A DNA stretch of 34,360 nucleotides from a virus (taxonomy: Duplodnaviria; Caudoviricetes): IMG/VR virus record IMGVR_UViG_3300032135_000034, positions 1 to 34,360 of that record; one strand, given 5' to 3'. The notes beneath the pieces are model-generated. The model was not told the origin of the DNA and did not search any database. It saw only the letters and a list, made by a program, of their open reading frames with translations. Positions 1 to 34,360 of the stretch are shown here, one piece after another (position 1 is the first letter of the stretch; the number at the start of each line of letters is the position of its first letter). A program made the translations under genes and the position numbers.

Positions 1-29
1 TGTCCTAGCCGATTCTAGGACCTTACTTT

Positions 30-302
30 TTAAAGGGGGGCTATGTCATTTATATTGCAGAATGTTTTGTATAATATTTCTGCTTTATCTAATGCTTTAT
101 CTAATTCAGTAGTATCTACATTGATTCCTATATTCATATAAGCTTTACACTCTTCATGTACCCTAGCATTTCCTATAGGACCAATAACTCCACCACATTC
201 TATGCATCTATTACCATCTGCTCTCGCTTTAGGGAATACATTTATAATATTACATTCCATACATTTAAATGCTATGTATTCTTTATGCTTTGTTTTACTC
301 AT
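30..302 (-). CDS. Small zinc-ribbon protein (CxxC...CxxC)
   Basis: CMEC and CIEC motifs; GAGGTGG SD; overlaps HNH stop. Confidence 0.7.
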   Translation of the reverse strand: MSKTKHKEYIAFKCMECNIINVFPKARADGNRCIECGGVIGPIGNARVHEECKAYMNIGINVDTTELDKALDKAEILYKTFCNINDIAPL

Positions 303-594
303 ACTTAACCACCTCTCCCTTACTATTAAACATTAGTCCTTCTCTTATAACTATATCGTGACTACTCATATGTTCTCTGTTGTGGCAATCTATACATAGA
401 TACTCTAACTCATTCCAGTTAAGCGTTACATCCATATCATTAATGTTCATAGGAGTTAGTAGTATCTTATGGTGTACTATAAGACCAGGACTACCACATC
501 TATTACATAATCCATACACCGATTGTATAAATCCCTCTCTACATTTCAACCATGCTCTGCTCTTATAGAACTTAATAGCAAACTCTTTAGCCAC
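295..594 (-). CDS. HNH endonuclease (terminase-associated, cos-type phages)
   Basis: FYKSRAW, CxxC, VHHK, N..LCxxCHNREH; GGAG SD. Confidence 0.92.
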   Translation of the reverse strand: MAKEFAIKFYKSRAWLKCREGFIQSVYGLCNRCGSPGLIVHHKILLTPMNINDMDVTLNWNELEYLCIDCHNREHMSSHDIVIREGLMFNSKGEVVKYE

Positions 595-603
595 TTACAT
601 CTC

Positions 604-876
604 CTACCTAAACCCTCTATATTTTAACTCTCTATCATAATCATCATCTATTGTTTTCTTTATAAGCATATCTTCATAATAAGTTTTTATAATTATTTTT
701 AATTTATCATCAATAACCATCTTTGAATTATCCGAACAATCATACAATGTTAAAGTACTATTGTCCTTATTTAATTTATTAATCATATACTTTATTACAT
801 CAGTATTCTGTATTACTATATTTTTTCTTAGCAAAATCAACACCTCATTTAATTCAAAATATCTATGTAAATCCAT
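604..876 (-). CDS. Hypothetical protein
   Basis: 90-aa ORF co-oriented with neighbours; no clear SD, start uncertain. Confidence 0.5.
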   Translation of the reverse strand: MDLHRYFELNEVLILLRKNIVIQNTDVIKYMINKLNKDNSTLTLYDCSDNSKMVIDDKLKIIIKTYYEDMLIKKTIDDDYDRELKYRGFR

Positions 877-913
877 GTAAACTAAGTTGTGAACGTTCGT
901 CTTTTGTCTGTAG

Positions 914-1020
914 AGTTTGACATATCTATGTATTTTGTAAAATTAACTACAGTTTTTTTCTACCTAATATAGCAAACTATTTTTAATTTTCTATTTTACC
1001 ATAGTCTTTTATGTCAAACT
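914..1020. other. Two inverted dif-like tyrosine-recombinase sites
   Basis: AGTTTGACATA-N8-TTTTGTAAAAT (914-943) and ATTTTACCATA-N6-TATGTCAAACT (993-1020); outer 11-bp arms are perfect inverted repeats; just downstream of the small recombinase. Confidence 0.6.
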
Positions 1021-1042
1021 AATGCCTAAAAAATATAATTTA

Positions 1043-1600
1043 TTACTTTCTTTTGAAAGATAATCCTTTTACTAAATTATCCTTGGTATCTTGATTTACA
1101 CCTATATATATTTTTGTAACAGATATATCTTTATGGTTTAAAAGGTCCTTTATTCCCATAATATCTTTACTGTCTTTATATAACCAATACCCAAATGTTT
1201 TTCTCATGGTGTGGCAACCTATATTTTCTTTATATTCAAAAAAGTCTGCTGCATTATTTAATATTTGCCATACTCTTTGTCTTGTAATCGGTTTGTTTTT
1301 TCCTTCTCTGCTTTGAAATAGAAATTCATAATCGTTCATATCTTTTGTATATTTTTTATATATTTTTTGTAACTCACTATTTATAGCAATATTAGCTTCT
1401 TTGTTTGTTTTGCTTTCCCTGATATAAATATGATCTTTATTTTTTACATCTCTAACTTTAAATTTCAACATATCAGATATTCTTCGCCCCATGTATATAC
1501 CTGTCTCAAATAAAACATAATCTCTATAGTTTTTAGTTTTTAAATAGTCTTCAATATCATAAAGTAAATCTTGGTTTCTTAGAGGTTCGACTGTATTCAT
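1043..1600 (-). CDS. Small (catalytic-domain-only) tyrosine recombinase
   Basis: GRRISD, ESKT, HTMRKTFGY, LNH, TKIY catalytic set; 185 aa. Confidence 0.92.
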   Translation of the reverse strand: MNTVEPLRNQDLLYDIEDYLKTKNYRDYVLFETGIYMGRRISDMLKFKVRDVKNKDHIYIRESKTNKEANIAINSELQKIYKKYTKDMNDYEFLFQSREGKNKPITRQRVWQILNNAADFFEYKENIGCHTMRKTFGYWLYKDSKDIMGIKDLLNHKDISVTKIYIGVNQDTKDNLVKGLSFKRK

Positions 1601-1821
1601 TCATTTCTCACCTGCCTTACTGCTCCATTTATTCTTTTGTAAGTATCATGTCCCATGCATTTCTTTAAACTATCATTAGTATTTTCTATTATCACTTTTT
1701 TACTATTGCAGTAAGGACAAACTAAATATCTATCCTTAGACATCTTTGCAACCTCTTCTGTTAATAAAACAAATTCAAATCTACATGCAATACATTTATA
1801 GCTTGTATACATACTTAGCAT
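1597..1821 (-). CDS. Zinc-ribbon protein
   Basis: YKCIAC...CPYCNS; GAGG SD. Confidence 0.75.
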   Translation of the reverse strand: MLSMYTSYKCIACRFEFVLLTEEVAKMSKDRYLVCPYCNSKKVIIENTNDSLKKCMGHDTYKRINGAVRQVRNE

Positions 1822-1875
1822 ATCCTCACTGCTCCTTATATTTTACTTTTAGAGTAACCTACTCTATTAATCACA

Positions 1876-1944
1876 TCATGTGCTTATAAATCCACATACC
1901 GGGCATTGTCCATTTTCTAACTCATTACCACAGATAGGACACAT
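1876..1944 (-). CDS. 22-aa micro zinc-ribbon peptide MCPICGNELENGQCPVCGFIST
   Basis: GAGGTG SD 5 nt before ATG; two CPxCG knuckles; below ORF-track cutoff. Confidence 0.6.
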   Translation of the reverse strand: MCPICGNELENGQCPVCGFIST

Positions 1945-1962
1945 ATTCTCACCTCTTGAACG

Positions 1963-2000
1963 TAAAAAAAGACACTGGTAAAGTTTCCAATGTCTTTTTT
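1963..2000. terminator. Bidirectional intrinsic terminator-like hairpin
   Basis: A-run-GACACTGG...CCAATGTC-T-run. Confidence 0.6.
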
Positions 2001-2019
2001 AATCTTATTCACTTGTCGT

Positions 2020-2060
2020 TATACATACTATAATCTAGTAAAACCGTAAAAAACCGTAAT
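2020..2060 (-). promoter_or_regulatory. Putative late promoter with tandem activator-binding repeat
   Basis: AAACCGTAA x2 at 10-bp period (2041-2059) immediately downstream of the late-activator-like gene; TATAGT/TAGTAT -10-like hexamer follows. Confidence 0.45.
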
Positions 2061-2072
2061 TTTAAAATATAT

Positions 2073-2519
2073 TTAATTATTTTTTATTTTGTATTTCTTT
2101 TTAACTTTTGCTATTATTTTTTCTACTGTACTTTTACTGACATTTAATCTTTGTGATATTTGAATATAATTTAATCCATCAACCTCTTTTAATTTAAAAA
2201 TTTTATATTGCATTCCTGTTAAACTTCTTAATTTAATGTTCATTAGCTCCTTTTGTTCTAACATACCTTTTAATATCATTTCTTCTCTTTCTAACCTTAC
2301 ATCAACCCTATTTATACGTGGAATAAGTCTATCAAGGGTTATAAAGTCTTTGCTACCATGTGGCATATCTGAATATGTTTGCGCCTTAAGTTCTCCTGGT
2401 GCTTTAAGTAATACCTCCAAACTTTTCTTTTCATTTTTAAGCCTTGATATGTTCATGTTTGCTATATCTATTTCTGTACATAAGTCTTTATAAGTATTAA
2501 TAGCGTAAATAATAACCAT
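2073..2519 (-). CDS. RinA/ArpU-like late transcription regulator with sigma-r4-type HTH
   Basis: C-terminal LTGMQYKIFKLKEVDGLNYIQISQRLNVSKSTVEKI HTH; track start 2633 overlaps the recombinase, so start is likely 2510-2519. Confidence 0.75.
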   Translation of the reverse strand: MVIIYAINTYKDLCTEIDIANMNISRLKNEKKSLEVLLKAPGELKAQTYSDMPHGSKDFITLDRLIPRINRVDVRLEREEMILKGMLEQKELMNIKLRSLTGMQYKIFKLKEVDGLNYIQISQRLNVSKSTVEKIIAKVKKKYKIKNN

Positions 2520-2532
2520 CCCCTTGATTTTA

Positions 2533-3426
2533 TTAAGAAATTCTTTTGTATTCATAAACAACATTTTCAATGCTTGTCTCTGCGTAAATTTGTGTAGTTT
2601 TTGGATCGCTATGTCCCAAGAGTGCTTGTACATTATGCAATGCCATTCCTGCAGCTAATAAGTGAGTAGCTATACTATGTCTTAACAAATGTGGGTAGAT
2701 TGATTTTCCTAAATCTGCTCGAGACAATATATATTCTTTTAATAAATATTTAGATTTTGTATTAAAACATACTACTCTCTCTTTATTTCCTTTGCCTATA
2801 ACTTTTAATGTTTTATTATGCCAATCTATATCTTCTTTATTTATATCAACTATTTCGCTTAACCGGCAACCACTAGAGTATGTAAATTCAAGCAATGCTT
2901 TCTCACGTATATTTTTACATTTTTGTCTTAATACTTCTACTTCGTCTACAGTTAATGCATGTCTAAGTCTGCCTGGCTCTTTAGTTGCTTTTATTTTTAA
3001 CATAGGATTTTGGGGAATATATTCTTCTTCACGCAGCCAACTAAAAAATGATTTTAATATATAATTTTGTGTGTTAGTTGTACTTGGTTTGAGATTTATG
3101 CATCTTTGGGCTAAATACATTCTTAAATCCATTGTTGTTACAGATCCCAGAGGTTTCCTAAGATAATTTGCAAACTTTAGCAGCTCTTGATTATAATTTT
3201 TTAATGTTCTTATACTTAGTCCATCCAACTTTTTTACAACTAGATAAATGTGTAATTTTTCTTCTGTATCATTGCTTGTTGTAAGTCCTGTTTCTTGTGG
3301 AACTATATCATATTTATACAAGACCTCTTCTGCTATTTGCCTTACCTTAAGTTGATTAATTTCTGGAAATTCTAATGTTAATTTACCTACTAGCCTTATT
3401 ATAATTTCATTATTTGCAATTGACAT
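2533..3426 (-). CDS. XerC/D-like tyrosine recombinase with SAM-like N-domain; apparent internal in-frame deletion
   Basis: SGCRLSE, GKGNK, HLLRHS, LGH, TTQIY; AAGGAGG SD; K-to-HxxR spacing only 34 aa. Confidence 0.92.
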   Translation of the reverse strand: MSIANNEIIIRLVGKLTLEFPEINQLKVRQIAEEVLYKYDIVPQETGLTTSNDTEEKLHIYLVVKKLDGLSIRTLKNYNQELLKFANYLRKPLGSVTTMDLRMYLAQRCINLKPSTTNTQNYILKSFFSWLREEEYIPQNPMLKIKATKEPGRLRHALTVDEVEVLRQKCKNIREKALLEFTYSSGCRLSEIVDINKEDIDWHNKTLKVIGKGNKERVVCFNTKSKYLLKEYILSRADLGKSIYPHLLRHSIATHLLAAGMALHNVQALLGHSDPKTTQIYAETSIENVVYEYKRIS

Positions 3427-3453
3427 ACAATGTTCCTCCTTTGTTTGTTAAAG

Positions 3454-3535
3454 AGGAGATATATGCTATACTATTTATATCTCCTAATGAGATTTTAAGA
3501 GAGCTGAGTGTTATCGAGACTATCAGCTCTTTTTA
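3454..3535 (+). promoter_or_regulatory. Inverted repeat enclosing an extended -10, followed by a terminator-like hairpin
   Basis: AGGAGATATA/TATATCTCCT (3454-3485) around TGCTATACT; AGAGCTGA/TCAGCTCT-TTTT (3500-3534). Confidence 0.5.
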
Positions 3536-3549
3536 TTTACCTTTTATTG

Positions 3550-3569
3550 CGCCAAATTCTTGTATTACG
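3550..3569 (-). repeat. 20-bp boundary motif, copy S1
   Basis: CGTAATACAAGAATTTGGCG, 4 nt after stop at 3574. Confidence 0.6.
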
Positions 3570-3573
3570 TTAT

Positions 3574-3750
3574 TTACTCTTTATATCCATAATCAATTAA
3601 CTTTCTTGTTTTTAATTCTTTTAATGTATTCCTTCCAAAGTCCTCATAACTATCGCCTGCTAAATCTATACAATCTCTAATAATATCTTGAAGTAAATCA
3701 AACATTTGAATTTCGTCTAAATCACTAAGCTTTCTTTTTCCAAATTGCAT
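3574..3750 (-). CDS. Hypothetical protein, 58 aa (MQFGKRKLSDLDEIQ...DYGYKE)
   Basis: GGGAGG SD, ATG; translated by hand. Confidence 0.75.
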   Translation of the reverse strand: MQFGKRKLSDLDEIQMFDLLQDIIRDCIDLAGDSYEDFGRNTLKELKTRKLIDYGYKE

Positions 3751-3766
3751 TTAATAACCTCCCTGT

Positions 3767-3786
3767 CGTAATATTCTCATATTTTG
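3767..3786 (-). repeat. 20-bp boundary motif, copy S2
   Basis: CAAAATATGAGAATATTACG, 3 nt after stop at 3790 and directly before the next SD. Confidence 0.6.
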
Positions 3787-3789
3787 TAG

Positions 3790-4035
3790 CTATAATTTTT
3801 CTAATTGCTTATATTTATCATTAAGATATATCTGAGCTGAAGTTACTAAAACATCAATCATTAGCGTTTTACGGTCTCCGGTTATATAAATTGGTTGTTG
3901 GGTTGTGTCCATTCCTGATATTGATATTTTTATTTCTTTAGCATCTTTAAATCTTTTATATTTTTCTAAATTTTGCTTTGCACTATTGATACATGATTCT
4001 AAATTTTTAGCTCTTTCTAAATCGTCTAGCGTCAT
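3790..4035 (-). CDS. Hypothetical protein
   Basis: 81 aa; AAGGAGGT SD. Confidence 0.8.
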   Translation of the reverse strand: MTLDDLERAKNLESCINSAKQNLEKYKRFKDAKEIKISISGMDTTQQPIYITGDRKTLMIDVLVTSAQIYLNDKYKQLEKL

Positions 4036-4063
4036 ATCTGTACCTCCTTTTTAATATTTTGTC

Positions 4064-4408
4064 TTACTCTTCTCCAGTAATAATTGTGTTTTCACAAGTT
4101 TCACTGAATAGCTCTACTGCATCAACATTATTATCAATCCACCACGTACCATCATAAAATTTAACCTCACCGGTGAAGTCTCTATCCTTTGTACCTACTA
4201 AAACATTTACTTGGCGTACATCCATGCCCTCATATATTTCATTGCCATTAACATCATTTTGCTCTGTATATTGTCCTACTGATCCAGGTATAATTTCATA
4301 ATCTCCATCTTCATTACAAATTTCCGTTCTATCTACAATTTGAAGTAAATCACCATAAATAAAATCTTTTGTATCTTTACTTTTTGCTCTAAATTTAATT
4401 TGCCTCAT
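4064..4408 (-). CDS. YopX family protein
   Basis: MRQIKFRA...VGQYT...DVNGNEIYEGMDV; GAGGAGG SD at the internal ATG 4408. Confidence 0.88.
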   Translation of the reverse strand: MRQIKFRAKSKDTKDFIYGDLLQIVDRTEICNEDGDYEIIPGSVGQYTEQNDVNGNEIYEGMDVRQVNVLVGTKDRDFTGEVKFYDGTWWIDNNVDAVELFSETCENTIITGEE

Positions 4409-4670
4409 TACTGTCCTCCTCTTGTATTTCCTTATGATCAGGCACTGGGATAGCATGTCCACAATTTTCACACACCCATACACTCGAGCTATCACTAGAA
4501 AACCATTTTGTAAAACAATTAGGACATATTCTTTTCTGCATTTGTTGTATACCCTCCTTTTTAAAACCTTCACACTCTTTAATCTTTTTAGATTTAAGAC
4601 CATATATATTATACTTTTTGCACCAACCAAGGATGTTAAATTCACAACCTTGGCATAAATATTTATTCAT
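4395..4670 (-). CDS. Cys-rich small protein; possible second start at 4541 (zinc ribbon)
   Basis: CQGC..C..C and CPNC...CENC; internal AAGGAGG SD before MQKRICPNC. Confidence 0.65.
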   Translation of the reverse strand: MNKYLCQGCEFNILGWCKKYNIYGLKSKKIKECEGFKKEGIQQMQKRICPNCFTKWFSSDSSSVWVCENCGHAIPVPDHKEIQEEDSNEAN

Positions 4671-5644
4671 TATAATCTTTCAGACATTTTATTTATTAAA
4701 TTTGTAATAGCACCTTTACACTTTTCATACATCTCTGGATAATCTTTTTTTATTTCATCCATTGTTTCTAATTCATTCCTGAAAATATTTTGAAGTTCTT
4801 CAAAGTAAATTTTAAATTTAAGGACCGGTTGAGAAGTATTTTGGTTAGTCTTTGCTCTAAGCTCTTGTAGTTCTTTTTCTATTTCATCAGGTACCTTTTC
4901 AATTATCACTGGCTCAGCTGTTATTACATCAACAGGCTTTTTTAATTGTTCTTCAAGTTCATCTATTTTCAAGGCTGAACTATCTAAATCATTTTGTGCT
5001 TCCAGAAGAGATGCCTGGAGTCTTTCAACCTCTTCATCATTCCCAGAAATTTTAGCTTCTCCAATAAATGTTTGAAGCTTTAAAATTTCTTCCTTTTGAT
5101 TTTCTTTTTCTTTTTTTAAATTATCTTTTTCACTTTTAAGTTCACTCTCTAAGGCCTTTAGTTTTAATTCAGATTTTACTTTATCTTCTTCGAGCTGCTT
5201 AGCATCTATTATTGCTTGATTTAGTTGTGATTGATATATTTTTAGATTGTCTTCAGCAGTGTTTTTTTCATTTTCTGCCTTGTCTCTATCTTTAATTGCT
5301 TGTTGCAATTCTCTTGTTGTCATTTCGTTTACAGGGTTCTCTTTTACAAAAGTTTCTCTCTCTTCTTGTGGAAGTTCTAACAGTGCAAAAGCCTTACTTC
5401 TAGGCAAATCCGACAACGTTGTCGTATTTGAAAATTCACTTGCAACTTTCATAAATCTTTGAGCAGTTCTATCAGTAAAATCCACCTTTTCTTTGAGCCA
5501 GTTTCCCCAACCTCCATGAGGTAGTGACTCTTTAACTTCTATCAGTCTTTTACCTATTTCTATAATGTTCTGAGCAGTCTGTTGCTTTAAAATTAATATT
5601 TCAACTGTCAATTTATCTATAACTGTTGTTTGAATTTCATTCAT
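4670..5644 (-). CDS. DUF3102 domain protein with coiled coil
   Basis: IIEIGKRLIEVKESLPHGGWGNWL...RTAQRFM. Confidence 0.88.
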   Translation of the reverse strand: MNEIQTTVIDKLTVEILILKQQTAQNIIEIGKRLIEVKESLPHGGWGNWLKEKVDFTDRTAQRFMKVASEFSNTTTLSDLPRSKAFALLELPQEERETFVKENPVNEMTTRELQQAIKDRDKAENEKNTAEDNLKIYQSQLNQAIIDAKQLEEDKVKSELKLKALESELKSEKDNLKKEKENQKEEILKLQTFIGEAKISGNDEEVERLQASLLEAQNDLDSSALKIDELEEQLKKPVDVITAEPVIIEKVPDEIEKELQELRAKTNQNTSQPVLKFKIYFEELQNIFRNELETMDEIKKDYPEMYEKCKGAITNLINKMSERL

Positions 5645-5662
5645 AATATTTCCTCCTCTTAA

Positions 5663-7192
5663 TTAGGCTGATAATCTTACTCTATTTCTTTTAGTCTGTT
5701 TTTCTAATTTTTCACTTGTAAATACTTTAATAAATTCTTTCACATCATCACTTGGAGAACGATTGTTTTTACCATGTACCTGAACAATTCTATCTTTTTT
5801 TATTTCTATTGTGTAATAAGGTTTATCTAACTCTGCAGCTTTGCGTATGAAAAATATATTGGTTTCACCTTTAGCGTAAGGTTCTGTATAGTGACTAGCA
5901 AGACAGTGGCTTAATGCCTCACTCTCTTCTACCATTTCTACTGAGCTCATAGCCGGTCTGATAATAAGATCACTGTATTTAAATATATATTTTTCTAAAG
6001 ATTTAACTCTATTTTTAATACCTGCATCAAACTTTTCATTTTTATTTATTTTAATTTGCTTAATGGTGTTTTGATGCATAGTGTATAGATCCTTTGGAAA
6101 TAGTACCTGCTCTCTGTTAATGTCCATTCCAAGCAATTTACAATCTGCTATATAATCATTAAGTTTAAGAAGGACACTATCTTCTCTACAATAATGCTTG
6201 TTCTTCTCTGTTCCATTAAATTTCATAAATTGTTTTGATATATATTTTAAAATTTTTCTTATTGAGCTGTACTCAGTTATCATTTTTAAGTCTTCATAAT
6301 GTGCTGAGTAAGTTGTAGCAATTTTTATAATTTCTTCTGTGGATACTTCCCATTTTTGCTTTCTAGCATCCTGAAGAACTTTCAGAAATTGAAAAGTAAC
6401 ATTTATTTTTTTAAGTTTTATTTCTCTTAAATCTAGTTTACTTATTTTTAAAATTTTAAATATTGTTTTTCCATTCCAATTTATTGCTCTTTCTGTGCAA
6501 TATCCATTTAACTTACCGGCAACGAGATTTTCAAAGCCTTCTTTTACTAGATATTCAATGCCAGGGTGTTTGGAATACTCCGCAAATAGTTTTACTATAC
6601 TATAATTCCCTTGAAATTGTTTGTAAGGCATGTGTTGAAAGCTAGTACTTTTAATAGCCTTACCTATACTTTCAAATGAGCAGTAACACATTTTAGATGC
6701 CATCCACCCTTGGTTAAAATCAAATATAGAACTCGTCATATCCCAACCATTATTCCAGTAATTCTTTTTAAACATAGTGGTTTTTTTGTTTTCAAAAATA
6801 TAAATTGCGTATAAATTACATGTTAACTTTGGGTTTTTGTAATCTGTATTATAATTTTTTACTGTGTAATATCCTTTGCAAATTACCACATTAGGATCTA
6901 TAGCTGATTTTTCAAAGTAATAAAAGCAGCTATCATTAGTACATTTTTTTCTACCATATCTGAGTAATTTAGCCCTTACACTAGCCCCGCAGGATGGACA
7001 TCTTCCATCCTCATTATGTTTTATATCTTCAATATCAAATTCGTTTTTGCATTTACTACAATAGGCTTTATTTATTCCATCCTTTTTTTTTATAAATAGA
7101 TATTCTGAATCTCCAAATACCTCTTCATTTACAAATTCCATAATTGGTTCAGTTATATTCAGATTTACATGCTTTAAATAATCTTCATACAT
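5663..7192 (-). CDS. PcfJ domain protein
   Basis: N-terminal CxxC/CPxCG; C-terminal LIIRPA...ESEALSHCL...IFFIRK...PYYTIE...QVHGKNN. Confidence 0.88.
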   Translation of the reverse strand: MYEDYLKHVNLNITEPIMEFVNEEVFGDSEYLFIKKKDGINKAYCSKCKNEFDIEDIKHNEDGRCPSCGASVRAKLLRYGRKKCTNDSCFYYFEKSAIDPNVVICKGYYTVKNYNTDYKNPKLTCNLYAIYIFENKKTTMFKKNYWNNGWDMTSSIFDFNQGWMASKMCYCSFESIGKAIKSTSFQHMPYKQFQGNYSIVKLFAEYSKHPGIEYLVKEGFENLVAGKLNGYCTERAINWNGKTIFKILKISKLDLREIKLKKINVTFQFLKVLQDARKQKWEVSTEEIIKIATTYSAHYEDLKMITEYSSIRKILKYISKQFMKFNGTEKNKHYCREDSVLLKLNDYIADCKLLGMDINREQVLFPKDLYTMHQNTIKQIKINKNEKFDAGIKNRVKSLEKYIFKYSDLIIRPAMSSVEMVEESEALSHCLASHYTEPYAKGETNIFFIRKAAELDKPYYTIEIKKDRIVQVHGKNNRSPSDDVKEFIKVFTSEKLEKQTKRNRVRLSA

Positions 7193-7207
7193 CCTTTACA
7201 CTCCCTT

Positions 7208-7579
7208 TTAAAAATCAAGTTCAACATTAAAATCAACGTTAGGATTTTTATCTTGTGCTATAGGAGCTTGGACCATATGTTCCTGAGGTTTAACTCCAGT
7301 TCCCAAAACTGCTGCATCAATCCCAAAATATTCTAAAACTACTTTAAACCCTTCTTGATCAGTAAGCACTGCACAATTCCCAACCTTCTTTTTTTTAGCT
7401 GCCTTCTCCATTTCACTTAAACTTTTCCCAATAGTTTTATCTTCTTGAAAAATTTTTTCTGCATTACTAGGATTTTCCTGAAGGTGCTGGAGAAGAAATT
7501 CTCCAACTACCTGAACATAAGGATTATTTTTATTTCCATCTATTTCAGCTTTTAATTTTTCAATTGCTTTTGCTAACAT
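7208..7579 (-). CDS. PcfK-like / AcrIIA9-family protein
   Basis: KTI...AKKKKVGNCAVLTDQEGFKVVLEYF; directly upstream of PcfJ. Confidence 0.65.
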   Translation of the reverse strand: MLAKAIEKLKAEIDGNKNNPYVQVVGEFLLQHLQENPSNAEKIFQEDKTIGKSLSEMEKAAKKKKVGNCAVLTDQEGFKVVLEYFGIDAAVLGTGVKPQEHMVQAPIAQDKNPNVDFNVELDF

Positions 7580-7596
7580 AATTTAACCTCCTCTAA

Positions 7597-8346
7597 TTAA
7601 CTAAATGAAGCTTCTGGCTCTTTATCCGGTGTAACTTCATCACTCTCGCAAGTTGTGTCAAGTTCAATTTTAGTCCCATCTTGGTTTAATTTTATTAAAA
7701 ATAATTCAAAATCATCTAAGTGTCTTAGTGAATTTAAATTTTGAACTGATTCACCTGATATGCTCCATTCTTTTTTATTGTTATCATTTGTATATCTATT
7801 AACTTTAATTTCAAGGTTCATATCTTTATCTTTTTCACACTCAAAGTATAAAGTTCCATATTCAAAACTACTCCAACTTCTACTGCTATCTTCTTCAAAA
7901 TCCAATGATATTTCTACCATTTCATAGCTAACTCCATCATCATAAGAAACCTCTAACTCACTTGTATCAATTTCTTTGGCCACGCGTTCTTTCCATTTAT
8001 CAAATAAATCAGATACTTTTATTGATTTTGTTTTTTCATTTACTACCATTAATTCTTTAAAATTAGTCAATAATTTTTTATTCTCTATTGAGCTGCTTTT
8101 AAGAACATCTACTAAAACATTATCAAGCTTTACAATATAAGCTGAGTAATCATATTTTTCCAAGTAGGGAACCATAACACCTTTGATTTTATCTTCTATA
8201 ACTTTTTTAATTTCTCCACTCCAACCAAACATATCTTTAATTGATGATGCAATACATTCTTCTAATTTTGCTGCTATTACCTTTTCAATTATTCCTTTTT
8301 CCAATTCCTGTGATATGCAATCTTTTATACTATTTTCTAAATCCAT
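7597..8346 (-). CDS. Conserved phage hypothetical protein (acidic)
   Basis: 249-aa ORF, GAGGGG SD. Confidence 0.8.
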   Translation of the reverse strand: MDLENSIKDCISQELEKGIIEKVIAAKLEECIASSIKDMFGWSGEIKKVIEDKIKGVMVPYLEKYDYSAYIVKLDNVLVDVLKSSSIENKKLLTNFKELMVVNEKTKSIKVSDLFDKWKERVAKEIDTSELEVSYDDGVSYEMVEISLDFEEDSSRSWSSFEYGTLYFECEKDKDMNLEIKVNRYTNDNNKKEWSISGESVQNLNSLRHLDDFELFLIKLNQDGTKIELDTTCESDEVTPDKEPEASFS

Positions 8347-8382
8347 ATTAATTTACCCCTCTCATTTTTTAATTATTTACTA

Positions 8383-8402
8383 CGCCGAATTTAGCAATTA
8401 CG
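8383..8402 (-). repeat. 20-bp boundary motif, copy S3
   Basis: CGTAATTGCTAAATTCGGCG, 6 nt after the SSB stop. Confidence 0.6.
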
Positions 8403-8408
8403 ACTTAA

Positions 8409-8810
8409 CTAGAATGGTATTTCCCCATCATATATAGGTACCTCTTCATAACCTTGTTGATTTATATCTGTTGTAGCTGCATCATTCTTTTTACTGGCCC
8501 ATTCTAAAAACTCAACTTCATCAGCAATTACCTCTGTAACATATCTTCTGGTACCATCTTTAGCCTCGTAATTTCTAGTTTGAATATTACCTGATACGCT
8601 AACTAATCTCCCCTTTATTACATAGTTTGCTGTAGCTTCTGCTTGCTTTCCAAATACTACTACTGGTATAAAATCCGCTTCCGGTTGTCCCTCTCTTTTA
8701 TATCTTCTATTTACCGCAATAGTAAATATCGCTATAGCCGTTCCTGTTCCTTGCGCAAATTTAAGCTCTGGATCTTTTGTTAATCTACCAACTAAAACAA
8801 CTTTATTTAT
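8409..8810 (-). CDS. ssb: Single-stranded DNA-binding protein (133 aa), ATA start
   Basis: (I/M)NKVVLVGRLTKDPEL...ADFIPVVVFGKQAE...GEIPF; GGGAGTG SD; absent from the ORF track. Confidence 0.93.
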   Translation of the reverse strand: MNKVVLVGRLTKDPELKFAQGTGTAIAIFTIAVNRRYKREGQPEADFIPVVVFGKQAEATANYVIKGRLVSVSGNIQTRNYEAKDGTRRYVTEVIADEVEFLEWASKKNDAATTDINQQGYEEVPIYDGEIPF

Positions 8811-8831
8811 AATAAATCACTCCCATTTTTT

Positions 8832-9386
8832 TTATTTTGTTATAAATTCGCTATAGTCTAAAGTTTCTATCCATTTACAAAACTCTCTCCACTCTGGCAA
8901 TCTATGATCCTTACGTTGGCTATAAACTGTTTTTAATGCTCTATAGTTAGTTGTTAGTCTAGCAGTTAATTCAAACCCAGCAGGGTTGCTATATAAAAGT
9001 CTTAAATAATCTACACTGTCATTTGTTTTGTTATAAATTTCTTTTAATTCTTCCATTATGTCAATTATTCTCGGATCAACGTATTTGTTGTATTGATTAT
9101 ATAAATTAAATTTGCTTATACGGTGCATAGTGCTTTGGCTGCTAACAAAATTTATGAATTTATATCTTTCTAATTCTACCCAGGCCTTATTCGTAAATGT
9201 TAAATCAAAACTTACTAAGATACCTGTTAAAAACTGATCATGTCCACTACCTTTATAACTATTAGCTAAGCCCCTCACTCTGCCTGTAATATCGCAATTG
9301 CAATCTCTTGTATTAATTGCCATTGGGTATTTACTAGCTTTTATACTGTCCTTTAATCCACTAATTTCAACATTTTCTATTTCCAT
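8832..9386 (-). CDS. ThyX-like (flavin-dependent thymidylate synthase fold) phage protein
   Basis: GHDQFL, ERY...SQSTMHR, TTNYRALK...RKDHRLPEW; canonical RHR motif is degenerate. Confidence 0.6.
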   Translation of the reverse strand: MEIENVEISGLKDSIKASKYPMAINTRDCNCDITGRVRGLANSYKGSGHDQFLTGILVSFDLTFTNKAWVELERYKFINFVSSQSTMHRISKFNLYNQYNKYVDPRIIDIMEELKEIYNKTNDSVDYLRLLYSNPAGFELTARLTTNYRALKTVYSQRKDHRLPEWREFCKWIETLDYSEFITK

Positions 9387-9418
9387 CTGCTACCCTCTCT
9401 CATTTATTTGTTCCATTA

Positions 9419-9769
9419 TTATTTCTCCTTTAGCCTATTGGGTATATCTTGCATATCCTTATTATTTAATTCCATTTCTATAGCCATTGATACATTCCAC
9501 ATTGCAGCTCTTAAATGATTTTCTTCTTTTTTTCCTCTCATGTAGCAGCTTAAATGTCTAATTGCACTATCTAGTAGACTATGCGCAGGTATTCCCTTTT
9601 CGCAATTTCTCTCTCCGTATTTAGTGGCTCCATTTTCACAATGTATAGCTAACTCATGTATTGCAACCCATGGTAACAAATCATATCTCCCTTTTCCCTG
9701 GTGCATGTCCCTTACTGCTCCTGTCTTAAATTCTGTTCTTTCTCCACTATCTTTTATTGAATCATCCAT
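9419..9769 (-). CDS. DUF5664 / dATP-dGTP diphosphohydrolase-domain protein
   Basis: DSGER..F.TGAVRD...GKGRYDLLP...GATKYGERN.EKG...SAIRHL...HL.AA.WN; GGAGG SD at 9769. Confidence 0.8.
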   Translation of the reverse strand: MDDSIKDSGERTEFKTGAVRDMHQGKGRYDLLPWVAIHELAIHCENGATKYGERNCEKGIPAHSLLDSAIRHLSCYMRGKKEENHLRAAMWNVSMAIEMELNNKDMQDIPNRLKEK

Positions 9770-9926
9770 TATATTCCTCCGTAGTTTTCTTAATTCTTTT
9801 TGCACTATTTTTAATGCGTTCTAGTAACTTTTCTGAAGGTTTTTCGTTGCATAAATCACTTATTATATCTGCTAAGTTATAGACTGTCTGTAGATCGCAT
9901 ATTGTTGCTGCTTTAACACCTTTCAT
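9762..9926 (-). CDS. Hypothetical protein, 54 aa (MKGVKAATICDL...)
   Basis: AGGAGGT SD; overlaps next start. Confidence 0.7.
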   Translation of the reverse strand: MKGVKAATICDLQTVYNLADIISDLCNEKPSEKLLERIKNSAKRIKKTTEEYNG

Positions 9927-9936
9927 TTTCTACCTC

Positions 9937-10110
9937 CTAGTGTGCCCTTCTTTTTCTCTCTATTATTTCTCTGGTATAGTTATTAGCTTCTATTTATTTT
10001 TTTCTATCTAACCCTGCTGCTTTTATATTTTCTAATTTTTCATTAAATTTGTGTTGAGCTTTAAGCGCATTATATGTTGCTATAGCTTTTTGCCTATTAC
10101 TTAACTCCAC
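9937..10110 (-). pseudogene. Small ORF interrupted by an in-frame TAA at 9994-9996 (or a 38-aa gene)
   Basis: GTG start; frame stays open 18 codons past the TAA and ends at the next SD. Confidence 0.4.
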
Positions 10111-10111
10111 A

Positions 10112-10285
10112 TTATTCACCATCCTTTTTTAAGATATTATAGGTCCACAAACTTAACATTTGAAATTTTGGTATTTCTCCGCCTTTGTATCTTGTAAGAC
10201 TTTTCATTTCTAACGTATACTTAAGTAATATTTCTACTTCTTTTGCTATTTCTTCTACAGTCCATAAATCTTTATTTATCGTCAT
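10112..10285 (-). CDS. Hypothetical protein (MTINKDLWTVEE...)
   Basis: GGGGTGGAG SD inside the rep 3' end. Confidence 0.65.
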   Translation of the reverse strand: MTINKDLWTVEEIAKEVEILLKYTLEMKSLTRYKGGEIPKFQMLSLWTYNILKKDGE

Positions 10286-11090
10286 TGCTCCACCCCAGTA
10301 ACTTCTTTTCCAAATCATCAAAATCATAATTTCTTGACTCACAGTTTTCAACAAAATCATTCTTTTTATCTTTTGAATATTTAGGCTCTTTCATCTGCAA
10401 TATTAGTTTTTCATAATGCTTCCTTAGTTTATCTGGAGATAATATATTTTTATACCAAAACTCATTCTTTTGACTAAACACTATTACTTTTTTAATATCT
10501 TCAATTTCTCTATTATCTAATCTTAAAATTAAATCAAACTGCTTGGACCATCTTTGTAAGTTTGGTTCTTTTGCCTTATCATTATTTCTTTTAATATAAG
10601 CCCAAAGAAAAGTAGATAATCTGTATTCGTCAGAATCAGATAAAAAAGTTTTTGCTGCCTTATCCTTATCTATTTTAATCTTATCTAATCTAACCTTATC
10701 TAATCTAACCTGCGTATCCATTTCGTGTACATTTTGTATACATTTTGTGTCCATAATTTTATATGTGCCATTATCATCTTCTAAATAAGATTTTTCTTGG
10801 TCATATAATGTCTCTTGGTACCTATCTTTTTGTATATAATTGTGTATTTTCCAATGTTTAATTACACAAACACCACTTTCAAATGGTATTATAAAACTTT
10901 TTGCAACTAATATTTTAAGATCATCACTTGAGCAATTAACCATTTTTATAATTTTTTGTGGTGAACTTACAAACCCATCATCATCAGCCCGCATTGAAAG
11001 TTGAAAATATAGTAACTGGGAGCTAATTGGCATATCTAAAAATAAATCTGTATCTATAATTTTAAGTGAAAACATTCTTTTTTGTGCCAT
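10272..11090 (-). CDS. Phage replication initiator (replisome organizer N-domain)
   Basis: MAQKRMFSLKIIDTDLFLDMP.SSQLLYF.L.MRADDDGFV; C-terminal FW..NILSP.KLRK. Confidence 0.9.
   Translation of the reverse strand: MAQKRMFSLKIIDTDLFLDMPISSQLLYFQLSMRADDDGFVSSPQKIIKMVNCSSDDLKILVAKSFIIPFESGVCVIKHWKIHNYIQKDRYQETLYDQEKSYLEDDNGTYKIMDTKCIQNVHEMDTQVRLDKVRLDKIKIDKDKAAKTFLSDSDEYRLSTFLWAYIKRNNDKAKEPNLQRWSKQFDLILRLDNREIEDIKKVIVFSQKNEFWYKNILSPDKLRKHYEKLILQMKEPKYSKDKKNDFVENCESRNYDFDDLEKKLLGWSNDDK
10680..10748. repeat. Direct repeats inside rep gene, putative origin iterons
   Basis: CTTATCTAATCTAAC x2 (10680-10709); TACATTTTGT x2 (10728, 10739). Confidence 0.55.
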
Positions 11091-11125
11091 CTATTGCCCT
11101 CCATGTTGATTTATTTATATTGAAA

Positions 11126-11563
11126 TCATTTTGTGAGTAATTCATTTTCATGCTTTAACTTTATAATCATTTGAACTTGATTTTTGTTACATTTTGCAAA
11201 ACCAAAATTTGCTTTTATAAGCTTATTATTGTGATCCATTAAAACATTACAATTGTTATCCAATGTTTCATTATTATCAATTAATGCCTGGACTCTTTTA
11301 TGCAAATTTATTTCAACTTCATTCATATTTTCACAACTCTCTTCTAGCTCCATTACCCTATTAAGAAGCTTTGCATTAGATTGTTTTAAATTTTCATTTT
11401 CTAGTGAAAGGTTAAAATTTAAAATTGATACTTCTTTGCTTTCTTCTGGAATGTCTATTACATATTCAAGCAAATTATTTAAGCACCTAACCATTGATTG
11501 GTTTATGGTTCCGCTGTTCGTATCTACTAAAGCTGTAACATAACCTATTATTTGTTCTTTCAT
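11126..11563 (-). CDS. Coiled-coil hypothetical protein
   Basis: GGAGGAG SD; heptad-rich sequence. Confidence 0.8.
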   Translation of the reverse strand: MKEQIIGYVTALVDTNSGTINQSMVRCLNNLLEYVIDIPEESKEVSILNFNLSLENENLKQSNAKLLNRVMELEESCENMNEVEINLHKRVQALIDNNETLDNNCNVLMDHNNKLIKANFGFAKCNKNQVQMIIKLKHENELLTK

Positions 11564-11617
11564 TTTTACTCCTCCACATTGATTTATTTGTTTAAGCCAT
11601 GTTATAATATTATTGAC

Positions 11618-11917
11618 TTATTTTGATTGGACCCTCTGCAAAGGGTTCTTTTTTATTTTTTTACTATAAGTTCGACATAATTGTTTTTCCATAATGCCTT
11701 CTTTCTTAAGTTTCACAACTCTCTGCATTATAGATTTAATTGTCCTATCAAGTGCATAACTCATTTCTTCAGGACCTATAATGTAATACCAATTAATCAG
11801 ATATTGTTCATCTTCATAATTCCATGGTGTACTCATTTTTTGATGAAACATTGGATTATATAACAATCTTTGAAAACGGTCATACTCTATTGGTATTTCA
11901 GGTATCCATTGCAACAC
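11618..11917 (-). CDS. Small putative DNA-binding protein (Myb/HTH-like)
   Basis: PW..EDEQYL...EMSYALDRT.KSI..RV..LKKEG; AGGAGG SD, GTG start. Confidence 0.7.
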   Translation of the reverse strand: MLQWIPEIPIEYDRFQRLLYNPMFHQKMSTPWNYEDEQYLINWYYIIGPEEMSYALDRTIKSIMQRVVKLKKEGIMEKQLCRTYSKKIKKNPLQRVQSK

Positions 11918-11932
11918 TTTTCAGCGCCTCCT

Positions 11933-12115
11933 TTAATTGCAACTTTTAAATATTTTTGAAGTTCTTACTGCAAGATCTAAAACATAATTAAAGCTTGTAC
12001 ACTTACTAAAATTAATTCTATTTGTCTTTAACTCACAAGTAGCTATTTCACATACTATTGCAAACTCCGCATTAGTGAGGTTGCCAGTTCTACTTTCTAA
12101 TGCTTTTCTTAACAT
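11933..12115 (-). CDS. Hypothetical protein, 60 aa
   Basis: AGGAGG SD before MLRKALESR. Confidence 0.7.
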   Translation of the reverse strand: MLRKALESRTGNLTNAEFAIVCEIATCELKTNRINFSKCTSFNYVLDLAVRTSKIFKSCN

Positions 12116-12257
12116 TATTTTCCCTCCTAACACAATTCTCAATTACTATATAATTTGAAAATGCTTCAACTGTAATGTTTATGCACTTTTTGTACTTCTT
12201 CATTAACCATTTTTTTTCTGTATAATTTTTTACTGGTATAACTTGTACAAACTGCAT
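12090..12257 (-). CDS. Hypothetical basic protein, 55 aa (MQFVQVIPVKNY...)
   Basis: AAGGAGGT SD; translated by hand. Confidence 0.6.
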   Translation of the reverse strand: MQFVQVIPVKNYTEKKWLMKKYKKCINITVEAFSNYIVIENCVRRENNVKKSIRK

Positions 12258-12278
12258 TTTATTTTTATACCTCCTTAG

Positions 12279-13058
12279 CTAGGCTATTTCGTAAATTTGT
12301 GCTGCTAACTCTTTCACATCGTTCTCATAAATCTTGCAAGCTATTTCATAAAGTTCTGGGACTTTATTCATTACCTTATCTATATAGTCAACTTTGTTTT
12401 TAAGCTTAGGCTTATGATCCATATTGTACTTACCTAATCTATCCTTTAAACTAATGTGGTACTTCATTTCAAATTGCTTGTATAATTCTCTCCAACGTTC
12501 CTGAAAGTTTGCGCCCCTATACCTGACTACTCTATTTAATACTTGTCTTTTCTCCGCTAAAGTTATTTCATCCACTAATCCCACGATAACCTCTTCTTTG
12601 TGCTCTATAACCTTATCCCTTAATGCTATAATTTCATTTTGCTTTCTTACCATTCCTAATGTATTTTTAAATATAAGCTTTGTATTTTCATCTACATATG
12701 GTAAATAAGTATTAATAAATTGATCTTCATTATTTACGTAGCCACCTGTTTTTCTTATTACTGGAAGGACATCTATTGCCAACCAATCTTGAAACTTTTC
12801 AGCTACATCATTACTGGCTTTAAATGCTAACTTATAAACTGCAGATTCAGGAATAAAATCATCTTTCCCAACATCTTGGGAAAAACCTTTGCCTAAATAT
12901 TTATTAACTGTTTCCCAACGTACATATTCTTTACCGCTTTTTAGTTGAGTTAATCCTAAACTTTTGGCTACTGTCTCAGCATCAAACACTGTTTGTCCAT
13001 TCTCTAGCTTTATTGAAACTTGGAATAGTTCATTTTTAAAAACTTGCAAATCATTCAT
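12279..13058 (-). CDS. BRO-N domain antirepressor-like protein
   Basis: MNDLQVFKNE...FDAETVAKSLG...IPESAVYKL...AEKFQDWL..DVLP.IRKTGGY; AGGAGG SD at 13058. Confidence 0.88.
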   Translation of the reverse strand: MNDLQVFKNELFQVSIKLENGQTVFDAETVAKSLGLTQLKSGKEYVRWETVNKYLGKGFSQDVGKDDFIPESAVYKLAFKASNDVAEKFQDWLAIDVLPVIRKTGGYVNNEDQFINTYLPYVDENTKLIFKNTLGMVRKQNEIIALRDKVIEHKEEVIVGLVDEITLAEKRQVLNRVVRYRGANFQERWRELYKQFEMKYHISLKDRLGKYNMDHKPKLKNKVDYIDKVMNKVPELYEIACKIYENDVKELAAQIYEIA

Positions 13059-13078
13059 AACTTGTCCTCCTAATTTTA

Positions 13079-13390
13079 TTATCCTACTGAACCACCATCG
13101 TACAAATAACTGTATTTTTCGCCATAATGAAGAGTAAATTTTCCGGATTCTCTTTTTATTTTTGTAGGCCTTATTCCCTCTCTTGCTTCTAGTCCAAAAC
13201 CATTCAAAAACCTGCAAATTAACCTTTCAGCTTTTAATTTATCTCCATCAGATAGTATTTTAAATCCTCTTATTGTTCTAAAATCATAGCCCAGCACCTT
13301 TTTAACTTCTAAAGCATTTGAAAATTGATAATCTTTTATATCTGCTTTTGTATACTTATTTGCAATTTTGTTATAATCCATAAATTCCAC
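13079..13390 (-). CDS. Hypothetical protein
   Basis: 103 aa; GAGGAGG SD. Confidence 0.75.
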   Translation of the reverse strand: MEFMDYNKIANKYTKADIKDYQFSNALEVKKVLGYDFRTIRGFKILSDGDKLKAERLICRFLNGFGLEAREGIRPTKIKRESGKFTLHYGEKYSYLYDGGSVG

Positions 13391-13520
13391 TTACCTCCTC
13401 TTTGAATTTATTACCCGTTGTTAGGGACTTGTACACCATTGCGATGTAATATAGTTGTAATTATTGAGATGTGCATGTTGCTCACTTTATATCATGAATC
13501 GCTTTCGATACATATGTTCC

Positions 13521-13688
13521 TTAGTTTAGTACGGTTTCACCCTGCGTTAATTTTCTAACCAATTCATCCATCTGGACTTGTGAAAGTATCCTTATTAATG
13601 ATTTAGCAACTACTTCAGCTTGTTGTTCCTTTAAAAATTGAATGCCATCTTCTGTATGTGGATAATTAACAATTAATTTAATTGCCAT
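13521..13688 (-). CDS. Hypothetical protein, 55 aa (MAIKLIVNYPHTEDG...)
   Basis: GGGGAGG SD; translated by hand. Confidence 0.7.
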   Translation of the reverse strand: MAIKLIVNYPHTEDGIQFLKEQQAEVVAKSLIRILSQVQMDELVRKLTQGETVLN

Positions 13689-13800
13689 AGCATCCTCCCC
13701 GCATTATTAATTAGAGTATGCTTATTTACATTTTTTTGTTACCTCACTAGTTTTAATCAGTACAAGAACTATTCTCCCATCAATATTTTTCTTGACAAAT

Positions 13801-14022
13801 TTAATCATTTTTCGACACCTCCTTTAATTGTGGAAATATATCTTCTAAGCTAGCTTGTAAAGCTCTAGCTATAGATAAAGCTGTATCTATTTTCGGCACT
13901 TGCTTTCCTGACATGATCTCGTAAAAGCTTGTCCTGCCTATTCCTGAACTTAAAATTATTCCTGTTGCCGTTTGACCTTTGACCTTTGCTAATCTTAAAT
14001 ATTTTTTTATATTATTTTTCAC
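13801..14022 (-). CDS. Cro-like XRE HTH regulator
   Basis: GIGRTSFYEIMSGKQVP.IDTALSIARAL...LEDIF; divergent from the repressor. Confidence 0.88.
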   Translation of the reverse strand: MKNNIKKYLRLAKVKGQTATGIILSSGIGRTSFYEIMSGKQVPKIDTALSIARALQASLEDIFPQLKEVSKND

Positions 14023-14039
14023 TTTTTACCTCCTCGTTA

Positions 14040-14221
14040 CATTCGGTTAACTGAACGTAATTTAATACTAATCCACTTTAACGAATTTGTAAAATCATGT
14101 TGTTCGGTTGAGCGACGATTAGCGAAATTTAGCTTTATTTACCTCTGAATTTCTAGCTAATTCTTTGATTTACTGTTTACTTTAACGAATACAAATGATA
14201 TAATTCGTATTGTAAACCGAA
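14040..14221. promoter_or_regulatory. Lysis/lysogeny switch: divergent promoters and operators
   Basis: Plus: TTTACT-17-TATAAT (14176-14204, TGn extension); minus: TTTACA-17-TAGTAT; TTCGGTT half-site x3; ACTTTAACGAAT x2 (14075, 14179). Confidence 0.65.
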
Positions 14222-14266
14222 TATAAAAATATAATTATTAATCAAAATCTAGGAGGAATTTACAAA

Positions 14267-14650
14267 ATGACTATACTGGGTGATAATATAAAAAAATTAA
14301 GAAATAGGGCTGGCATGCCAATAACTGCTTTAAGTAATGCTTCTGGAGTTGGAAGAAGTACTATAAGTGAAATAGAATCAGGTAAGGCTCAAAATCCAAA
14401 AGGCAATACAATTAATGCCATTGCAAAGGCGCTAGGTGTTAATATTGGCACATTGACTGAAATGGAAATCGAACATGAATATGTAATAACAGATATAGAA
14501 GAAGCTATGGAAGTGATTTTAAATCAAGAAAACTTAATTTTGCGTGGAGAAATCCTAGATGATGAATCAAAGATTCAGCTATCAAACAGTATAAAAATGG
14601 CCTTACAATTTGCTGTTGAAGCACAAAAACGAAATAATAAATTGATATAA
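14267..14650 (+). CDS. CI/ImmR-like XRE repressor (no S24 autopeptidase domain)
   Basis: LGDNIKKLR...LSNASGVGRSTISEIESG...NP...IAKALGV; AGGAGG SD. Confidence 0.9.
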   Translation: MTILGDNIKKLRNRAGMPITALSNASGVGRSTISEIESGKAQNPKGNTINAIAKALGVNIGTLTEMEIEHEYVITDIEEAMEVILNQENLILRGEILDDESKIQLSNSIKMALQFAVEAQKRNNKLI

Positions 14651-14661
14651 GGGGTGCTCTT

Positions 14662-16392
14662 ATGATTGCTGCAATATATTCACGTAAATCTAAGTTCTCC
14701 GAGAAAGGAGAAAGTGTAGAAAATCAAATAAAAATGTGTGAAGCATATGCAAATACTATTGGAATTGAAAAATTTATCGTTTATGAGGATGAAGGGTTTT
14801 CTGGTGGCAATGTTGAAAGGCCCCAATTTCAAAAAATGATGAAAGAAGCCAAAAGTAAAAAATTCAATTATTTAATATGTTACCGACTTGATAGAATAAG
14901 CCGTAATGTATCAGATTTTACTCAAACCATCGAAGAGTTGAAAAAATACAGAATAGAGTTTATAAGCATTAAAGAACAATTTGATACGAGCTCACCTATG
15001 GGTAGAGCAATGATGAATATATCGGCAGTGTTTGCACAGCTTGAACGTGAAACAATAGCTGAGAGAATAAAGGATAATATGATGGAGCTCTCCAAAACTG
15101 GAAGGTGGTTAGGCGGAACACCTCCACTTGGTTTTAAATCTGAATCCGTAAAATATAATGATAGTAATGGTAAAGATAAAAAAATGTATAAGCTAATTGA
15201 AGTGTTTGAAGAAATGAAAATAGTCAAGCTAATTTATAATTTATATCTTGAAAAAAAAGGATTTAGTGCTGTAGCTAACTACCTATGCAAAAATTACTAT
15301 AATGGTAAAAACGGTGGAGAATTTTCTAGGCAAACAGTACAACAAATAATAACTAATCCCGTGTATTGTGTTGCAGATTCTCTAGCTTTTGAATATTTTA
15401 AAAACGTAGATGCTACAATTTATGGCGAACCTTGTTTAAATGGCTTTATGGTTTACAACAAACGTGAGGGTGGGAAAAAAGATAAACCACTTAATAAATG
15501 GATATTTGCAGTAGGTGAACATCCTGGTGTTATTAACTCAAATGATTGGATAGAGTGTCAAAAAATAAATGAGCATAACAAATCAAAAACTTCTCCAAGA
15601 GTCGGAACTGGAAGTAAGTTTTTACTGGCCAGTATGATAACATGTGGGTGTTGTGGATCCGGAATGGCATCATGGAGTCATAATAATAAAAAGTCTGGAA
15701 AGATGGAAAAATATTATAGATGTAACTTAAAAAACAGAGCTTCTAATCGTTGTAACAACAAAATGTTAAATGCATATAAAGCCGAGGATCTAATTATTGA
15801 ATCTATTAAAAATACAAACGTTGAGCTATTAATAAAAAATATTGAACTACATAAAAAAGAAGTCGAAACTACTGATAGTGCAGTAATTGAAGTTATGAGG
15901 ATAAAGAAAGAAATTGAACAAAATAATAAAATTAGGCAGGGATTGATTAGAAAATCTGCTTTCATGGATGATGACCCCGAAACAATTGAAATGTTTAAAC
16001 AAGAAATATTTGAAATGAAAAAAGAAAATATAGAACTAGAAAGTAAGATTAAAGCAATAGAAATAGATTCTGTAACCCTAGAAAAAATGAATGAAAAGAA
16101 TATTTCAGTAGATGAAATAATAGCTAGCTTAACTCATTTTAAAACGTACATTAACTATGTGGATGATGTTGAAGCAAAGCGTGAACTAATATTAAATATG
16201 GTTGAAAGTATAGTATGGTATGGTGAATCAGAAACTTTAGAAGTTAATTTAATTGGCTCAGGCAAGGTGTTGCCTCGGGGCACAGTTTTAGCTCGCAACT
16301 TGTGTTATGGAAGTAAGAGCAGACGCAACAACTACCAAAATACAAGTATGAATACAAATGCATTAATAGTTTCTCTAAGCACAAAAAAATAA
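14662..16392 (+). CDS. int: Large serine integrase
   Basis: IYSRKS catalytic Ser, DEGFSG, RLDRISR, recombinase domain, CxxCG...C...C zinc ribbon, coiled coil. Confidence 0.96.
   Translation: MIAAIYSRKSKFSEKGESVENQIKMCEAYANTIGIEKFIVYEDEGFSGGNVERPQFQKMMKEAKSKKFNYLICYRLDRISRNVSDFTQTIEELKKYRIEFISIKEQFDTSSPMGRAMMNISAVFAQLERETIAERIKDNMMELSKTGRWLGGTPPLGFKSESVKYNDSNGKDKKMYKLIEVFEEMKIVKLIYNLYLEKKGFSAVANYLCKNYYNGKNGGEFSRQTVQQIITNPVYCVADSLAFEYFKNVDATIYGEPCLNGFMVYNKREGGKKDKPLNKWIFAVGEHPGVINSNDWIECQKINEHNKSKTSPRVGTGSKFLLASMITCGCCGSGMASWSHNNKKSGKMEKYYRCNLKNRASNRCNNKMLNAYKAEDLIIESIKNTNVELLIKNIELHKKEVETTDSAVIEVMRIKKEIEQNNKIRQGLIRKSAFMDDDPETIEMFKQEIFEMKKENIELESKIKAIEIDSVTLEKMNEKNISVDEIIASLTHFKTYINYVDDVEAKRELILNMVESIVWYGESETLEVNLIGSGKVLPRGTVLARNLCYGSKSRRNNYQNTSMNTNALIVSLSTKK
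16298..16347. other. Putative attP inside the integrase 3' end
   Basis: 50-bp imperfect inverted repeat ACTTGTGTTATGGAAGT-N16-ACTACCAAAATACAAGT (14/17 symmetric), centre GA at 16322-16323. Confidence 0.7.
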
Positions 16393-16471
16393 ATTGATTC
16401 ATAAGCACATGCACTAATTCAAGAAGTTTAATACCCTCTGCAATAGGGACAATATAAGAGGGCATAATTAA

Positions 16472-16579
16472 TTATACTGTTTTATCACTTAATTTAATTT
16501 TAAATACCATTTGACCATTCTTTTTAATTGTAAATATCAATATAGTTTTAACTTTAGGATCTTTTTTACTATTTTCCAT
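16472..16579 (-). CDS. 35-aa basic peptide MENSKKDPKVKTILIFTIKKNGQMVFKIKLSDKTV
   Basis: GGGGGA SD; downstream of a LexA box. Confidence 0.55.
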   Translation of the reverse strand: MENSKKDPKVKTILIFTIKKNGQMVFKIKLSDKTV

Positions 16580-16663
16580 GTTGCATTCCCCCAATTTATT
16601 ATGTATAACTTACCATCTATATCCTTATACAACTAATAATATCACATTTAATTATAAAATAAT

Positions 16664-16677
16664 AGAACAAGCGTTCG
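16664..16677. promoter_or_regulatory. Firmicutes LexA (SOS/Cheo) box
   Basis: AGAACAAGCGTTCG matches GAAC-N4-GTTC; intergenic. Confidence 0.75.
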
Positions 16678-16785
16678 TGTTTTTACGCGCAATATGTAAT
16701 ATTTTTCTTATTTTTTAACCATCGTGCATGCATAACGGTATGAAGTAAACCCTATGGTTTGTATAATGACTTATGGGGTGAGGGT

Positions 16786-16926
16786 ATGAATGAAAAAACT
16801 ACAGTATATATAGAACCAGATTTAAAGGAATCGGTACAAATACGATTGCTTAAAGATAGGGAAAAGAAGAGCCTTTCTGCGCTAATAAATGAGTTGCTTA
16901 CAAAATGGTTAAATGAACAGGAATAA
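16786..16926 (+). CDS. Ribbon-helix-helix-like small DNA-binding protein (46 aa)
   Basis: MNEKTTVYIEPDLKESVQIRLLKDREKKSLSALINELLTKWL; GGGGTGAGG SD; TATAAT at 16762. Confidence 0.75.
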   Translation: MNEKTTVYIEPDLKESVQIRLLKDREKKSLSALINELLTKWLNEQE

Positions 16927-16969
16927 AAAAACAAAAGGCATTGTATTAACCAGTGCCTTTTGTTTTTTT
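16926..16969. terminator. Bidirectional intrinsic terminator
   Basis: AAAAAACAAAAGGCA...TGCCTTTTGTTTTTT between convergent genes. Confidence 0.85.
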
Positions 16970-16985
16970 ATTTAAATATTTAAAT

Positions 16986-17552
16986 TTAAGTCTCAATTAA
17001 AGTTATCATTATACCATACGTGTCATTATTAGTCCTTACAACATCCTTATCTTTTTCAACATCATATTCGATATATTTAGACTTTCCTCCAATTAGTTTC
17101 CAGTTTAAAGAGTATTCGCCATCTAAAACTTTCTTAACTCTTTTACAACTAGTAGCAGGAACATACCCAATATCACCCATTTCTTCATGAACTACTTTTA
17201 TCGCATTAGGATCAAATTTGTTTTGAGGGTCTGGAACTAATTTTATTTCAGAACTTCCATATATATCTACTTCATATATTTTGTCACCATCTGAATAATC
17301 TTCTAATATTTCTTTATTCGATAACCCATCATACGGTTCACTAGAATATTTTTCTTCCTTAACCATAGATTTTATTTTACTTTGAATTCCATTGAAAGTG
17401 ACTCCAGCTATTTTAAATGATATGTCTTTCTTTGGTTTTGGCTTTGCAATTTCTTCTTTTATTATTGGATTTACAACACGCTGTACTTCCTTTACCTTTT
17501 CTGCCGGCTTACTTTTATCTTTCTTCTTAAATATATTATCAAAAAATCCCAT
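16986..17552 (-). CDS. HIRAN domain protein (moron-like)
   Basis: FKIAGVTF...LVPDPQNKFDPNAIKV...IGYVP; AGGGGG SD; upstream TGTTATAAT. Confidence 0.8.
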   Translation of the reverse strand: MGFFDNIFKKKDKSKPAEKVKEVQRVVNPIIKEEIAKPKPKKDISFKIAGVTFNGIQSKIKSMVKEEKYSSEPYDGLSNKEILEDYSDGDKIYEVDIYGSSEIKLVPDPQNKFDPNAIKVVHEEMGDIGYVPATSCKRVKKVLDGEYSLNWKLIGGKSKYIEYDVEKDKDVVRTNNDTYGIMITLIET

Positions 17553-17649
17553 GACATTTCCCCCTTTTGTTTCCATACATATTATAACATAAATAGGAGA
17601 ATAATTTTAGCTACCTTTTGAATTTATACAAAAAAATTAAAAAACCCTG

Positions 17650-17729
17650 AATCTATCTTTTTATACATATGAAAACAGATAGATTATACCCTGGTATTAC
17701 CCGGGTATTACTGGGGTATTACCAGGGTA
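17650..17729. repeat. Hairpin plus four tandem 11-bp-period palindromic units
   Basis: AATCTATCT/AGATAGATT stem, then TACCCTGGTA-T-TACCCGGGTA-T-TACTGGGGTA-T-TACCAGGGTA (17687-17729). Confidence 0.85.
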
Positions 17730-17903
17730 AATATTTATAATTACTAATAAATATGAACGTACACAATACCCATAACTTAAAATGAGCTATTTTGAAAGGC
17801 TAAATCCTTATAAATCAACGTATATAGCATTTTAAATACACATCTAAAAACTACCTATATTAACACTTTAGAGTGGCACATTTCAGGTTGAAAAATAATC
17901 AAA

Positions 17904-17940
17904 AAATAAAAATAAACCCCAAGGATTTCTCCCTAGGGTG
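17904..17940 (-). terminator. Terminator after the lysis module
   Basis: Minus-strand CCCTAGGG...CCTTGGGG stem then T-run. Confidence 0.6.
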
Positions 17941-17950
17941 TAAATTAAAT

Positions 17951-18418
17951 TTAAGTAGATAAATTATTTTGGTTTCTGTAAAATTCTAATTCTTTTGCCA
18001 TATCTTCAATGTTAATTTTTGATTCGCTTTTAGAATTTTCAATATTTAATATTATAGGTTTATTTGTTGATTCTTCAGCATAACTCAATAAATTAATATT
18101 AGGATTTTTTAATTTATTTTTTAACCATTTTACAGCATCATCAATATATTTATTTAATTCTGCTTTTGTAAAAAATAATTTTAATATAAACGGTAATTTT
18201 AAATATAAAGCTGATATTACTTGGCTATATTTTGCACCACCCGTTGCACTTCCTAATTCCTTTTCGGCTTTTACAACTAAATCATAGATTATTTCTTTTA
18301 CTAAATCCTTTTTACCTCTTTTGTACAAAATTGATAATACTGTAACTACTGCAACTACTAATAGAGCATCTGTCCAATAAGTTAATAATAAAACTTTTAA
18401 AAATATTAATATGTTCAT
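17951..18418 (-). CDS. Second holin-like membrane protein
   Basis: N-terminal TM, LVVKAEKELGSATGGAK...YIDDAVK (LL-H-holin-like); after the endolysin. Confidence 0.6.
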   Translation of the reverse strand: MNILIFLKVLLLTYWTDALLVVAVVTVLSILYKRGKKDLVKEIIYDLVVKAEKELGSATGGAKYSQVISALYLKLPFILKLFFTKAELNKYIDDAVKWLKNKLKNPNINLLSYAEESTNKPIILNIENSKSESKINIEDMAKELEFYRNQNNLST

Positions 18419-18474
18419 TTTATAACCTCCAAGTTTTTATTTTAAATTTAAAAAGATGCCAATAAAGGCACCTT

Positions 18475-19269
18475 TTATGCTACTAGTTTTAGTATCGTAT
18501 TTATGCCTGCTACACCATCTACAATAAGCCCTTTTGACTTTTGGTAGTTTAGTATAGCGTCATAAGTCTGGCGCCATGGAGCATCTCCATAATCATTATC
18601 TATCTTTATATTTAGCTGTTCTTGAATCCACCCAACTAAGATATTATTATCGCCTCTTCTTACAGCAACTTTTTCTAGAGCTGCTTTGGTATTGGGTCCC
18701 ATCCAGCCATCTTCTACTAGTCTACGACCATAATAATCCGTAATTCCCATTGCATTTAATGCATGTTGGAGTTTAAATACTTTATTTTGTATTGGAGCAG
18801 CAGTAGCCAAAAGAGTAACTTGAATTAATCCATTTGTAAATGTATCTTTCATAGTTTGTAGTGGATAATTTTTGCCAGGGCAAGCTGTAGCCATTTCATC
18901 TTTATGCCCTAAAACTGCTTTTATAGTTGGGTATAAGCTTTTACAATAATGTATTAGCTCCTTAATAGCCTCTCTTTGTATATCAGGCATTACCATATTA
19001 TCAAAATTACCAACAGCACAAATATGCAAAGAATCTTGATTGTGGCCAAAAATACCTGCCGGTACATATTTAGGATCTCTGCCTTTATAAACTTTACCAT
19101 CTAGGTCCACAATAAAATTATAACCTAGCCCAGCCCAACCTAAATTTAAATGTTGTTGATGATAAGCCTGAACTGTATTAATACCTGCGCTATGATGTAA
19201 ATATAACTGCCTTGGTGTGTTACCTGGTGTCATTTCCTTAAATTTTAATCCTAAATCAATAATATTCAT
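18475..19269 (-). CDS. Endolysin: N-acetylmuramoyl-L-alanine amidase (Amidase_2) plus peptidoglycan-binding domains
   Basis: LHHSA, GWAGLGYNF, GHKD...TACPG; DGWMGPNT and VDGVAG.NT. Confidence 0.93.
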   Translation of the reverse strand: MNIIDLGLKFKEMTPGNTPRQLYLHHSAGINTVQAYHQQHLNLGWAGLGYNFIVDLDGKVYKGRDPKYVPAGIFGHNQDSLHICAVGNFDNMVMPDIQREAIKELIHYCKSLYPTIKAVLGHKDEMATACPGKNYPLQTMKDTFTNGLIQVTLLATAAPIQNKVFKLQHALNAMGITDYYGRRLVEDGWMGPNTKAALEKVAVRRGDNNILVGWIQEQLNIKIDNDYGDAPWRQTYDAILNYQKSKGLIVDGVAGINTILKLVA

Positions 19270-19270
19270 A

Positions 19271-19690
19271 TTATTTGTCCTCCTTAATTTCTTTTTTGTT
19301 TCCTGCCTGCAGCTGCACTAATGCATCTCGTAGTTTGTCGGGTATAGGCAACCCCAACTGAGCACAATTTTCCAGTAAACTTATGCCCTCATTCGCAATA
19401 TAAAAATAACATATAAGTGTCCTAAATAACCACGTACCCGCATTTAAAAGCCTATCTAATAAAACTGCTACAATTATTACTATAAGTATTAAACTCTTCC
19501 TGGCTATGCCCTTAAGGCCTATGTCGCTAGAGATCTCTTTATTTACATATGCTTTTATTAATCCTGTAATATAATCCAGGACCATGAATAGGAGCAACAC
19601 TATTATTGCTGTGTCCCATACTCCAAATAACCATGTTAGGCATGTACCCATTACTGCTATTACTGTTTTAATTGAAGTTCCTTTATCCAT
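19271..19690 (-). CDS. Holin (toxin secretion/phage lysis family)
   Basis: LDYITG...SS.IG.KGI.RK...NEGISLLEN..LGLPIP. Confidence 0.93.
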   Translation of the reverse strand: MDKGTSIKTVIAVMGTCLTWLFGVWDTAIIVLLLFMVLDYITGLIKAYVNKEISSDIGLKGIARKSLILIVIIVAVLLDRLLNAGTWLFRTLICYFYIANEGISLLENCAQLGLPIPDKLRDALVQLQAGNKKEIKEDK

Positions 19691-19723
19691 TTTCTACCTT
19701 CTTTCTTTTATATTTTTTCGCAT

Positions 19724-19750
19724 AACAAAAGACACCCTTGCGAGTGCCTA
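19724..19750 (-). terminator. Terminator-like hairpin after the fibre gene
   Basis: Minus-strand AGGCACTC-GCAA-GGGTGTCT-TTT. Confidence 0.65.
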
Positions 19751-19780
19751 TATTGTATTATTCAGTTTTAATGCTAATTA

Positions 19781-19800
19781 CGTCTTATTATCCGAGTGTG
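19781..19800 (-). repeat. 20-bp boundary motif, copy B
   Basis: CACACTCGGATAATAAGACG, 7 nt after the fibre stop. Confidence 0.5.
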
Positions 19801-19807
19801 CAATTAA

Positions 19808-21862
19808 CTAAAATGTATATTTATATACCATCCCTCTACCACTACCAAACCTAATAAGCAAACTATTATCATATATCTCACAATCTTCGGGTTCACTCGC
19901 TACATCTGACATATAAATACTAGAGGTTAATTTATGTGTATTTAAATCTATAACCCACAAATAATTGTCTGTTGTGCTTGAACCACCATCTGGTAAAAAT
20001 AGCTTACCATTATTTATACAATGTCCTTGATAAACAATAATCCTACTCCTTTGATTCGGAAATGCATCTTCAATTAACCATGATTCTAGCACATCACTTT
20101 CAGCAAATATAACGTCACCACTAGCTAATAATGGCATTTTAAACTTTTTAATCATATGTCTATTATTAACATCTTGATAATTGTCAATAGTTTTCCCATA
20201 AGTATAAATAAAACCTTTTTCATTATCCACAATCCAGTCAAACTCATTAGCATAATTAGTATTTATGTTTGCGTAGCTAAGTGTTTGTACCAATGTAGCA
20301 CTAAAAACACCGCCTGTATTAACTATTCTTTCTACGAAACACCTATGACTACCAGTACATTCGCTTATATATAAAAGAGGGTATTCATCACCAATATCAA
20401 AATACTTCGTTCCAAAACTAGCACTATTAGCGTGATTAAGTGCGTTGTATGAGCCTAAATTAAACTCGTTTATTATAGTTTTAGTTAATAAATCAATTGC
20501 AACACATACTCCTGTATTGTAAAATACAAACATTGTATCATTAAATATTGTCATACCTTGATTTGATTCCGTTGTTACTACTGTTCCTAAATCTGCAACA
20601 TTAAAATATAAACTTTTATCATATTTAGGCTTTAAAATTATTTTTTCGCCACTATAATCTGTATTGCCACCATTTATTAATGTTGGAATTGTTTCCATTA
20701 CTCGTCTTCTAGTATCTTTTTCAATTAACGCACCTAAATCACTAGTACCATTATTTCTACAGTTTGATAATAAAATATATGGCATAGGTTTATTTGAAGT
20801 ATTTGTTGAAACTTCAATATTGTTTGTTATTAAATTCCATATTAAATTATCATCAACATTTAATACGTATGTTGTTAATCCTGTTGTTTTTGATGCAATA
20901 ATAATACCTTGTTTTGATACTTGATATAATGTGCTTGTTGATAAATCTATTGTCAATTTTCCTGTTGGTGTATTTTCCTTTATAACATTTTTAGATAAAT
21001 CATAACCGCCACCACCAACAACAAATAACCCATTAAAACTATTTAACAATTCATTATAAGGATTTAGTAAAAATCCATTTGTAAAGCAACCATAATAATT
21101 ATTTGCCATTAATAGATTTTTTTCATTTCTTGCGACTGTATTACCTTGCACTACTATTGTATTGCTTACTAAATCCCAAAGCATAACACTATTAGTAGGT
21201 AAGTTTATAACAGTATCACTTGCAAATACATATGTTTTATATATCGCACCACTAGTACGTTTTATACTATAAAGGCTACCTACGCTAAAATAAAAATCTA
21301 TGGATGAATCGCTTTTAAGTAAAATACCTTTTAATTTTGAAGCACCAGCACCACTATATGCACTTGAAACACTTTGCATTACAACTTGTAAATCTGTATC
21401 ATAACCCATTTTTGCAGTAGTAACCCCACCATCTGCTACAACTGCGTTAACAGGTGTTGCTCCAGCTATTTGTTGTATAAATTCGGTTGTCATATCATTT
21501 TGACCTAATAATGTTAATTTATCTCTCTTTTTAACTATTTCAGCATTTGCAAGATTTAAATCTGCTAAAGTTGCTTTATTAGTAATAAAATCTTGTGTCG
21601 CCATATTTGCCAATTCTGACGCAACTTTATCCAGCCTTACAGGCAAACTTACCTCTCCACCTCTTGCACTTACTATCTCTGCATTTTCACTTCCGGCATT
21701 GATAACTAAATCATCAAATATTATTTTTAAATCGTCTTGTTTGCCTGTAGTAATTTCTACCTCTGTGTTAATTGCTTCTATACCAGTTGCGATATTTTCT
21801 CGTACATCTTTCCCAAACACAGCATCTCTTATTTGTGCTATTTTATCTAGTATGTTAGCCAT
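19808..21862 (-). CDS. Tail fibre / receptor-binding protein (N-anchor, C-terminal beta-propeller-like)
   Basis: IRDAVFGKDVRE.IA...AEIV.ARGG..L.VRLD anchor; propeller-like NQGM, HANS, YQG, EPED repeats; lies before the holin. Confidence 0.8.
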   Translation of the reverse strand: MANILDKIAQIRDAVFGKDVRENIATGIEAINTEVEITTGKQDDLKIIFDDLVINAGSENAEIVSARGGEVSLPVRLDKVASELANMATQDFITNKATLADLNLANAEIVKKRDKLTLLGQNDMTTEFIQQIAGATPVNAVVADGGVTTAKMGYDTDLQVVMQSVSSAYSGAGASKLKGILLKSDSSIDFYFSVGSLYSIKRTSGAIYKTYVFASDTVINLPTNSVMLWDLVSNTIVVQGNTVARNEKNLLMANNYYGCFTNGFLLNPYNELLNSFNGLFVVGGGGYDLSKNVIKENTPTGKLTIDLSTSTLYQVSKQGIIIASKTTGLTTYVLNVDDNLIWNLITNNIEVSTNTSNKPMPYILLSNCRNNGTSDLGALIEKDTRRRVMETIPTLINGGNTDYSGEKIILKPKYDKSLYFNVADLGTVVTTESNQGMTIFNDTMFVFYNTGVCVAIDLLTKTIINEFNLGSYNALNHANSASFGTKYFDIGDEYPLLYISECTGSHRCFVERIVNTGGVFSATLVQTLSYANINTNYANEFDWIVDNEKGFIYTYGKTIDNYQDVNNRHMIKKFKMPLLASGDVIFAESDVLESWLIEDAFPNQRSRIIVYQGHCINNGKLFLPDGGSSTTDNYLWVIDLNTHKLTSSIYMSDVASEPEDCEIYDNSLLIRFGSGRGMVYKYTF
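21599..21618 (-). repeat. 20-bp boundary motif, copy A (inside fibre gene, ~codons 82-88)
   Basis: CAGAATTGGCAAATATGGCG encoding SELANMA right after the anchor domain. Confidence 0.55.
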
Positions 21863-21888
21863 GTACCCACCTCCTTAATTTTCTACAT

Positions 21889-21918
21889 AAAAAAGACACC
21901 TAATTTTATTTAGATGCC
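21889..21918 (-). terminator. Moron terminator
   Basis: Minus-strand GGCATCTAA-N6-TTAGGTGTC-TTTTTT. Confidence 0.65.
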
Positions 21919-22088
21919 CACTTGCTAAAATTTATTAAATTGTCTGCTTCGCATACTATTCTTCCATTTATATTTGTAGAAGCAAAGCCATATTTATTAT
22001 AAGTAATTCCTTCTCCTACTATTGCTCCGCATTCTGCAACAAATAATAGGATTAAAAAACCAACTATTAACTTTTTAAACTTTTTCAT
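21906..22088 (-). CDS. Small membrane/secreted moron protein
   Basis: MKKFKK plus hydrophobic helix; GAGGTG SD. Confidence 0.75.
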   Translation of the reverse strand: MKKFKKLIVGFLILLFVAECGAIVGEGITYNKYGFASTNINGRIVCEADNLINFSKWASK

Positions 22089-22108
22089 TTAATAACACCT
22101 CTTAATAT

Positions 22109-22138
22109 ATTATATCCATAATTTACTTAAATATGCAA
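22109..22138 (-). promoter_or_regulatory. SigA-type promoter of the moron
   Basis: TTGCAT-18-TATAAT. Confidence 0.7.
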
Positions 22139-22141
22139 GTT

Positions 22142-23959
22142 TTATTTGCTTTGAATGAATATTTGAGAGTATACTATAGCTTCAATTCTTCCATTTTGAG
22201 TCGTACTAATTTCTATTTTGTTATTTCCAATAACAATATGTGAAGTAATATCTATATTGTATTCGTCTATAGCCACATCACCGCTATAAATTACTCCTAT
22301 ATCAACACCATTTATTTTAATTTTAACATCTTTTGCATATGTGCTTTCAAAGATTCCATATATGGCATTATGAATATGCGCCAATATTGTTATTGCGTGC
22401 GTATGTGCCTCTATAGTGATAGTATGAACGTGCGCTAATATATTAATTATAAAGCTATGAGTGTGCTGATACGCCATAGCCATCAATGAATTAGGTAAAT
22501 AATGAAAATGTGGATCGTTTGGAGCGCTACTACTTGTTACAACTTCAACTGTGTTTCCAGAATCATAGTCACTGGCTGGTGGTGTAGTTATGTTTTTTGT
22601 TGAACCTCCACCACTTGCACTACTAGTTGTACTACCTCCACCACTTGCACTAGTTGTAGCTACACCGCCACCACTAGCACTATCCTTACTATTTGCCCTA
22701 TATTTTCTGCCATGTAAATTAATATACACCCTATTGATATTTATTGTTTCTTTTGGTATATCTAAATCAAGTGTAATAGGATGTGTTGCATCTGCATTTT
22801 CATATTTTTGTATAGGAAATATCACTGTGTTTCCCTGAGGTGCATTTTCAAGACTTAAATTTCTTTGCCTTAAATCTACAATTTGATCACTAAGTGAAAT
22901 TGGCCTTGTACTAATTACTAAAGTTGGATTCCATGGACTATTAATCAAGTCTCTCGTTCTTTCAATAACCCTTGCGTATACATCTACATCCATTACACTA
23001 CAAAGCGTGTGAATTGTATCACCTAGCGAATACTTTTCATTCTCATGGCCGCTAAGCACTGATAAATCTAATTGACTTTGAGTATATACAAGTTTAATTT
23101 GTTTTTTTTCTGCCAGTACATTTTGTCCGTATATTTTTAATGTATCCGCATTTTGAATATCTTTATTTGTTGCTACGCCCTCTATAACTCCATATTCTGC
23201 TATTGCTAAAGCATCTTGGATATATTCTAAGTCGTCATTAACCTTTGCTATAGTAAGTTGATTAATACCCTCGCCATATCCAAGCGGAATAACTCTTGTA
23301 GTTATTTCAAGCGGATCATACTCCACCACCATATCCTTTAAATTATATCCTAGCTTTACTTCTACATCATTATTCTCGCCTAAGTCTGTTAAATAATCTA
23401 AATATAATATATCTGTGGTTTCTCTTACTCTTATGTCTCCGCCTAGAATATTGTGTAATTTAGTTACAATAGCATTTAAGGTGCTTTCATAGTTAGTGTC
23501 TATTGTGATAGGCTGTGTAATTTCAATCGTTCCTAGTTGTATTTTACGGTCATTATCTACTGTGGCATTATGGGCATTTAGTAAATAGGTTAATATTTGC
23601 GTGGGAGTTTTATTTATGAAGTTCCATCTGCGAGTATTTGTGTCATTAAGATAGCTCAAAGCACCCTCACACGTTACGTTCTTTTCAAATTTTCCACCGC
23701 TCATGTCACTTTTAAGTGGTATAATTCTACCGCTAAAAATTATTGAATTGTCTCTTGTATCTGTTATTTTTACTTTTGTTTTTAATCCATTAACTAAATT
23801 ATATCCTGGATTAACATATGGAACAGTAAAGGAGAGTTCTTCCGCTTTGGATAAACTCTCTTTTAAATCTAAATTTAATAAATGTGGTGTTTCTTTATCT
23901 GCGGATGGGTAATGTATAATAGTTTCAACTCCATTATTAAATAAACTAATGCTATACAT
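22142..23959 (-). CDS. Tal / tail spike (prophage tail endopeptidase-type) with HxH-repeat C-terminus
   Basis: IFSGRI, CEGALSYLND, ITTRVIPLG, LGDTI; SASGGG x3 and HxH x5. Confidence 0.85.
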   Translation of the reverse strand: MYSISLFNNGVETIIHYPSADKETPHLLNLDLKESLSKAEELSFTVPYVNPGYNLVNGLKTKVKITDTRDNSIIFSGRIIPLKSDMSGGKFEKNVTCEGALSYLNDTNTRRWNFINKTPTQILTYLLNAHNATVDNDRKIQLGTIEITQPITIDTNYESTLNAIVTKLHNILGGDIRVRETTDILYLDYLTDLGENNDVEVKLGYNLKDMVVEYDPLEITTRVIPLGYGEGINQLTIAKVNDDLEYIQDALAIAEYGVIEGVATNKDIQNADTLKIYGQNVLAEKKQIKLVYTQSQLDLSVLSGHENEKYSLGDTIHTLCSVMDVDVYARVIERTRDLINSPWNPTLVISTRPISLSDQIVDLRQRNLSLENAPQGNTVIFPIQKYENADATHPITLDLDIPKETININRVYINLHGRKYRANSKDSASGGGVATTSASGGGSTTSSASGGGSTKNITTPPASDYDSGNTVEVVTSSSAPNDPHFHYLPNSLMAMAYQHTHSFIINILAHVHTITIEAHTHAITILAHIHNAIYGIFESTYAKDVKIKINGVDIGVIYSGDVAIDEYNIDITSHIVIGNNKIEISTTQNGRIEAIVYSQIFIQSK

Positions 23960-24660
23960 TAAATCATCACCGCCTTAAATACAAAGGAGATTGTTCCTGT
24001 TCCATTTATAACTATAATATTCTCGCCATTTTGTAACTTCAAGCCATAAATAACATTACTTCCTGAAATTAAATTATAAGTAATTCCACCTATTACAATT
24101 GTCATATTAGCATTTATATTAATTGTAGGTGTAATTAGTCTACCTTTATTATAAATTGTTACTGTGAGTGAACTGGTGACGTTGAAATCTAAAGTTTGCA
24201 TATAATCAGTTTCAAAGTTGAAAGTGTCCCAAATATCATTTCCAACAAAATCAACAGATGTCTTAAAAGGTTCTGCAATAAATTTAACTGTAAATTCTGC
24301 CACGCTATTTTTTTCTGCTGGTTCTATAGTATTTTCAATTTCTGCTATAAAATAATAATCTTTTATATCGTCAAAAATAAGCTGATTTTGTGGTGATTCT
24401 TGAAGCCATTGAGTAATTTGTGTTAATTGACTATGCAGTTGTGCTTTACTGCTACAAATAAGAGTAAAACGTACCTCTATGGCTCGTTGATTGTATATTA
24501 TTTCTCCATTGCTGGCTACTGTTGAAAAATCATAAACTGAATGCATTCCAGGAACGGAATCTTTTATTTTTTTCTTACTTGGTGTACCTATTTTCTTACT
24601 GTTCATAATCAAATTAAAATCTGTATAGGAATGTTTTCCATTAAATGTTATGCCATTCAA
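23959..24660 (-). CDS. Distal tail protein (Dit)
   Basis: MNGITFNGKHSY.DF...VPGM...F.AEPF...WDTFNFE; lies after TMP. Confidence 0.85.
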   Translation of the reverse strand: MNGITFNGKHSYTDFNLIMNSKKIGTPSKKKIKDSVPGMHSVYDFSTVASNGEIIYNQRAIEVRFTLICSSKAQLHSQLTQITQWLQESPQNQLIFDDIKDYYFIAEIENTIEPAEKNSVAEFTVKFIAEPFKTSVDFVGNDIWDTFNFETDYMQTLDFNVTSSLTVTIYNKGRLITPTININANMTIVIGGITYNLISGSNVIYGLKLQNGENIIVINGTGTISFVFKAVMI

Positions 24661-26387
24661 ATGCCAACACTCCTTGCAGTTGCTTTATTTTTACCGCCCA
24701 TTAGATTATCTATATCGTCAATTAAATATTCAGCTATTACTTTACCATTTTGTAATACTAATTGTAATGTTATTGGTTGTTTATTATTCCTACCATTAGT
24801 AGGTAATATTTCTCCACCACTATTTTCGTATGGGTTTTCTTTTTTAGGCACTATCATTTCGCCCTCATGCGCATTAATTAACATGTCTCTCGGCAAACTT
24901 CTTGACCCTACCGCAAAGCTAGGTATATTGGGGATGTTAAATCCAAAACCCTTCCCGCCTATCAATGGGACCCAATCGGGTACAGTAAATTTTAATTTAT
25001 TTAATGCATTTACCATAAAGTTTAATCCGCTAATAACTCCATTAACCATGCCTTTAAATCCACCCTTAATACCATCTATTATGCCACCTATAAAGCTTCC
25101 TATAGCTCCAAATACGTTCATAGCTACTGCTTTTACAGTATCCCAATTTTTATAAAGCAATATACCAGCTGCAACTAATAAACCTATCGCAATTACAACT
25201 AATCCTATTGGACTTGTTATAAAAGCTATTACCGCTGCAAATGCTCCACCTACCACAGTTGCTATGCCTGTTATAGTTGCCCATATTCCAGTAGCAATGG
25301 CGACTGCATTAATTGCTAATGTATAAATACCAAAAACTATAGTTGCAGCAGTAATTCCAGCACTTAAAGCTACTAAAATGTCCTGATATTTTACAACCCA
25401 ATCTATTATTGATTTAGTAACAGTTATTACGCTATCTATTGCAGTTTTCATTATTTCAAACGCAATTTTAAAAATTTCTTGGATAATTGGTATATTAGGA
25501 GACACCCAATTATATAAACTTAATAATATTGGTATTAGTGTATTGCCAATAAACCCGCTTACACCAATTACTAAACTGCTAATTGTATCAAATACCACTT
25601 TAAAAGTTGATTGTATTTCGGGAAGATGTGCCATAATCCAATCTAGCATACTCTGGAACATCGGCATTACACTTGCACCTATATTAGTTACCATTGCTCC
25701 CATACTTCTTTTAGCCTGGTCTATACTATCTGTAAATTTAACACCCGCGTCTACCGTTTCATCAGATAATACCAGGCCTAAATCATTAGCCTTTTTTCGC
25801 ATTTCTTCTATGCTTCCAGAAGCTCCATTGATCAAAGGTGCCAATTCAGATGCGCTTTTCCCTAACAAATCATTTGCTAGTGCCGCCTTTTTAGGTCCTT
25901 CCTCCATCCCTTGTAATGCCATGATAGTTTCGTTAAACATTTGCTCCTGTGACTTCAAATTACCTGTGCTATCCTCAACGCTAACTCCTAAATCTGCAAA
26001 AGCTTTTGTGGCTAAAGTGCCTCCTTCGCTTGCATCAACCATAATACCACTTAATGTTTTAAACCCGCTTTGTAAGACTTCAACACTCATTCCACTTTGT
26101 GATGCTATAAAATCCCATTCTTGAAAACCCTTGCGGCTTAATCCGATTTTCTGGCTAAGCTTATCAATTCTATCGGCTGCTTCTGCGCTTTTAGTTGCAA
26201 CTCCAAACAATGCCGCGGCTCCAACAGTTGCTGCTGCTCCAAGTGCTGCTCCCCATTTCGCAACTGTTTTTATACCATTCCCAAACTTTTCACCTAGTCC
26301 CACTACATTTTTATCTGTTTTCTGTAGTGATTTATCCGCGTCTGACGAATCAACCATTATACTACCCACTAAACTAAAAATATTAAT
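24657..26387 (-). CDS. Tape measure protein (start ATT 26387 or GTG 26369)
   Basis: ADRIDKLSQKIG, Ala/Gly-rich helical repeats, LYKNWDTVK, VPDWVP.IGGK. Confidence 0.9.
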   Translation of the reverse strand: MNIFSLVGSIMVDSSDADKSLQKTDKNVVGLGEKFGNGIKTVAKWGAALGAAATVGAAALFGVATKSAEAADRIDKLSQKIGLSRKGFQEWDFIASQSGMSVEVLQSGFKTLSGIMVDASEGGTLATKAFADLGVSVEDSTGNLKSQEQMFNETIMALQGMEEGPKKAALANDLLGKSASELAPLINGASGSIEEMRKKANDLGLVLSDETVDAGVKFTDSIDQAKRSMGAMVTNIGASVMPMFQSMLDWIMAHLPEIQSTFKVVFDTISSLVIGVSGFIGNTLIPILLSLYNWVSPNIPIIQEIFKIAFEIMKTAIDSVITVTKSIIDWVVKYQDILVALSAGITAATIVFGIYTLAINAVAIATGIWATITGIATVVGGAFAAVIAFITSPIGLVVIAIGLLVAAGILLYKNWDTVKAVAMNVFGAIGSFIGGIIDGIKGGFKGMVNGVISGLNFMVNALNKLKFTVPDWVPLIGGKGFGFNIPNIPSFAVGSRSLPRDMLINAHEGEMIVPKKENPYENSGGEILPTNGRNNKQPITLQLVLQNGKVIAEYLIDDIDNLMGGKNKATARSVGI

Positions 26388-26721
26388 TTTTCTTCAACTC
26401 CTTTGCTTCATGCGCTAATATTACTTCATTCATTTCGTTTTCTATTTCCTCATAAGAAATTTGACTACCTCGATTTTCTTGTCTTATCATGTTTTGCTTT
26501 TTATAATCTTTAAAGGATATAAAAGATTCTTTGTCCATCTGTGGATATTGCAATGTCCACATCTCCCATAGATCATCTTCATATTTTTTTTCTTTAGCTT
26601 TATTCAACAATGCAGTTATATTTTTAATCTTAATTTTAGTATTTGATATTATCCCGTAATTGCTATATAAAAGATTTAGTGTTTCGGCATAACCGATTAT
26701 ATAGCTTGTTTGAAAAAACCC
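26383..26721 (-). CDS. Tail assembly chaperone, -1 frame extension (gpT-like)
   Basis: Frame open from the slippery site to TAA at 26383. Confidence 0.75.
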   Translation of the reverse strand, partial: GFFQTSYIIGYAETLNLLYSNYGIISNTKIKIKNITALLNKAKEKKYEDDLWEMWTLQYPQMDKESFISFKDYKKQNMIRQENRGSQISYEEIENEMNEVILAHEAKELKKN

Positions 26722-27020
26722 ACTGTGTCCTTATCTGTAAATATCTCCTTTAAGGTAGTAACCATCTTGAATGGCCCTTGAGCTTTAGCTTCCTCTAAAG
26801 TAATTTCTTGCATAACAGCTACTATTTCAAATAATTCTTCTTTAACTTTTTTAGAATTTTTTAAAACATATTTGACTAACATGATTCCTAAATCTTTAGC
26901 GTCTAACTTTTCCGTTTTATTTTCTTCTTGTAACTTTTTTCTGTAGGTGTCTAAATCCAATTTGTCATAAATATCTACTATTGATGGCAACATATCAAAA
27001 ACTTTACTGCTACTTATCAT
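26697..27020 (-). CDS. Tail assembly chaperone (gpG-like)
   Basis: Between tail tube and TMP; G GGT TTT heptamer at 26715-26721. Confidence 0.8.
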   Translation of the reverse strand: MISSSKVFDMLPSIVDIYDKLDLDTYRKKLQEENKTEKLDAKDLGIMLVKYVLKNSKKVKEELFEIVAVMQEITLEEAKAQGPFKMVTTLKEIFTDKDTVGFFKQAI

Positions 27021-27031
27021 AATTTCCTCCT

Positions 27032-27063
27032 AAAAATAAAAGAGTAGAAATTAATCTACTCTT
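27032..27063 (-). terminator. Terminator after the tail tube gene
   Basis: AGAGTAGA/TCTACTCT stem plus T-run. Confidence 0.65.
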
Positions 27064-27069
27064 TCTTAT

Positions 27070-27645
27070 TTAAACTACTGTTATTGCTGCTATTGTTTCA
27101 ATCTTAAATAAGTTTTCTTGAAGTCCATCTTCTTCCATATCCCAATGTGCGTTAAATTCTAGTGCAATTTCGCCCTCACCCTTAGGTACTGCTTTGAGTT
27201 CAAAATCATTTTCGGCCATGGCGTTATAAAGGGTAATTTTCCTATATCCTTTTTTGATAGTTTTAGCAAACATGGTAACATTCTTAAGATATGCTCCATC
27301 TGCTATTATTCCAACATTATCCACACCACATGTTAATGTGTAAGGTGATTCTACTGTTCCATCTCCAGCTAATGTTGCATATGGCATATTCAAGGCCATT
27401 GTTTGTAGACTTGTATCTAGTGCTATTACACTCAACATTGCTTCTATACTTTCAATTACTTGTGTACCTTTAGTTTTTCCCATTCGTCCATCAAATTCGA
27501 TGTCTCTAATAGATTTTTCTGCCTTAAATCCAGCGCCCCCACGAGTAGGTCCTAGCATGTATGCATCCGTTTCACCATAATTGATGTAAACTATGCCGTA
27601 ATCTATTTGAATATCTTCTATTTGCTCTTTTTTAGTTTTTGCCAT
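27070..27645 (-). CDS. Major tail (tube) protein
   Basis: LGPTRGG..F....RDIEFDG; synteny. Confidence 0.8.
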   Translation of the reverse strand: MAKTKKEQIEDIQIDYGIVYINYGETDAYMLGPTRGGAGFKAEKSIRDIEFDGRMGKTKGTQVIESIEAMLSVIALDTSLQTMALNMPYATLAGDGTVESPYTLTCGVDNVGIIADGAYLKNVTMFAKTIKKGYRKITLYNAMAENDFELKAVPKGEGEIALEFNAHWDMEEDGLQENLFKIETIAAITVV

Positions 27646-27657
27646 TATTTAACCTCC

Positions 27658-28020
27658 TTAAGTCCTTTTTAAAATTCCTTTATAGTTATAACTTCTATGT
27701 CTTAATGTTTTGTCATCATCTGCTATAGACAACATATTTTCATTAAAAAAAACTACCGATAAATTATCCGTAGTAATTACTTCTGTATCTAAGACTTTAA
27801 CCTTGGCCATTAAAGTTTCTAGCGGTGTTGTATCACCTACTAGAGTTTTATCCCATCCATCAACGGATAATGTGACTAGTTCGCCACCCTCGCCATCAGG
27901 ATATAACTGAAAATCATATACTAAATATGGATATACTGCGTTTTCAGGTGCTATTTCCCAGTATATTCTAGGATGCAAAGTCTTTAAAAATATTCTTATT
28001 TGTTGACTAAGTTCTAACAT
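27658..28020 (-). CDS. Tail terminator / completion protein
   Basis: APENAVYPYLVY; synteny. Confidence 0.75.
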   Translation of the reverse strand: MLELSQQIRIFLKTLHPRIYWEIAPENAVYPYLVYDFQLYPDGEGGELVTLSVDGWDKTLVGDTTPLETLMAKVKVLDTEVITTDNLSVVFFNENMLSIADDDKTLRHRSYNYKGILKRT

Positions 28021-28028
28021 TCAATCAC

Positions 28029-28481
28029 CTACTCAATTTCTTCTGATTCGTCAATTAGCCTTTGAGCATCTTCTCCGCTAATAGCGCTCAAATACTGTGA
28101 TTCAATTTTTATTATTTCTGGGATGTTTTCCATAACAGTTTCTTTTAGAAAACCTCTTTTAGGTTGGCTGTGTGTTCCAAGTTCTGCCTGCATAGCATAC
28201 CAAGAATCTCCGCTTTTCCCCCATTTTGTGTTACCCATTCCAAGTTGAAGATCACCTTCAATTTTTCTTAACCATGATCCAACTGTATTCTTCGCTCTTT
28301 TGCCTTTTTTAAGGCCTGGCAAAGTTCTTAATTTAGCTGTTACTTTATATCTTATCATTCTGCTTACATCCCTAAGTGCCGCCCTGCTTAATTCTTTTAT
28401 TGTATAACTGGCCTGATCTATATTACTTGTGTATTGAATACCTCTTCTGTTAATCTTCATATTACTTTTAGGCAATGGCAT
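28029..28481 (-). CDS. HK97 gp10-like tail component
   Basis: WY...ELGT..QPK..FL. Confidence 0.75.
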   Translation of the reverse strand: MPLPKSNMKINRRGIQYTSNIDQASYTIKELSRAALRDVSRMIRYKVTAKLRTLPGLKKGKRAKNTVGSWLRKIEGDLQLGMGNTKWGKSGDSWYAMQAELGTHSQPKRGFLKETVMENIPEIIKIESQYLSAISGEDAQRLIDESEEIE

Positions 28482-28795
28482 TATATCACCGCCAAGGCTT
28501 TAATTTCCATAAATTCATTACCATATTTAATATTGTCTATAAAAGCAATGTCGTAATTATTTCCCTCAAATATAATTCGCATACTTTCAGTAATATTTTT
28601 ATTGCATCTGATAGTAAATTTAATAGTTTTTTCGGCCTGAACTGCTTGGGCCGCGAAGTACTCTCGTCCATTTAGATTGCTTACGCTCGCCCAAACTGTT
28701 TTATAATCTGACCACTCTTGGATTTCAAAACCATTTTCATTTAATATTGTTGTAAATTTTTGAAATATAATTCTTTTATTAAATCGTTCAATCAC
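28481..28795 (-). CDS. Head closure / head-tail adaptor
   Basis: TVWASV.NL.GREYFAA...FTIR...MRIIF...YDI. Confidence 0.9.
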   Translation of the reverse strand: MIERFNKRIIFQKFTTILNENGFEIQEWSDYKTVWASVSNLNGREYFAAQAVQAEKTIKFTIRCNKNITESMRIIFEGNNYDIAFIDNIKYGNEFMEIKALAVI

Positions 28796-29082
28796 AGTAC
28801 CACCACCACTACTTCTACATTGTAATCAATAGACATGGATAAGTGATTTCTAATCATAAAATAAGAATCCATATATCTAATACTCTCTTTTTCATTTGTA
28901 CTATATTCAGACTTACAATATGTTTTTATAGCTCTTAATATTAAAGCATCAGTATCAATTATTTTACTTTCAACTATACCACATAGCTTTAAATCAGCCT
29001 TTGCAGCATCTATAGTCTCTTGTATATCTCCATCTAGTATATTGTCATCAAATCTTAATATTAACTTTATTTTTTCTAACAT
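28792..29082 (-). CDS. Head-tail connector (gp6-like)
   Basis: MLEKIK..LR...D..I...IDAA..DL...GI. Confidence 0.8.
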   Translation of the reverse strand: MLEKIKLILRFDDNILDGDIQETIDAAKADLKLCGIVESKIIDTDALILRAIKTYCKSEYSTNEKESIRYMDSYFMIRNHLSMSIDYNVEVVVVVL

Positions 29083-29095
29083 TTTATTCCCTCCT

Positions 29096-29126
29096 TATAA
29101 AAATAAAGAGGGTTTTAACCCTCTAA
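29096..29126 (-). terminator. Terminator after the capsid gene
   Basis: AGAGGGT/ACCCTCT stem plus T-rich tail. Confidence 0.65.
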
Positions 29127-29130
29127 AATT

Positions 29131-30354
29131 CTAAGCTAATGTCTTTGTTAAAGTTACTAGAGAGTTTACATCCACAACCTTACCATCTGCTAACATTATA
29201 GCTTTTGTAACCATATCATCAGTTTCATTATCTTCATATTTTTTCAAAGTCATTTGATAATTAGTATTTAAAACATAATCTTTGAAATTAAATAGGAAAG
29301 CAAATTTTGTATCTGCTGCAACTGTTGAAAGATAAGATCCTACATAATTGTTTAGAATTACTGTTCTTCCTAGTAAAGTTCTTTCAGGTCTTCCAGCAAT
29401 TCCATAATTAACACGTGCAATAGGTTGTTTTTGACTGTCAACCATTCCTATGAATGCCATGAATGATTTTTTAGACATACACCATACTGCGTCCTGTTCA
29501 TATTCAAGAGGTAGTGCTGCTTCTGCTGCTATTAAATCTTTATAACCTATAGCTGTTGCATTCACAATTTCTAATGCTTGACCTGTCGCAGGAGTTTCTG
29601 TTAATATTCCTTTTGGTTCTGTAGTTCCGCCACCACTTATAATAGATTGCTCTAATGCTTTAACCATAGCTTCAGTAATATTGTTGATTATAGTACTTTC
29701 AAATACTGCTAAAGTTATAGTATTAACTTCAAAGCTAACTGACACCGCGCATCTAAGTTTGAAGTAAGTAAATGTTATATTTGCAGTAGTTTTCTTTTGT
29801 TTATCACTTCCAGCACCTTCAGCTACCCACGTTGCAACTGGTTTAACGCTTGATGTAGGGATTGAAACTCCGCCTTTGTAAGATGTTCTAGTTACTAAAG
29901 GTAAAATCATACCAGTAGCTTCTAATTTTTCTATGATCTTCTCCATAACTGTAGTTGGTATTACAGATCCTACATCTGTTGTGAGAGTGTTTTCGTCTAT
30001 ATTTAATAATTGACTAGGAATAGCAGTACCTCTGATAATATTGTTCATAAATGCTTTTCTGTAGTCTACAGTTGCATACATATCCTCATTTACTACATTA
30101 CTAGTTGAATCTAAAACTTTACCCACAACATTCACCCCTTTATTTTCGATATTAAGTACTTTGAACTTATCCTCTAGTGCTGCTTTATTAGCTAGGTCCT
30201 TAGATTGTTCACCCCATTCATTATCCATCGTTTCAACTTCTGCCATTTTAGCATCAATTGATTCTTTTGAAGATGCTGTATCAATCATTTCTCTAATACT
30301 ATTCATTAATATTGCTCTTTGATCATCTTTGTCTTGTTTGTTTTTAAAATTCAT
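29131..30354 (-). CDS. Major capsid protein (HK97 fold, N-terminal delta domain)
   Basis: VIPTT...IIEKL, ATWVAEG, G.GT.EPKGIL; start MNFKN. Confidence 0.93.
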   Translation of the reverse strand: MNFKNKQDKDDQRAILMNSIREMIDTASSKESIDAKMAEVETMDNEWGEQSKDLANKAALEDKFKVLNIENKGVNVVGKVLDSTSNVVNEDMYATVDYRKAFMNNIIRGTAIPSQLLNIDENTLTTDVGSVIPTTVMEKIIEKLEATGMILPLVTRTSYKGGVSIPTSSVKPVATWVAEGAGSDKQKKTTANITFTYFKLRCAVSVSFEVNTITLAVFESTIINNITEAMVKALEQSIISGGGTTEPKGILTETPATGQALEIVNATAIGYKDLIAAEAALPLEYEQDAVWCMSKKSFMAFIGMVDSQKQPIARVNYGIAGRPERTLLGRTVILNNYVGSYLSTVAADTKFAFLFNFKDYVLNTNYQMTLKKYEDNETDDMVTKAIMLADGKVVDVNSLVTLTKTLA

Positions 30355-30355
30355 T

Positions 30356-31030
30356 TTATATTCCACCTTTCAATTTTAGATAATTAAATTCATTTTCTAG
30401 TTTATCTTTGCTCATATCATTTAATCTTTTATTTTGCATTTTATTAATGATTTCTTCTGGAATCATATTACTAAATGAGTTATTAAGTTGAGTATTTTGT
30501 GTATCCTCAAACATAATTCCATCAATTAATCCCCTGTCTTTTGCTTGTTGTGCGGTTAACCAGGTTTCATCTGCCATCATCTTCAAAGCTTCTTTCATGC
30601 TCATACCACTTTTAGCAATATAAGCATTTGCAACTGTTTGATCTGCAACTTGTAAAACTTTAGACATTTTATCCATATCATTACTATTTCCTGCCGCTCC
30701 ACTTGATACTTTATGTACCATCATCATTGCAGTAGGTGACATGTAACTCTCACTAGCCATTGCAATAACTGAACCAGCACTATAAGCACTGCCAACTATG
30801 TTTGTTTTTTTATTCCCTTTGCTATATCCTCTTATAGCAGTGTAAATTTCACTCGCTGCGGATATATCGCCACCATTAGAATTAATTTCTATTTCTAGAT
30901 CCTCATTAGTCATTATGCTATTTAAAACTTTGCTTACTTTACTTGGAGAGGTCGCTTCAATACCAAAGTAATCATAAATCCATTGTTGTTGACTTGATAC
31001 TATAGGGCCTTTAATATTTATTTTAGCCAT
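30356..31030 (-). CDS. ClpP-type head maturation protease
   Basis: INSNGGD, AYSAGSVIAMA, MMVH, ETWLTA.QA...GLID. Confidence 0.93.
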   Translation of the reverse strand: MAKINIKGPIVSSQQQWIYDYFGIEATSPSKVSKVLNSIMTNEDLEIEINSNGGDISAASEIYTAIRGYSKGNKKTNIVGSAYSAGSVIAMASESYMSPTAMMMVHKVSSGAAGNSNDMDKMSKVLQVADQTVANAYIAKSGMSMKEALKMMADETWLTAQQAKDRGLIDGIMFEDTQNTQLNNSFSNMIPEEIINKMQNKRLNDMSKDKLENEFNYLKLKGGI

Positions 31031-32211
31031 TATTTGTTTTCACCTCCTTTACCTGATACAACACCAGTGTCTTTTCTTAATAACACTCTGTCACCACCAT
31101 CAATAGGCCCCAAATTCATAACTCTTCGTACCTCGTTAGGTGTCATCATTCCTCTATCAACAAATTGTACTAAATTAAGCTTTGTTGCCATGCTTGCATA
31201 AGATAAATTAGAAGCTTCAAATATTATCGAATTTCCAAAACCTCGTTCTCTCCTACTAAATAACTTTCTAGTATATTCTCCACTTAATTGGAGCCCTAAA
31301 GGTTCTACTTCTGATTCGTAATAAGCATTCCATTCATCTTCTGTATATTTAGATTGAACTATCTTCTCATTCGTACCAAAAAAATTATAAAGCCTTGTTA
31401 TGGTCCTATCCATCTGTGCTGCATTAGGAACATAAGGCTTATCCTCTACTTGTTCTAAATCATATTTAGGATCACTTGCTGCAACTCCTTTTCCCTTATC
31501 AATACTTAAAAAGTTGTCAACAAATTTTGTAACTTCCATATCTCGGTCCTCTGGCCTTAATACACTTTTAAATTTCATAAGCCATTTTATAACCATACTG
31601 TTTTTTATAGCCTTTACTATACCCTGATCTGTTGTATTTACAATTTCCATAAGCGGTAATAATGCATCCCTTGGACTTTCTCCAAATATATCATTTCTGT
31701 TATAGTCTTGGCGCAAATGTATTATATCCGCATATGGATAAGTAACATTTTTACCATTTCTCATGGTACATTTTAAAAATAATTCTCCTAATGTATTGTA
31801 AATAGCTTCAGCACTTAAAGCAGGAATAGGATATAATTCATTCGCATATCCATTTTCATCACGATTAATATAAATAAACGCATTATTGTTAAGTTGTAAT
31901 TGAGTGGTTATCTTTTCTTGTAATAACTGGCCTGTCATATATGGATTAGGTTCTTCTAATAAAAAACGCATGTAAACATCTGGATTAACTTTTAAATCCA
32001 ATGCTCCATCCGCTCTCAATGTTTCTCTTATGTGTTTTGCCATTAATTTACCTATTGCTTTTGCTTTAGGTCTTACACATGCCCTTATAACATCACTTTT
32101 ATATAAATTTCCATTCCAATTGTAAAAACCATTACCTTGATCTGTTATCAATTCAAATCTTGTTGTTGTAGAACTTTTATTAAAAAATTTATTAAATAAT
32201 CCCGTTTTCAT
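31030..32211 (-). CDS. Portal protein (start ATG 32211 or ACG 32205)
   Basis: LL.EPNPYMT, NNAFI.I.RD, DIIHLR, MTPNE.R..MNL.PI.GGD. Confidence 0.95.
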   Translation of the reverse strand: MKTGLFNKFFNKSSTTTRFELITDQGNGFYNWNGNLYKSDVIRACVRPKAKAIGKLMAKHIRETLRADGALDLKVNPDVYMRFLLEEPNPYMTGQLLQEKITTQLQLNNNAFIYINRDENGYANELYPIPALSAEAIYNTLGELFLKCTMRNGKNVTYPYADIIHLRQDYNRNDIFGESPRDALLPLMEIVNTTDQGIVKAIKNSMVIKWLMKFKSVLRPEDRDMEVTKFVDNFLSIDKGKGVAASDPKYDLEQVEDKPYVPNAAQMDRTITRLYNFFGTNEKIVQSKYTEDEWNAYYESEVEPLGLQLSGEYTRKLFSRRERGFGNSIIFEASNLSYASMATKLNLVQFVDRGMMTPNEVRRVMNLGPIDGGDRVLLRKDTGVVSGKGGENK

Positions 32212-32223
32212 CACCTCCCTTCA

Positions 32224-33930
32224 TTAAATCATGTTTGTATAATCCTCTAGATGTCTTTCTAGACATACGTAAGCATCTAGTAAGCTTGCAGTACCGTCAA
32301 TTCTTCGTCTTTGATTATGTGTTTTACAAGGTTGTATATTAAGATTCTTATCTGTTTCTATAGCAGTATTAGATAAGCACCATTTGAGAATAGGATTATT
32401 GTTATAATTGATTCTTTTAGATCCTAAGTCAGCACCCATGTTTTTCATAGGTCCACTTAATGTTTTTTTACCTTGTATTACAGCTTCCATACTTTCAGCT
32501 CCAAAATATGACTTCATTTCTTCAACAAAATAAGTAGCGGACCACGCGTCATATCCTGTCCATGGCATATAAATATTATCAGTATGTTGTATTTCTAAAA
32601 ACCATTCTGTTACATGCTTATGATGTACTTTATTCCCTTCAACGGTCCTTAGATAACCCATATCTCTCCATATGTCATATGGTATCTTATCTTCTGCAAC
32701 TCTTAGTTCTAATAAATCTTCTGGCAACCAATACATTTGCTTTACGTAAATTGTATTGTCTCCTGGGACCATAAACATTACTGTTGCACATGTTAAATCT
32801 GTTGTACTAGATAAATCCGCTCCGCCAATGCCATATTTAGGTTTTAATAAATTTAAATCAAATGTAGCTATATTGTTTAGTTCCTCAAATGTTAACCACG
32901 CTTCAGAACTAGTCTCCCTAACATTAAAATCTTTACATAATAAGTTTCTTACTAACTTCGCATCAGCTTTTGCCTTATTAACTTTATTTTCTAATTGATC
33001 AATTCTTTTAATACTTTCTAAGCCAGGATTAGGCTTATACCAGTTGTCTTTTTCGGTCCATTCTTTTCTATTATCAAGTTCATATACAACCGGTAAAAAT
33101 CTTTCGTTTTTATATCCGTTAGCATCTTCATATCCATTTATAATTCTTTCAGCTTCGTCATATTTACGGTCATATACACTTTCTCTTATAGTTCCAGCTG
33201 TAGTAGTTACGAATATAAGTGGTTGTTCTCTAGCACTTGTACCATCGACAATAACATCATATAAATTTTGATCTGTCCATGCGTGGATTTCATCAAGTAG
33301 CGCACCTTGAACATTTAAACCGTCCAAACTATCACTATCTCTACCAAGAGGACGAAAAAAAGAATCGTTATAGTCGGCAACCAACTCTGCAACTAAAGGT
33401 TTAATCCTTTTTAACAGTACTGGTGACTTCTTAACCATTCTTTTAGCTTCTAGCCATATTATTTTAGCTTGATCCTTTTTAGTAGCACACGCATATACTT
33501 CGCTCCCTGGTTCTCCATCTGCTATTTGCAAATATAAACCTATTGCAGCCGCTAAAGTAGATTTTCCATTTTTTCTAGCCACTATTAGCATTACTTCCTG
33601 AAATTTTCTAGTTCCATCAATTTTATGTATAATTCCAAATGTTGCAGCAACTAATGCTTTTTCCCATAATTCCAATATAAAAGGTTTTCCACCCATTTTT
33701 CCTTTAGAATGTTTACAATAATTTTCTATAAACTCTAATGCGTGATTTCCTTTTTTATTATCATATTCCCATTCACATTTAGGATCATTAATTATTCTTA
33801 CTAATTCTTTATAGACTTTGTAAGTTTTTTTACAAACATGTTTTCTATTTTTATTTATCCAGTTAAAATATTCAATGATAGGATTATAAGTAAGCTCATA
33901 AACTATTCTTTGAACTTTTACACTAATCAT
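32224..33930 (-). CDS. terL: Terminase large subunit
   Basis: Walker A VARKNGKS, Walker B LLDEIH, GGADLS..TDLT, RIDGTAS. Confidence 0.96.
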   Translation of the reverse strand: MISVKVQRIVYELTYNPIIEYFNWINKNRKHVCKKTYKVYKELVRIINDPKCEWEYDNKKGNHALEFIENYCKHSKGKMGGKPFILELWEKALVAATFGIIHKIDGTRKFQEVMLIVARKNGKSTLAAAIGLYLQIADGEPGSEVYACATKKDQAKIIWLEAKRMVKKSPVLLKRIKPLVAELVADYNDSFFRPLGRDSDSLDGLNVQGALLDEIHAWTDQNLYDVIVDGTSAREQPLIFVTTTAGTIRESVYDRKYDEAERIINGYEDANGYKNERFLPVVYELDNRKEWTEKDNWYKPNPGLESIKRIDQLENKVNKAKADAKLVRNLLCKDFNVRETSSEAWLTFEELNNIATFDLNLLKPKYGIGGADLSSTTDLTCATVMFMVPGDNTIYVKQMYWLPEDLLELRVAEDKIPYDIWRDMGYLRTVEGNKVHHKHVTEWFLEIQHTDNIYMPWTGYDAWSATYFVEEMKSYFGAESMEAVIQGKKTLSGPMKNMGADLGSKRINYNNNPILKWCLSNTAIETDKNLNIQPCKTHNQRRRIDGTASLLDAYVCLERHLEDYTNMI

Positions 33931-34307
33931 CTATTATTCACAAAGGTATCAAACCCATCATCCTTAATTTTATTAGCAATTTCTTTCGGCAACAAATCAG
34001 TAATTGCTTTCATCGTAGATACAAAGTTTTTAATCATCGTATTATAAATATCAATTTCAGCTGATTTCTTTATACCAAATTGATTCTCACCGTTTTGATA
34101 TTCAACTGTTAATCCATTTTTGTTTAAGTAGTCCTGGAGTTCTCTTAATGTCACCGCCATAAAAGCAGCATTTTCAATCACTGTTGAAATTGATTTTTTC
34201 ACCTGTATATCCATATCCTTAAAGAGCTTGTTAAGTTTTGCTATCTCTTTTTTAATTTCTATAAGTTTGGCCATTTCATCTAATTTTTTATTATTCGTGT
34301 TTCTCAC
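33927..34307 (-). CDS. terS: Terminase small subunit (P27-like)
   Basis: IENAAFM.VTL.ELQ...YQNGENQFG.K; directly upstream of terL. Confidence 0.85.
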   Translation of the reverse strand: MRNTNNKKLDEMAKLIEIKKEIAKLNKLFKDMDIQVKKSISTVIENAAFMAVTLRELQDYLNKNGLTVEYQNGENQFGIKKSAEIDIYNTMIKNFVSTMKAITDLLPKEIANKIKDDGFDTFVNNR

Positions 34308-34360
34308 CTCTCCCCTATTCTACACCCCTCCTTGAAAATTTCCTGTGTGTTTTTTGAAGC

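Follow-up and report, generated by a model that had tools for sequence, protein, structure and literature searches.

Candidate 28-bp exchange sites of Xer type in the early operon and tail-spike gene of a Caudoviricetes genome

Results

Genes and features of the locus

The window is a 34,360-nucleotide stretch of DNA from a virus of the Caudoviricetes, a Clostridium-type phage (IMG/VR record IMGVR_UViG_3300032135_000034, positions 1 to 34,360). The features considered here are listed in Table 1.

Table 1. Positions of genes, sites and other elements in the window
Feature	Position	Strand	Details
Second tyrosine recombinase, 185 aa	1043..1600	-	phrog_216; catalytic domain only; minor candidate enzyme
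Xer-type tyrosine recombinase c0, 297 aa	2533..3426	-	PF00589 and SAM-like domain
Hairpin	3501..3530	-	Between S1 and the recombinase gene
Site S1	3546..3573 (20-bp motif 3550-3569)	-	Core 3557-3562, CAAGAA, class CA
58-aa ORF	3574..3750	-	Has SD; single-gene unit, S2 to S1
Site S2	3763..3790 (20-bp motif 3767-3786)	-	Core 3774-3779, TGAGAA, class TG
Seven-gene block	3790..8346	-	S3 to S2; mosaic with no remaining internal site
Site S3	8379..8406 (20-bp motif 8383-8402)	-	11-6-11; core 8390-8395, GCTAAA, class GC
ssb-like gene	8409..8813	-	Non-ATG start; upstream anchor of the array
Site T2	19777..19804 (motif 19781-19800)	-	Core 19788-19793, GGATAA
Putative tail-spike / receptor-binding protein, 684 aa	19808..21862	-	Function inferred from position
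Site T1	21595..21622 (motif 21599-21618)	-	Core 21606-21611, GGCAAA; within gene 19808-21862

The early array begins at the ssb-like gene, which shows DNA homology to a gene of a relative (L019) matching PF00436. The block between S3 and S2 contains phrog_2600 (7597-8346), a PcfK-like gene, PcfJ, DUF3102, a small Cys-rich ORF, YopX, and an 81-aa ORF. The initial annotation named the second gene PcfK; its Pfam match (E-value 0.0025, 18.4 bits) is under the cut-off of 27, and the gene is hence called only PcfK-like. The 4.6-kb block had also been taken as one unit, which does not hold, as the first gene moves by itself. Homology to L264 runs from S3 to the end of this gene and no further, and in L021 the gene is flanked by sites on its own. 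No intergenic site above 6 bits was found inside the block. The 58-aa ORF has no Pfam or PHROG match. The hairpin between S1 and the recombinase gene (z of -3.5, 0 of 200 shuffles) has a similar inverted repeat upstream of most close recombinase homologues and is possibly a terminator or attenuator.

Five copies of one motif

The initial annotation reported three minus-strand copies of a motif in the early region (S3, S2, and S1) and two more in the tail region. All five are present, with coordinates and letters of the early copies as described. The early copies were said to lie 3-6 nt after stop codons, and the distances are 6 nt past ssb (S3), 3 nt past the 81-aa ORF (S2), and 4 nt past the 58-aa ORF (S1). 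T2 lies 7 nt past the stop of the gene that contains T1. S1 is the last site of the array, approximately 120 nt ahead of the recombinase start; in relatives, a site is found at about -150 or -77 relative to this start.

A matrix of 185 sites from relatives places the five sites at ranks 1-5 on the minus strand of the window (15.4-21.8 bits), with the next match at 9.7. Held-out scores are 17.8 for S3, 15.4 for S2, 16.7 for S1, 21.8 for T1 (the best in the window), and 15.6 bits for T2. A matrix comparison with shuffled sequence had been proposed; in 200 shuffles of the window, matches of at least 15 bits averaged 0.115 (maximum 2), against the five observed. The motif was also the second strongest, behind SD+ATG, in de novo EM on stop-proximal windows of 126 relatives (1014 after dereplication), with the window itself excluded. 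A pattern with one extra constraint gives 4 matches against 0.38 expected, the pattern having been derived post hoc.

The relatives' matrix has the consensus AATW-centre-WAWK, with T6 in 94% of sites, and its symmetry defines inverted arms of 11 bp each around a 6-bp centre. The motif had been read as a core of the tyrosine recombinase type with a 7-6-7 split. Inverted arms and a 6-bp spacer do give it the appearance of one, and the spacer was found from breakpoints (see below) to be core positions 8-13, in agreement with this split. Eight letters listed as shared (C1, A4, T6, A12, A13, T14, C19, and G20) are common to all five copies; A12, T14, and C19 are not invariants of the family (58%, 62%, and 37%). 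None of the five window sites folds significantly (z of -1.2 to +1.1), in line with the earlier statement that attC-type hairpins are absent. Over 213 sites, arm complementarity shows no covariation (10 of 11 pairs with |z| below 2).

The tail-spike gene

The initial annotation placed the cassette exchange in the early operon. The system is wider, its sites extending to tail-spike genes and host chromosomes. In the window, the gene that contains T1 follows genes for Dit and the tail endopeptidase and precedes the holin gene, and has no family match. T1 is in frame, reads A-S-E-L-A-N-M-A-T, and comes after the N-terminal anchor; approximately 595 C-terminal residues of the protein are encoded between T1 and T2. 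No plus-strand match of at least 9 bits is present in this region. Two relatives (L332 and L339) have the anchor in common with the window and diverge just past T1, and the sequence of L332 rejoins the window at T2.

A site-baited scan found a second direct site 1.4-3.9 kb on in 13 of 14 evaluable tail loci. Among 21 tail site pairs picked by eye, none shares core positions 8-10. Rare codons mark the in-frame copies, with TCG in 10 of 16 (vs 2.9%) and TTG in 11 of 16 (vs 11%). L498 contains four tandem 60-bp copies.

Breakpoints and the core rule

Homology between relatives switches at the core borders, 7/8 and 13/14, in three settings: early operons, in-frame tail-spike copies, and chromosomal arrays. 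The pairs were chosen by their flanks only, and in one analysis the sites were chosen by their arms only. Pairs that share the upstream flank have an identity of 0.94-1.0 through position 13 (except 12) and background from 16. Pairs that share the downstream flank are at background through position 7 and at 0.83-1.0 from position 8 on (except 12). Tail genes follow the same rule in 20 upstream-shared pairs, as do chromosomal arrays in 9 and 10 families, with both strands counted.

Of the 41 junction families, 38 keep positions 8-9 identical (18 of 20 and 20 of 21), against a background of 0.38-0.40, and positions 8-11 are identical in both exchange partners. Position 12 tracks neither flank (0.56 and 0.58; class-matched 0.50), as expected within a heteroduplex.

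At S3 of the window, upstream homology with L019 and L022 stops at positions 13-14. L264 is unrelated in the upstream flank and matches almost perfectly downstream, beginning only at the right end of the site. Homology to L020 starts inside S1. Neither flank of S2 is common to any close relative.

Gene gain and loss had been predicted to break at the motif, and this is what the relatives have: downstream neighbors are swapped in 27 of 28 families of site-bearing gene ends, vs 54 of 136 without a site, and the median break falls at +15 nt past the stop with a site vs +2 without. Since a site is missing from 54 of the 81 gene ends with swapped neighbors, other routes also shuffle these operons.

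Along arrays, the classes GC, TG, and CA occur in this order in 40 of 47 cases, vs 15.8 expected. Adjacent sites share positions 8-9 in 48 of 124 pairs (expected 0.32, p 0.04), so circles are allowed in some arrays, and same-class runs exist (positions 8-11 shared in 40 of 124 pairs, expected 24%). The three early cores of the window all differ, as do its two tail cores. Circles between S2 and S1 or between S3 and S2 are therefore predicted not to form.

Tyrosine recombinases

The product of c0 has the catalytic residues R188, K212, H246, R249, H272, and Y281, and this R-K-H-R-H-Y set is invariant in 15 of 15 aligned sequences, the window copy among them. An in-frame deletion of 33 aa lies near 2718 (a 33-column gap relative to relatives). 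The gap is bounded by 9-bp direct repeats, aligns with XerD residues ~195-228 of 1a0p, and takes in the part aligned to XerD RQTFWHRIK, which we take to be the DNA-recognition helix. The catalytic domain of the window copy is thus incomplete, and the copy is probably inactive.

For homologues less than 85% identical, 32 of 37 in early operons and 9 of 11 in tail modules have a site no more than 3 kb upstream. Like other upstream counts made with the relatives' matrix, these are partly circular, because the matrix was trained on upstream windows of the same loci; the loci also share ancestry. A downstream site is present in 4 of 37 and 3 of 14, respectively. No site lies directly past the stop of a homologue (0 of 97). 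As to an attI-like site beside the gene, 23 of 97 homologues have a site no more than 300 bp upstream, of no different type from the rest. In L504, a cultured phage with a 40%-identical homologue, both tail sites are upstream of the recombinase gene. The sister clade, 33% identical and located in type I R-M-like loci, is without adjacent sites. Tail-type homologues adjoin the RBP locus (for example L041, L044, L045, L155, and L504); that of the window does not.

Sites and enzyme do not always travel together, and the motif occurs without the recombinase in both phages and chromosomes. At least 7 array-bearing phage records that are at least 90% complete have no recombinase, 12 of 16 low-GC loci with at least two sites (found with an independent bait) have none locally, and only 2 of 25 site-baited loci carry one. 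In the three genomes richest in chromosomal sites, no recombinase match was found among the 14 or fewer candidates scored per genome. The recombinase is thus not needed in cis. Conversely, phiCp-D (L503) has a homologue and no site. Other genes also occupy fixed array ends, so position at an array end alone is no proof of an enzymatic role. The 330-aa family encoded just downstream is nevertheless the likeliest candidate enzyme, which would act in trans for phages in which it is absent or damaged. The 185-aa recombinase is found in 39 of 127 loci and is not tied to arrays.

Discussion

Proposed mechanism and alternatives

The balance of the sequence comparisons leans toward the five motifs being 28-bp exchange sites, likely Xer-type crossover sites at which segments would be swapped between genomes with matching cores. 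A first crossover would join two co-resident phage genomes (or a phage and a chromosome) at one matching pair. A second, at another matching pair, would resolve the co-integrate, leaving the intervening segment replaced. With unlike cores, a phage would be guarded against deletion of genes of its own, and runs of same-class sites would also permit gain, loss, or duplication of single units. The 330-aa recombinase family would be the catalyst, which is the weakest step of the mechanism.

The initial annotation proposed instead that the adjacent recombinase inserts and excises circular promoterless cassettes between neighboring sites, an integron-like scheme lacking attC hairpins. The direct orientation of all sites, the position of the recombinase at the array end, the same-class runs, and the tandem copies in L498 would suit such circles. 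Cores are unlike in most adjacent pairs and in all of those in the window, compatible tail pairs number 0 of 21, and random insertion of circles would not maintain the ordered classes. Circles are accordingly improbable as the main route. Because the window's cores all differ and junctions keep core identity at positions 8-9, exchange between genomes at matching cores is likely, rather than integron-like excision. A slightly poorer candidate still is that the motifs are conserved linkers between stop and SD, offering microhomology to phage or host homologous recombination. Early copies do lie between stop and SD, no enzyme in cis would be necessary, and conserved motifs around RBP domains have been described as possible hotspots in coliphages (excerpts of PMC10408124). 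The identity common to both partners is often only 4 bp (8-11), with mismatches at 7 and 12; breaks recur at set positions in three unrelated settings, one of them the in-frame copies, which serve as no linker; and the palindrome and class order would be left unexplained.

The main rival accepts the same sites and rule and differs in the enzyme, which would be a host Xer, most likely the lexA-linked Xer-type protein of clostridia, with the sites as pdif-like variants of host dif and the phage recombinase as a passenger. An 11-6-11 palindrome, which is probably the clostridial dif, lies 50-70 bp upstream of the lexA-linked gene in 5 of 5 genomes examined and is present with up to 2 mismatches in 107 of 151 Clostridiaceae genomes. 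At its outer bases (TTCGC...GCGAA) it agrees with the consensus of the cassette sites, and such sites remain in phages and chromosomes that lack the phage enzyme. The host protein shares with the phage family an R-S/T-I/V-E stretch where XerD has R-Q-G/T-F-W. The inner arm bases differ, however, with AATW in the cassette sites (T6 in 94%) and TAAA in the host palindrome, and for XerCD these bases are said to decide binding and cutting (excerpts of PMC11705084). The phage family also retains its catalytic residues and tracks the cassette-type site across modules. All three sequences of the other, XerD-like host candidate are without the first catalytic Arg and without the His of H-x-x-R. A host Xer as the enzyme is therefore rather unlikely. 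Very improbable is a mainly regulatory or protein-binding role (for a transcription factor or nucleoid protein), or one in which the 185-aa recombinase is the actor. Single copies are scattered at chromosomal gene 3' ends with no recombinase alongside, and an analogous stop-proximal palindrome with other arms is present in phages of 33-38% GC found with the small recombinase as bait. Binding alone would yield no breakpoints at a 6-bp core, and arrays occur without the small recombinase, as it does without arrays.

Significance

No description of such a system was found in the literature searched. A wider reading is put forward tentatively, as a possibility held with less than even confidence: an undescribed grammar of cassette exchange in clostridia and their phages, in which the core would be an address and a dedicated phage-borne recombinase would swap like-addressed segments between genomes. 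Early operons would have GC, TG, and CA slots, GG-type pairs would surround receptor-binding domains, and the GTA, TTC, and GGA classes would join gene, terminator, and promoter modules in chromosomal arrays.

If this is true, the role of integrons in Gram-negative bacteria would be filled, and host-range determinants, DNA methylases, and resistance-type genes would be moved between phages and chromosomes. Firmicutes are reported without complete integrons (excerpts of PMC4889954), although rows of small genes in their phages and chromosomes are hypervariable and tail-spike tips are exchanged. One site family would link phage host-range variation with chromosomal accessory-gene arrays. Mosaicism would gain a specific, testable mechanism from a defined crossover site whose cores must match, and it could be predicted which segments are exchangeable. 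Should a recombinase be confirmed, the sites, being mutually incompatible, would be a naturally occurring set for use in cassette exchange. The probable clostridial dif bears on a gap left by earlier predictions.

Comparison with known systems

In integrons and CALINs, co-oriented small accessory genes each end in a site beside a tyrosine recombinase (Qi et al. 2023, PMC9892861; Cury et al. 2016, PMC4889954), as here; enzyme-less arrays are common, and the cargo includes DNA methylases. Here, in contrast, the enzyme is not IntI, the sites are short and non-folding, and a core match is required. IntI identity was rejected, an intact homologue reaching 103.7 bits on TIGR02249, where the cut-off is 265; the NCBI name "integron integrase" for the homologue stems from NF040815 (222.8 vs 220). 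An attC identity was likewise rejected, as the sites neither fold nor covary. The system is not an integron. Cury et al. (PMC4889954) found none that was complete in Firmicutes genomes, and Clostridium, Bacillus, and Firmicutes are unmentioned in the excerpts of Qi et al. (PMC9892861).

PeSL elements of T4-type phages are repeated intergenic elements that also shuffle non-essential genes; they are promoter and stem-loop units (Arbiol et al. 2010, PMC2839356), whereas no significant fold is present here, and promoter matches in the region are no more frequent than by chance (24 vs 27.6). The difSL site of XerS lies directly upstream of its recombinase gene, as sites do in the phage family and at the clostridial host Xer, but it resolves dimers and is present once per chromosome (Le Bourgeois et al. 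2007, PMC1914069), unlike the many addressed sites here. The Xer/dif layout (28 bp, 11-bp arms, 6-bp centre) is found in the matrix symmetry and breakpoint borders, and compatibility set by the central region is seen, by comparison only, in the junction families.

The pdif (or xrs) sites of Acinetobacter plasmids are 28-bp two-arm sites with a 6-bp centre around accessory genes; the centres of a flanking pair diverge, there is no excision of modules, and recombination at related centres leads to inter-replicon co-integrates (Blanchais et al. 2025, PMC11705084). They use host XerCD, whereas a phage-encoded enzyme leads the candidates here, and the inner motif that they require (ATAA-centre-TTAT; PMC11705084) is absent here. 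All sites here are direct, lie in phages and clostridial chromosomes, fall into ordered classes, and enter reading frames. The Rin shufflon of Bifidobacterium prophages has an armless tyrosine recombinase beside the RBP locus, with one site in the RBP gene and a direct one just past its end, and swaps the C-terminus behind a constant N-terminus (Mavrich et al. 2018, PMC6109161). Rin works by inversion of spare tips carried in its own genome, between identical asymmetric rix sites of 11 bp (PMC6109161); the two sites here differ from each other and are palindromes, the window has no spare tip, and the same site type occurs in early operons and chromosomes. The Acinetobacter pdif modules and the Rin shufflon are the closest systems to the one described here.

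Site family and its distribution

The three minus-strand sites of the early operon (S3, S2, and S1) and the two tail copies (T1 and T2) described in the initial annotation were confirmed in position. An exact-repeat search in the window misses this motif. A matrix grown iteratively from S3, S2, and S1 drifted towards codon periodicity, and motif discovery was instead done by de novo EM. Its input was 1014 stop-proximal windows, taken from 126 related loci after dereplication; leaving out the window and the contig it belongs to removes the after-the-fact bias of the motif. The site motif was the second strongest found de novo, behind only SD+ATG. It is composed of a left arm of approximately AAKTCRCAATW, six central bases, and a right arm of approximately WAWKRYGAMNT, with the symmetry center at positions 10/11. 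The sites show no hairpin behavior.

The five named sites occupy ranks 1 to 5 on the window minus strand, where shuffles give 0.115 such matches. In the 126 loci, same-strand matches number 207 in 984 kb upstream of the Xer-type recombinase versus 7 in 1059 kb downstream, with 7 on the upstream opposite strand and 1 in shuffles; the training set is among these redundant loci, and the weight is therefore carried by the window, which was held out, and by the sets collected with separate baits. Upstream matches are absent from the 45 control loci, which carry distant Xer genes. A literature search, mostly outside subscription journals, returned no account of this site family, nor does it appear in the consulted portion of PMC8138268. 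The site family is real and widespread, and apparently undescribed.

On maps of relatives, one to nine sites stand in a row, and the genes between them differ. Cargo proteins were scanned for Pfam in 85 of 180 representatives and mostly have no match; the rest include YopX, DNA methylases, HEPN/AbiU2, a chloramphenicol acetyltransferase, and an AraC/GyrI regulator. Examples from prophage early arrays are listed in the table.

A comparable palindrome near stop codons, but with different arms (ACCAAA-N6-TTTT, about 33 windows), occurs in those loci among L185-L263 that have 33-38% GC. These phages lack the 330-aa recombinase and are probably Bacillus-type.

Breakpoints at the sites

Junction pairs, defined as sites sharing one flank but not the other, were selected by their flanks alone. 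In upstream-shared pairs, identity is kept through position 13 and is down to background by position 16. In downstream-shared pairs, positions up to and including 7 are at background, and identity is high from position 8. Positions 8-11 are retained in both sets, and position 12 tracks neither flank. Such a pattern is expected if the cuts are staggered by a 6-bp overlap in which the partners have to match, and the sites are presumably cleaved. Site S3 is such a junction within the window: the upstream homology of two relatives (L019 and L022) stops at positions 13-14, and another (L264) has only the downstream flank in common with the window.

The proposal that accessory genes are delimited by core sites agrees with synteny. 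Neighbors are swapped at site-bearing gene ends in 27 of 28 families, and at 54 of 136 without a site. The median break lies 15 nucleotides after the stop with a site and 2 nucleotides without one. Thus, the sites are hot spots of shuffling, yet other routes exist too. The motifs could alternatively be linkers serving ordinary recombination, but the evidence argues against this, as partners share a run of just 4 bp, breakpoints are fixed, and copies occur in frame. Site-specific crossover at the sites is highly probable.

Tail-gene cassette

T1 lies in frame behind the N-terminal anchor of a gene between the tail endopeptidase and the holin, and T2 directly past its stop. One relative (L332) has the window's anchor and a different C-terminus and rejoins the window at T2. 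Of 14 distinct matches inside ORFs in the 67 loci found with the tail endopeptidase as bait, 13 are in one frame, and near-identical anchors part just past the core. The Ser-Gln-Leu of the motif is encoded by rare codons in copies chosen at the protein level, which points to selection on the in-frame copies at the DNA level. A site-baited scan gave 25 viral loci; where the site lay in a long co-oriented ORF with at least 2 kb beyond, a second site followed the gene in 13 of 14. None of 21 hand-listed tail pairs has positions 8-10 in common. Its position, together with PHROG matches in some relatives, suggests a receptor-binding function for the tail gene; in ESM Atlas, the C-terminal part of the protein matches no family that has a name.

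A tail-region ORF in L498 contains four tandem 60-bp units, each with an in-frame site. A viral contig of 54% GC (L479) has an in-frame site and a downstream partner, and its tail-fibre protein name comes from a Kiritimatiellales MAG; either the contig is mis-binned or the system extends to more hosts.

Core classes

The 213 sites include 89 with a core beginning CA, 79 with TG, and 11 with GC. Only 48 of 124 neighboring pairs have the same positions 8-9. Of 47 arrays, which share ancestry, 40 have the class order GC, TG, CA against an expectation of 15.8, and 113 of 122 mixed pairs follow it. The window has this order too.

If a core match is required, S3, S2, and S1 cannot recombine with one another because their cores differ. 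The initial annotation had proposed an integron-like array whose cassettes are excised as circles by the adjacent recombinase. Its core-site breakpoints are supported, while circles are not expected in the window under such a matching requirement. Contigs of four sequencing runs compared with positions 1500-9500 contain no joint at any site, although contigs drop rare forms and this does not indicate absence. Each of the three sites could instead recombine with a like-core site in another phage, and exchange between genomes would proceed by a co-integrate and its resolution. For Acinetobacter xrs modules, the consulted part of PMC11705084 supports a co-integrate and resolution route, with no module excision and recombination only between sites of related center. 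The system is best read from its sequences as exchange between genomes with a clear core rule.

Recombinases and the candidate enzyme

The window is a temperate phage contig of 34.4 kb, the sole contig of its genome. In addition to the serine integrase, two tyrosine recombinases of 297 and 185 aa are present. The larger has close homologues from Clostridium genomes and phages. Its relatives are 329-331 aa; the window copy is short by 33 residues and keeps all six catalytic residues. The missing 99 bp sat between two 9-bp repeats, and the gene contains no site. Assembled contigs X1 and X3, possibly the window's own source, span the deletion gap-free. The gap includes a stretch aligned with XerD RQTFWHRIK, which we take to be the DNA-recognition helix, and because of this loss the window copy is probably inactive. 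A prophage homologue in L409 is split into two halves that lie in reversed order, with the C-terminal one upstream, and its break point differs from the window deletion. Rfam gave no match in 1800-9000.

For homologues of less than 85% identity, early-operon cases have a site within 3 kb on the upstream side in 32 of 37 and downstream in 4 of 37; for tail-module cases the figures are 9 of 11 upstream and 3 of 14 downstream. Distant homologues are located between tail and lysis genes, and the site-recombinase link therefore holds in two modules. A quick tree interleaves early and tail contexts, with labels assigned by hand (L048, L049, L051, L053, and L178 are unsure) and no order of events drawn. 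The nearest sister clade (L454-L469, 31-35% identity) has no adjacent sites; its loci resemble type I restriction-modification operons, with the clade genes between specificity-subunit-like genes. That the recombinase is itself a cassette with a site at either end was ruled out, since 0 of 97 homologues have a downstream site.

Arrays also occur apart from this enzyme. Of 16 array-bearing loci found with another gene as bait, 12 have no such recombinase nearby, and it is missing from 23 of 25 site-baited loci; at least seven near-complete array-bearing records have no 330-aa recombinase, and site-rich chromosomes can lack it too. Genome-wide pattern counts against recombinase presence were too insensitive, with most of 151 genomes at control level. 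Integron arrays without an integrase are common according to the consulted part of PMC9892861, and a role in trans is thus possible. The main rival is a host Xer. In five of five genomes, the lexA-linked Xer of clostridia is directly preceded by an 11-6-11 palindrome of its own, and the outer bases of this palindrome are those of the cassette site. The inner bases differ, however, and in the part of PMC11705084 consulted it is these that govern XerCD binding and cutting; moreover, the host XerD-like protein lacks two catalytic residues in three of three sequences. On balance, the 330-aa phage family is favored, with modest confidence, as a catalyst. In the XerD-like proteins of L424, L431, and L434, Lys replaces the first catalytic Arg and the His of H-x-x-R is absent.

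The host palindrome, TTCGCTAAA-N6-TTTAGCGAA, often has the spacer TGTATA. It is present in 107 of 151 Clostridiaceae genomes, at about 50-53% along closed contigs G054, G109, and G154, and is likely the true clostridial dif, with a XerS-like layout. It is unlike published dif predictions; those of Kono et al. for C. botulinum, in the part of PMC3025954 consulted, were set aside at 137-175 degrees off the skew shift.

Chromosomal occurrence

In a pattern scan of five Clostridium genomes, matches lie in rows of small co-oriented genes outside phages. At the head of the row in L400, a weak site of 11 bits lies within the 3' end of a gene whose protein reads as spo0A-like. A phage-tail-like fragment, itself carrying a site in frame, comes next, and then about 10 genes, each with one to three flanking sites. 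Chromosomal junctions obey the same rule at positions 8-13. Other genomes have single dispersed copies. No flank family was common to a chromosome and a phage locus at the thresholds used. No recombinase lies beside the fetched chromosomal arrays; the sole matches among 25 stretches were in a prophage.

Such rows (L400, L401, L402, L405-L407, and L421) carry small GNAT-, methyltransferase-, and HD-like genes. Recurring modules that resemble terminators and promoters make up their spacers, and each module has its own core class (TTC, GGA, GTA) in the sites at its borders. In L414, a stretch of about 570 bp separating two genes is enclosed by an inverted site pair that has GAGGACA repeats; related ends in L418 adjoin dnaJ- and tgt-like genes and resemble a small dispersed element.

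Coordinates of features in the window and in fetched loci
Feature	Location	Remark
Serine integrase	window 14662-16392	phage's own integrase
Xer-type recombinase	window 2533-3426 (-)
ssb-like gene start	window 8808-8813	apparently ATT/ATA codon
Sigma-70-region-4 gene start	window ~2515-2521	probably ATT/ATA; ATT at same place in relatives
Chloramphenicol acetyltransferase	L106:8483-9109	between sites
AraC/GyrI-like	L034:8278-9171	between sites
PNPOx-like	L113:8962-9456	between sites
Tandem-unit tail ORF	L498 ~4180-4390
Split recombinase homologue	L409:8900-11400	sites at 10080 and 11364
TTCGCTAAA-N6-TTTAGCGAA palindrome	L425:1017-1040, L430:2465-2488, L433:680-703	also L426, L427; just upstream of lexA-linked Xer-type gene
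Phage-tail-like fragment	L400:5090-6700	array head
Chromosomal row	L400:5090-14077
Inverted site pair	L414:9596-10170
Related ends	L418:10044

Comparison with known systems

The phage site system falls outside the defining features of pdif modules, Rin, and integrons. It is like pdif modules, as described in the consulted part of PMC11705084, in having addressed Xer-type sites and, probably, exchange between replicons. At the tail it is like Rin, for which the consulted part of PMC6109161 places one site in the RBP gene and one after it.
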